Origin: an uncultured Eubacteriales bacterium
GTDB taxonomy: Bacteria > Bacillota > Clostridia > Oscillospirales > CAG-272
Assembly (NCBI GenBank): GCA_900554225.1
Contig: USGH01000001.1
Location: 1-47,796 of the forward strand
Reading direction: 5' to 3'
DNA length: 47,796 nucleotides
Shown: piece after piece, positions 1 to 47,796 of the stretch
How the letters are laid out: each line of letters begins with the position of its first letter
How positions within the stretch are numbered: the first letter of the stretch is position 1
Translations under genes and position numbers: made by a program
Notes under the pieces: model-generated
What the model saw: only the letters and a program-made list of their open reading frames with translations
The model's database searches: none
What the model was told of the DNA's origin: nothing

Positions 1-779
1 CGGCTGCGGTATATAAGGAGGAGTGGCAGAGCGGCGATCCGGGAGATGTGGTATACGACCTGCGTGTGGCTTGTCCGGGACCGAATCCGGTGTCCGGGTA
101 TCTCCGTATGCCGCGCAATGCAGCCGCACGTTCCCTGCCGATTGTGGTGCTGTACATGGGATACAACGTGACCGCCGCGCAGGTGCCGAACAAAGGAAAC
201 GCGATTCAGCTCTGTATCAACCAGCAGGGCGAACCGAACGGACAGAGTGCGGCATATTACGCGCAGCTTTTGGCAACGAAATATGCGAATTTCGGCTTTG
301 ACGACGCGGAAAACCGCGATCCGGATACGGTATTCTTCAAGTATATGGTGCTGCGCGCGCTTCAGGCTGTCCGGTACTGTATGACGCTGCCGGAGTGGGA
401 TGGGGTTCACGTGAAGGTATGCGGCGGCAGTATGGGCGGATTTCAGGCGATCCAGGCGGCGGCGCACGAGGCGCGTGTGACAGAGGTGGACATAGCGATT
501 CCGTGGCTGTGCGATCTGCGCGCGATCCAGTCGGGCAGACTGGGCGGATGGCGGCCTGCGCCTGCTGCGGGACTCGATTACTACGATACGGTGTGCGCAT
601 CGACCCGTGTTCTCTGCCCGGTGGAGATCACGGCGGGTCTGGGGGATTATGTATGCCCGCCCTCCGGCGTGACCGCGCTCTATCACGCCCTGCCGGGTCA
701 TGTGAAGCTCCACTTCCTGCAAAATCGCACCCATCCCTATACGGCGCCGGAATACGACACGTATACGATGGAAAAGTAA
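1..779 (+). CDS. Acetyl xylan esterase / cephalosporin-C deacetylase-like alpha/beta hydrolase (CE7-like), 5'-partial at window edge
   Basis: The track ORF 48..779 starts at an internal GTG, and the same frame (phase from nt 3) stays open to the left edge. It has a GxSxG nucleophile elbow (VCGGSMGGFQAI) and an AXE1-like layout (PIVVLYMGYN ... NRTHPY). Confidence 0.7.
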   Translation, partial: AAVYKEEWQSGDPGDVVYDLRVACPGPNPVSGYLRMPRNAAARSLPIVVLYMGYNVTAAQVPNKGNAIQLCINQQGEPNGQSAAYYAQLLATKYANFGFDDAENRDPDTVFFKYMVLRALQAVRYCMTLPEWDGVHVKVCGGSMGGFQAIQAAAHEARVTEVDIAIPWLCDLRAIQSGRLGGWRPAPAAGLDYYDTVCASTRVLCPVEITAGLGDYVCPPSGVTALYHALPGHVKLHFLQNRTHPYTAPEYDTYTMEK

Positions 780-839
780 TCGCATAACACAAAAAATTCC
801 GGGGTGGAATCCGTTTCGTGGGATCCTGCCCCGGTTTTG

Positions 840-1535
840 TTATGCTTTTTTGCCCTCGAAGAAACCGCGCAGCGGCAGCGTATCGACCCAATCGAAGCGT
901 TTGTCCATCCATTTGCTGCACAGACCGATGAGGAAGCCGTTGATCGGCGCGACAAGGATGGTACCCCATTTGACGCCCTCGAAGTGGAGAAAGCCGAAGA
1001 AGGCGAAGGATAGAAGAACCGATACGACGCAGCTGGTGCAGTCATAGACGGTTTTGGTTTTGTTGATGTCGAACCCGTATTTCGCGGAGACCTCCTTGAC
1101 AAACAGCTCATAGACCTCCGGCGCGATGTAGGTGTGAAAGAGCAGCGACACACCGAGCGCACAGAAGAAGATCCCGATGAGGTAATAGCCGACGCGGATG
1201 GGCAGTCCGTTATACGGAATGAAATCGAGGAGCCACATACCGAGATCCAGCACCATGCCATAGAAAACGGCGGTGACGAAGGAAAACAGATAGGACAGTC
1301 GGAATTTTCGCAGACAGAGAACGGTCAGAACGAGAAGGAGTGCTTGCAGGGTATATTCCGCCATGCCGTAGGTGAAGAACGGAAGGAGCGGCGAGAGCTT
1401 CCGGAAGCAGAGATATGCGGGGGCTACGACCATGGATACGCCGAAATCCGCAGCTTCCATGAACGCGGCACCAAACGCGAGGATACAGATCCCGGCGAGG
1501 TAGGCAAGCTCGGTGGGAAAGGGACGTTTTGTCAT
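840..1535 (-). CDS. Polytopic membrane protein of unknown function (YczE/DUF6198-like)
   Basis: 231-aa ORF with about 6 hydrophobic helices. AGGAG RBS lies before the ATG (aaaaggagtctatATG). The family call is from memory of YczE-type proteins only. Confidence 0.6.
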   Translation of the reverse strand: MTKRPFPTELAYLAGICILAFGAAFMEAADFGVSMVVAPAYLCFRKLSPLLPFFTYGMAEYTLQALLLVLTVLCLRKFRLSYLFSFVTAVFYGMVLDLGMWLLDFIPYNGLPIRVGYYLIGIFFCALGVSLLFHTYIAPEVYELFVKEVSAKYGFDINKTKTVYDCTSCVVSVLLSFAFFGFLHFEGVKWGTILVAPINGFLIGLCSKWMDKRFDWVDTLPLRGFFEGKKA

Positions 1536-1612
1536 ATAGACTCCTTTTTCGGGGAAAGGATAGAAAAAGCCCTCCGACGTTTGGTATAGAAACGAGGAAA
1601 GCTGATGGAAAA

Positions 1613-1642
1613 ATTATACCACAGTGCGGCAGAATTTGTCAA
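1613..1642 (-). promoter_or_regulatory. Sigma-A-type promoter for the membrane-protein gene (TTGACA-18-TATAAT with TGG extension)
   Basis: The minus strand reads TTGACAaattctgccgcactgtggTATAAT, about 75 nt upstream of the ATG at 1535. Confidence 0.5.
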
Positions 1643-1816
1643 GTCCGGAGGAAAAAACGGAAAAATTCCGGCAAACCGTCAGCAAGATGGCTGGGTTGTG
1701 GCTGTAAAATTGTGGAATGTTCTTGAAATGGAGCAGCGCGTATGGTATAAATGTATACATACACAAATAGAAGCCGGAATGGGGCCTTGAATATGAGAAG
1801 AATAACGGCAACCAAC

Positions 1817-1866
1817 GAAAAAACGCGGATCTCCATCCACAAAAATGGCACGATCCGCGCTTTTTC
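1817..1866. terminator. Bidirectional intrinsic terminator
   Basis: aaaaaaCGCGGATC-(20 nt)-GATCCGCGcttttt. The 8-bp GC stem is flanked by an A-run and a T-run, directly after the stop of the 1869..3245 gene. Confidence 0.7.
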
Positions 1867-1868
1867 TT

Positions 1869-3245
1869 TTATTCCAGTCCCGCGAAGTATTCCGCGAGAT
1901 CTGCGGCAAGCATCTTGGAAAACGCCGTGCTGCCTTTATAGTTCATGTGTCCCCAGTCGGAGAAGCAGGTGTAGTCGTCGTTGATGGCGGAGTACCGCTC
2001 CCCATTGTAATTGTAGAACGTCAGCCCGCGATCCGCCGCGATTTCCGCGATCCGTGCGTTGTTTTCCTCCATCTTCCACTCGTTTCTGCCCGGCACATAC
2101 TCCGGCACCTCCACAAGCACCACGTGGATCCCGTATTCGGCAAAGAGATCAAGCAGTGCTTCAAATGCTTCCCACTGCGCCGGATTGTCGTTGCAGCCCT
2201 GATCCATCGGTGTACCGTCATACGTGCGTTCCCACGGCTCAAAGCCCTTGTAAAATTCGCTCGTGATGTTGCCGTCGCTGTCGGTCAGGTATTCGTGACG
2301 GTATACGGGCACCTCAGGCAACTGTTCCGTGGTTTCGCCCTCAACAGCGGATTCCTCCGCAAGCTCGATTTTTCCGCCATGCGCATAATACGAGAGCATT
2401 TCTGGGATCCGGTCGCGGGAATAGATAAGCGGGATCCGGTTGAAGGCGTAGGTCAGCACCTCGTCCACATTCCACCATGGGAGCTTTGTCTTTTCGGAAT
2501 CGTTTTCGAGTGCATCTGTATCGCTCGCCGCTGTGCTTTCGGATGCCGCAACGGATTCGGAATCTGCGGCGGACTCGGAATCCGCGTTTTTTGACGCCTG
2601 CCTTTTTTCCGCCTTCACGATTTTACGCATGATGTCCACCGGGCAGTCGGGATTTGTGTCAAAGTCGATCCGCCGCCACAGCCAGCCGTCGTCGCACATG
2701 AACCAGTCCACGCAGTAAACGATGGTCTCCGGGATCGGATAGCCGGATTCCAGAAAGACCTCCCACCAGTCGAGGTAGTACTGTGGATTGGAGCCGTTCA
2801 GCGCAAAATTGAAGAAGGAGCGGTCGGAATTTTCCTCCTCTATGTATTTCGGATTCACACCATGTGCCGTATGCGAGGTGCCGATAAAGATGGTGTCTGC
2901 ATTGTACTGGTTTTCGAACATTTCGTAAAATTGTCCGTAATAGTGGTAGCAGAAGCGGTTCTTGTATTTCTGGTAGAACTGCTCGTATTGCTCCGCCTTT
3001 TTCACCGCCAGCTCTGCCGCAAGCCGTATCGCCTCCGGAGATTCCCCCGCATCGTTCAGTGCCTGCTGGATCGCCGCCGCCCGTTCTGCCGCCGCGGTCA
3101 CCACTGCCACCTCATCGTCCAGAAATCTCTGCATCATGCCGTTCAACGTGCCGCACAACAGCCCGGCGACGGCGAGTACACACAGTCCCTTGCCGAAAAA
3201 GCGCGGCAGACAGTGCAGATCGTTCTTTTCCAATTGGTTTGTCAT
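1869..3245 (-). CDS. DltD-like SGNH-fold protein, membrane-anchored partner of the adjacent MBOAT acyltransferase
   Basis: N-terminal TM anchor. IFIGTSH (Ser block) and C-terminal SDWGHMNYKG, which resembles the DltD D-x-x-H-L-G-W-K-G block. Internal acidic Ser/Ala low-complexity insert (ADSESAADSESVAASESTAAS). Sits 13 nt downstream of the MBOAT gene. Confidence 0.7.
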   Translation of the reverse strand: MTNQLEKNDLHCLPRFFGKGLCVLAVAGLLCGTLNGMMQRFLDDEVAVVTAAAERAAAIQQALNDAGESPEAIRLAAELAVKKAEQYEQFYQKYKNRFCYHYYGQFYEMFENQYNADTIFIGTSHTAHGVNPKYIEEENSDRSFFNFALNGSNPQYYLDWWEVFLESGYPIPETIVYCVDWFMCDDGWLWRRIDFDTNPDCPVDIMRKIVKAEKRQASKNADSESAADSESVAASESTAASDTDALENDSEKTKLPWWNVDEVLTYAFNRIPLIYSRDRIPEMLSYYAHGGKIELAEESAVEGETTEQLPEVPVYRHEYLTDSDGNITSEFYKGFEPWERTYDGTPMDQGCNDNPAQWEAFEALLDLFAEYGIHVVLVEVPEYVPGRNEWKMEENNARIAEIAADRGLTFYNYNGERYSAINDDYTCFSDWGHMNYKGSTAFSKMLAADLAEYFAGLE

Positions 3246-3258
3246 GCCGTTTTCCTCC

Positions 3259-4707
3259 TCAGAACTGGAAATAGATAAAGGATTTGTTGTCGTACGCGCC
3301 GAAGATCACGATGATCGCGACTAGTATCCCATACGATACCAGCCGGAACGCGCACCGCTTTTTCGTATCCGCCGTAAACCATGCGGGGATCCCCGGAATC
3401 TTTGTGAAAATCTCCACGCCAAATAAGAGGAGCGGCGCGGCGCAGGCGATGTATCCCCGGAACGCGGCGATATGCGGGAAATCGTACACCGTTTTCGCGG
3501 TCAGATGGGACAGCACGTAAAACGCGTCGGAGAAGGTATTGGCGCGGAAGAACACCCACGACAGCGCGGTCAGCACAAACGTGATCGCGATTGATACCCC
3601 GGCGGAGATCCACGCGATCCGGTCGAGACGGAGAAGGTGCTTTATCTTTTCGCGGATCCCCCTGGTGAACCGGGAGAGAACGATGTACACGCCGTTTAAG
3701 AGTCCCCATACGACAAAGGTGAACGACGCGCCGTGCCAGATGCCGGAAATGGCGAAGGTGACAAGCTGATTGAAGCACCAGCGCGGCTTTGACACCCGAT
3801 TGCCGCCCAGGGGGATATAGACGTAATCGCGGAACCATGTCGAGAGGGAGATGTGCCATCTGCGCCAGAATTCCGGAATGGAGCGGGAGAAATACGGCGT
3901 GTCGAAGTTCTGCATGAGCCGGATGTCCATGACGCGCGCGGCGCCGATGGCAATGTCGGAGTAGCCGGAGAAGTCGCAGTAGATCTGTACCGTGAAGCAG
4001 AGGATCCCGGCGATCAGACCGAATCCGCTGTAGGCATGGACATCCCCGAATACGGCATCCGCGAACATGGCAAGATTGTCCGCCACCACGACTTTTTTGA
4101 ACATTCCCCACAGCATCCATCTGCCGCCGACGGAGAGATTTTCGTATTGTAACACATGGTGCGCCTTGAGCTGATCAAAGAGATTGCGGCTGCGCTCGAT
4201 GGGCCCTGCGACAAGCTGCGGAAAGTACATGAGAAAGAGCGAGAAATCGATAAAGCTGTGCTCCGCTTTTTCCCGTCCGGTATACACGTCGATGAGGTAG
4301 CCCATGCTCTGGAACGTATGGAACGAGATCCCGATGGGCAGCACCACATCCGGCAGCACAACGGTGCGCATATCGAGCATATGCCCAAAGAAGTTGATGG
4401 TGTCCTCGAGCAGACCGAGATACTTGAAGTATACGAGCAGCCCGACATTGGCGCAGACCGCGAGCAGAAAGACCGCTTTGGACAGCCGTTTGCGCGCTGC
4501 CGTCCGTGCCTTCTCCACACCGAGCGCGCCGAAAAAGTCCACGCACGTGGTGAACAGGAGGATAAGGATGTACTTCGGGATAAAGGACATATAAAAGTAC
4601 AGACTCGCGGCAAGGAGAAAATATCGCCGGAATCGCTGGGGCAGGGCAAAGTAGCCGAAGATGACAAGCGGGAAAAACAAAAGAAATTCCACGGAATTGA
4701 ATAGCAT
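3259..4707 (-). CDS. MBOAT family O-acyltransferase (AlgI/DltB-like)
   Basis: Multi-TM protein with the MBOAT signature region (FWRRWHISLSTWFRDYVYIPLGGNR ... ISGIWHGAS). Start re-picked at MLFNSVEFLLFFP (ATG at 4707), the typical MBOAT N-terminus; the 50 codons upstream in the track ORF look non-coding. Confidence 0.9.
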   Translation of the reverse strand: MLFNSVEFLLFFPLVIFGYFALPQRFRRYFLLAASLYFYMSFIPKYILILLFTTCVDFFGALGVEKARTAARKRLSKAVFLLAVCANVGLLVYFKYLGLLEDTINFFGHMLDMRTVVLPDVVLPIGISFHTFQSMGYLIDVYTGREKAEHSFIDFSLFLMYFPQLVAGPIERSRNLFDQLKAHHVLQYENLSVGGRWMLWGMFKKVVVADNLAMFADAVFGDVHAYSGFGLIAGILCFTVQIYCDFSGYSDIAIGAARVMDIRLMQNFDTPYFSRSIPEFWRRWHISLSTWFRDYVYIPLGGNRVSKPRWCFNQLVTFAISGIWHGASFTFVVWGLLNGVYIVLSRFTRGIREKIKHLLRLDRIAWISAGVSIAITFVLTALSWVFFRANTFSDAFYVLSHLTAKTVYDFPHIAAFRGYIACAAPLLLFGVEIFTKIPGIPAWFTADTKKRCAFRLVSYGILVAIIVIFGAYDNKSFIYFQF

Positions 4708-4857
4708 AGGCACGCTCCGCTCTTTGGTTGTGCGGGAATAGTGACAAATATCGTCGAAACACGCACGTATTTTTAACAGTATACCATAAATGCAGACAAA
4801 TGTAAAGGGAAAACTGTGAAAAAAGAAAAATTGTCGCCATATCTCCGCAAAAAACAC

Positions 4858-4886
4858 TTGACAATTCCATGCGCAGGCGGTATACT
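4858..4886 (+). promoter_or_regulatory. Sigma-A-type promoter (TTGACA-17-TATACT) upstream of the TetR/methyltransferase pair
   Basis: cacTTGACAattccatgcgcaggcggTATACTatcc, about 190 nt upstream of the TetR ATG. Confidence 0.55.
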
Positions 4887-5079
4887 ATCCGATAGGCACC
4901 GCGGGTTATGCAACATACTCGCAGTATGGGTATGCGCATATCCCGGAAGAACCGGATTGCAGGATGCTTTTGCGTCAGGAAAACGTGTATTTCGGGCTTT
5001 TCCGCACAGAAATACGCTTCATACAGCCGATATGACGCATCCCCGCCCCATTTCATAGATAAAGGAGTTCAAATACCAT

Positions 5080-5703
5080 ATGCCTCCCAAGGTGAAGTTT
5101 CCGAAAGAAGAGATTGTCGCGGCCGCTCTCCGTGTCGCAAGCAGAAAAGGACTGGACGGTGTGACGACCCGGGATATCGCGGCAGAGCTGGACATATCGA
5201 CCAGACCGATCTTTACGTTTTTCCGTTCCATGGACGAGGTGCGGGATGCTGTCCGTGACGCGGCCCGTGCGGTTTACGATGGATACGCGGCGGAGGGATT
5301 TGCCTCCGAGGTGCCGTTTTTCGGATTCGGGATGCAGTATATTCGCTTTGCCAGAGAGGAGCCGGAGCTATACCGGATGCTGTTTCTCTCCAGACCGCAG
5401 GGAGCGGGGGACGGTGCCGTCGCGGAAATGGAGCGGTCGCGGGAGCTTGTGCGCGCCTCTCTCATGGAGATCTACCATATGGACGCACGTGCGGCGGAGC
5501 TCTATTTCCGGGATATGTGGCTTATCGTACACAGCATCGCAACATTGTCCGTGACCGGCTCCTGCCCCTACGGCGATGACGAAATCGCGGGGATCCTCAC
5601 CGGATGCAGTGCGGCGATCTGCAAGGCGATCAAGGAAATACCGGGATATGTGACCGGCAGCTTCGATCGGAATGCGGTTTTTGAGAAGCTGGTGCAGGAA
5701 TAA
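5080..5703 (+). CDS. TetR/AcrR family transcriptional regulator
   Basis: N-terminal HTH (EEIVAAALRVASRKGLDGVTTRDIAAELDISTRPIFTFFRSMDEV) and a length of 207 aa. Confidence 0.9.
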   Translation: MPPKVKFPKEEIVAAALRVASRKGLDGVTTRDIAAELDISTRPIFTFFRSMDEVRDAVRDAARAVYDGYAAEGFASEVPFFGFGMQYIRFAREEPELYRMLFLSRPQGAGDGAVAEMERSRELVRASLMEIYHMDARAAELYFRDMWLIVHSIATLSVTGSCPYGDDEIAGILTGCSAAICKAIKEIPGYVTGSFDRNAVFEKLVQE

Positions 5704-5723
5704 TATAAAAGGGGGAATACGCC

Positions 5724-6449
5724 ATGCTGCGGGAGGATACCGAACGGTACTACAGGGAGCTTGCGGACTACCATAGAAGGATGCGCGATGTGCCGCCGGA
5801 GAAGATGACGGATTTTTTCACAAACCGTATCGTCGGCTATGAGGAGCATATGCTGCTGTTTGAAGCGGGATACCGGAGCTTTGCCGCTGTATTTGCGGAA
5901 AAATGGAATGCACTGCCCGCGGAATATCGGAGGAGACCGGTCACGGATCTCGGCTGCGGCACCGGCATGGAGCTCGACTATCTGTATCCGCACTGTCCGA
6001 CCCTTTCGGTCTGTGGGATCGACCTGAATGAAGCGATGCTGTGCCGGTGCCGGGAACGCCATCCGGATCGACAGATCGAGACGGTTTGCGCGGACTATTT
6101 CAAAGCCGATCTGCCGGCTGCCCCTGCTGTACTCTCGTTTGAAAGCCTCCACCATTTCCCGCTTGCGGAGAAAAAAACGCTCTATTCCCGGATCGCGGAC
6201 AGTCTGCTGCCGGGCGGCTTCTTCCTCCTCGGGGATTATATGGCGTGCAGCGTGCGGGAGGAGGAGATGTGCGCGGCGTTCGCAAAGGAAAAACGGGAGC
6301 GGTTCCACATTCCGCCGGAGCAGTTCATCCACGTGGACACGCCGATCTATTACGAAACGGAACGGGAAGCGGTGCGAAACGCCGGCTTTTGTTCCGCAGA
6401 GATCGTATCGATGGAGGACGGTGTCGTCGTTCTGTACGCGGAAAAATAA
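5724..6449 (+). CDS. Class I SAM-dependent methyltransferase
   Basis: Motif I VTDLGCGTGMEL and post-I GIDLNEAML. GGGGG RBS. Lies 20 nt after the TetR stop. Confidence 0.85.
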   Translation: MLREDTERYYRELADYHRRMRDVPPEKMTDFFTNRIVGYEEHMLLFEAGYRSFAAVFAEKWNALPAEYRRRPVTDLGCGTGMELDYLYPHCPTLSVCGIDLNEAMLCRCRERHPDRQIETVCADYFKADLPAAPAVLSFESLHHFPLAEKKTLYSRIADSLLPGGFFLLGDYMACSVREEEMCAAFAKEKRERFHIPPEQFIHVDTPIYYETEREAVRNAGFCSAEIVSMEDGVVVLYAEK

Positions 6450-6518
6450 ACAGCAAAAAATCGCGGGAAAGCCGTATATAAGCGGCAGACTCGCGGTTTT
6501 TTATGTGGTTTTGGTGCG

Positions 6519-7247
6519 TCAGAGGGCGATCTCGATGCCGTGGGCTTTCGCATAGGTCACGCCGAGCCGGATGTCGTTTAACAAAATACCGTCGGCATGC
6601 AGCGGGAGCAGGCTTTCAAAAGAGGCGACCGAACCGTTCATACCCGTTTCCGGACGATTGGACATGATCCATACATCGGCACCCGGACAGGCATCGTGGA
6701 TCATATCCGGTGTGATCTCCGGGAGCCAGTTTTCCCACAGGCGAATGTTCCCGGCACCGGCGGCAAAGCAGTCGCGATAGGCGTTTTTGTCGTCCATGAA
6801 GGCAAGAATCTGCGCAGGCGGGAAATAACGACTGCATCTCTCTGCATAGTCCGCATCCCGGATCCCGCAGATAAACCGAAACGGTGCTGCCGCCATGGTT
6901 CGAAGCATATCGTCCGTCAGCGCATCCGGAGCGAGATAGATGTGGAGCAGTACCGCTGCCCGGGAACGATACTGAGAGAGGACATCCGAGAAGCGTGTGA
7001 GCCGCCTGCCATGTGTACGCAGAATTTCGGAAAATGCCGGTGTGGTCAGCGATTCGACAGCGCGCGTGTCCGTTCCGCCTGTCAGAGGTGCAAGCGTGCC
7101 GTCGTGGTAGATCACATATTCTCCATCCGCCAGCCGCCGCACGTCGCATTCCACGGCATAGGCACCCAGTGCAGAGCCCAGCCGCAGACTGGCAAGCGTA
7201 TTTTCCGGCATTTCCAAGGATGCGCCGCGATGTGCGATCCATTTCAT
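6519..7247 (-). CDS. Glycerophosphodiester phosphodiesterase family protein (GDPD)
   Basis: MKWIAHRGASLEMPENTLASL ... ECDVRRLADGEYVIYHDGTL, carrying the GDPD HR/E/D/H catalytic pattern. Start re-picked at MKWIAHRG. Confidence 0.85.
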   Translation of the reverse strand: MKWIAHRGASLEMPENTLASLRLGSALGAYAVECDVRRLADGEYVIYHDGTLAPLTGGTDTRAVESLTTPAFSEILRTHGRRLTRFSDVLSQYRSRAAVLLHIYLAPDALTDDMLRTMAAAPFRFICGIRDADYAERCSRYFPPAQILAFMDDKNAYRDCFAAGAGNIRLWENWLPEITPDMIHDACPGADVWIMSNRPETGMNGSVASFESLLPLHADGILLNDIRLGVTYAKAHGIEIAL

Positions 7248-7329
7248 AAAAGGTGTACCTCCATGGAGTCGATGAATTGTTCTTTGGAGAGTATAACACA
7301 AAATCAGCGGAAAGAAAAGAGAAAACAGG

Positions 7330-7366
7330 AAAAAACTCCGCCGATTCCGGAAAGAAATCGACGGAG
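7330..7366 (-). terminator. Intrinsic terminator after the Ca2+-ATPase gene
   Basis: Minus strand: CTCCGTCGATT-(9 nt)-AATCGGCGGAG followed by TTTTTT, 8 nt after the stop. Confidence 0.7.
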
Positions 7367-7373
7367 AGCTTCC

Positions 7374-9989
7374 TCAGTGCTGATGCTTGATCAGACCGCA
7401 GGCCTTGGAAAATTCCATGACGGCAAGCGGCGCGAGGATCAGTGCCAGTCCGATGCAGTATGCCTGCCACGGGAGAAGTACCAGTCCGAATGCCACGCCG
7501 ATCGGGGTAAAGAGAACGAGGCATACAAGAAGGATCGACAGGAGGGCTGCGCTGTTCAGCTTCCTGTTCGTGAACACGCCGATCTTGAACAGCGAATGCT
7601 CCGAGCGCATATTGTACGCCTGGATCACCTGCGACAGCGCGAGCACCATGAAGGCAAGCGTCTGACCGGCAGCGAGCGTTCCGCCATAGGCTTCACCGAT
7701 CATAAACGCGGCGAGAGAAAGCGCACCGAACATAAATCCCTGCAAGACGATCCGCAGCCCGAAGCCGTGCGCGAACATACTCTCCGATTTCGGCCGCGGC
7801 TTTCTGTCCATGACATCCGCCTCCACCGCCTCCATACCGAGCGCGATCGCCGGGAGACTGTCCGTCACCAGGTTGATCCAGAGTAGCTGCATGGAGAGCA
7901 GAGGCGTTTTGTGCCACAGCATCATCGCGGTGAATACCGTCAGTACCTCGCCGATATTCGTACCGAGCAGATACCCAACGACCTTGCGGATGTTGGCGTA
8001 GATGCCGCGCCCTTCCCGTACCGCATCGACGATCGTTGCAAAATTGTCGTCCGTCAGCGTCATATCGGCGGCTCCCTTGGCGACGTCTGTACCCGTAATG
8101 CCCATCGCGCATCCGATATCGGCAGCCTTGAGCGCAGGCGCGTCATTGACACCGTCGCCGGTCATCGATACCACCTGTCCCTTCCGCTGCCATGCCTTGA
8201 CGATGCGGATTTTGTTTTCCGGCGATACACGGGCGTAGACGGCGATATGCTCCACGGCACCGTCAAGCTCCGTATCCGTCATCGCGTCCAGCTCCGCGCC
8301 GGTGATGGCACGGTCGTTCTCGGTCAGAATCCCAAGCTCCCGGGCAATTGCGGAGGCTGTCACCACATGGTCGCCTGTGATCATCACCGGCTTGATCCCG
8401 GCGCGGCGGCATACGGCAACCGCTTCCTTTGCTTCCGGACGGGGCGGATCGATCATGCCGACCAGACCCGCAAATGTCAGACCGGATTCCAGCGATGCGG
8501 AGGTGACCTCGGTCGGGATCTCGTCGATCACCTTATATCCAATGGCGAGCACCCGCAGTGCGTCCGCACTCATCTCCTCCGTGATTCTGGCGGCTTTGTC
8601 GAGATTGCCGGCGACGCAGCGTTTCGCCATCACGTCAAAGGCACCCTTGACGATCACGACGTTTTTGTCGTCCATCCGGCAGACCACGCTCATGAGCTTC
8701 CGGTCGGAGTCAAACGGCAGCTCCGCAAGACGGGGATAGAGACGGCTCAATTCCTCCTTCGGCATACCGTTTTTGTGCGCGGCGAGAACGATTGCGGTCT
8801 CTGTCGGGTCGCCGATGTGCGTCTCCTCTGTCCCGTGGAAGGTCACGGAGCCGTCGCAGCACAGACAGCCCATGCGCAGCAGATTCCGGACCCGTTCGTC
8901 CGATTCTGTCGTGACCGCTTCCGGTGCGTCGTCGCCGTCCACGAAGGTTTTCACAAGGGTCATGCGGTTCTGCGTCAGCGTGCCGGTTTTGTCCGAGCAG
9001 ATGATGGATGCGCTGCCGAGAGTCTCCACTGCGGGCAGACGGCGGATCAGCGCGTTTTTCTGCACCATCCGCTGTACGCCGATGGAAAGCACGATCGTGA
9101 CGATCACGGGCAGTCCCTCCGGAATCGCGGATACGGCAAGGGATACGGCGGTCATGAAGATCTCCAGCGGCGGGATGTCGTTCACCAGTCCGACCACGAA
9201 GATCACGGCACAAGCGACCAGAGCCAGCGCGCCGAGATATTTCCCGAGTTGCGCGAGCTTTTCCTGCAAGGGGGTCTGTGTGTCGGATTCGTCGGCGAGC
9301 AGATTGGCGATCCTGCCCATTTCGGTGTCCATTCCGGTTGCGGTGACCACGGCGACAGCGGTGCCATACGTGATGCTGCATCCGGAGAAGAGCATATTCG
9401 ACCGATCTCCAAGCGGTGCCTTCTCCTCAACCTCGGTATCCGCGTCCTTATCCGAGGGTACGGATTCGCCGGTCAGCGCGGATTCCTCACTTTTCAGCCG
9501 GACCGCGTGCAGGATTCGTGCGTCTGCCGGGATGAAATCGCCCGCTTCCAGCCGTAGAATATCGCCCGGGACCAGATTTGCCGCGTCGATGACGATCTCT
9601 TTCCCGTCCCGGAGCACTCTCGCGTGCGGTGCGGACATATTCTTCAGTGCGTCCAGGGCTTTTTCTGCCTTGCTTTCCTGCATCATGCCCATGACGGCGT
9701 TGCAGACCACGATGGCGAGAATGAGCGCGGGTTCAAAAAAGCCCTTGGGATCTCCCTCCGCGCAGGCGACCACGAACGATACGATGGCAGCGGCGATGAG
9801 GATGAGGATCATGGCGTCCTTGAACTGTTCGAGAAAGCGCTGCAGGTTCGTTTTTTTCTTTTTCTCACGGAGCTTGTTTTGCCCGTATTTTGTCAGGCGG
9901 TTCGCTGCTTCCGCGGACGAAAGACCCGTCGTCGGATCGGTTTGCAGCGCGGCTATGACATCCTCTCTGGATGATGCGTGATAGAGCAT
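7374..9989 (-). CDS. Cation-translocating P-type ATPase, type IIA (Ca2+-ATPase, SERCA/PMCA-like)
   Basis: Motifs DKTGTLT, TGDGVNDAPALK, the TM4 motif AIPEGLP and a TM6 NLVTDSLPAIALG motif typical of Ca2+ pumps. 871 aa. Confidence 0.9.
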   Translation of the reverse strand: MLYHASSREDVIAALQTDPTTGLSSAEAANRLTKYGQNKLREKKKKTNLQRFLEQFKDAMILILIAAAIVSFVVACAEGDPKGFFEPALILAIVVCNAVMGMMQESKAEKALDALKNMSAPHARVLRDGKEIVIDAANLVPGDILRLEAGDFIPADARILHAVRLKSEESALTGESVPSDKDADTEVEEKAPLGDRSNMLFSGCSITYGTAVAVVTATGMDTEMGRIANLLADESDTQTPLQEKLAQLGKYLGALALVACAVIFVVGLVNDIPPLEIFMTAVSLAVSAIPEGLPVIVTIVLSIGVQRMVQKNALIRRLPAVETLGSASIICSDKTGTLTQNRMTLVKTFVDGDDAPEAVTTESDERVRNLLRMGCLCCDGSVTFHGTEETHIGDPTETAIVLAAHKNGMPKEELSRLYPRLAELPFDSDRKLMSVVCRMDDKNVVIVKGAFDVMAKRCVAGNLDKAARITEEMSADALRVLAIGYKVIDEIPTEVTSASLESGLTFAGLVGMIDPPRPEAKEAVAVCRRAGIKPVMITGDHVVTASAIARELGILTENDRAITGAELDAMTDTELDGAVEHIAVYARVSPENKIRIVKAWQRKGQVVSMTGDGVNDAPALKAADIGCAMGITGTDVAKGAADMTLTDDNFATIVDAVREGRGIYANIRKVVGYLLGTNIGEVLTVFTAMMLWHKTPLLSMQLLWINLVTDSLPAIALGMEAVEADVMDRKPRPKSESMFAHGFGLRIVLQGFMFGALSLAAFMIGEAYGGTLAAGQTLAFMVLALSQVIQAYNMRSEHSLFKIGVFTNRKLNSAALLSILLVCLVLFTPIGVAFGLVLLPWQAYCIGLALILAPLAVMEFSKACGLIKHQH

Positions 9990-10163
9990 ACGTTTTTCCT
10001 CCCAAAATAGAATCGAATCTTATTTTCTGCCGATAGTATACCATATTTACAGCCGTTATTCCATAGGCAATCGCGGTTTTCTGTGTGTTTTTCAGGCATA
10101 TCCGGCTTTTTGATGGACAATACAACGCAAAACGCGGTCAACTGAATGCGGATTTGGGGAAAG

Positions 10164-10201
10164 AATGGCGAAAGATCGTGCAGTACGGATTTTTCGCCAT
10201 T
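10164..10201 (-). terminator. Hairpin / weak intrinsic terminator after mntP
   Basis: 10-bp stem AATGGCGAAA/TTTCGCCATT, 6 nt after the mntP stop. The trailing U-run is poor (CUUUCCCC). Confidence 0.4.
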
Positions 10202-10206
10202 GCGTA

Positions 10207-10782
10207 TCAAAAATTGAGAATGCCGAGATGTTCGAGTAAGATCTTCAGTCCGATGAGGATGAGGATCGCGCCGCCGACAAATTCCGCCTTTGCCTTGTAG
10301 CGCAGACCGAAAACGTTGCCGACCTTCAGACCGATCGCGGAGAGGACAAACGTGATGGAGCCGATAAAACATACCGCGGCGACAATGTTGACGTTCGGTA
10401 AAAGCGCGAACGTGATGCCGACTGCCAGTGCGTCGATGCTGGTGGCAAGCGCGAGCAGCAGCATGGTCAGGAACGAGAACGAATCGTTGACCTTGTCCTC
10501 CTCCTTCGACAGTGCCTCGCGGATCATGCTGGCACCGATGAGGGAGAGCAGCACAAAGGCAACCCAGTGATCCACGGCGGTGATGTACTGTTCAAAGGTG
10601 GAGCCGAGCAGATAACCGATCGTCGGCATGAGTGCCTGGAAGCCGCCGAACCACAGTCCGATGATGAGATAATGGCGCAGCCGCAGCTTTTTGGTGGACA
10701 GCCCCTTGCAGATGGATACGGCGAACGCGTCCATGGACAGTCCGACCGCGATGAGGAATAGCTCCAATGGTGATAATCCCAT
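10207..10782 (-). CDS. mntP: Manganese efflux pump MntP
   Basis: [28 protein letters not shown] with duplicated DUF204 halves, about 191 aa. GGAGG RBS before this ATG, and a Mn2+ riboswitch directly upstream. Start re-picked from the track ORF. Confidence 0.9.
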
Positions 10783-10836
10783 AGATACCTCCGAATGGTG
10801 TATGCCGGAATGGGGGTGTGGGGTGGGGAAGCGTAT

Positions 10837-11006
10837 AAAAAAAGACGGAAGCACGCTGCCCGGAACCATTCCCGCCGGCATATCGTACTTGCGTCTCGGT
10901 TATTTAAGACAAGCCAGACACAGAAAACCGTGTCAGGATGTTGACTTGCCACGCGATCGCCCCGGATACGATCCGGCTCGGGCATTCGCGCAATCTACTC
11001 CCGCAA
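10837..11006 (-). promoter_or_regulatory. yybP-ykoY Mn2+ riboswitch (aptamer about 10888..11006) plus terminator expression platform (10837..10876)
   Basis: The minus strand reads UUGCGGGAGUAG ... GGCAAGUCAACAUCCUGACACGG ... GAGACGCAAG. This matches the conserved GGGGAGUAG and GUCAACAU/GAGAC cores with P1 closure UUGCG/CGCAA. It is followed by hairpin GGCGGGA-(19 nt)-UUCCGUC plus U7. Located ahead of mntP, the classic context. Confidence 0.85.
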
Positions 11007-11015
11007 ATTTCCTTG

Positions 11016-11044
11016 ATTATACCACATAGACCGCCGTTTGTCAA
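11016..11044 (-). promoter_or_regulatory. Consensus sigma-A promoter (TTGACA-17-TATAAT) driving the Mn2+ riboswitch/mntP
   Basis: Minus strand: cccTTGACAaacggcggtctatgtggTATAATcaagg. The predicted TSS lies a few nt before the riboswitch P1. Confidence 0.7.
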
Positions 11045-11209
11045 GGGAAAAACGAAAGAAAAATCCATGTGCTGTAGGGTTGCCATGGATGTGCGCGGGA
11101 AAAATCGGAAAGGCAAACGGACGATGTGCCTGCGTTCTGCCGGAATCGAATCACCAGTCCCCCTCCAACAGACAGGGATAAAAAATTCTGACTTTTTTGA
11201 AAAAAGCTA

Positions 11210-11238
11210 TTGCAATTTCCGCGCGAACGTGGTATAAT
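11210..11238 (+). promoter_or_regulatory. Sigma-A promoter (TTGCAA-17-TATAAT, TGG-extended) for tRNA-Val(CAC)
   Basis: TTGCAAtttccgcgcgaacgtggTATAAT, 13 nt upstream of the tRNA 5' end. Confidence 0.7.
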
Positions 11239-11251
11239 ACCCATATCGCAC

Positions 11252-11325
11252 GGAGGCATAGCTCAGCTGGTTAGAGCGTTCGGTTCACATCCGAGAGGTC
11301 TTGGGTTCGAGTCCCCATGTCTCCA
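11252..11325 (+). tRNA. tRNA-Val (anticodon CAC)
   Basis: Hand-folded cloverleaf: acceptor GGAGGCA/TGTCTCC (one G-U), D-arm GCTC-AGCTGGTTA-GAGC, anticodon arm TTCGG-TTCACAT-CCGAG, T-arm TTGGG-TTCGAGT-CCCCA (one U-C mismatch), discriminator A. No encoded CCA. It has its own promoter and terminator. Confidence 0.8.
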
Positions 11326-11326
11326 T

Positions 11327-11357
11327 AAGGCACATCATACACGGTGTGCCTTTTTTG
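11327..11357 (+). terminator. Intrinsic terminator after tRNA-Val(CAC)
   Basis: AAGGCACA-(10 nt)-TGTGCCTT followed by TTTT. Confidence 0.75.
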
Positions 11358-11413
11358 CTGCTATGGTGGATTCATGGGTGGTTGTCCCTGCTATTTATCG
11401 CGGTGCGGTATCG

Positions 11414-11842
11414 TTATGCCATCACCCATGCACCATCTGCTGCCAGGTCCTCATTCAAATCCGCGAGTACGTCTCCCTTGACGCCGATATATTTTGCATC
11501 AAAGGGTACACCGGCGGCGGACTGCGGGTATACGCCTGCGGTATGATCGACGAAATACGTGTCAAAGCCGGAGGAGAGAATTTCCTCGGTGGACATTTTC
11601 CGGGTGAGCTGGTGTAAGATCGCGGCGATCATTTCCTGGTGTCCGATCTCCTCTGTACCGACGTCGGTCAGGATCCCGGCAACCTCTCCGTAGGGCATGG
11701 CGTACCGCTGGTTCAGATACCGGGTCGCCGCGCCCATCTCGCCATCCGGGCCGCCGAGCTGCGATACGATGATTTTCGCCAGCTGCGGGTTCGGATTTTT
11801 GATCTGCACCGGGTATTGGAGCATTTTCTGATAGATCCACAT
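11414..11842 (-). CDS. cotJC: Spore coat protein CotJC / Mn-catalase family, C-terminally truncated (142 aa)
   Basis: MWIYQKMLQYPVQIKNPNPQLAKIIVSQLGGPDGEMGAATRYLNQRY ... TEEIGHQEMI is collinear with CotJC as I recall it. Similarity stops at ...ADLNEDLAAD, then 6 unrelated codons and a stop. The distal ExxH metal-ligand region is absent in all frames. Confidence 0.8.
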   Translation of the reverse strand: MWIYQKMLQYPVQIKNPNPQLAKIIVSQLGGPDGEMGAATRYLNQRYAMPYGEVAGILTDVGTEEIGHQEMIAAILHQLTRKMSTEEILSSGFDTYFVDHTAGVYPQSAAGVPFDAKYIGVKGDVLADLNEDLAADGAWVMA

Positions 11843-11858
11843 AGTCTCTGTATCCTTT

Positions 11859-11897
11859 CATCCGACAAGCCGGGGGCACCGTGCCGTCGGATTTTTT
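11859..11897 (+). terminator. Strong hairpin plus T7 in the cotJB-cotJC spacer, oriented as a plus-strand (antisense) intrinsic terminator
   Basis: ATCCGAC-aagccgg-GGCA-ccg-TGCC-GTCGGAT followed by TTTTTTT on the plus strand. On the minus (mRNA) strand it is a hairpin about 20 nt upstream of the cotJC start. Confidence 0.45.
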
Positions 11898-11968
11898 TGC
11901 GTAGAGAAGTCCCTGCCGCCCCTCCGTCCGTTGTGTGTGGCGCTGTCACAGGACCTCTCCCGGTTCCT

Positions 11969-12253
11969 TTAGCGACAGCCCTCCGCGCTATATTCCCACG
12001 GCCAGGGAGTGTCTACCCATTTCCAGTGTTCGCCGCAATCCTGTCCGTAGTAGGTCACAGGACCGTATTTCGCCTCATACTGCGCCGTCACCTCGGCAAG
12101 GCGCGCGTTGTTTTTGCGGAAATAGGAAAGGGCGGCACGGCAGTTCGGATGGGTATCGAGATACAGCGCGGTCTCCTGTAGGACAAAGGCGTATTGCTGC
12201 ATCATGCGGTATAACCGCTTCTGTTCGTTTCTGTCGTTTGCGCTGGTATTCAT
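11969..12253 (-). CDS. cotJB: Spore coat protein CotJB
   Basis: YAFVLQETALYLDTHPNCRAALSYF ... YGPVTYYG ... WKWVDTPWPWE matches the CotJB family signature. Start re-picked at MNTSAND: it has a GGGAGG RBS and ATGA overlap with the cotJA stop. Confidence 0.85.
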   Translation of the reverse strand: MNTSANDRNEQKRLYRMMQQYAFVLQETALYLDTHPNCRAALSYFRKNNARLAEVTAQYEAKYGPVTYYGQDCGEHWKWVDTPWPWEYSAEGCR

Positions 12254-12678
12254 CGTACAGCCTCCCTTCCGCATCCGCGATCACAGGCGGCGGGGTACCA
12301 CGGATAGTTGAGTGCCGGGAATAGAGTGCCGTGCGACAGGGCTTCCTCCGGTGTATACGTCTCCTGCCATTCCTGCTCCGGCGAATAGACCATCGCAAGC
12401 GGGAAGCCACGCAGCGGTGCCACGTTTTTCTGCTCGTTCACACAGCCGTTTGTGCCGCATTCCCCCTTTTGCCGGTTCGGGGATGCAGTCATAGGCGGAT
12501 TCTGCCCCAGTGTACGCTCCATGGAAGGTTGGTTCCTGTCCGGTGCGCGTCTGCTATTTGCGGATTCCGGCACGTTCTGTCTGACACAGCCGCAGGGGGT
12601 ACCGGAGCTGGTATCGGCAAGCATCCGATAAAACGCCGTGTCGTCCGTGCGTGCGGGATTGTTATTTCTGTATTCCAT
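12250..12678 (-). CDS. cotJA: Spore coat-associated protein CotJA (with long N-terminal extension)
   Basis: The C-terminal block PLAMVYSPEQEWQETYTPEEALSHGTLFPALNYPW is the CotJA family motif. First gene of the cotJABC arrangement. Confidence 0.75.
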   Translation of the reverse strand: MEYRNNNPARTDDTAFYRMLADTSSGTPCGCVRQNVPESANSRRAPDRNQPSMERTLGQNPPMTASPNRQKGECGTNGCVNEQKNVAPLRGFPLAMVYSPEQEWQETYTPEEALSHGTLFPALNYPWYPAACDRGCGREAVR

Positions 12679-12912
12679 ACTGTTTACAGTCCTCCAAAGC
12701 GAGAGAGATGGTTCGTCATAAGAGCGGCTCTCGTCACTCTCGATGGCAGTATATGCGCCACCCTTGCCGAATGACAGCGCAATTTGTCAATTTGCGGGTG
12801 ATTTGTGATCGGTCGAATTTTGGAGGGGATTTCGCGTGCAGCTATTGACAAGCCGTCGTCTGTGCGGTACTCTGTTGCTGTAGAGACAAACGAAGGGGAG
12901 GGGATATCATCC

Positions 12913-13371
12913 ATGGGAAAGCTGCGGACATTCTTTCGCACGGTGCGGGATACCGGGGGAGAAAACGCGCCTGCGGTATTCTTTTTCGCGTTCTACATCG
13001 GTATGTGCGTCCTTGCCTGTCTCAGCCGTGCGCATCGGATCGTCTGGCTGCTTGTTTCCGTCTGCGGGATCGGGGGTCTTTTGTTGTGGAGCCGCAGCCG
13101 CCGGGAATGGGGACGTGAGCGGTTCATTGCGTTTCTGATCTGTGCCTCGTGCGCGGCATCCGGCGTATTTTCCCTTGTGTACCATGATCTGTACCGCGCG
13201 TCCTATCGGAAAATGATCGGCGAAACGCGTACCGGATATGGCGTGGTCACGGAGGTATGCGGTGTGGAGGTGTATGGCGGCACCTATCTGGTCCGGTTTC
13301 ATGACGACGCGCGGAAGCTGCCGTATACCGTTGTCCTCACCACCACATCCGAGCAGAGCTATTCCCGTTGA
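12913..13371 (+). CDS. comEC: ComEC/Rec2 N-terminal fragment (TM plus DUF4131/OB-like region), ended by an in-frame TGA
   Basis: GGGGAGGGG RBS before the ATG at 12913. N-terminal TM helices, then an OB-like segment (GYGVVTEVCGVEVYGGTYLVRF). Stop TGA at 13369..13371 is in the same frame as the next ORF. Confidence 0.7.
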   Translation: MGKLRTFFRTVRDTGGENAPAVFFFAFYIGMCVLACLSRAHRIVWLLVSVCGIGGLLLWSRSRREWGRERFIAFLICASCAASGVFSLVYHDLYRASYRKMIGETRTGYGVVTEVCGVEVYGGTYLVRFHDDARKLPYTVVLTTTSEQSYSR

Positions 13372-13395
13372 CAGAGGCTCCGCGGCAGCATCACG

Positions 13396-15192
13396 TTGCA
13401 CGATACCTTTGACGCGGAACGGTATTACGGCGCAGACGGTGCGGTGCTTGCCTGCGAAAGCGCGGACTGTGTGCCGGATGGGATGGCGTATTCGCCGATG
13501 CTTCTGCTCCAGAAGTGGAACGCCACCCTCTCCGCCCATCTTTCTGCCCATATCCGGGATGGCGGACTGGCGGCAGCGGTGTTTCTCGGCGATCGAAGCG
13601 GGCTGGCCGACACGACAAAGCTCTGGTTCCGACGGGCGGGGATCTATCATCTTCTTGCCGTAAGCGGAACCCATCTCGGCATTCTGGTCACACTGACGGA
13701 GTATGTGCTGACCCGGAGGCTCCGCCGCAAACCCAAACAGCGCAGGCTCTTTCTCATGCTCCTGTGCGCGGCATATATGGCGTTGACGGGATTCCCCGCG
13801 TCCGTCAAGCGATCCGGGCTCATGTACATCGCCGCACAGCTCTTCCGTATGCACAATTCGGATCTCCGCGCCACCTATGCCCTGTCTCTTTCCGCGGTTG
13901 TGATCGTCCTTTGCAAGCCGTGCGCCGTCTGGGATGTTGGCTTGCAGCTGTCGGTATGTGCCGTTGCCGGATGCCATACATTTCTTTCCCTCCTCAGCCA
14001 TCGAAAAAAGCTCTATCGGATCCTTGCCGGAAAGCGCGCTGTGACCAAATGGGGCAGACGGCTGCGCAAGCTCCGGTTCTCCGTGACCTCCTCCGTTCTG
14101 ATGACGGCAATCGTCACAGCGATTCTTCTGCCGCTCTCCTTCTTTTATTTCGGGGAGGTCTCGCTTGCCGGCTTCTTTATGAATCTCCTTTATATTCCTG
14201 CGATCACCGTGGAGCTGAGTCTCGTCATCGTATATCTTGCGCTCTATCCGCTGCGGATTTTGATCCTGCCGCTTGCCGCCGTACTTGAGGGATATGCGAA
14301 GCTCCTGCTGCTGCCTGCCGCGTGGGTCGCCGGAATCCGCGGGATCTGCCTGTCGCTGCGGTATCCGGGACTGTGGCTCTGGCTGCTTGCCGTGATGGTC
14401 ATGACCCTTCTCCTGCCGTATCCGAAGCGGCGCAGACTGTATCTCACGGGATACGCGGCGGTTCTTGCGCTGCTGTGCTGTCACATTGCGCTATGTTGTG
14501 CCGTGATCGCACGGGAGGATGTGGTGGTGTATACCTCGGTCGGCAAGCGGGATGGATTTGTGGTGCAGAGCGCGGGGCGCGTATACCTCATCGATGTGTC
14601 CGACGGCGCGTATACCTTCACCAAAAAGCTGACCGCGGCGGCACGGGATCGATATGCCGTGGAGATCGAGGGATACTGCCTGACCCACTACCACAAACGC
14701 CATTTGGCCTCGTTCCAGAAGCTGTGCGGCAATTCTATCGTGTATGGACTGTACCTGCCGGAACCCCAAACGGACGCGGAATGGTCGGTGTACCGGAGCC
14801 TCGTCACGGAAGCGGAAAAGCGCGGCATTCCGGTGACGGTGGAGGATACAGTGCTGTTTGGCAGGATCACGGTACAGACGGCACCGCGCACGTATCTGAA
14901 GCGCAGCAGCCATCCGATTACCGCGGTGCGATTTGCGAAGGACGGGAGTGCCATCGCCTATGGTTCATCGTCGTGGAATGAGGGAGAGACGTGTATCGCG
15001 GACTGGTTTGCCGCAGCGGACGTACTCTTTTTCGGCGCGCATTCCCCGGTCTACAAAAAGCCGTTTGCCGTAGTACGGGAGAAAGAGCCGACGGTCGTCG
15101 TCTGGAACGGAGATGCCGCAGCCTTCGGGGAGGAGATCCCGGCAGGATACACGGCATACGACAGGGAGCAGACCATGGTGCGGATGCAGTAA
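13396..15192 (+). CDS. comEC: ComEC/Rec2 competence-channel plus metallo-beta-lactamase part (continues the 12913 frame after one TGA)
   Basis: Competence domain (FRRAGIYHLLAVSGTHLGILV), many TM helices, and a C-terminal MBL-like region (YCLTHYHKRHLASF). The track start is a TTG 8 codons after the TGA, in the same frame as the upstream fragment. Confidence 0.8.
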   Translation: MHDTFDAERYYGADGAVLACESADCVPDGMAYSPMLLLQKWNATLSAHLSAHIRDGGLAAAVFLGDRSGLADTTKLWFRRAGIYHLLAVSGTHLGILVTLTEYVLTRRLRRKPKQRRLFLMLLCAAYMALTGFPASVKRSGLMYIAAQLFRMHNSDLRATYALSLSAVVIVLCKPCAVWDVGLQLSVCAVAGCHTFLSLLSHRKKLYRILAGKRAVTKWGRRLRKLRFSVTSSVLMTAIVTAILLPLSFFYFGEVSLAGFFMNLLYIPAITVELSLVIVYLALYPLRILILPLAAVLEGYAKLLLLPAAWVAGIRGICLSLRYPGLWLWLLAVMVMTLLLPYPKRRRLYLTGYAAVLALLCCHIALCCAVIAREDVVVYTSVGKRDGFVVQSAGRVYLIDVSDGAYTFTKKLTAAARDRYAVEIEGYCLTHYHKRHLASFQKLCGNSIVYGLYLPEPQTDAEWSVYRSLVTEAEKRGIPVTVEDTVLFGRITVQTAPRTYLKRSSHPITAVRFAKDGSAIAYGSSSWNEGETCIADWFAAADVLFFGAHSPVYKKPFAVVREKEPTVVVWNGDAAAFGEEIPAGYTAYDREQTMVRMQ

Positions 15193-15217
15193 CGCGCTCT
15201 CCGGCATGGATTCCATA

Positions 15218-15264
15218 CAAAAAACGCGGTATCCCACAGCGTACCTGGGGTACCGCGTATTTTA
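15218..15264. terminator. Bidirectional intrinsic terminator between convergent comEC and the DUF1294 gene
   Basis: aaaaaACGCGGTA-(19 nt with inner CCCA/TGGG)-TACCGCGTatttt. Confidence 0.65.
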
Positions 15265-15558
15265 TATACGCCACAGCGCACAGATTGCCGCAAGGTGCAA
15301 TAGCGTGAACAGCGGCAGGGTCAGCATGAATTTCGCGTGACGGGTCTTGTGGCGGATCACAAGCATGGTAAGAAGCATCACAGGTGCGCCGCCCACCGCG
15401 CCGATTGCGAGAAGCCACGCCTCCGGGATCCGCCAGCGACGGGATCCGGCTCTGCGCTTGTCCGAGATCGTACACCACAGGGCGAGGATGCTCCAGAGCC
15501 CGTACCAGACAAAGGCGACACACCGGAGCAGGTCGGCGTATGGATGGAGCGGGTTCAT
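15262..15558 (-). CDS. DUF1294 domain membrane protein
   Basis: [46 protein letters not shown] is the typical DUF1294 core. Start re-picked at MNPLHP (RBS GGAGG/GGAGA, ATGA overlap with the rnhA stop). Confidence 0.75.
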
Positions 15559-15989
15559 CGATATTTCTCCGCCTCCGCCTGTGCCATTGTGTCGCACCGC
15601 TCGTTGTACGGGTGACCGGCATGACCCTTGACCCAGCAGAACGTTACCGTATGCTTTTCACAGAGCGAGAGGAGCGCGTCCCACAGATCGGGATTCAGTG
15701 CCGCAGAGCCGTCCCCCTTTTTCCAGCCGCGCTTTTTCCACGCTTTCGCCCAGCCCTTGCCCATCCCGTCACAGACATACCGCGAATCCGAGATCAGCGT
15801 CACGGAGCATGGCTCCCGCAGTGCCTCCAGTGCGCGGATCACGGCAGTCAATTCCATCCGATTGTTTGTGGTATCCGCCTCTCCGCCGCACAGCTCCTTT
15901 TCCTTTCCTTTATATACAAGGATCGCGCCCCATCCGCCCGGACCGGGGTTTTTCTTGCACGATCCGTCCGTGTAGATATCCACTGCCTT
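15555..15989 (-). CDS. rnhA: Ribonuclease HI
   Basis: [22 protein letters not shown] ... [15 protein letters not shown] ... SDSRYV ... [14 protein letters not shown], carrying the DEDD catalytic pattern. Start re-picked at MKAVDIY with a GGAGGAAAG RBS. Confidence 0.9.
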
Positions 15990-16191
15990 CATCGCTTTCC
16001 TCCGCGTTTTGTCAATATCGGACAGTATACCATACCGTGTACGGAATGTCAAGACAGACCGAACCGGCAGAAAAATCCGATTTGTCCCGTAATTTGTCCC
16101 ATTCCTATTGAAATTGGTAAAATTTATGGTATACTATAGCAAAGGAAATCGGTATCTGTCCACCAAACGGACAAACGACAAGGAGGAAATT

Positions 16192-16848
16192 ATGTTATTT
16201 GAAAATGGCGACCGCATCGTATTTACCGGAGACTCCACCACCGACAACGGACGGGGCAGACCGGTAGGCGAGGGACTGTGGGATGGCGTCGGCAGCGGCT
16301 ATGTGCGCGTGATCGAGAACATCCTGAATGTGGTATATCCGGAACGGCTGTACTGGATCTCCAATACCGGCGTAAGCGGCAATACGACCCGCGACCTGCA
16401 CGATCGTTGGCAGAACGACGTCATGGCACTCAAGCCCGACTGGGTCAGCGTGATGATCGGCGTGAACGACATCTGGCGCAGATTCGACTGCCCGGCGATC
16501 ACCTCTTCGCACGTATATGCCGCGGAATATAAGGATCTTCTCTCCAAGATGATGGAGCGCACGCTGCCCACCGTCAAGGGCATGATCCTGCTCTCCCCCT
16601 ACTACATCGAATCGAACCGCGAGGACAGTATGCGTATGGCGGTCGATGAATACATCGGCATCTGCTCGGACGTGGCGAAGAAATACAACACCGTGTTCGT
16701 CAACCTCCAGCGCGCCTTTGACGATTATCTCGTGTACCGCCACTCCTCCTACATCGCGTGGGACAGAGTCCATCCCGGTCCGATCGGCTCCACCATCATC
16801 GCCCGCGAATTTCTGAAGGCGGTGGGGATCGACCGTTCGTTCCTGTAA
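16192..16848 (+). CDS. SGNH/GDSL family hydrolase
   Basis: Block I IVFTGDSTTDNG, block III GVNDIW, block V DRVHPGP. Start re-picked at MLFENGD with an AAGGAGG RBS. Confidence 0.85.
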   Translation: MLFENGDRIVFTGDSTTDNGRGRPVGEGLWDGVGSGYVRVIENILNVVYPERLYWISNTGVSGNTTRDLHDRWQNDVMALKPDWVSVMIGVNDIWRRFDCPAITSSHVYAAEYKDLLSKMMERTLPTVKGMILLSPYYIESNREDSMRMAVDEYIGICSDVAKKYNTVFVNLQRAFDDYLVYRHSSYIAWDRVHPGPIGSTIIAREFLKAVGIDRSFL

Positions 16849-16860
16849 GGCGGTGCGGCA

Positions 16861-17700
16861 ATGGTGAAATTTGGTTGCTGTCTCCCGGGCGGATCGTTTA
16901 TGCCGGAGGGTGTCGCGGAGGTACCGCAGTCCCCGGCGGATTCCCTTGTCGCGAAGTGCCGCTACATCCTTGAGACCGGATTTGACTTCACGGAGGTCGC
17001 GGGCGGGATGCTTGTCGGACTGGACGACGCGGGCTGGAGAATGGTCTTGTCCGAGAATGAAAAAAGCTCCCTTGGACTGTACGCGGCAAACAGTCTCTTT
17101 CCTAAGGAATTGAAAATGGGCGATCCGACAGCGGATCGGGATGCGCAAAAGGCGTATATCCAAAAGCTCGTCGATCGGTTCGTGCCGCTGGGGATCCGCT
17201 ACGCGGTATTCGGCAGCGGCGTCGCAAGAAGCATCCCGGACGGCGTATCGCGGGCAGACGGCATTGCGGCACTCCGCCGCTTCATGGGCGATTTCGCGGA
17301 CTGCGCCTATTCCCGCGGCGTCACACTGGTGATCGAGCCGTTGCGCAAAAAGGAAACCAACGTCTATGTCACGGTTCCGGAAACCGCCGCGGAGGTGCGT
17401 ACCCTGGCAAATCCCGGGATCCGTCTTTTGTGCGACGCGTTCCATATGGCGGAGGAGGGGACCCCGGCGGACGCGGTGCTCGCGGCGGGAGAGCTGATCC
17501 GGCACTGTCATATGGCGGAGGCACCGGATCGCACCTGTCCCGGCAAATATACCACCGGAGATCCGCAGTACAACCGGGATTTCGCGCACTGCCTGAACCG
17601 GATCGGGTATACGGGCGGTGTGTCGGCGGAATGCGGCTTTGACGATTTCAGGACGGATGTGCCGCAGATCCTCGCGTACCTGCGGGAGATTTTCGCGTAA
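16861..17700 (+). CDS. Sugar phosphate isomerase/epimerase (xylose-isomerase-like TIM barrel) family protein
   Basis: 279 aa with AP-endonuclease-2/TIM-barrel family features (VIEPLRKKETN ... CDAFHMAEEG ... GGVSAECGF). Assigned by family resemblance only. Confidence 0.7.
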   Translation: MVKFGCCLPGGSFMPEGVAEVPQSPADSLVAKCRYILETGFDFTEVAGGMLVGLDDAGWRMVLSENEKSSLGLYAANSLFPKELKMGDPTADRDAQKAYIQKLVDRFVPLGIRYAVFGSGVARSIPDGVSRADGIAALRRFMGDFADCAYSRGVTLVIEPLRKKETNVYVTVPETAAEVRTLANPGIRLLCDAFHMAEEGTPADAVLAAGELIRHCHMAEAPDRTCPGKYTTGDPQYNRDFAHCLNRIGYTGGVSAECGFDDFRTDVPQILAYLREIFA

Positions 17701-17716
17701 ATTCGAGGGATATACG

Positions 17717-18757
17717 ATGGATAAGATTCTCTATACGGCAAAAACAGCCCTGTGGGAGGATCCGGTACGCTTCTCCGGTACGCTTCCCGACGGCTGCAAC
17801 GCGCTGATGACCGAGGACGGCAGGGCATTCCCGGCACAGAATACAGAAAATGGCGTGACGGCGATTGTGACCTGTGCGGCGGACGAGGTGCTGACTCTCC
17901 TCCCCGGAAGGGCGGATTTTCCGAAAATGCACCTGACGACGGGTACGGATTGTCTGGCGATCGAGCGGTGCGGTGCGGTGATCGGCGGGTATTACTGGGA
18001 TCATGCGATCTGGAAACCGTATTTCGGACCGGTTTGCGACGATGCGGGGCACCCGTTCACCCGGATCGATTTTTCGGCGCAGGAGCATCCGCACCACCGT
18101 TCCGTCTATATAGCGGTCGGTGACGTAAACGGCGTGGACGCATGGAACGAACCGGCAGACTGCGGCATTGTGCGGGTCGAAGGGCTGGAGAACGTGGTCT
18201 GCGGTGCGGCATTTACGTCCTTCACAGCGCACAATCTCTGGACGGATCACGCGGAAAAGCCCCTTCTGCGCGAGACGACGACGTATACGCTGTACAACCA
18301 GTCCGATGCGTGCCGGATGCTCGATATTGCGGTGACGTTCACGGCGGATTTTGGTGAGGTGGTGTTCGGCGCGACCAAGGAAGCGGGACCGCTGGGGATC
18401 CGGATGCGGGATGAGCTGCGTGCGGACAAGGGAACCGGGCTGATCACCAACGCCCGCGGCGAAAAAACGGAGGCGGAATGCTGGGGTCGCGAGGCAGAGT
18501 GGTGCGATTATACCGGGACAATGCCGTTAGGCACGATGGGGATCGCGGCATTCGACCATCCGGACAACGAACGGTACCCGACTGCGTGGCACGTCCGGGA
18601 TTACGGCTTGTTTGCGGCGAACAACCTCTACTTCAAGGGCGGTCTGACGATCCACGGCGGCGACAGTCTGACCTATCGGTTCCGCATCCTCTTCCATCGT
18701 GCGGAGATGACGGCAGACGAGCTCGCGGCAAAATACGCGGAATACATCGGAAAATGA
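17717..18757 (+). CDS. PmoA-like / DUF6807 family protein (function unknown)
   Basis: HPHHRSVYIAVGDVNGVDAWNE ... FGATKEAGPLGIRM ... AAFDHPDNERYPTAWHVRDYGLFAANN is the typical DUF6807 pattern as I recall it. Start re-picked at MDKILY (ATG at 17717). Confidence 0.65.
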   Translation: MDKILYTAKTALWEDPVRFSGTLPDGCNALMTEDGRAFPAQNTENGVTAIVTCAADEVLTLLPGRADFPKMHLTTGTDCLAIERCGAVIGGYYWDHAIWKPYFGPVCDDAGHPFTRIDFSAQEHPHHRSVYIAVGDVNGVDAWNEPADCGIVRVEGLENVVCGAAFTSFTAHNLWTDHAEKPLLRETTTYTLYNQSDACRMLDIAVTFTADFGEVVFGATKEAGPLGIRMRDELRADKGTGLITNARGEKTEAECWGREAEWCDYTGTMPLGTMGIAAFDHPDNERYPTAWHVRDYGLFAANNLYFKGGLTIHGGDSLTYRFRILFHRAEMTADELAAKYAEYIGK

Positions 18758-18768
18758 TTCCTTGCGAG

Positions 18769-18805
18769 AGACCCATGCGGAACGGATCCGTGTGGGTCTT
18801 TTTTG
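18769..18805 (+). terminator. Intrinsic terminator after the DUF6807 gene
   Basis: AGACCCA-(17 nt)-TGGGTCT followed by TTTTTT. Confidence 0.7.
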
Positions 18806-18991
18806 CCTGCTGCCCTGCTTCCTTTTTCACAAGGAGCGGCTGTGTGATCGGTGGATGAGGTGGGGGCAGGCGCGCGTTGGTATGCGGGAGAGGTTCGGCA
18901 CAATATCCAAAACAGGCGGTGCGGATTTGCGCAAAACGCCGAAATGTACAGAGAATCATGAGCTAAAGATGTCACTATTGCGGCAGACCCA

Positions 18992-19020
18992 TTGACAATG
19001 TGGGGAGAACGTTATATACT
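18992..19020 (+). promoter_or_regulatory. Sigma-A promoter (TTGACA-17-TATACT) for solute-binding lipoprotein 1
   Basis: ccaTTGACAatgtggggagaacgttaTATACT, about 65 nt upstream of the ATG at 19085. Confidence 0.6.
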
Positions 19021-19084
19021 ATGTATAATATAGCGCGTTTGCAAGCCGAAGAAAATATATAGAACGCGAACACAGGAGTCATAT

Positions 19085-20587
19085 ATGAAACGTAGGATAT
19101 TCACGCTGCTGCTCTGTGCTCTTCTTGTGGCACCGACGCTCCTTTCCTGCTCCGGCGGGGAAACCAAGGATACCGAAAACGATACCTCCGCTGCCGACAG
19201 CACGACCGAAACCGTGGAAGAGACGGAAACGCTGTCCGATTATGAGATGCGCCAGCTGATCTCCGATGATCTTGAGGATACCGATTTCGGCGGGCGGGAT
19301 TTCCGTGTGCTGACCACCGCGCATGATACCTACGATGCGGTGACGTTCGAGATCGTGGCGGAGGAGCTGACCGGAGACGCATGCAACGACGCGGTATACA
19401 ACCGGAATCTGGAGATCGAGAACCGCTTCAACACCAAGGTCACGTGCAATACGGAAAAGGAACCGTTCAAGGTCATCAAGACTGCCGTGACTGCCGGGAC
19501 GGACGACTACGATCTCGTTGGCACCTACAATTTCCAGGTCTACCATCTGATTTCCGCAGAGGCGGTCATGAACTGGCTGGAGGTTCCGCACGTCAATCTG
19601 GAGAAGCCATGGCACAATGCACTCGCCAACCAGAACGCGACGATCAACAACCGTCTCTACGCCATCTGCTCCGACCTTTCGATCACCTCCATGACCTACA
19701 CCTACGCCACCTTCTTCAACATCGAGATGATGGAAGACTACGGCTACAGTGCGGACGATCTGTACACCCTTGTGCGCGACGGCAAGTGGACGATCGACAA
19801 GCTGTCCGAAATGGTTGCAGGGATGTACAAGGACGTCAACGGCGACGGCAAGGCGGACAAGGAGGACATTTCCGGCTCCGGCAATCACATCACCAATCCC
19901 GCGGATGTATGGCTGACCGCGTTTGACCAGCCGCTGTTCACCATGAACGACGACAACACCTATACGATCAACTTCATGAGCGAAAAAACGACCGCGATCA
20001 TTGAGAAGCTCGTCGATTTCCACTACAACAATCCGGGTGTATACCTGCCGGCGAACCAGTATGACGAGCAGACGTATTTCCTGAACGGTCAATTCGCAAT
20101 GGCTCCCCTCCGCTTCCATTGCGCCTATACGAAGCTGCGCGACATGGAGGATCCGTATTCCATGCTCCCGTATCCGAAGTGGGATGAGGCGCAGAGCGCG
20201 TATTACACCAACGCGGACGACAAATTCACGGCGTTTATGATTCCGCTGACGGCATACAACAACATCGATTTTGTCGGTACGATCTTTGAGGCACTGTGCG
20301 CCATCAGCTATAAGAAGGTCTATCCGGAGTATTACGACGTCGCGCTCAAGGGCAAGTACGCCACCGATTCCAATACCGCGGAGATGATCGATCTCATCAT
20401 GGCGGGCCGTAACTTTGACTTCACGTTCCAGTTTGGCGAAACCTACTTCCAGCGGCTGCCGTATATGATCCGCGAGCTGATCTCTGCCAAGAACACCAAT
20501 CTCGCCTCCAAGTACGATACCGCCGCCAAAAAGCTCTACACCCAGATCGACGAGAAGCTCCTGCCGCTCTACGGTGTGGAAAAATAA
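19085..20587 (+). CDS. Extracellular solute-binding lipoprotein (large ABC-type SBP, LplA-like), orphan
   Basis: Lipoprotein signal MKRRIFTLLLCALLVAPTLLSC|SGG. About 500 aa. Clear paralog of the 22725..24191 product (shared LTGD..NDAVY.RNL..E.RFN.K, TAVTAG.D, P.PKWDEAQ..YYT, YDVALK.KY). No permease or ATPase genes nearby. Confidence 0.8.
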   Translation: MKRRIFTLLLCALLVAPTLLSCSGGETKDTENDTSAADSTTETVEETETLSDYEMRQLISDDLEDTDFGGRDFRVLTTAHDTYDAVTFEIVAEELTGDACNDAVYNRNLEIENRFNTKVTCNTEKEPFKVIKTAVTAGTDDYDLVGTYNFQVYHLISAEAVMNWLEVPHVNLEKPWHNALANQNATINNRLYAICSDLSITSMTYTYATFFNIEMMEDYGYSADDLYTLVRDGKWTIDKLSEMVAGMYKDVNGDGKADKEDISGSGNHITNPADVWLTAFDQPLFTMNDDNTYTINFMSEKTTAIIEKLVDFHYNNPGVYLPANQYDEQTYFLNGQFAMAPLRFHCAYTKLRDMEDPYSMLPYPKWDEAQSAYYTNADDKFTAFMIPLTAYNNIDFVGTIFEALCAISYKKVYPEYYDVALKGKYATDSNTAEMIDLIMAGRNFDFTFQFGETYFQRLPYMIRELISAKNTNLASKYDTAAKKLYTQIDEKLLPLYGVEK

Positions 20588-20679
20588 AATACGGCTTTGA
20601 CAGGCGGGGATACATTGTACCTTTCCTTCATGATAAACTCCTACTTTTGGGTTCTCTTGCCGGGGGACTAAAGGGGAAA

Positions 20680-20721
20680 ATACCGGGTATGCGCGTATAC
20701 GTGTATCCGGTATATTTCTTT
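20680..20721 (+). terminator. Candidate terminator hairpin downstream of SBP gene 1
   Basis: ATACCGGGTA-(14 nt, itself partly palindromic)-TATCCGGTAT followed by ATTTCTTT, 93 nt after the stop. Confidence 0.4.
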
Positions 20722-20784
20722 GCCGCTGTCCGATGGCGAAATTCACAAATCTGCGTGGGAGAGGGGTTTTGTGCCGTGCCTGTC

Positions 20785-20813
20785 TTGATTTTCCCGCCGC
20801 GATATGGTATACT
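20785..20813 (+). promoter_or_regulatory. Sigma-A promoter (TTGATT-17-TATACT) for the ACT/DUF711 pair
   Basis: tcTTGATTttcccgccgcgatatggTATACTtc, about 40 nt upstream of the ATG at 20854. Confidence 0.55.
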
Positions 20814-20853
20814 TCTACCAGAGAAAAAACACAGGTATGGAGGATACAAGAAG

Positions 20854-21123
20854 ATGAAAGCCGTTATCACCGTAGTCGGATATGACGATGTCGGGATCCT
20901 TGCCAAGGTAGCCGCGGTATGTGCGGACAACCACGCGAATATCATCGATGTGACGCAGTCCGTTATGAAGGAGATGTTCACGATGGTCATGCTCGTCGAT
21001 ATTACCACGCTCCGGGACGATTTCGCGACCATGCAGCGGGAGCTGTACGCGCTCGGCGAGAGGATCGGCATGAAGATCCACGTCATGCACGAGGAAATCT
21101 TTGAGTCGATGCACCATATCTGA
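20854..21123 (+). CDS. ACT domain protein (UPF0237 family)
   Basis: MKAVITVVGYDDVGILAKVAAVCADNHANIIDVTQSVMKEMFTMVMLVD ... is collinear with the streptococcal UPF0237 protein as I recall it. 89 aa. Start re-picked. Confidence 0.85.
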   Translation: MKAVITVVGYDDVGILAKVAAVCADNHANIIDVTQSVMKEMFTMVMLVDITTLRDDFATMQRELYALGERIGMKIHVMHEEIFESMHHI

Positions 21124-21141
21124 GGCAGGGCGGGGAAGCAT

Positions 21142-22500
21142 ATGTTAAATACAAAAGATATTCTGGAAACGATTCGGATGATCGACGACGAAAATCTCGA
21201 CATCCGCACGATCACGATGGGACTGTCCCTCCTCGATTGCGCCGACAGCGACATACACCGTTCGACAGAGAAGATCTACGATAAGATCACACGCCGTGCC
21301 GAACATCTGGTGGCAGCCGGTGAGGAGATCGAGCGCACCTACGGCATCCCGATCATTCACAAACGGATCGCGGTCACACCCATCGCGCTTCTGACGGCGG
21401 TATCCGGCGGAGATCCGGTAGAATATGCGAAAATCCTGGAGAAAGCATCCCAGGCGGTCGGCGTGAACTTCATCGGCGGCTACAGCGCACTGGTTCACAA
21501 GGGCTTTGCGGCGGGCGATGAGGCACTGATCCGCTCCATCCCGGAAGCACTGGCGACCACGGAACACGTCTGTTCCTCCGTCAATATCGGTTCCACGAAG
21601 GCGGGGATCAATATGGATGCGGTGGGCATGATGGGCAGGGTCGTCAGGGAATGCGCGGAGAAAACGCAGGACAACAACTGTATCGGTGCTGCCAAGCTCG
21701 TCGTATTCTGCAACGCGCCGGAGGACAATCCGTTTATGGCGGGGGCGTTCCATGGGATCGGAGAGCCGGACTGCGTGATCAACGTCGGCGTATCGGGCCC
21801 CGGTGTCGTGCGTTCCGCGCTTGCCAAGCATCCGGACGGCGATCTGACCGAGGTGGCGGACGTGATCAAGAAAACGGCGTTCAAGATCACTCGGATGGGG
21901 CAGCTCGTCGGCACTGTGGCATCCCAGAAGCTCGGCGTACCGTTCGGCATCGTGGATCTGTCCCTTGCACCGACACCGGCAGTCGGCGATTCCGTCGCGC
22001 ACATTCTTGAAGAAATGGGACTGGAGATCTGCGGTACCCACGGGACGACGGCGGCACTGGCACTGCTCAATGACGCGGTGAAAAAGGGCGGCGTAATGGC
22101 ATCGTCCCATGTCGGCGGACTCTCCGGCGCGTTTATCCCGGTGTCCGAAGACGCAGGCATGATCGCGGCGGCACGGAGTCACGACCTGTCCATCGAGAAG
22201 CTGGAGGCAATGACAGCGGTCTGCTCGGTCGGACTCGATATGATCATCCTCCCCGGCGAGACCCCCGCTTCCACCATTTCGGCGATCATCGCAGACGAAG
22301 CGGCAATCGGCATGGTCAACTCCAAAACGACGGCGGTGCGCGTGATCCCCGCGATCGGTAAGAAGCCGGGCGAGGAGCTGGAATTTGGTGGACTCCTCGG
22401 CAGCGGACCGATCATGGATCTCCATCTCGACCGGTCGAGTGAAAAATTCATCGCGCGCGGCGGCAGGATCCCGGCACCGATGCAGTCGCTCAAAAACTGA
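21142..22500 (+). CDS. UPF0210 / DUF711 family protein (conserved, function unknown)
   Basis: [18 protein letters not shown] ... [18 protein letters not shown] ... [10 protein letters not shown] ... [20 protein letters not shown] ... [13 protein letters not shown] is strongly collinear with UPF0210 proteins. It is the usual partner of the ACT gene. Confidence 0.9.
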
Positions 22501-22517
22501 AGCCGTATGGCAAATAC

Positions 22518-22556
22518 AAAGCACCCGTTTCCGGAATGTGGGACGGGTGCTTTTTG
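22518..22556 (+). terminator. Intrinsic terminator after the DUF711 gene
   Basis: AGCACCCGT-(14 nt)-ACGGGTGCT followed by TTTT. Confidence 0.75.
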
Positions 22557-22640
22557 AAACGGAAGGGAGGTGATAGGGGAAATACCTCCAATATTTTTGC
22601 AAAACGGCGTGGTAAGATGCATAAATACCCCATTTTTCTC

Positions 22641-22669
22641 TTGCATTTTTCGAAGATATATGCTATACT
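22641..22669 (+). promoter_or_regulatory. Sigma-A promoter (TTGCAT-17-TATACT) for solute-binding lipoprotein 2
   Basis: ctcTTGCATttttcgaagatatatgcTATACTg, about 55 nt upstream of the ATG at 22725. Confidence 0.55.
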
Positions 22670-22724
22670 GACCATAGCATTTCTGCATCATAACGAAAAA
22701 ATTTTAGAAAGGGATACTGTACCT

Positions 22725-24191
22725 ATGAAAATGAAGAAATGGGTTTGGCTTGTGCTGTTTGCCATGCTGCTGACCGGCTGCTCACAGACCAAGGAAAACG
22801 AGACAGGCAACGAGACGACGGCGGATACCTCTGCGGAGACAGAAACGGTAGCAGAGACGGAAACGGAGATCTCCGACGATCTGCCCGATGTGACCTTTGA
22901 CGGTCGTGAATTCCGTACCTATACGCGGGACTGCTGTGAGGGTGTACACGTCAACGGTCTGTACATCGAGGATCTGACCGGGGACGTAGTAAACGACGCC
23001 GTATACACGCGCAATCTGACCGTGGAGGAACGGTTCAATGTGAAGATCGTTGCACCGATCACGGGAGCGGACGGAGACTGCACGGCACTCAACACAGCGG
23101 TCACCGCCGGAGACGACATTTGCGAGGTCGCGGACTGGCACTATAAGCATCTCGGCGACAGCGCGGCAAAGGGGTATTTCGTCGATATGCACTCTATCGG
23201 TGTGCTGGGCATGGATAAGCCGTGGTGGTACCAGAACGTAAACGACGCGTATTCCGTGGGTGGTCACTACTACATCATGGTCGGCATGTACGACACGGAC
23301 AACTTCCTCGACAACATCTGTATGTACTTCAATAAGAATCTCCTGGAGGTCACGCTTCCGGAGGAGGATCTGTACACCGTGGTCAAGGAAGGCAAGTGGA
23401 CGGCGGACAAATTCATGTCTCTTGCCGCGCAGTCTGCGGTCGATCTGGATGGCGACGGCACCATGGATCCGACAAAGGATCAGTTTGCATATGGACAGGC
23501 GAACGGCTATTCCTTCGCGTTCCAGTTCGCATGGCAGCAGCCCGTTACGGAGCGCGATGCCGACGGCTATCCGGTGACGTGCATCAATACGAGCCACATG
23601 ACCGATATGGTCGAAAAGCTGCACAGTATGCTGTTTGAAAATTCCGAGAACATCATCGACGAATCCGACGAGCAGGCCGTCAACGCCTTCAAGGAGGATC
23701 GCGAAATGTTCCAGCTGCAAGCCCTCAAGGCAGCATCGATCAACTTCCGCGATATGGATTCCGACTTTGGTATCCTTCCCATGCCGAAATGGGATGAAGC
23801 ACAGGACAAGTATTACACGCACGCAACCGCGCATACCTCTGCCGTAGCGATTCCGGTGACGAAAGACAACGACGGATTTGTATTCGCCGAAACGATCCTG
23901 GAGGCACTGGCAGCAGAAGGATATAAGCAGGTTCGTCCCGCCATCTATGATGTGGCTCTGAAGTCGAAGTACACGCGCGACGAGGTCTCCTATGAGATGA
24001 TCGACATCGTGGTCCATGGCAGAACCGCAGATTTCGCGGAGATTTTCGACAATTGGGGACTGACCTACACCCTAGACCATCTGACCCGTAAGAAATCGGC
24101 GGATTGGGCGTCCTTCTACCAGAGCCAGACCAAAACGCAGGAAAAGGCAGTCGGCGACGCAGTGGCTCTGTTCATGGGTCTGGACAAATAA
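22725..24191 (+). CDS. Extracellular solute-binding lipoprotein (paralog of 19085..20587), orphan
   Basis: Lipoprotein signal MKMKKWVWLVLFAMLLTGC|SQT. Start re-picked at 22725. Homology blocks shared with SBP 1 are listed at that feature. Confidence 0.8.
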   Translation: MKMKKWVWLVLFAMLLTGCSQTKENETGNETTADTSAETETVAETETEISDDLPDVTFDGREFRTYTRDCCEGVHVNGLYIEDLTGDVVNDAVYTRNLTVEERFNVKIVAPITGADGDCTALNTAVTAGDDICEVADWHYKHLGDSAAKGYFVDMHSIGVLGMDKPWWYQNVNDAYSVGGHYYIMVGMYDTDNFLDNICMYFNKNLLEVTLPEEDLYTVVKEGKWTADKFMSLAAQSAVDLDGDGTMDPTKDQFAYGQANGYSFAFQFAWQQPVTERDADGYPVTCINTSHMTDMVEKLHSMLFENSENIIDESDEQAVNAFKEDREMFQLQALKAASINFRDMDSDFGILPMPKWDEAQDKYYTHATAHTSAVAIPVTKDNDGFVFAETILEALAAEGYKQVRPAIYDVALKSKYTRDEVSYEMIDIVVHGRTADFAEIFDNWGLTYTLDHLTRKKSADWASFYQSQTKTQEKAVGDAVALFMGLDK

Positions 24192-24260
24192 GCGCACCGA
24201 TACAAAACGGTACCGGACAGGCAAACACCGGCACAGGAGACTGCAAACAAATCGCATAAC

Positions 24261-24303
24261 AAAGGCGGAGGCAAACCCACGTGGCGAACCTCCGCCTTTG
24301 CTG
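24261..24303 (+). terminator. Hairpin terminator after SBP gene 2
   Basis: AAAGGCGGAGG-(17 nt)-CCTCCGCCTTT followed by G; the T-run is short. Confidence 0.55.
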
Positions 24304-24439
24304 TACGGCATATTGTTTTCAGTGTGCGGTGTTGTCCGCGGCGCACACTTCAGATGACTGCGGAAGCCTCTGTCACTGCGATTCCACTGCCGTAGCGATA
24401 CCGGGGAAGCTATTCCTGACGATAGCTATCTGCAAAAAC

Positions 24440-24470
24440 GAAAAAAAGCATATCTGCACGATACGCTTTT
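24440..24470 (-). terminator. Intrinsic terminator of the tRNA operon
   Basis: Minus strand: AAGCGTAT-(7 nt)-ATATGCTT followed by TTTTT, 12 nt after tRNA-Gly. Confidence 0.65.
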
Positions 24471-24481
24471 CATTCTTATGA

Positions 24482-24554
24482 AGCGGATTACGGGGCTCGA
24501 ACCCGCCACCTCGACCTTGGCAAGGTCGCGCTCTACCAAATGAGCTAAATCCGC
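24482..24554 (-). tRNA. tRNA-Gly (anticodon GCC)
   Basis: Minus strand: GCGGATT-TA-GCTC-ATTTGGTA-GAGC-G-CGACC-TTGCCAA-GGTCG-AGGTG-GCGGG-TTCGAGC-CCCGT-AATCCGC-T. The cloverleaf folds cleanly. Confidence 0.9.
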
Positions 24555-24593
24555 ATTTTGGAGACTTGGGTGACAACGGTCTACCAAAGATCA

Positions 24594-24667
24594 CGACCCA
24601 GACGGGGCTCGAACCCGTGACCTCTAGCGTGACAGGCTAGCGCTCTAACCAACTGAGCTACTGGGCC
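24594..24667 (-). tRNA. tRNA-Asp (anticodon GTC)
   Basis: Minus strand: GGCCCAG-TA-GCTC-AGTTGGTTA-GAGC-G-CTAGC-CTGTCAC-GCTAG-AGGTC-ACGGG-TTCGAGC-CCCGT-CTGGGTC-G. Confidence 0.9.
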
Positions 24668-24691
24668 ATTCCGTACCATATTTGATACGGT

Positions 24692-24767
24692 TGGTGGAAA
24701 CAATAGGGCTCGAACCTATGACCCTCTGCTTGTAAGGCAGATGCTCTCCCAGCTGAGCTATGCTTCC
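24692..24767 (-). tRNA. tRNA-Val (anticodon TAC), CCA encoded
   Basis: Minus strand: GGAAGCA-TA-GCTC-AGCTGGGA-GAGC-A-TCTGC-CTTACAA-GCAGA-GGGTC-ATAGG-TTCGAGC-CCTAT-TGTTTCC-A-CCA. Confidence 0.9.
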
Positions 24768-24859
24768 ATCTGTTGTGAAGAACTTCCAAGAAACCCACTT
24801 GAAACTCACATTTGTTTGTTTGTTTCGTTTGTTTTTCGGTTGCGCTCTCAACGTATAAG

Positions 24860-24888
24860 ATTATACCACGCCGCGCGGGATTTGTCAA
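24860..24888 (-). promoter_or_regulatory. Perfect-consensus sigma-A promoter (TTGACA-17-TATAAT, TGG-extended) of the Val-Asp-Gly tRNA operon
   Basis: Minus strand: tatTTGACAaatcccgcgcggcgtggTATAATctt, about 90 nt upstream of tRNA-Val(TAC). Confidence 0.75.
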
Positions 24889-24893
24889 TACCC

Positions 24894-24928
24894 TTTTTCA
24901 AATTTTTTTGATTTTTTTGGATTTTTTT
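24894..24928 (-). promoter_or_regulatory. Phased A-tracts (UP-element-like curved DNA) upstream of the tRNA operon promoter
   Basis: The plus strand shows T5, T7, T7, T7 runs starting at 24894, 24903, 24912 and 24922 (9-10 nt phasing). This gives A-tracts at about -40 to -80 on the transcribed orientation. Confidence 0.55.
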
Positions 24929-25057
24929 GTGCGCGCTCCCTTCCGATCACGAAAAGCTGTACCGGGGGAAACGCATATCTGGTATGGAATGGACAATCCC
25001 GCGCGGCTGCGGTACGAAATATGGGTCGTCCGCATCGATGCGCGGTACAGGGGCGGT

Positions 25058-25651
25058 CTACTTTTCGGCGAAAAGGATCCCCATCTCCAGGCGCACCTCA
25101 TTCCGGACAATGTCGCGGTTGGAATAGCAGATCCGGTCAAAACCGATGAGGGATAATCCCTCGTGCCGATAGAAATCGACGGCGTTCACGTTGCAGGACT
25201 GCGTTTCCAAAATCAACGCACGGCATCCGGAGGTTTGCGCGCGTTCTTTGGCATGAGACAAGAGCGTATGTCCATAGCCGCGCTTATGATATGCAGGCGA
25301 TACCCACAGCTCCGTGACGCGCATCCGGTGCGACCATTCCTCCGCGCAGATCTCGATGGCTCCGATCAGCTCTCCCGCGTCCGAGAAGATTCCGTATGCC
25401 TCTGCCTTCTCCCAATACGGTTCGTAGAGCTTGTCCGGAAAATCGTACTCCTCCGTTGTGTGCGTGATTGGTGCGGCAAGGGCGGTTTTGTGGATGCCGA
25501 TCTGCCAGCCGTCCGCGGATTCTGTGAAATCCACCGCATAGCAGCCGTCTGTGGTGTATCCAATCGGCAGAATATATCCCGTATACTCCTCCGGCGGCAG
25601 ATATACTACCGCGCGTCCGTCCCTGGTGTATGCCGCTGCTTTATATTCCAT
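25058..25651 (-). CDS. GNAT family N-acetyltransferase (streptothricin-acetyltransferase-like architecture)
   Basis: VTELWVSPAYHKRGYGHTLLSHAKERAQTSGCRALILETQSCNVNAVDFYRHEGLSLIGFD contains the Q/RxxGxG/A acetyl-CoA motif. Start re-picked at MEYKAAAY with a GGAAGGGAG RBS. Sits 32 nt after the activase stop. Confidence 0.8.
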   Translation of the reverse strand: MEYKAAAYTRDGRAVVYLPPEEYTGYILPIGYTTDGCYAVDFTESADGWQIGIHKTALAAPITHTTEEYDFPDKLYEPYWEKAEAYGIFSDAGELIGAIEICAEEWSHRMRVTELWVSPAYHKRGYGHTLLSHAKERAQTSGCRALILETQSCNVNAVDFYRHEGLSLIGFDRICYSNRDIVRNEVRLEMGILFAEK

Positions 25652-25683
25652 ACAAATGCTCCCTTCCTGTTCCGCCAAAAGAA

Positions 25684-26466
25684 TCATAGACCATTTTCCG
25701 CCCCGCGCTCCAGGGGATAGGCGCGTCCAAGCTGTCGGTATTTTGCGCCGGCAAGCCGATTGTACGGGAGATATTCCACCTCTCCTGCCTTTGTCATGGC
25801 ACGGATGGCGGATACATTTTCCTCCGTGTCCGTGTATCCGGGAATGAGCGGTGTGCGCAGACGATACGGGATTCCGGACTGCCGCAGCCATGCGATATTC
25901 TCTAAAATGGGCGCGTTCGATACCCCCGTGTACCTGCGGTGCAGCGCATCGTCTGCCAGCTTGAGATCGCAGTAGATAAAATCGCAGCGCACGGCAATTT
26001 TTTGAAAAAGCTCCGGCGGCGCATATCCGGCAGTCTCTATGGCGCGATGGATCCCGTAGGCACCGAGACGATCGAGCAATTCTGCGGCAAAATCCGGCTG
26101 GGACAGCACTTCACCGCCGGAGAGTGTGACGCCGCCGCCGCTCATATTGTATAGCTCCTTGTCCCGCGCCAGCTTTTCTGCCAGCTTCTCTGCGTCCCAG
26201 CTCTCCCCGGCAACGCGCAAAAGCCCTTTTGGACAGGCGTGGAGACAGCGATGGTATGGCGCGCAATCCGCATGGGCGCAGGGGATACGGCACCTGTCAC
26301 AGTGGATGCAGCCGGATTTTTCCATCAGCTCGGGCTGCGGCGACTGTCCCTCCGGATTGTGACACCAGAGGCAGCGCATCGGGCAGCCCTTGAAAAAGAC
26401 CGTGGTCCGTACACCGCCGCCGTCATGAACCGCGAATTCCTTGATGTCGAAGAGGATTCCCTGCAT
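25684..26466 (-). CDS. Glycyl-radical enzyme activating protein (radical SAM)
   Basis: FFKGCPMRCLWCHNPE (CxxxCxxC), ferredoxin-like insert CIHCDRCRIPC ... CLHACP, and GGGVTLSGGE. The start sits 1 nt from the GRE stop. Confidence 0.9.
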   Translation of the reverse strand: MQGILFDIKEFAVHDGGGVRTTVFFKGCPMRCLWCHNPEGQSPQPELMEKSGCIHCDRCRIPCAHADCAPYHRCLHACPKGLLRVAGESWDAEKLAEKLARDKELYNMSGGGVTLSGGEVLSQPDFAAELLDRLGAYGIHRAIETAGYAPPELFQKIAVRCDFIYCDLKLADDALHRRYTGVSNAPILENIAWLRQSGIPYRLRTPLIPGYTDTEENVSAIRAMTKAGEVEYLPYNRLAGAKYRQLGRAYPLERGAENGL

Positions 26467-26467
26467 A

Positions 26468-28453
26468 TCAAAGGGCGTATTCGTGCCGTGCGATCACGTG
26501 ATTCTGATACGGCTTATCCAGCTCCACGAAATACGCGCTCCAGCCCCAGATCCGCCCGATGAGATGCGCGTATTTTTCCGGATGCGCCTGTGCGGCAAGG
26601 AGCGTTTCCCGGCTTACGGCATTGAGCTGCAGCTGATGACCGCCGCGCACGATATAGTACCGGATCAGTGCCGATAGCTTTTCCGCCGCGTCCTCCGCTG
26701 TAAATACGGATGCGTCAAATTCCAGTGTGAGCGGTCCGCCGTTGATGGTGCGCGTGAGATCGGGACCGGTGAAGCTGCGGATGACGGAAACAGGACCGCC
26801 CGTTTTCGCGAATAGGGAGGGGGAGTAGTTGGTCGCAAACGGTTCGCCGCGCCGTCTGCCGTCCGGGGATGCGCCAATTTCCGCAGCGTGCCACAGATAG
26901 TACATCGCCGAGCCGGTACCCGCGCGCCAGATCCCACCGCGGCAGTTTTTCCGTCCGGCAAGTGCAGCGGCAAAGGTGCCAAGTAAGAAATCCGCCCATT
27001 CCTCCGCGCTCTCTCCGTTTTCCGCCCCCATTTTCGGTGCCTCCACACGCAACAGCGGCAGGAGTTCCTCGTGCTTCGTGAAATCGCTGTCCACTGCTTC
27101 GCGGAGCGTTTGGGCAGAGCACCGCTTTTCGCAAAGAACGTACCGCTCCATAGCTGCCAGGGAATCCGCCGCCGTGGACAGCCCTGTGCCGTGGATGCCG
27201 AAATTGTTGTAGAGGGAGCCGCGGGAAATATCGCCGTCCGGGCAGTCGAAAAAGAGCGTGAGAAACGGAGCCGGGATGAACCACAGGTTGCGCACGGAGG
27301 AGGTGATCTCGTCGCAGCGGCACCCAATGGCAGAACGGACTGCCGATTGGAGCTCGGTTTTCGTCATGCCATCCCGGAAGGAGCCGTGGAGCACGGTGTC
27401 CACGATTTGCGGGAAGGAGAGCGCGGCAATGTTCGCAACGTCGCAGCCCTTCCCCGGCACGATGAACTCCCAGCAGGCCGCCACGCCATAGTTCACCGCA
27501 TCCTCATACCGATAGCCGAGCCGCGTGAGTCCCGGGATCACAACATCGTCGTTGGAGTACTGCGGGAATCCCATCCCGCGTGCGGTCAGTCGGCTGCCGG
27601 CGATGTACTGCTCCATCGGCGTATTCTTCGAGACACGCATATTGATTTTCGGATCGATCAGGAGATTCTCGCCGGATGCGCGCAGACAAAGCTCCGAAAA
27701 AGGGGAGAATACGTCCGCGCCGTTTTCATCGATCCCGCCAAGAACCATGGACTGCCCGTTGTCGCCCTGCTGTACGCCCGGATACATATCGGAATCCACG
27801 TTGAAGGACAGGAAGAAATCGCGCAGCAGGGACAGCAGCTCCTCATCGGTGTATCGATCCCTGTCTGCCTCGTAATACGGACGCATATACTTGTCAAACC
27901 GCCCGCACGTGACGTGATAAGTCCCCTCCAGCCAGATCGCGTAGTGGAGGATCCGGAAAAACTGGAGTGCTTCGCGCAGATTGCGTGCCGGATAGCGTGG
28001 AATCTGCATGAGGATTTCCGCCACGTCGTCCCTGCCCACGCGCACCGCCTCATCCCGGTACCGATCGGATAGCCGGAGCAGCGCGTCGATCTCCCGTCTG
28101 CCGTATTCGTTTGCTTCCTCCCGCACGGAAAGCAGCCCGCGCGAAAGGATCCGGGCATAATCCGGCGTGACGTTGGACATATAGCCAAGCTCGTGGATGA
28201 AATGCGTACCGGAGATCTCCGCCCATTCCGTCTCCGTGAAAAGAGGGGGCGCGTTGGCGGTCGTGCGCATAAAGACGATCTGCTGCCCGGGCAGGATGTG
28301 GGGAACCTGACGATCACAGAGAAGCGTGAACCGCTGTGTGATCCGCTCGATGGGGGACAGCCCCTCGCTTGCGTACAATGTCGCCAGATCGTCCGTTACA
28401 GCTGTACGATATGCCTTGTGCGCGCCGGACAGGATGTAATCGTAATACACCAT
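26468..28453 (-). CDS. Glycyl-radical enzyme, PFL2/dehydratase-like but unusually short (about 661 aa); substrate unknown
   Basis: C-terminal glycyl-radical signature HLIGRIWGWSAYFVELDKPYQNHVIARHEYAL (Gly codon 26543..26545). Cys loop NYGVAACWEFIVPGKG (Cys-x-Glu type). Start re-picked at MVYYDY (AGGAAG RBS); the track's upstream ATG lies inside the predicted -10 box. Confidence 0.85.
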   Translation of the reverse strand: MVYYDYILSGAHKAYRTAVTDDLATLYASEGLSPIERITQRFTLLCDRQVPHILPGQQIVFMRTTANAPPLFTETEWAEISGTHFIHELGYMSNVTPDYARILSRGLLSVREEANEYGRREIDALLRLSDRYRDEAVRVGRDDVAEILMQIPRYPARNLREALQFFRILHYAIWLEGTYHVTCGRFDKYMRPYYEADRDRYTDEELLSLLRDFFLSFNVDSDMYPGVQQGDNGQSMVLGGIDENGADVFSPFSELCLRASGENLLIDPKINMRVSKNTPMEQYIAGSRLTARGMGFPQYSNDDVVIPGLTRLGYRYEDAVNYGVAACWEFIVPGKGCDVANIAALSFPQIVDTVLHGSFRDGMTKTELQSAVRSAIGCRCDEITSSVRNLWFIPAPFLTLFFDCPDGDISRGSLYNNFGIHGTGLSTAADSLAAMERYVLCEKRCSAQTLREAVDSDFTKHEELLPLLRVEAPKMGAENGESAEEWADFLLGTFAAALAGRKNCRGGIWRAGTGSAMYYLWHAAEIGASPDGRRRGEPFATNYSPSLFAKTGGPVSVIRSFTGPDLTRTINGGPLTLEFDASVFTAEDAAEKLSALIRYYIVRGGHQLQLNAVSRETLLAAQAHPEKYAHLIGRIWGWSAYFVELDKPYQNHVIARHEYAL

Positions 28454-28483
28454 GGCAGCTTCCTTTCGTATCCGTATAATGGA

Positions 28484-28512
28484 TGTATACATTCAGAAAG
28501 ACTCTGATTCAA
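28484..28512 (-). promoter_or_regulatory. Sigma-A-type promoter (TTGAAT-17-TATACA) for the GRE cassette
   Basis: Minus strand: TTGAATcagagtctttctgaatgTATACA, about 30 nt upstream of the chosen GRE start. Confidence 0.5.
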
Positions 28513-28553
28513 GAGTGTTTTTGCGCAAAAAAAGCGTTCTATACGGCGCATCC

Positions 28554-29237
28554 TCAGCTTTGCAGATCCTTCTCGAACCGATGGATCGCTTCTGTTTTGC
28601 CGATCACGGTCAGCGAATCTGCGGCGGACAGTACCGTTGTCGGCAGGATCTCCGTCGTCAGTCTGCCGTTCTGCTTCACGGCAATGATATTGAGCCCGAA
28701 CCGCTTGCGCATGTCCAATTCCTGCACCGTTTTCCCGGCGACCTTGTCCGTCAGCGCGATTTCCATAAAGTCGAACTCCGGCGAGAGGGAAATGTATTCG
28801 AGAATGTGCGGGGAGGGCAGCCGATGCGCCAGACGGATTGCCATGTCCTTCTCCGGATAGACCACCTCCGCGCCAAGTGTCGTCAATACCTCGCCCTGCT
28901 CCTCGCTGCGCGCCTTTGCGATCACCCGCCCGACGCCGAGACGCAGTACCGTCAGTGTGGTCAGAATGCTCGTGTCGATCTGCTCTCCGATGGCAACCAC
29001 CACGATGTCGCAGTCCGCGATTCCCACCGTCTCCAGATTCTCGCGCGTCAGATTGTCGATGCAGAACGCGTTGTCCGTGAATGCCGCCGCCGCGTTGATC
29101 TTGTCCTGCTCCCGGTCGATGACAAGGATCTCCTTGCCCGATTCCGCAAGGGACTGTGCCAGAGCGAATCCAAACCGCCCAAGCCCGATGATGCCATATA
29201 AGGTTTCTTTATTCTTTGTATTCTGTTTCCTTGCCAT
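28554..29237 (-). CDS. ktrA: TrkA-family K+ uptake regulatory subunit (KtrA-type, RCK domain)
   Basis: YGIIGLGRFGFALAQSLAESGKEILVIDRE (Rossmann GxGxxG) plus a C-terminal RCK_C region. 227 aa. Confidence 0.85.
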   Translation of the reverse strand: MARKQNTKNKETLYGIIGLGRFGFALAQSLAESGKEILVIDREQDKINAAAAFTDNAFCIDNLTRENLETVGIADCDIVVVAIGEQIDTSILTTLTVLRLGVGRVIAKARSEEQGEVLTTLGAEVVYPEKDMAIRLAHRLPSPHILEYISLSPEFDFMEIALTDKVAGKTVQELDMRKRFGLNIIAVKQNGRLTTEILPTTVLSAADSLTVIGKTEAIHRFEKDLQS

Positions 29238-29317
29238 ATTGATACTCCTGCAATCCTGATAAAGACACTGCTGTAAGGTTGATTTTGCGCGATAAACCCA
29301 TTATGCGTTCTCCTGCC

Positions 29318-30634
29318 TTAGCCGATGGACAGATTTTCCTCCGGCAAAGAGATGCCCGTGTCAGGCTCACGAACCCACATGGAGGCAACGGTGAGCGGAC
29401 CGAGACGACCGACATACATCGTGAGAATGATGAGAAGGCGGGAGGCGACCGAGAGAGAGGGTGTGATCCCGACGGTGAGTCCGACCGTGCCGAGGGCGGA
29501 TACCACCTCAAACAGGACCGCCGAGAGGGAGAAGGACGGCTCGATGTGGCAGATCAGCGCGGTGATGACAATGACGAATAGCAGGCCGAGCGAAATGATC
29601 GTCGTCGCCTTGTGGAGGGACTCGTTCGGGATCCGGCGGCGGAAGGCTTCGGGCGGACGATTCGTGGAGGACGTGAACAGGGAGCGGAGGAATACAAAGA
29701 ACGTCGTCGTCTTCATACCACCGCCTGTCGAGCCGGGGGACGCGCCGATGAACATCAGCACCATCATGATAAGCAGCCCCGCTTCGCTGAAATTGCCAAA
29801 CGAGAATGTCGCGAATCCGGCTGTCCGCGCCGTCATGCTGGAGAAAAACGCACCCAGCCACGTAATGTTCCTGCCCTCCGACAGTTTCAGCAGTACCGTC
29901 CCTGAGGCGAGCAGGATTCCCGTCATGGACAGTACCACCTTCGTCTGGAGCGAGCATTTTCTCCATTTCCGTACCCGCGCCACCTCCGTGATGACGAAAA
30001 ATCCGATGCCGCCCACAATCACAAGGGCAGCCGTGACCAGATTCAGCGCGACGTCCCCGGCATACGGGAGCATGCTTGTGCCCCGGCCGAAAATATCCAT
30101 GCCCGCGTTGTTGAAGGCAGCGATCGCGTGGAACACAGAGATCCCGATCGCTTTCGAAAGCGGATATTCGCGCAGAAACAGCGGCAGACAGAGAAGCGCG
30201 CCGATAAGCTCAATGGAGAACGTGAGGATCAGCACCCACCGGATCAGCTTCATCACGTCCTTGAACGACGGATAGTTGAGTGCCTCTTTGATGAGTACAC
30301 GCTCCCGGAAATTGACCCGCTGTCCGGCAAGAGCAATGATCCCCACGCCGAGGGAGGTGATGCCCAGACCACCGATCTGGATGAGACACGCGATCACGAC
30401 CTGCCCGAATACCGTGTACGTGGAGCCGAGATCGACGGTCAGGAGACCCGTGATGCAGACCGCACTTGTGGCGGTGAAGAGATTGTCCGTGAACGTCGTC
30501 GGTATATCCGGTCTGTGCGCGATCGGCAGGGAAAGAAGAAGCGTACCCATTGCGATAACAAGGGCAAATCCGATGGCGATGATCTGCGTGGGGGTGAGGG
30601 CATATTTGGAATGCGAACGAGGTCTGCGTGTCAT
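29318..30634 (-). CDS. ktrB: TrkH/KtrB-family K+ uptake membrane subunit
   Basis: Multi-TM with repeated pore-loop glycines (TATSAVCITGL, IQIGGLGI, FNNAGMD, TARTAGF). Start re-picked at MTRRPRS, which overlaps the mutY stop (ATGA). Confidence 0.85.
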   Translation of the reverse strand: MTRRPRSHSKYALTPTQIIAIGFALVIAMGTLLLSLPIAHRPDIPTTFTDNLFTATSAVCITGLLTVDLGSTYTVFGQVVIACLIQIGGLGITSLGVGIIALAGQRVNFRERVLIKEALNYPSFKDVMKLIRWVLILTFSIELIGALLCLPLFLREYPLSKAIGISVFHAIAAFNNAGMDIFGRGTSMLPYAGDVALNLVTAALVIVGGIGFFVITEVARVRKWRKCSLQTKVVLSMTGILLASGTVLLKLSEGRNITWLGAFFSSMTARTAGFATFSFGNFSEAGLLIMMVLMFIGASPGSTGGGMKTTTFFVFLRSLFTSSTNRPPEAFRRRIPNESLHKATTIISLGLLFVIVITALICHIEPSFSLSAVLFEVVSALGTVGLTVGITPSLSVASRLLIILTMYVGRLGPLTVASMWVREPDTGISLPEENLSIG

Positions 30635-31677
30635 AGGCTTGCCTTTCCGTAAAGATACTCTCGATAGACGCGGTACGCCGACGGAATCGCGAACGGTGTG
30701 CAGTCGGATACCCATACGAGATTTTCCGGCAGCGGTTTTACATCATTTGCGTCAAAGGCGTAGCCGCGCAGATGCCACTCGACGTGCGTGAAGAGGTGGC
30801 GTGCGTCCGGCAAAGGCACAGTATATGTGGCTTCGATCCCGATTGCGGCAAGGCGTGCAGCGATTTCCTCCGGCGAAAGATGCCGATCCGCGCATACGGC
30901 AAACGGCTGCCACAGCCCCGCAAGGAGTCCGGATTCCGAACGCTTTTCAAGAAGATAGCCGCGCGCCGACCGCACGAGTGCCACGGTAACGCACTGTATG
31001 GAACGCGCCTTCTTGGGCGCCTTGCATGGCAGTACAGCGGCATGACCGGCAGCGTGACCCAGGCACAGATCGGCGAGCGGACAGTGGCTGCAATCGGGGG
31101 ATTTCGGGGTACAGACGAGCGCGCCCAGCTCCATGAGTGCCTGATTGAAGTTGCCCGCGTCGGATGGGGGGAGCGTTTCGGTGACGCGTGCGGTGAAACG
31201 GGCCTTGGTATCGGGCTCGGAGATGTCGCCGTTGTCGTCGTACAGCCTTGAAAAGACGCGCAGCACGTTTCCGTCCACGGCAGGCACGGGGATCCCGAAG
31301 CTGATGGACGCAATGGCTCCCGCGGTGTACGGACCGATTCCGGGCAGAGTGCGCAGCAGGTCGTAATCGGCAGGCAGCTCTCCGCCATAATCCCGGCAGA
31401 CGATCTGTGCCGCCTTTTGCAGATTGATGGCGCGGCTATAGTATCCGAGTCCCTGCCAGATCCGCCGCAATTCGTCGATCGGAACGGCGGCAAGGGCGGG
31501 AATATCGGGCAGAGCAGCCATGAAACGCTCATAATACGGCAGCACGGCGTTCATCCGGGTCTGTTGGAGCATGATCTCGCTGACCCAGACATGATACGGC
31601 GTCGGATCCTCCCGAAACGGCAGAGAACGACGATTGAGCTGGAACCAACCGACAAGCGGCGGGGCGATAGGAAGCAT
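30631..31677 (-). CDS. mutY: A/G-specific adenine DNA glycosylase MutY
   Basis: LPFREDPTPYHVWVSEIMLQQTRMNAV ... GLGYYSRAINL ... LPGIGPYTAGAI ... FeS loop CTPKSPDCSHCPLADLC, plus a NUDIX-like C-terminal domain. Confidence 0.9.
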   Translation of the reverse strand: MLPIAPPLVGWFQLNRRSLPFREDPTPYHVWVSEIMLQQTRMNAVLPYYERFMAALPDIPALAAVPIDELRRIWQGLGYYSRAINLQKAAQIVCRDYGGELPADYDLLRTLPGIGPYTAGAIASISFGIPVPAVDGNVLRVFSRLYDDNGDISEPDTKARFTARVTETLPPSDAGNFNQALMELGALVCTPKSPDCSHCPLADLCLGHAAGHAAVLPCKAPKKARSIQCVTVALVRSARGYLLEKRSESGLLAGLWQPFAVCADRHLSPEEIAARLAAIGIEATYTVPLPDARHLFTHVEWHLRGYAFDANDVKPLPENLVWVSDCTPFAIPSAYRVYREYLYGKASL

Positions 31678-31734
31678 AGTTACACCTCATAAAAACGGGG
31701 ATACGTGTGAAAGACCGCCATCCGCATCCAACCC

Positions 31735-32934
31735 TCAATAATGGAATTCCTCCTCCATTTCATCAAGGGTAGCGAAGGAGTATCCTTGCGCGATACAGCA
31801 GCGGAGGATGTAGGGCAAAAGCTCCACGGTATAGCTCTGGCTGTCGTGCATGAGGATGACCTTGGTGTTGGCGGAGGCTGCCCAGGTTTCGTCGAAGGTT
31901 TCTTTCAGATAGGTGAGAATCGGCATACCGTCGGGACACTGGAAAAGCAGTCCGTCGTTGGTGAGGACGTTCCAGTCGTAGATGGAGTAGCCTCTCCCGT
32001 GGAGCATATCGAACATGGCCTGTCTGGTCGCGGTATCGAAATATCTGCCCTTGGAGCCGCCCGGAAAGCGGAAAGCGGGGAAGCTTCTGACGCCATCCCA
32101 TGCACCGGCATTCTGGACAGCGGTTTCCCACAGCGCGAGATCGTTTTCCAGCGCGGCGGTGGAGGCGTAGATCGTGTCGTAGTCGTGGGAATAGCCGTGG
32201 CTTGCGAGGATACTGCCCCATTTCTGGATATTCCGGGCTTGGGCGGGATGGGCATCTATATTTTTGCCGAGGGTGAAAAAGGTCGCGCGGGCACCATAGC
32301 GGGCAAGGATTTGCAGAATCTCGTCGGTATACGCGCTCGGTCCGTCGTCGAAGGTGATGTAGATCTTCGTGTCGGTATCGCTCTCCGCCGTCGGCTTCTG
32401 ACCGCTGACATGGAGCGTGACCGGAACATCCGGATTGCACCACAGACCATCGGAGACAGGATCGGTGTTGTCGACCGTGGAAAAGCCGGCATAGGTGACG
32501 GACTGCACATAGCCTGCGGGGACACTTGCGTAGACCTCCTCAACGGTATAGGAAACGCCCGCTGCGGTCAGGATCGATTCCGCGTTCTGCAGCGTGTCAA
32601 AGATCCCGTAGGACAGACGGACATAGCCGTCGGTGGTACCCGTGCAACCGAGACTGCTCGCATCGGAAACGACGGCGCGGTACTCGTCGGACAGCGGATC
32701 GGCAGGACCCTCGCGATGGGGAAAACGGGTCAGCATAGGGGTGTCGGAGACGGCAGGTGCGAGAAGAACAGGGGTCTCCGACGGGGTATCGTGACCGGGC
32801 TTGTCCAGAAATACAAAATCCTGGAAGACATACACACAGACGCCGTAGACGATGAGAAGTGTGCATAAAAAAGTCAGCGCGGCAGCCCGGATGGAAAACC
32901 ACTTCCGGATGCGCCGTTTGGCTGTGTTTTTCAA
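31735..32934 (-). CDS. Polysaccharide deacetylase (CE4/NodB) family protein with N-terminal TM anchor
   Basis: NodB motifs IYITFDDGPS, ASHGYSHDY, FRFPGG. The start is uncertain: I favour the TTG at 32934 (AAAGGAG RBS 8 nt upstream) over the track's ATG at 32991. Confidence 0.8.
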   Translation of the reverse strand: MKNTAKRRIRKWFSIRAAALTFLCTLLIVYGVCVYVFQDFVFLDKPGHDTPSETPVLLAPAVSDTPMLTRFPHREGPADPLSDEYRAVVSDASSLGCTGTTDGYVRLSYGIFDTLQNAESILTAAGVSYTVEEVYASVPAGYVQSVTYAGFSTVDNTDPVSDGLWCNPDVPVTLHVSGQKPTAESDTDTKIYITFDDGPSAYTDEILQILARYGARATFFTLGKNIDAHPAQARNIQKWGSILASHGYSHDYDTIYASTAALENDLALWETAVQNAGAWDGVRSFPAFRFPGGSKGRYFDTATRQAMFDMLHGRGYSIYDWNVLTNDGLLFQCPDGMPILTYLKETFDETWAASANTKVILMHDSQSYTVELLPYILRCCIAQGYSFATLDEMEEEFHY

Positions 32935-33235
32935 GGGAATTTCTCCTTTGCATAGGAGGATCGCGGTCGCCCTTTGTGGACAACCATACATCTACATTAT
33001 AGCAGTTATCGACGGATTATGCAAGAGCCGAAAACGGACGCGGGGCGGAAAAACGTAAATTTTCTGTGATGCCTCGCGTCCGCGGGCGGGGAGAGGCGGA
33101 GGGAGAGCGGCAGCTATGTAAATTTTTTGGAAATTGCCCGTTTGGTCTTGTATTTTGCGGATGGCTATGGTATGATATGGTTGTCGGAATTTGTTGCCGA
33201 TACCACATATTTCCACAATAAAGGGAGGTTTCTGT

Positions 33236-33862
33236 ATGAAGAAATTCACAAAAGTGCTCTGTGCGGTCGGTCTTTGCGCGGCGATGGTGCTGCCGACATC
33301 CGCTGCATACACGCCCAAACGCTACGATCCCATGGCAGACATGAAGAACGCCGCTGTCAATTCGGTGGAAATGGTTTCTCTGCCGGAATTTCGCAATCTC
33401 AGCCGGATGGCGGTAAAGAGCAGCACTGCCACTCCTGAAGCGGATACCGGCGCATTGTTCGACATTCTGCCGGATACTGCCGCGACCCTCGCAAGAGACG
33501 AGAACGGCAAGGCCACCATTTCCTTTGCGGGCGAAGAGGCATACATCCTGCAAAAGCTCGTATTCGACAAGATCGACACCGCGTATACGCTGAAGGTGTA
33601 CGGCTCCATGGATTCTGCGGAATGGGTAGAGCTGGCTGTTGCGGCGGAGGAATACGATTCCGAACAGTATGCGGTATATGGCGTGACAAACAAGACCGAG
33701 TACTTCTACTATCGCATAGAGCTGACTGCGGAGGAAGATCTCACGCTCGATACCATCCTGCCGTATGGCAAGGTTGTCAAGCCGCACGATCTGTACTGGG
33801 GCATTTTCACCGGCGGCAGACGTCCGCATCAGCCGGAAACGGATCGTCCGGATTGTAATTGA
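33236..33862 (+). CDS. Secreted hypothetical protein (possible galactose-binding/discoidin-like beta-sandwich)
   Basis: Signal peptide MKKFTKVLCAVGLCAAMVLPTSAA|YT and an AGGGAGG RBS. No confident family; the fold guess is weak. Confidence 0.55.
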   Translation: MKKFTKVLCAVGLCAAMVLPTSAAYTPKRYDPMADMKNAAVNSVEMVSLPEFRNLSRMAVKSSTATPEADTGALFDILPDTAATLARDENGKATISFAGEEAYILQKLVFDKIDTAYTLKVYGSMDSAEWVELAVAAEEYDSEQYAVYGVTNKTEYFYYRIELTAEEDLTLDTILPYGKVVKPHDLYWGIFTGGRRPHQPETDRPDCN

Positions 33863-33890
33863 CGGATACGACCGAACAACCGAATATCCC

Positions 33891-33926
33891 AAAAAGGCGA
33901 TCCTCCATGACGGGGGATCGCTTTTT
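33891..33926 (+). terminator. Intrinsic terminator after the secreted-protein gene
   Basis: aaaaagGCGATCC-(11 nt)-GGATCGCttttt. Confidence 0.65.
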
Positions 33927-33974
33927 GCGTGAAGCCATCCGCGATTCGGCTGCATGGTTCCCGATATGCGGACA

Positions 33975-34006
33975 GAAAAAGGACCCATCCCGCGGGACAG
34001 GTCCTT
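33975..34006 (-). terminator. Intrinsic terminator after the CBM9-like gene
   Basis: Minus strand: AGGACC-(14 nt)-GGTCCT followed by TTTTTCTG. Confidence 0.6.
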
Positions 34007-34043
34007 ATGTCTTTGTCTATGCGGCTATGTTAGCCCTTCCGAC

Positions 34044-34853
34044 TTAGTGCTTCTTGGAAACAGCGTAGCCGGCAGCGGAAACGATAGCGGCAACAGCAGC
34101 GATGATCGCAGCGTCGAAGGTCTGCGGAGCTGCAACGGTGGTTTCAGCAGCAGCGGCGTCCACAACTTCTGCTTCGGTTTCAGCAGCCGGAGCTTCGGTT
34201 TCGGGTTCTGCAACCACTACAGCGTCAGCAACGAGCTCGAGGGATTCAGCATCCGGATTCTGGGAACCGGTAGCAACACCGCTGGTGTGCTCTGCATCGT
34301 AGGAGTCGTTTACCTGGAGAGCAAAACCAAAGGTCTTGCCGGCAGCAAGGTCGTTCATCGGGAATGCGCATTCTACTACCCAACCGTCGTCGTTCTGAAC
34401 AGCAGTGTGCTGGGAAGCGTCAAAGCCCTTTTCCCATGCAACAGCACCGTCGCCGTCCGCACCGAGGAAGAAGTTGCCGTCAGCAGCAGCGTGAATCTTG
34501 AACTTCAGATCTTCATCGAGGAACCACATTTCAGCAGCGTCGTTGTCCCAGCCCTGGTCAACGGTGGAAACGGGAGTGGAGTCAGCACCAACAACACAAA
34601 CGTACAGATAGTTGGAGTCCCAGAGGAAGTATGCGGTAGCGTCGCCGGAGTTAGCGATGTCGCCGTCGCCCCAAGCGTATACCCACTCCTTGTCGAGGGT
34701 GTAGGAAGCGGACTGGAGATAGATTTCGTCAAGCGCGCCGTCAACAACGGGAGTGCCGTTGAGGATCTTGCCGTTGACAACCGTAGCGGATGCAGCCACG
34801 GACAGTGCCATTACGAGAACAATGGCGAGGACCAGAGAAAGTGCCTTTTTCAT
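34044..34853 (-). CDS. Cell-surface carbohydrate-binding (CBM9-like) protein with C-terminal hydrophobic anchor
   Basis: Signal peptide MKKALSLVLAIVLVMALSVAASA. CBM9-like pattern (PVVDGALDEIY ... YFLWDSNYLYV ... DAAEMWF ... WVVECAFPM ... FGFALQVND). Acidic Ala/Glu/Thr linker, then APQTFD plus an 18-aa hydrophobic stretch plus SKKH. Confidence 0.7.
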   Translation of the reverse strand: MKKALSLVLAIVLVMALSVAASATVVNGKILNGTPVVDGALDEIYLQSASYTLDKEWVYAWGDGDIANSGDATAYFLWDSNYLYVCVVGADSTPVSTVDQGWDNDAAEMWFLDEDLKFKIHAAADGNFFLGADGDGAVAWEKGFDASQHTAVQNDDGWVVECAFPMNDLAAGKTFGFALQVNDSYDAEHTSGVATGSQNPDAESLELVADAVVVAEPETEAPAAETEAEVVDAAAAETTVAAPQTFDAAIIAAVAAIVSAAGYAVSKKH

Positions 34854-35177
34854 AGTGGTGTGTTTTCCTTTCTGAAAAAACATTTTTTGGCATAAAGCCG
34901 ATTTTGCATCACAGCTTCCGGTGCCTTCTCAGAGTATCTTGACCGGGATGAACCTCACAGTTCCTCACGAAGAAGATGGTCTCAAAAAGCAGCAGTATCA
35001 CTGTGTGGTGAAAAAGTTTATCCTATTTCTCTCCGTTTGTCAATACATTCGTCAAAGTTTGCAGCGAAAATGCAGAGATTTGGAGCAAACGTACAAAAAT
35101 CTGCGGTTAAAAATGGAGTTTTCCCCGATAAAACTGGATGGATTGCACAAAACGGAGGGGAATGCGATTGAATATAC

Positions 35178-35231
35178 AGAAAAGACGGCTGTGTAACCAT
35201 GCATCTGCGCACAGTCATACAGCCGTCTTTG
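35178..35231 (-). terminator. Intrinsic terminator downstream of copZ
   Basis: Minus strand: AAGACGGCTGT-(26 nt)-ACAGCCGTCTT followed by TTCTG, about 110 nt after the copZ stop. Confidence 0.55.
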
Positions 35232-35342
35232 GGAGCTTGCCGGATCGCAAAGTGTACGGAAATCGTACAGGAACGGCGGAAATGCGCGGAAATCGACAAA
35301 GGATCCGGTATGGATGCGACGATTTCCGCACCGACTTCCGTT

Positions 35343-35561
35343 TTACAGTGCCTTTGCCGTGAAGCCGAGCGCGGAGATCGCCTTCACGATGGCATCCACA
35401 TCGAGTGATTCCGGACAGGTCACATCCGCTTTGCCGAGCTTCAGATCAATATCCGCTTTGCAGCCGAGTGCCTTGAGTGCGGCTTCGACCTTCGCCACAC
35501 AATGGGAGCAGTGCATTCCCTCAATTGCCAGTTTTACAAGTTTCTTTTTACCAAACAACAT
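35343..35561 (-). CDS. copZ: Copper chaperone CopZ (HMA domain)
   Basis: 72 aa, LAIEGMHCSHCVAKVEAAL (MxCxxC). Confidence 0.85.
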   Translation of the reverse strand: MLFGKKKLVKLAIEGMHCSHCVAKVEAALKALGCKADIDLKLGKADVTCPESLDVDAIVKAISALGFTAKAL

Positions 35562-35735
35562 ATTTTCTTCCTCCTATACATGGAAATACAATAAGAATTG
35601 ACATGCCACGCCCCAAAAGTCCGTAAAAACAAGGGGAATGACAAATGCGAACCGATTCTGTAAAAGCCCGCTTCCGGAAGGCTTTGCGGGGAAAGGAGCG
35701 TTCTCCAAAGCGGTCGTTTTCCGGAGAACTCCCGG

Positions 35736-38000
35736 TCAGCCGCGCCAATGACGTAAGCGAAGCGCATTCAGTACGACACAGACGCTGGACAGGGACATGG
35801 CAGCAGCGGCGATCATGGGGGTCAGCTTCAGGTGGAAAAGGGGATTGAGCAGTCCGGCGGCGATCGGGATGCAGATCAGGTTGTAGAGAAACGCCCAGAG
35901 GAAGTTTTCCGCAACATTGCGCATGATGGCACGGCTGAGCCGGATCGACCGCGCCGCATCGCCGAGATCACTGCGCACCAGTACCACACCCGCTGAGGCA
36001 ATCGCAATGTCCGTCCCCTGACCGATCGCAATGCCGCAGTCCGCCTTCGCAAGGGCGGGTGCATCGTTCACGCCGTCGCCGACCATCACAACCGTCCGCC
36101 GCGTCGTGTCGCCGAAATAGCTGCCGTCCATGAGGCTTTCGACCACCGCCGCTTTGCCTTCCGGCTTGACCTGCGCCACAACCCGCGTGATTCCCGCTTC
36201 TTTTGCGATGGCTTCCGCTGTCACCGGATTGTCGCCCGTCAGCATCACGACCTCGCAGCCCGCCTCGCGCATCGACTGCACCGCGGCAGGACTGGTCGCC
36301 TTGATCCGGTCGCCGATTGCAAATACGCCCTCGATCCGCTCGCCTGCAAAATACACCGGCGTCAACCCGCGCCGCGCCAGATCATCCGCGATTTTTTGGA
36401 TTGTATCGTCCATCGATGCGATGCCGACGGAGACCAGATACGATGCGTTGCCGCAGAAATACCGTCTGCCGCCGATCCTGCCGGAAACGCCGCCGCCAAA
36501 GGTCACATCGTAGTCTGTGCATTCCGGTATTTCCCCGGTGTAAGCAGAGACGATTGCGCGTCCGATCGGATGCTCACTTGCCGACTCCAATGCCGCACCG
36601 TATGCCGCAAGGGTGGCTTTGTCCATCCCGCCCACCGGATAGATCTCCGTCAGTTCCATCTTGCCTTCCGTGATCGTCCCCGTTTTGTCGAGCGTCACCA
36701 CCTTCGCCTTGTTCAGCGCGTCAATGGCATCCGCACTTTTGATGAGGATCCCGCATTCCGCACCGCGCCCGATTCCGCACATGATCGCCGTCGGAGACGC
36801 AAGACCGAGCGCACACGGACACGAGATCACAAGCACCGAAATGCCAAAGCTCACCGCTGTGTCCAGACTGCCGGACGCGATCCACCAGATGATGAACGTC
36901 AGAAGCGCAATGGAGCAGACGACCGGCACGAAGATCCCGCTGATTTTGTCTGCCAGCTTCTGTACCGGTGCCTTGGACGTCGCCGCCTCCTCCACCATTG
37001 CCGCGATCTTTGCCACCGTCGTCTCTTCGCCGACCGATTCCGCGCGCATCTCTGCGTATCCCGTCACAAGGATCGTCCCGCAGATCAGCGTGTCGCCGAC
37101 GTTTTTCTCCACCGGTACGCTCTCGCCCGTGATCACACTCTCGTCAGAGGCACCGCCGCCTGTCACGATCACCCCGTCGCACGGGATCCCGCTGCCGGCA
37201 CGGATCAACACGATGTCCCCGGCGGTGAGCGTATCCGCCGGGATCGTTACGATTTCGTCACCGCGCCGTACCTCCGCCGTTTTCGGTGCCAGATCCAAAA
37301 GCTTCCGTACCGCGTCCGAGGTCCGCCGTCTGGCACGCAGCTCCAAGGTTCGTCCTACCGTGATGAGCGCGAGGATCATCGTCACCGATTCAAAATGCAA
37401 TTCGTGCGACAGATGCATGATGTGCGCGCCGGTAGTCGCACCGATCACCATCTTCACAAGCACGTAGATCCCGTAGAGGAAGGACGCGCCGGAGCCGAGT
37501 GCGATCAGCGTATTCATGTTCGCGCTGCCATGGATCGCTCCGCGCAGACCATCCCGGTAGTAGCTCCGGTTGATCCACATCACCGGAAAGGCGAGACAGA
37601 GCTGAAGCAGTCCATTCCACAGCGGGGTCAGCATCCCTGCTTCCGGATCGATTATGGACGGCAGCGGCAGAGCGATCATGTGCCCCATCGTCACGTACAT
37701 CATGATCAGTGCGAAAACGACCGATTTCCACAGCCGACCGCGCAGATCCCGGTAGCGCACCTCATCCGGATCTTCCCGCGGTGTGCCATCGTCTACGGCT
37801 GCGCTGTATCCCGCACGATCCACAGCGGCGCAGATCGTCTCGTCGTTTGTTTTTGCGGGATCGTATCGGACCGTCATGCGGTTCGCCATCAGACTGACTG
37901 CAACGTCCTCCACGCCGTCCACCTGCCGTACCGCTCTGTCCACTGCCGCCGAGCAAGCCGAACAGCTCATCCCGCCAACCACATATTTTTGTGTCGTCAT
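35736..38000 (-). CDS. copA: Copper-translocating P-type ATPase CopA (P1B-type)
   Basis: N-terminal HMA GGMSCSACSAAV, TM6 SCPCALGLASP (CPC), DKTGTITEG, GDGVNDAPAL. Confidence 0.9.
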   Translation of the reverse strand: MTTQKYVVGGMSCSACSAAVDRAVRQVDGVEDVAVSLMANRMTVRYDPAKTNDETICAAVDRAGYSAAVDDGTPREDPDEVRYRDLRGRLWKSVVFALIMMYVTMGHMIALPLPSIIDPEAGMLTPLWNGLLQLCLAFPVMWINRSYYRDGLRGAIHGSANMNTLIALGSGASFLYGIYVLVKMVIGATTGAHIMHLSHELHFESVTMILALITVGRTLELRARRRTSDAVRKLLDLAPKTAEVRRGDEIVTIPADTLTAGDIVLIRAGSGIPCDGVIVTGGGASDESVITGESVPVEKNVGDTLICGTILVTGYAEMRAESVGEETTVAKIAAMVEEAATSKAPVQKLADKISGIFVPVVCSIALLTFIIWWIASGSLDTAVSFGISVLVISCPCALGLASPTAIMCGIGRGAECGILIKSADAIDALNKAKVVTLDKTGTITEGKMELTEIYPVGGMDKATLAAYGAALESASEHPIGRAIVSAYTGEIPECTDYDVTFGGGVSGRIGGRRYFCGNASYLVSVGIASMDDTIQKIADDLARRGLTPVYFAGERIEGVFAIGDRIKATSPAAVQSMREAGCEVVMLTGDNPVTAEAIAKEAGITRVVAQVKPEGKAAVVESLMDGSYFGDTTRRTVVMVGDGVNDAPALAKADCGIAIGQGTDIAIASAGVVLVRSDLGDAARSIRLSRAIMRNVAENFLWAFLYNLICIPIAAGLLNPLFHLKLTPMIAAAAMSLSSVCVVLNALRLRHWRG

Positions 38001-38257
38001 ACAATCCCTCTCTTCGTTTTTGGATTTCCCGGAATATGTCTATATAATAATGTAGGGTTCTGGTAAGTATCTCCTAACCATTATTCCTGAATTTACCACA
38101 ATTTCCTGAAACTGGCGGAAACTGTGGCGTAATTTGTGCCGCACATGGCGTATTGCATCCCAAAATTTGCGATGCCTGTTTTGTATCGTATGCGAAAAAG
38201 GATGGCTTCAGGGGGCTGTCGTACCCCAAACCGTCATGCATGCGTATCGTTGCAGCC

Positions 38258-39046
38258 TTAAAAATCCGCGCCGGAGATCGCCATTTTGCGCAGATAGGTG
38301 ACGATCCCGTTTTCCTGGATGTTGTATGCCAGAGGAATGGGGGAGCCGATTCCCGCCGCAATGAGAGACGCGCTGCAATTCACCGTGAGCGTTTTTCCGG
38401 TGCCGATCTCGCCGGAGGTCAGTCGGGAAAAGACCGCGTTGATGATGCCGCCGTGCGTCACGCCGAGAATCACGCGCTCCCGACACGCCTCGAGCATATC
38501 GTCAAACGCACGGAACATACGCGCTGCCGCCATCGGAACACTTTCAACATTGCCTGCCTGCCGTTCACCGCCCGGAAACAGACGGCGTCGCTCTTCGATG
38601 GTCAACCCGGACAGCTTGCCGTAATCGCGCTCCATGAGATTGTCGAGAATGAGTAGTCCCGAGTGATCCGCAAAGGTCATATCCGGTTCCGGCAGTACAT
38701 TTGCGCGATGGGGCAGAGAGAGCAGGGCGGCAATGGAGGCTGCGGTATCGGCGGCACGGGATAAGGGGGACGAGCAGACCGTCCCGTAGCGCACGCCATA
38801 ATCGAGCGTTTCCCGAAAATAGAGTGCCGTTTTGTACGCCTGCATCCTGCCGTTCTGGTTGAGCGGGACATCCTCGCGTCCCTGCAGCCGTTTGATCTGA
38901 TTCCAGTCGGTCTGACCGTGCCGCAGGAGAATGATGAGCCGCCGTCCCTCGGAGAGCAGATGTGCTGCCTGACTGGGGGATGCGAGATATACCGGATAGG
39001 TCGGGAGCGTTCGTCCGCGTTTGGTGCCGTGTACGTTCTGCGCCAT
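38258..39046 (-). CDS. Histidine phosphatase family protein (phosphoglycerate-mutase-like)
   Basis: LIILLRHGQTDWNQIKRLQGREDVPLNQNG (RHG motif) and VTHGG. Start re-picked at MAQNVHG. Confidence 0.8.
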   Translation of the reverse strand: MAQNVHGTKRGRTLPTYPVYLASPSQAAHLLSEGRRLIILLRHGQTDWNQIKRLQGREDVPLNQNGRMQAYKTALYFRETLDYGVRYGTVCSSPLSRAADTAASIAALLSLPHRANVLPEPDMTFADHSGLLILDNLMERDYGKLSGLTIEERRRLFPGGERQAGNVESVPMAAARMFRAFDDMLEACRERVILGVTHGGIINAVFSRLTSGEIGTGKTLTVNCSASLIAAGIGSPIPLAYNIQENGIVTYLRKMAISGADF

Positions 39047-39120
39047 GCGATCACACCTCTTTTCCATGAGAAGCTTACAATTTTTTCTGTACATCTTTGA
39101 CCTTTGGATGCACCTTCCTT

Positions 39121-39149
39121 ATTATACTATAGATGGGGAACGCTGTCAA
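39121..39149 (-). promoter_or_regulatory. Perfect-consensus sigma-A promoter (TTGACA-17-TATAAT) for the histidine-phosphatase gene
   Basis: Minus strand: cccTTGACAgcgttccccatctatagTATAATaagg, about 75 nt upstream of the ATG at 39046. Confidence 0.65.
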
Positions 39150-39282
39150 GGGAGTAGGATGCCTTTCGGAGTTTTTGTACCTACAGACAGAAACATGGCG
39201 GCACAAATTGGGAAATCCGCTGAATCCCTGTGGGCGCGTGCCGTTTCACGAAAACTTTTTCGGAGAAATCGGGAAAAAACCG

Positions 39283-39311
39283 TTTACAAAACCGGCGCGG
39301 TGGTGTATAAT
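39283..39311 (+). promoter_or_regulatory. Sigma-A promoter (TTTACA-17-TATAAT, TG-extended) upstream of the T-box leader
   Basis: cgTTTACAaaaccggcgcggtggtgTATAATgat, about 70 nt upstream of the T-box stem I base. Confidence 0.5.
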
Positions 39312-39380
39312 GATAGTGCGGATCTGGGAAATCGGGTGCGCCAATGGGACGTGGAACGAGAAGAATCGACAATGCGGTTT

Positions 39381-39578
39381 GTGATAAACAGAGAGTATCC
39401 GGCTGGTGGAAAGGATACGCAGAAACGGCGGTCGGCTGTGCGCTCGGGAGTCTCGCTTTGTAATGAAGCGCGCGTCGCCTGCGTTATCGGGCAGATATAG
39501 TGAGAAATAAGAGTGGAACCGCGGGAAATCGCCTCTTAGAGATGGAAAATATGTCCATTTCGGGAGACGTTTTTTTGT
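39381..39578 (+). promoter_or_regulatory. T-box riboswitch leader, cysteine-specific (specifier UGC at about 39480..39482), with terminator
   Basis: Stem I base GAUAA(A)C/GUUAUC, AGAGAGUA motif, GGUGGAA-containing distal loop, and UGC immediately 5' of the closing strand. T-box sequence AGAGUGGAACCGCGGGA (39510..39526); the UGGA bulge has A complementary to the U73 discriminator of tRNA-Cys. Terminator GAGAUGGA-(7 nt)-UCCAUUUC extended by CUC/GAG, then U7 (39531..39577). It precedes cysE and cysS. Confidence 0.8.
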
Positions 39579-39598
39579 TCCCGCAGAAAGGAATCCGC

Positions 39599-40486
39599 AT
39601 GAAGATTCACATTACCATACAAAAACAAAAGCCGCAAAGCGCGAAAAAGGACGTACCGCTGCCGCAGGAGCTGCGCCGCAGGATCGATGCCATTCTTGCC
39701 GATGTGGATGCGATCTGTGACAGAGACCCCGCTGCTCTCGGCCGTGGCGAAGTGATCTTTCTCTACTCCGGTTTTCACGCGGTGCTGCTGTACCGGCTTG
39801 CCCACGCGCTTTTGCAGAAGGGGTATCCTCTGACGGCGCGGGCGGTCTCCCAGTTCACGCGGTTTGTAACGGGGATCGAGATTCATCCGGGCGCGACCAT
39901 TGGCAAGGGGCTGTTCATTGACCACGGTTCCGGTGTGGTGATCGGGGAAACGGCGGTCATCGGCGACAACTGTACGATCTATCAGGGTGTGACGCTCGGC
40001 GGTACCGGAAAGGACACAGGCAAACGCCATCCCACGCTGGGGGATAACGTCATGGTCGGCGCGGGTGCAAAGCTGCTCGGCAATTTCACCGTCGGCTCCG
40101 GCTCCAAGATTGCGGCAGGTGCCGTGGTGCTGACCGATATTCCGGAAAACGCCACAGCGGTAGGTGTCCCGGCAAAGGTAGTCCGACAGAACGGCGCGAA
40201 GATCCAGACGCAGGATCTCGATCAGGTCCATATGCCCGACCCGGTGGAGTGTGAGATCACAACGGTCTGTGAACGCGTCGCAAAGCTGGAGCAAAAGCTG
40301 TCCGCGCTGCTTGCAAAGCTCCCGGACAATACGGCTGCGCTGCATACGGATGTACCCTGCAGCTGCGGGGAAAAAGCGGATGTGCCTGCCGCGGATGCTG
40401 TGCCTTCCGCGGATGGTGTACCTTCCGCAATGGACGCGCCTGTTGAGTCCGCGGAGAACGAACCGGAGAATGGCGGGGAGCAATGA
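39599..40486 (+). CDS. cysE: Serine O-acetyltransferase CysE with low-complexity C-terminal tail
   Basis: FLYSGFHAVLLYRLAH ... IHPGATIGKGLFIDHGSGVVIGETAVIGDNCTIYQGVTLGG ... KRHPTLGDNVMVGAGAKLLG (hexapeptide repeats). Start re-picked at MKIHIT with a GAAAGGAA RBS just after the T-box terminator. Confidence 0.9.
   Translation: MKIHITIQKQKPQSAKKDVPLPQELRRRIDAILADVDAICDRDPAALGRGEVIFLYSGFHAVLLYRLAHALLQKGYPLTARAVSQFTRFVTGIEIHPGATIGKGLFIDHGSGVVIGETAVIGDNCTIYQGVTLGGTGKDTGKRHPTLGDNVMVGAGAKLLGNFTVGSGSKIAAGAVVLTDIPENATAVGVPAKVVRQNGAKIQTQDLDQVHMPDPVECEITTVCERVAKLEQKLSALLAKLPDNTAALHTDVPCSCGEKADVPAADAVPSADGVPSAMDAPVESAENEPENGGEQ
40382..40435 (+). repeat. 3 x 18-nt imperfect tandem repeat inside the cysE tail (VPAADA/VPSADG/VPSAMD)
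   Basis: gtgcctgccgcggatgct / gtgccttccgcggatggt / gtaccttccgcaatggac. Confidence 0.7.
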
Positions 40487-40631
40487 CAGGACGGGAAAAT
40501 GTCCGAAAAAAGTCACATCCCCGTCATGGAACCGCGCGGATTTTTATGCCGATCTGTGGTACGATATAGGTTAGAAAGCTTTGTCCTATAGTCAGTCTCG
40601 GCATATCGCCGCAGAAAGGAGCGTTTTTACT

Positions 40632-41576
40632 ATGCAATGTCCTCATTGTCACACAGAGCTATACGATACCGACCGATTCTGTCCCCACTGCGGGAAACCG
40701 CGTCCCTGTCCTGCCTCTCCGTTCAAAAAGGGAGTCGCTGCGATTGCTAAGGCGGTGGGCTTTGTACTGCTTTTCCTCGTGGTGCAGTCCGCAACCTCCG
40801 GGATCTATTCCGGGATTCTTGTCGTACAGAATATCATGGCGTCCGGGGGAAATCTGTCTGAAGCGGAGCTGTACGACAGCATCTACAACGCGCTGTACCA
40901 GAATATCAGCCTCGTCAGCCTGATCTCCGGACTGATCACGATTCTGTTCTTAGCCTTATTCTTTGCCGTGCAGCAAAAAAATATGTTTGCCGAGATCCAT
41001 CTTCGCAAGGTGAAACCTTCCATGATCCTCTGGGCAGCACTTGCCGGAGCCGCGTTCAATATCTTCATCTCTGTGACGATCAATTTCCTGCCGCTGCCGG
41101 ACGCGTGGTTTGCCGGACTCGAGGAGCAGTACAGCTATCTCGGCGAACAGAACAGCTTGCTTCTGGAGATCCTCACCACCTCCGTTCTCACCGGATTTCT
41201 GGAAGAAACGATCTTCCGCGGATTGGTCGATTCCCGTTTGCGCACCGGACTGCCCACATGGCTTTCCGTGATCCTCTCCGCACTCATTTTCGGATTGTGC
41301 CACGGTACGCCCATCGCCATCGGATACGCTTTTGTGGTCGGACTGGTATTTTCGCTGCTGTTTCTGCGCCACGGCTCCATTCTGCCGTCCATCGTCTGCC
41401 ATATGTGCTTCAACCTGACCTCCATCTTCTTGACGACGGACAACCCCGTTCTGCTGCTCGGACTGTATCTCATCTCCATCGGCACACTGCTGTTCGCCTT
41501 CTATATGCTCTTTCGCCGGGACGATGCAGCACCGGATGTGCCGCAGATCGAAAAGCTCCCGACGGATAAAAACTGA
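40632..41576 (+). CDS. CPBP family intramembrane glutamic endopeptidase (CAAX-protease-like) with N-terminal zinc-ribbon
   Basis: MQCPHCHTELYDTDRFCPHCG (CxxC..CxxC). CPBP motifs GFLEETIFRG (EExxxR), FGLCHG and HMCFNL. AAAGGAG RBS. Confidence 0.8.
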   Translation: MQCPHCHTELYDTDRFCPHCGKPRPCPASPFKKGVAAIAKAVGFVLLFLVVQSATSGIYSGILVVQNIMASGGNLSEAELYDSIYNALYQNISLVSLISGLITILFLALFFAVQQKNMFAEIHLRKVKPSMILWAALAGAAFNIFISVTINFLPLPDAWFAGLEEQYSYLGEQNSLLLEILTTSVLTGFLEETIFRGLVDSRLRTGLPTWLSVILSALIFGLCHGTPIAIGYAFVVGLVFSLLFLRHGSILPSIVCHMCFNLTSIFLTTDNPVLLLGLYLISIGTLLFAFYMLFRRDDAAPDVPQIEKLPTDKN

Positions 41577-41614
41577 CCGATATATCATACGTTTTCTGAG
41601 AAAGGAATTTCCAA

Positions 41615-43078
41615 ATGATGGATAGCTCTCTGCTTCTGTATAATAGCTTAACGCATTCCCGCGACCCGTTTCGCACCCATACGCCCGGAGTCGTAAAAAT
41701 GTACACCTGCGGTCCGACCGTGTACCATTTCGCACACATCGGCAATCTCCGCACGTACATCATGGAGGATATTCTCGAACGGTACCTCCGTTATTCCGGC
41801 TATGACGTGACCCGCGCCATGAACATCACCGACGTTGGACATCTGTCGAGCGACGCGGATACCGGTGAGGATAAGATGCTCAAGGGCGCGCGCCGGGAGC
41901 ATAAGACCGTCATGGAGATCGCGAAATACTACACCGACGCGTTCTTCGCCGACTGTGATAAGCTCCACATCAAGCGTCCGGACATCGTTATGCCCGCCAC
42001 CTCCTGCATACCGGAATTTATCCATATGATCGAGGTGCTTCTCGAAAAGGGATACGCGTATCTCGCCGAGGGCAACGTCTATTTCGACACCTCCAGGCTC
42101 ACGGAATATTACGTGTTCAATAAGCACGACGCGGAGGATCTGGCTGTCGGTGTGCGCGAGGGCGTGGAGGAGGATCATGCCAAGCGGAACAAATGCGACT
42201 TTGTGCTCTGGTTCACAAAATCGAAATTTGAGGATCAGGAGCTGAAGTGGGACAGCCCATGGGGACTCGGATATCCCGGCTGGCACATCGAATGCTCCGC
42301 CATCAGCATCAAGAACCTTGGCGAATATCTTGACCTCCATTGCGGCGGCATCGACAACGCGTTCCCGCACCATACCAACGAAATCGCACAAAGCGAAGCG
42401 TATCTCGGTCATCCGTGGTGCCCGCAGTGGTTCCATGTCCTCCATCTCAACACCTCCTCCGGCAAAATGTCCAAGTCTACGGGCGAATTTCTCACCCTGT
42501 CGCTTCTGGAACAAAAGGGCTACGATCCCATGGTCTACCGTCTCTTCTGCCTCCAGTCCCATTACCGGAAGAATCTCGTGTTCTCCTATGAGGGACTAGA
42601 CAATACGGCTGCCAGCTACGAAAAGCTCATCGCACGGATCGCCGCGCTGGATCCGACCGATACAGCTCCCATCGATCAAGCGGTTTGGGACAAGCACCGG
42701 AATACCTTCCGCGAGGCAATGGACAACGATCTCAATACCTCTCTCGCCATCACCTCCGTGTACGACGTGCTGAAGGAAAAAACCAACGATGCGACCAAAC
42801 GCGCTCTGCTCGCCGATTTCGATCGCGTCCTTGCCCTTGGACTTCTGGAAGAAGCCGATGCAAAACGGAAGGCAGACGCGGAAAAATCCACCGCAGCCGA
42901 GAGCACACCCGACGTGGAGCCGGAGCTGGATGCAAAGATCCGCGCCATGATCGAGGAAAGAGCGGCGGCGAAGAAGGCAAAGGACTACGCACGCGCCGAC
43001 GAAATCCGCACGGAGCTGACGAATATGGGCGTGATCCTCAAGGATACGAAGGAAGGCACCACCTATACCCTTGCATAA
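41615..43078 (+). CDS. cysS: Cysteine--tRNA ligase
   Basis: [18 protein letters not shown] (HIGH-type), [28 protein letters not shown] (KMSKS), and a C-terminal DALR-like region. Confidence 0.95.
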
Positions 43079-43134
43079 ATGCAGGAACGCTGTCCTATCC
43101 GGTATTTTGCCGGTGCAGCATTCCCCCATACATC

Positions 43135-43190
43135 AAAAAACGACCGATGGTTCGGGACAATTCTCTCCCGCGCCTATCGGTCATTTTTGT
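43135..43190. terminator. Bidirectional terminator after cysS
   Basis: aaaaaacGACCGAT-(27 nt with inner CGGGA/TCCCG)-ATCGGTCatttttg. Confidence 0.5.
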
Positions 43191-43205
43191 TGTGATCTGG
43201 TATGC

Positions 43206-43379
43206 TTACTGTACGCTGCCGGTTATGATTTTCAAAAACTGCGCTGCTTTGCATTTACCGTATATATACGCAAACGCCGCTTTCCACTTCTGCTGGAACC
43301 CGATCCCGGAATCGTCTATGACGCAGAAAAACGCAAGCAGCAGAAGGATAGCAAAAAGAAATCTGAAAATGCGCCGCAT
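43206..43379 (-). CDS. Candidate small membrane protein (57 aa), hypothetical
   Basis: GGGAGG RBS 5 nt before the ATG, hydrophobic helix RRIFRFLFAILLLLAFFCVI, and a terminator 16 nt downstream. No homology recognised. Confidence 0.35.
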   Translation of the reverse strand: MRRIFRFLFAILLLLAFFCVIDDSGIGFQQKWKAAFAYIYGKCKAAQFLKIITGSVQ

Positions 43380-43589
43380 AAAAACCTCCCAATAAACCGT
43401 CGAAAACAATACACATAAAATCGAGGGGAAGGAAACAGGAAAACACCCCATGCAATCGTCCGCGGCAGCAGCGCACTCCCCCATCCGTCGCTTCAGACAT
43501 CCAGACATGCGTTTATATATGTCCATAAAAAAGTTCTTGCTAAGCTTCTTTCAAGAAGCGTCCCGTTCCCTTGTTCTCTCCGTTCTCCC

Positions 43590-44372
43590 TCAGAGCCGGC
43601 GCAGCATAAACCCGCCGTCCGCATCGAATACGGTGCCGGTGGAGTAGCGCATTGCACCGTTTGCCAGCGCGAGAACCATGGAGGCGACCTCCTCCGGCTG
43701 ACCAATGTGGCGGATCGGCAAAAGACCGTTTGCAATGAGGGCGTCGTATTTCGCTCGCACCACAGCGGTCATGTCCGTCGCAATGATGCCCGGGCGTACC
43801 TCGTAGACGTTCACACCATATTCTGCCATCCGATCCGCGTAGAGCTTCACCGCCATCGACAGCGCCGCCTTCGACATACAGTATTCCCCGCGGCTCACAC
43901 TCGATACCTCCGCCGAAATCGATGTGATGAACACAATCGCCCGCATCACGTCCGCCTGCTCCGGAACCGCTGCCATCCGCCGCGCCATCTCCTGTGTCAG
44001 GAAAAAGACGCTCCGGCAGTTGATTCCCATCACCCGGTCGTAGCTCTCCTCCGTCATCTCCAGAATGTCGTTGCGCTGCAAGGGTGCCACACCGGCATTG
44101 TTCACAAGCACCTCTACCGTGCCGAATCTGCCCCATGCCTCGTCCATCAGGCGCATCCGATCCTCCGACGACGAGATGTCGCATTGGCAGTAGAAGGATT
44201 CCGGCGAGAGGGAGGTCAGCTCACCGAGATATGCCGCAACCCGCTCATCGGATGCAGGCTTGGTTCCCGCCGCACAGACCGCGTAGCCATCCTTTGCCAA
44301 CGCCAGAGAGATCCCGCGACCGATCCCACGCGCCCCGCCGGTCACAATCGCACACCGTTTTCCGCCTATCAT
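43590..44372 (-). CDS. SDR family oxidoreductase (3-oxoacyl-ACP-reductase-like)
   Basis: AIVTGGARGIGRGISLAL (TGxxxGxG), NNAG, and catalytic S...YCMSK. Confidence 0.85.
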   Translation of the reverse strand: MIGGKRCAIVTGGARGIGRGISLALAKDGYAVCAAGTKPASDERVAAYLGELTSLSPESFYCQCDISSSEDRMRLMDEAWGRFGTVEVLVNNAGVAPLQRNDILEMTEESYDRVMGINCRSVFFLTQEMARRMAAVPEQADVMRAIVFITSISAEVSSVSRGEYCMSKAALSMAVKLYADRMAEYGVNVYEVRPGIIATDMTAVVRAKYDALIANGLLPIRHIGQPEEVASMVLALANGAMRYSTGTVFDADGGFMLRRL

Positions 44373-44387
44373 TTCGTTTTCCTCCGT

Positions 44388-45695
44388 TTATTTCGCAAAT
44401 ACGCGCCGATATTGGTCGAGATACAGCTTGTCCCGTATCGGGCATCCGGTTGCCGCAAGCTGCCGCATGATCGCCGTGCATTTGGAACAGGTCATGCACA
44501 CCTTCTTCGGATCGAGCGCACCTTTTTCGAGAATGTCGCGCGCAAAATCCGGGTACGCAAACGCCATTCTGCCAAATCCGGCTGCGTCTGCCATTCCGGC
44601 GGAGACAGCTCCTGCCGCTGCATCTGCCGCATAGGTTCGCAGATAGCTGTAGCCTGTGCCGATCAGCGTGATTCCCGGGACCGTCTTCTTCATGTGCGCC
44701 GCCGCATCGATGAGTCTGCCCACGCCAACCATGCGCTCTTCCGGCGGTTCATAGCCACCGTTGTCATACGGACGATTCACGTGCGGGTTGATGTACGGCG
44801 AGCCGAGCGTCATGTCCACAAGCCGAATGCCGCCCGCATAGAGCTTTTGATACAGCCAGTCGCCCTCCGACCAGTCGATTTTCAGGTAGTCCGCATGGTC
44901 CGCACCAAATCCCCACGGGTACGGCAGGCAGTCGTATAAGCCAAGTCGGGATGCCAAAATAAAATCGTCGTTCGCCCAGACGGACGCTGCCGCCACGGAA
45001 TCGAGAAAGAGGCGCGCACGATTTTCCAGCGATCCGCCGTAACGACCCGGGCGGTTGTACGCCGAAAGCAGCTCACTGAAGAGATACTTGTGGCAGCACT
45101 TGATGTCCACGCCGTCAAATCCCGCCTCCCGTGCCAGCTTCGCCGCATAGCCGAACTTTTCCGGCAGCGTGTCGAGATATTCGTCCGTCACCACCGGGTA
45201 GTCCGGATCGACCATCATCTTCTCGTTCATAAGCGGATTGTGATACGAGATCACAGGTGCGGGAAGGTTGTGCGGACGCGAGAATCTGCCGGAATGGGTC
45301 AGCTGCAAAATCAGCGGCGTGCCGTTCGACAGTTTGTGCATCCGCTCTGCCAACGCCTTGAACGCGTCCAGTGTGCCGTCGTGCAGCCAGAGTTGGGACG
45401 AACTGGTCCGCCCTTCCTCCACTACCGCCGTCGCCTCAAGCCAGATCAGTCCCGCGCCACCCTCGGCAAAGCGTTCACAGCGGCGTATCGTCCATTCTCC
45501 CGGAGAGCCGTCTTCGTTGCCGTCAAAGCCCTCCATCGGATGGATCGTCAAACGGTTTTTGAGCTTCACGTGGGAGGTGCCGATCTGCTTCTCCGTGCCG
45601 AGTATCGACAAATCCGTACTGTGCGGCAGCGTAACACCGCAGCTTTGGGCGGCAGTGAGCAGCTCCGCCAGCGAATGATAGGTGAATTTCTGCAT
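44388..45695 (-). CDS. NADH:flavin oxidoreductase (Old Yellow Enzyme family) with C-terminal Cys cluster; lacks the FAD/NAD(P) C-terminal domain of 2,4-dienoyl-CoA/enoate reductases
   Basis: OYE core (LTIHPMEG ... LQLTHSGRFS ... CHKYLFSELLS ... RPGRYGGSLENR) followed by CMTCSKCTAIMRQLAATGCP (C-x2-C-x2-C-x11-C). 435 aa. Confidence 0.8.
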   Translation of the reverse strand: MQKFTYHSLAELLTAAQSCGVTLPHSTDLSILGTEKQIGTSHVKLKNRLTIHPMEGFDGNEDGSPGEWTIRRCERFAEGGAGLIWLEATAVVEEGRTSSSQLWLHDGTLDAFKALAERMHKLSNGTPLILQLTHSGRFSRPHNLPAPVISYHNPLMNEKMMVDPDYPVVTDEYLDTLPEKFGYAAKLAREAGFDGVDIKCCHKYLFSELLSAYNRPGRYGGSLENRARLFLDSVAAASVWANDDFILASRLGLYDCLPYPWGFGADHADYLKIDWSEGDWLYQKLYAGGIRLVDMTLGSPYINPHVNRPYDNGGYEPPEERMVGVGRLIDAAAHMKKTVPGITLIGTGYSYLRTYAADAAAGAVSAGMADAAGFGRMAFAYPDFARDILEKGALDPKKVCMTCSKCTAIMRQLAATGCPIRDKLYLDQYRRVFAK

Positions 45696-45706
45696 TGTGC
45701 GCCTCC

Positions 45707-46726
45707 TTACGCCATCGTTTCGAGCATCTGCAAGGTGACGCCGTACTGTGTTTCCTCTCCGGCTGCAACATGGCGGTATTCGGAGAGCATATATTCGCCC
45801 ATCCGCCGCACCTCATTGCCGAGAGAGCCTGCGATGTGCGGTGTGAGATATACGTTGTCCAGCGTGTAGAGCGGGGAATCCTCCTTGGGCGGCTCCGGAT
45901 ACGTCACATCGAGAACTGCCGCACGGGAGGGATCTGCCTGCAATGCCGCGATCATGTCCGCTTCCACGATCTGCGCACCACGTCCGGTGTTGATAAACGT
46001 CGTGTTCGGCTTCATCCGGTCAAAGAGATGCGCGTCCAGCATACCGACCGTCTGCGGATTGTTCGCGAGATGGTTGGAGATCACGTCCGATTGTGCAAAC
46101 AGCTCCTCCAGGGTGCATTTTTCCACCCGCAGTGCCGCCGCCTTTTCATCGGACAAGAACGGATCGAATACGACCACCCGCACCCCGTCGAGATCCCGAT
46201 GGAGCCGTTCAATCACCATTTTGCCGATCATGCCCGCGCCGATGATGCCGACCGTGATGTCGTAGTTGCCGGGAAAATCCACATATACGTTCCGATTTGT
46301 CCAGATGTATCCGCTGCCGGGCTTGTGGAGCCGGTGGAAGAAGCCCTTTGTCGCTAAGACGATCTGGGCAAAGGTATATTCCGCGACCGGAACGCCGTTT
46401 GCCGCCCACGCGCTGTGTACCGCGATCCCGTTTTCCAAAAACGGACGGGCGAAATACTGTACGCTCCCCGCCGCATAGAATACCGCCTTGCAGGAGGGCA
46501 GATATTCCCGGATCTCCTCCGCGGACAAAGCGAGCATACCCCAGGTCGAGAATACGTATTCCACCGCCGCAAGCTCTTCTTTCACCGCGTCAAAGTCCGA
46601 TTTTACAAGACAGGTGCCGTCTGCGATAAAGTCGAGCTCCCTGCGCAGAGACGCCATCGTTTCCCCGTGGTATACGCGCGCGATCTGATGCCCGTCGCCG
46701 ATAAACGCTGCTTTTTTCATAGCCAA
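45707..46726 (-). CDS. D-isomer-specific 2-hydroxyacid dehydrogenase family protein (NAD-binding)
   Basis: VGIIGAGMIGKMV (GxGxxG), NTGRGAQIV, LDVTYPEP, LTPHIAGS. Confidence 0.85.
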   Translation of the reverse strand: MAMKKAAFIGDGHQIARVYHGETMASLRRELDFIADGTCLVKSDFDAVKEELAAVEYVFSTWGMLALSAEEIREYLPSCKAVFYAAGSVQYFARPFLENGIAVHSAWAANGVPVAEYTFAQIVLATKGFFHRLHKPGSGYIWTNRNVYVDFPGNYDITVGIIGAGMIGKMVIERLHRDLDGVRVVVFDPFLSDEKAAALRVEKCTLEELFAQSDVISNHLANNPQTVGMLDAHLFDRMKPNTTFINTGRGAQIVEADMIAALQADPSRAAVLDVTYPEPPKEDSPLYTLDNVYLTPHIAGSLGNEVRRMGEYMLSEYRHVAAGEETQYGVTLQMLETMA

Positions 46727-46732
46727 ACTCCT

Positions 46733-47629
46733 TTAATTGCCAAACATGTATTTGCCGAAATCTTCAAATTCCAAAATGTCCGAGAGAATGTAGTTCGAAA
46801 CAAACATCCCGCGCGGCGTCAGCGCATACCGACCGTTTTTGTACGTCATGTAGCCGCCTTCCAGAAACCGCCGCACCTTTTGTCCGTATAATGCCGTGAA
46901 CGATGCGCCGAACCGTCTGGCAAATTCCCGCTCCTCCAGTCCCGCGTTCAGGCGGAAACGGAGCATGATGTACTCGCCGAGCCGTTCCCGCGGTTCCACC
47001 ACCTCGTTTTCTGCCGTGAGCCGTACCTTGGAGGCGGGATTTGTCACCCCGGCGATGTACCGCTCCAGATCGGGCGTGAAGGAGAACCGGCTGCCGTTGA
47101 AGAAGGAGTGCGCCGATACGCCGAAGCCGAGATATTCGTCGCAGTTCCAGTATTTCAGATTGTGGGCGCACATTCTGCCGGGACGGGCGAAATTGGAGAT
47201 CTCGTATTGGTAGTACCCGTTCTGCGCAAGAAACGCTACGGCACGCTCGTACATATCCGCTTCCGTATCCTCGTCCGGCAGGTACGGCGCGATCTTGTCG
47301 TATTCCCGATAGAAGCGCGTCCCCGGCTCGATCTTCAGGTCGTACAGGGAGATATGCTCCGGTCCGACACGCGTGATGAAGGTCAGCGTGTGGAACAGGG
47401 AGTCCATCGTCTGGTAAGGAATGCCGAACATCAGATCCGTGTTGATGTTGAGAAATCCGGCAGCGCGTGCCATCTGATAGCTGCGGACGAAATCGCGCCG
47501 GGTGTGCCGACGGGACAACGCCTTCAGTTCCGGATCGTTTTCAAAAAGCTGATAGTCAAAAAGCAAGGCGAGTTTCTGTTCGTTTATCGCGTCATTCGCA
47601 ATACCGCGTCTGTTTCCGCTTTTTTTCAC
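46733..47629 (-). CDS. HemW/HemN-like protein lacking the N-terminal radical-SAM (CxxxCxxC) segment
   Basis: AAGFLNINTDLMFGIPYQT ... GPEHISLYDLKIEPGT ... YYQYEISNFARPGRMCAHNLKYW ... GFGVSAHSF is collinear with the distal two-thirds of HemW/HemN. GTG start with a GGAGGAAAG RBS. Only 58 nt separate it from the preceding gene, so there is no room for the missing part. Confidence 0.75.
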   Translation of the reverse strand: MKKSGNRRGIANDAINEQKLALLFDYQLFENDPELKALSRRHTRRDFVRSYQMARAAGFLNINTDLMFGIPYQTMDSLFHTLTFITRVGPEHISLYDLKIEPGTRFYREYDKIAPYLPDEDTEADMYERAVAFLAQNGYYQYEISNFARPGRMCAHNLKYWNCDEYLGFGVSAHSFFNGSRFSFTPDLERYIAGVTNPASKVRLTAENEVVEPRERLGEYIMLRFRLNAGLEEREFARRFGASFTALYGQKVRRFLEGGYMTYKNGRYALTPRGMFVSNYILSDILEFEDFGKYMFGN

Positions 47630-47687
47630 TCTCTTTCCTCCTTCTGTTTGTTTATACGAGTCAAACGAAAAAGTGGCTACAAAAAAA

Positions 47688-47796
47688 TCAGATTTTTTTG
47701 TTATGCGTCACATCGTCAAGCCTCTGACGCGCGACAAGCTCCGCAAAAAAGCCGTTTTTTTCGATAAGCTCATCGTATTTGCCGTCTTCGATTATC
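47688..47796 (-). CDS. ABC transporter ATP-binding/permease protein, 3'-terminal fragment (gene continues beyond the window)
   Basis: The minus-strand frame open to the right edge reads IIEDGKYDELIEKNGFFAELVARQRLDDVTHNKKI*, the typical C-terminus of ABC exporters. It is too short to appear in the ORF track. Confidence 0.55.
   Translation of the reverse strand, partial: IIEDGKYDELIEKNGFFAELVARQRLDDVTHNKKI

Follow-up and report, generated by a model that had tools for sequence, protein, structure and literature searches.

What reaction might the 661-aa glycyl radical enzyme (GRE) of this uncultured Eubacteriales bacterium catalyze, and which of its neighboring genes belong with it? An initial annotation of the window (the whole 47,796-nucleotide stretch of contig USGH01000001.1 analyzed here) described a compact cassette of GRE, radical-SAM activating enzyme (activase) and GNAT acetyltransferase genes, with its own promoter and no assignable substrate. 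The features of the locus are listed in Table 1.

Table 1. Features of the GRE locus, in window positions (GDH, glycerol dehydratase)
Feature	Position	Strand	Remarks
GRE gene, 661 aa	26468..28453	-	Start ATG 28453; ribosome binding site GAAAGGAAG just 5'
GRE Cys loop core, Cys327-Trp328-Glu329	27467..27475	-	Predicted thiyl radical site and catalytic base, by alignment; Cys327 codon 27473-27475
GRE glycyl radical motif, Arg634-Ile-Trp636-Gly637-Trp638	26540..26554	-	Fits RVxG[FWY]; Gly637 codon 26543-26545
GRE Asn94	28172..28174	-	Putative position of GDH general acid His164; multiple alignment bridged by intermediate sequences
GRE Asn341	27431..27433	-	Putative position of GDH Asp447; Asn in 44/48 clade representatives
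GRE loop Gln228-Gln-Gly-Asp-Asn-Gly-Gln234	27752..27772	-	Invariant; appears to stand in for GDH GGYPMYQ loop (Tyr339)
Radical-SAM activase, 260 aa	25684..26466	-	ATG 26466, 1 nt past GRE stop (26468-26470)
Activase CX3CX2C (Cys28, Cys32, Cys35)	26362..26385	-	Predicted ligand of SAM-cleaving [4Fe-4S] cluster; invariant in 54/54 relatives
Activase ferredoxin-like insert C53x2C56x2C59x3C63x4C68x5C74x3C78	26233..26310	-	Compact, seven Cys
GNAT acetyltransferase, 197 aa	25058..25651	-	ATG 25651, 32 nt past activase stop; Pfam PF00583
TTGAAT-17-TATACA promoter-like match	28484..28512	-	Weak; inside a window-specific insertion

The GRE open reading frame (26468..28492, minus strand) has the coordinates originally given for it, encoding 661 aa from the ATG at 28453 or 674 aa from the far ATG at 28492. 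The longer reading appears unlikely, and the 661-aa start is favored because the relatives are 655-667 aa long and because the ribosome binding site and start context are kept in the close relatives L001-L003. The ATG at 28492 falls within the putative -10 element of the promoter-like match. The protein contains Pfam PFL-like (E 3e-62) and Gly_radical (PF01228; E 3e-17) domains, its reading frame is unbroken and all of the family-invariant residues are kept. It is a genuine GRE and not a truncated enzyme or assembly artefact, since relatives of 655-667 aa are encoded in 332 species genomes, dN/dS is ~0.1 for both the GRE (about 0.10) and the activase, and the AlphaFold model of the GRE (pLDDT 86, pTM 0.89) contains the full ten-stranded alpha/beta GRE barrel; truncation of a normal-length GRE, which the initial annotation had named among the findings that would overturn its reading, is thus ruled out. 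The protein is 126 aa shorter than GDH, and the shortening is internal: a 48-aa block (GDH 93-140) is the largest part of it, three further blocks take out 20, 11 and 13 aa, and the remainder is a 13-aa loss at the N-terminus together with a number of small gaps. The shortening had been called distributed, which is broadly right in that several blocks are lost, but ~80% of the loss lies within the N-terminal third.

Both radical residues are where they had been placed, and they align with GDH Gly763 and Cys433. The Cys327-Trp328-Glu329 core aligns to GDH Cys433-Val434-Glu435 and is invariant in 40 family members, and the Gly637 motif, which carries the GRE fingerprint defined previously (PMC11528403), aligns to GDH RVAG763Y, with W636, G637 and W638 invariant in family members. 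The two substitutions pointed out earlier, Trp before the radical Gly and Trp between Cys and Glu, are real. A Cys-x-Glu on the Cys loop marks the GRE 1,2-eliminases and isomerases (PMC13450708), and the window GRE has it in Cys327-Trp328-Glu329. By sequence, the protein represents an uncharacterized GRE subfamily that falls with PFL2 and the eliminases, having Cys-x-Glu where Cys-Cys would mark a PFL.

This placement agrees with comparisons to known families. Foldseek gave TM values of 0.75-0.88 to all GRE structures listed and 0.82-0.88 to every solved eliminase/isomerase GRE. The values were 0.86-0.88 for GDH, CutC and PflD at 20-24% sequence identity. Profile scores were 331 bits for GDH, 301 for propanediol dehydratase (PD), 293 for HypD, 291 for CutC and 282 for PflD, and ~152 for HPAD and BSS; PFL was not among the profile matches at E <= 1e-30. 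The GRE scores far below every curated family cutoff (TIGR01774, 234 vs 678 bits; HypD, 217 vs 1100; HpfG, 212 vs 1000; PRK09983, 192 vs 1109; CutC, 142 vs 1050), and its closest PDB sequence identities are 20-27%. With NCBIfam scores this far under cutoff and PDB identities this low, no characterized family of similar length was found, and a June 2026 GRE review contains no family resembling it, all of which bears out the earlier proposal of an uncharacterized subfamily.

Could the protein nonetheless be a shortened dehydratase of glycerol or 1,2-propanediol, forming an aldehyde from a small diol such as glycerol freed from plant galactolipids by esterases, GH36 and GH2? The C. butyricum DhaB1 GDH (1r8w) and PD (5i2a, 9rco) are its best sequence, profile and fold matches, and they share with it the 10-stranded barrel, the Cys-x-Glu loop, RVxG[FWY], a neighboring activase that carries a ferredoxin-like insert, and a conserved His that aligns at or beside GDH His281/Ser282. 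The identity to GDH is, however, only ~27% over the alignment, the scores are far under the family cutoff, and beyond its length the window GRE differs from both enzymes in having Trp for Val in the Cys loop, Trp for Ala before the Gly, Asn94, Asn341 and the QQGDNGQ loop. The diol dehydratase residues His164 (the proposed general acid) and Asp447 (a neighboring pocket residue) are replaced by these two Asn, the Tyr339 loop is replaced, and Gly and Ala stand in place of GDH Tyr640 and Ser642, so the GDH substrate contacts appear to be lost; these pocket assignments come from sequence alignment, the N-terminal part of which is bridged by intermediates and is less certain. The QQGDNGQ loop overlaps the sole internal very-low-confidence stretch of the AlphaFold model (pLDDT <50, residues 224-232). 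At the GDH-164 position, Asn is present in 45/48 representatives with both Cys-Trp-Glu and Trp before the radical Gly, vs His in 32/36 ordinary GREs. The gene context divides similarly: SGNH/GDSL esterases, GH36 and GH2 are found repeatedly around relatives and an Fe-alcohol dehydrogenase lies directly upstream of the GRE in one sister-subfamily locus (below), but Fe-alcohol dehydrogenase is found in 0/80 family loci, neither microcompartment nor aldehyde dehydrogenase families are among the frequent neighbors, and the family loci, unlike those of GDH and PD, are without alcohol dehydrogenase or microcompartment genes. We regard a small-diol dehydratase as improbable.

Other characterized GREs resemble the protein in different respects. 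PflD and YbiW (8id0, 8yjo, 8id7) have a CXE loop and carry out radical C-O cleavage of cyclic sugar derivatives (PMC13450708); they match the model at TM 0.86-0.88 and are likewise carbohydrate-linked, but they are only ~21% identical to the window GRE, are 765-810 aa long, and in a YbiW-like structure the residue at GDH-164 is still His. CutC and HypD are CXE-type 1,2-eliminases of similar fold and comparable profile score, but they are ~800 aa or longer and their microcompartment and proline-metabolism contexts are absent here; in CutC the residue at GDH-164 is Asp, and HypD has active-site residues Phe152 and His160 in this region (PMC6219649). The aminoacyl radical enzymes (AAREs; Fu et al. 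2024, PMC11528403) are an uncharacterized branch of GRE homologues that resembles the eliminases and comes mainly from MAGs of gut Eubacteriales, in varied contexts; unlike them, the window GRE retains the canonical Gly.

The Trp residues and the short length had been considered peculiarities of this protein, but they characterize an entire clade. As judged from sequence features, the window GRE belongs to a large uncharacterized clade whose GREs are short (median 688 aa) and in which the Cys-Trp-Glu loop (found in 51/98 representatives), Trp before the radical Gly, Asn for His164 and Asp447, and the GDNGQ loop co-vary. The clade makes up 48 of the 98 full-length 50%-identity representatives that retain both Cys and Gly. 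A few clade members are without the radical Gly or Cys, and Ser or Asp occupies the Gly position in a few distant ones. Clade relatives occur mostly in fibre-degrading Clostridia of the gut and rumen, and public assemblies hold clusters of 150-350 member sequences.

What substrate does the genomic context suggest? The statement that nothing nearby hints at one holds for the window, where no sugar gene is adjacent and the neighbors are trkH/trkA, mutY, a tRNA cluster and unclassified lipoproteins; it does not hold for the relatives, whose context points, by gene content, to carbohydrate metabolism. Raw counts were made at 80 loci of the window's subfamily, within about 8 kb of the GRE, and at 84 loci of sister subfamilies. 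Near the former are an AraC-type regulator (22 loci), GH36 (17), DUF4867 (10) and SGNH esterase (7), along with the further glycosidases GH3, GH51, GH127, GH78, GH2 and GH172, and in roughly 30/80 loci the bare GRE-activase pair stands alone. DUF4867 is often placed between GRE and activase. The sister subfamilies have identical pocket motifs but are only 43-59% identical to the window GRE, which is under the identity at which GREs usually keep the same function (PMC11528403). Their 84 loci, many of which are near-duplicates of one another, include a sugar-porter MFS (38), an aldose 1-epimerase (23) and a GH51 or GH127 arabinofuranosidase (23), and these genes share operons with the GRE in several gene orders. 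The sister porter scores 321 bits against TIGR00879 (cutoff 238) and is nearest to XylE. Glycosidase genes are, however, common in these genomes.

The conserved unit is the GRE and its activase. The activase scores 256 bits against TIGR02494 (cutoff 174), and it adjoins the GRE in 69/80 family loci and 65/82 sister loci. Its CX3CX2C motif, its ferredoxin-like insert and its 1-nt distance from the GRE stop are all present as first described; an eighth insert Cys, found in 30/54 relatives, is Leu82 in the window. The GNAT gene does follow 32 nt downstream, but no three-gene cassette is conserved, as a GNAT comes after the activase in just 4/81 loci, those of the window and of L001-L003 (at least 88% identity). 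Might the three genes still form one pathway in which the GNAT acetylates an amine-bearing substrate or product, such as an amino sugar? The short same-strand gap, in which no terminator-like site was called, would suit this, as would two sister loci in which an unrelated GNAT comes after the GRE and another in which NagA/NagB do; but the gene is limited to that narrow clade, the other GNATs share no more than the fold with it (21% identity, E 0.005), and GNAT genes rank with the most common in bacteria, so that two or three chance neighbors are expected among ~160 loci. The window GNAT's best PDB and NCBIfam matches, over most of its length, are instead streptothricin/nourseothricin N-acetyltransferases (top PDB match 5c82, E 5e-11). 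Because its scores are far under the family cutoffs (Sat2, 45.6 vs 360 bits; STAT, 38.6 vs 420), no resistance function can be claimed for it. A joint pathway is thus quite unlikely; the GNAT gene is probably co-transcribed with GRE and activase in this species, and is most likely a bystander, a neighbor by synteny outside the GRE system. The hexamers of the promoter originally proposed are present, but they do not constitute a conserved dedicated promoter: the match sits in a ~55-nt insertion missing from the closest relatives, and a consensus scanner did not call it because the TATACA element is without the final T.

The orphan-like context in the window, and the few clade members that have no radical Gly or Cys, might suggest a decaying or non-catalytic relic, which is very improbable given the intact frame, the retained invariant residues, the low dN/dS, the tightly coupled activase and the 332 species that have relatives. 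A pyruvate or 2-ketoacid formate-lyase, as implied by public annotations of relatives ("pyruvate formate lyase family protein") and by the Pfam PFL-like domain, is the least credible of these readings, as the loop reads A-A-C-W-E with no Cys-Cys pair, the PFL equivalog TIGR01255 gives 42 bits vs a cutoff of 994, and E. coli PFL aligns over the C-terminal radical domain only.

We therefore lean, with modest confidence, toward an oxygen-sensitive, CXE-type radical C-O-cleaving enzyme that acts on a sugar or sugar-derived polyol, in a functional two-gene system with a dedicated activase and with the GNAT outside it. It might work as follows: As in other members of the enzyme family, the activase would cleave S-adenosylmethionine at the CX3CX2C cluster and take a hydrogen from Gly637 to leave a stable radical, which would move to Cys327 during turnover. 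From the Cys-x-Glu loop, the Cys327 thiyl radical would be expected to abstract a hydrogen from a hydroxyl-bearing substrate carbon while Glu329 takes the proton of that hydroxyl, and the resulting ketyl radical would expel the neighboring oxygen-linked group (water, or a ring or ether oxygen), so that either a deoxy-carbonyl compound or a substrate isomer would form. Because His164 and Asp447 are lost, the leaving-group chemistry would not be simply transferable from GDH. The context of the relatives suggests that the substrate may be freed by glycoside hydrolases. PflD and YbiW substrates are phosphorylated and enter through PTS-type pathways, whereas the sister loci encode a sugar porter of the proton-symporter type together with a mutarotase, which would imply a free sugar there. 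A more speculative extension, which we consider possible but doubtful, is that the Cys-Trp-Glu/Trp-Gly-Trp clade is a new GRE functional class whose direct substrates are free monosaccharides without a phosphate group; such an enzyme might, for instance, use radical chemistry to dehydrate L-arabinose, galactose or a related sugar, or to open its ring, once the sugar has been imported by the porter and its anomer set by the mutarotase.

Gut GRE chemistry affects the host through the formation of trimethylamine, p-cresol and H2S, hydroxyproline use and anhydro-sugar glycolysis. Whole GRE clades remain without an assigned function according to a 2026 review of the field, and this locus gives access to one of them that is abundant, structurally streamlined and recognizable by its sequence signature. 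With the context of the relatives as a guide, the search for a substrate can be narrowed to sugars and sugar-derived polyols, and Ructibacterium gallinarum DSM 107454 is an available cultured carrier for experiments. If the clade does act on free monosaccharides, the Trp residues that flank the Gly and Cys and the exchange of Asn for His and Asp would mark a different radical relay and leaving-group handling, and the enzyme would provide a radical entry into anaerobic sugar catabolism that is on no pathway map.

Three genes lie closely packed on the minus strand at 25058-28512 of the window, encoding a glycyl radical enzyme (GRE), a radical-SAM activating enzyme (activase) and a GNAT acetyltransferase (table below). 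The open reading frames and the codons of the radical Gly637 (26543-26545, aligned to Gly763 of the B12-independent glycerol dehydratase GDH, PDB 1r8w) and of Cys327 (27473-27475, aligned to GDH Cys433) were recovered as given in the initial annotation, whose coordinates and motifs are correct. The true start of the GRE is the downstream of its two candidate ATGs, because relatives are 655-667 aa long, the ribosome binding site and start context are kept in the closest relatives, and the upstream ATG falls within a proposed -10 hexamer.

Features of the GRE region and segments of GDH that are absent from the window GRE (positions are those of the window unless marked GDH)
Feature	Position	Strand	Size	Remarks
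GRE	26468-28453	-	661 aa	start ATG 28453; alternative ATG 28492 gives 674 aa; Pfam PFL-like E 3e-62, Gly_radical E 3e-17
Activase	25684-26466	-		starts 1 nt past GRE stop; radical-SAM; NCBIfam TIGR02494 256 bits (cutoff 174)
GNAT acetyltransferase		-		starts 32 nt past activase stop; Pfam match
tRNA-Val(tac), tRNA-Asp(gtc), tRNA-Gly(gcc) cluster	24482-24888	-		directly 3' of GNAT
tRNA cluster promoter	24888-24860			perfect TTGACA-17-TATAAT (sigma-70) with TG extension
tRNA cluster hairpin	24471-24443			strong terminator-like hairpin
Lipoprotein	19127-20587	+	~490-520 aa	
Lipoprotein (cluster 6)	22617-24191	+	~490-520 aa	
SGNH/GDSL esterase, xylose-isomerase-like TIM barrel, DUF6807	16126-18757	+		in a row, ~8 kb from GRE
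Absent segment, internal	GDH 93-140		48 aa	
Absent segment	GDH 188-207		20 aa	
Absent segment	GDH 464-476		13 aa	
Absent segment, N-terminus	GDH 1-8 and 11-15		13 aa	
Absent segment	GDH 232-242		11 aa	
Scattered small gaps	GDH		remainder of 126 aa	

Is so short a GRE intact? A search of 5.8 billion proteins found more than 120 relatives with identities of 58-98%; almost all are 655-667 aa long, and the few shorter ones look like fragments. When one genome of each species was scanned, 332 species proved to have relatives, the carriers being mostly gut MAGs (human, ruminant and bird) of the Acutalibacteraceae, Oscillospiraceae and Lachnospiraceae. The exact sequence of the window protein was absent from the public assemblies looked up. 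The notion that the gene is an assembly or frameshift truncation was rejected because its length is kept in 120 database relatives and 80 examined genome loci; the GRE and the activase each have a dN/dS of ~0.10 between the window and the three closest loci, and the predicted barrel is complete. The only cultured carrier seen was Ructibacterium gallinarum DSM 107454, and at its locus (L038, 8001-9980) the gene caller split the region into a 595 aa GRE and a 150 aa activase, which may reflect a frameshift or a mistake in gene calling. Two loci, L053 and L076, each hold two homologues of the GRE family, so that some genomes carry paralogous copies.

The initial proposal of an uncharacterised GRE subfamily is borne out by comparison with known families. 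All NCBIfam GRE models score the window protein far under their cutoffs (PFL2 subfamily 234 bits against 678, HypD 217 against 1100, CutC 142 against 1050 and PFL 42 against 994). With a profile built on the window GRE's own family, GDH scores highest (331 bits), followed by propanediol dehydratase (PD), hydroxyproline dehydratase (HypD), choline TMA-lyase (CutC) and PflD; the decarboxylases and succinate synthases reach about half the scores of the GDH group. No characterised family matching the window GRE was found among NCBIfam, PDB sequences, PDB folds or a June 2026 review of the GREs (PMC13450708), which lists six C-O eliminases, CutC, three C-S lyases, three isomerases, decarboxylases, X-succinate synthases and aminoacyl radical enzymes, and no short enzyme of this kind is among its entries. 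In the literature, nothing relevant came up on the motifs RVWGF, RVWGW or RIWGW, or on a GRE with an arabinofuranosidase or epimerase. An uncharacterised clade of this sort is not conceptually surprising, since whole GRE clades are still unannotated (PMC13450708).

The AlphaFold model of the GRE (pLDDT 86.3, pTM 0.89) is a complete GRE barrel that superposes on GDH, CutC, PD, PflD, YbiW, HypD and others with query TM scores of 0.82-0.88 at only 19-24% identity. Relative to GDH the protein is shorter by 126 residues, about 80% of which are lost from the N-terminal helical third, the part that forms the canonical GRE dimer interface (PMC13450708).

The Trp residues beside the catalytic Cys and Gly and the short length had been noted as unusual points of this gene; they are real, but they are not peculiar to it. 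Searched exhaustively with HMMER, 1.84 billion cluster representatives yielded 5463 matches, whose lengths form a continuum from ~620 to 815 aa, and we aligned 105 full-length representatives with 14 family members and the verified GDH sequence, counting hallmarks on the 98 representatives that retain Cys and Gly. Cys-Trp-Glu together with Trp preceding the radical Gly occurs in 48 of the 98 (median length 688 aa), and these double-Trp proteins have Asn at the positions of GDH His164 (45/48) and Asp447 (44/48); 36 of the 98 have neither Trp (median 775 aa), and 32 of these 36 have His at the 164 position. A YbiW-like structure also retains His there, and CutC has Asp. In the double-Trp clade an invariant G-D-[N/T]-G-Q loop replaces the Tyr339-containing GGYPMYQ of GDH, and Gly and Ala stand where GDH has Tyr640 and Ser642. 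These pocket positions were assigned through a sequence alignment to GDH. Because the Trp residues and short length recur across about half of these representatives, they are branch hallmarks and not quirks of the window gene, which by its sequence is a member of a deep, large, uncharacterised branch bearing signature motifs. In some proteins of the short-GRE clade (P0172, P0132, P0131, P0163, P0168 and P0169) the canonical radical Gly is absent (for example VRLWSS or VCVRDW), or else the catalytic Cys; they may be decayed copies or variants that resemble the aminoacyl radical enzymes.

The sequence contains every element of the radical relay: the cluster motif in the activase, and Gly637, Cys327 and Glu329 in the GRE. 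By analogy with the family, the activase would place a radical on Gly637 that would move to Cys327, the thiyl radical would take a hydrogen off a carbinol carbon while Glu329 would remove the hydroxyl proton, and the resulting ketyl radical would expel a beta oxygen substituent before the Cys gave its hydrogen back. The net reaction might be either a dehydration (as in GDH, PD and HypD) or, as PflD and YbiW catalyse, a ring or ether C-O cleavage that yields an isomer. The replacement of His and Asp by Asn and Asn shows that the leaving group is not handled as in GDH. Candidates to take over this task include His180 and Asp231 as well as the GDNGQ loop, which overlaps the model's sole internal very-low-confidence stretch (residues 224-232).

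Ten cysteines are invariant among 54 activase relatives: three form the CX3CX2C triad, and the other seven lie in a compact insert (C53x2Cx2Cx3Cx4Cx5Cx3C). In 30 of the 54 the insert has an eighth Cys, at a position where the window has Leu. The window activase is ~40-50 aa shorter than eliminase-type activases, chiefly inside this Cys-rich insert. When genes at the 80 related loci were called with a codon-usage model (which missed some membrane proteins, e.g. trkH) and their products clustered, the activase was directly 3' of the GRE in 58 loci and one gene further in 11, with a DUF4867 cupin or SGNH esterase intervening; about 30 of the 80 have only the bare GRE-activase pair. The GRE and activase are thus a genuine conserved pair from an uncharacterised, signature-bearing clade.

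Neither the third gene nor the dedicated promoter of the cassette first proposed fared as well. A GNAT gene follows the activase only in the window and its closest relatives, L001-L003 (at least 88% identity), among the 80 related loci compared. Two sister-subfamily loci also have a GNAT 3' of the GRE, but of an unrelated type (21% identity to the window's); we therefore conclude that the window GNAT is a syntenic neighbour. Among known structures it is closest to nourseothricin acetyltransferase (E 5e-11), and its NCBIfam scores are all under cutoff. The proposed TTGAAT-17-TATACA promoter was not called in a consensus scan, and its hexamers lie, with a T-rich run, in a ~55-nt window-specific insertion between trkA and the GRE (28493-28550) that is absent from L001 and L003, where the gap is just 25-40 nt (7960-8000). 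Read-through from trkH-trkA, or a promoter within trkA, is no less likely as the source of GRE transcription. An Rfam search around the cassette found the three tRNAs but no riboswitch or further RNA element.

The window itself offers no substrate clues among its neighbours, which are trkA, trkH, mutY and a polysaccharide deacetylase transcriptionally upstream, and tRNA-Val, tRNA-Asp and tRNA-Gly, then unclassified lipoproteins and DUF711 downstream. The two tabulated lipoproteins, for which neither Pfam nor NCBIfam nor the PDB gave a match, may be sugar-binding proteins of an unclassified kind; homologues of the second lie a few genes from the GRE at 7 loci, distant ones among them (L007, L008, L026, L044, L070). 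The SGNH/GDSL esterase and xylose-isomerase-like families of the window also recur beside the GRE in other genomes.

Within ~8 kb of the GRE at the 80 loci of its own subfamily we counted AraC-type regulators with a cupin sensor domain in 22 (18 of them divergent at position -1), GH36 in 17, DUF4867, a metal-binding cupin that has been linked to aldose/ketose and to sulfoquinovose pathways (PMC11968277), in 10, SGNH esterases in 7 and GH3 in 6, and further neighbours include GH51, GH127, GH78, GH2, GH172, GH94-like proteins, SASA esterases, FGGY kinases and xylose-isomerase-like TIM barrels. The frequent neighbours at these loci include neither a microcompartment-shell nor an aldehyde-dehydrogenase family, and Fe-ADH occurs in none of the 80. 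At four loci (L017, L048, L061, L063) a long operon is headed by a conserved 633 aa protein (cluster 18; ~300-2230) that matched nothing in Pfam or NCBIfam. Besides the GRE and its activase, this operon encodes two GH36-like proteins, DUF4886 and an AraC regulator, to which L017 and L063 add GH63-like, GH94-like, beta-lactamase-fold, SASA and DUF4867 genes.

Sister subfamilies carry the same pocket motifs as the window GRE (xN, YH, QQGDNGQS, AACWEF, xNI, GTGSAMY and VRVWGWSG), and their 43-59% identity to it is below the level at which GRE function is normally assumed conserved (PMC11528403). Their 84 loci (80 metagenomic and 4 from exact-sequence look-ups, two of the latter on contigs too short to inform on neighbours) include a sugar-porter MFS transporter in 38, mostly directly 3' (TIGR00879 321 bits against a cutoff of 238; closest model XylE), an aldose 1-epimerase in 23 and GH51 or GH127 arabinofuranosidases in 23, counts that overstate independence because many loci are near-duplicates. 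The transporter, epimerase and glycosidase genes occur in several different orders, GntR/LacI-type sugar regulators and CUT2-type sugar ABC components are also found, and one locus reads Fe-ADH, GRE, activase, NagB, NagA. Loci of the L107-L125 type (e.g. L112, 10001-12067 plus flanks) form a conserved human-gut operon of a divergent GntR-type regulator, activase, GRE, sugar-porter MFS, two GH51-like arabinofuranosidases and aldose 1-epimerase; a TonB-dependent receptor on the related contig L082 suggests a Bacteroidota host. The coherent signal is of a clade wired to free-sugar uptake and anomerisation and to glycosidases for plant side chains, and the putative GRE substrate is most likely carbohydrate-derived. 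The clade is a well-defined and abundant target for GRE specialists, with its substrate space narrowed.
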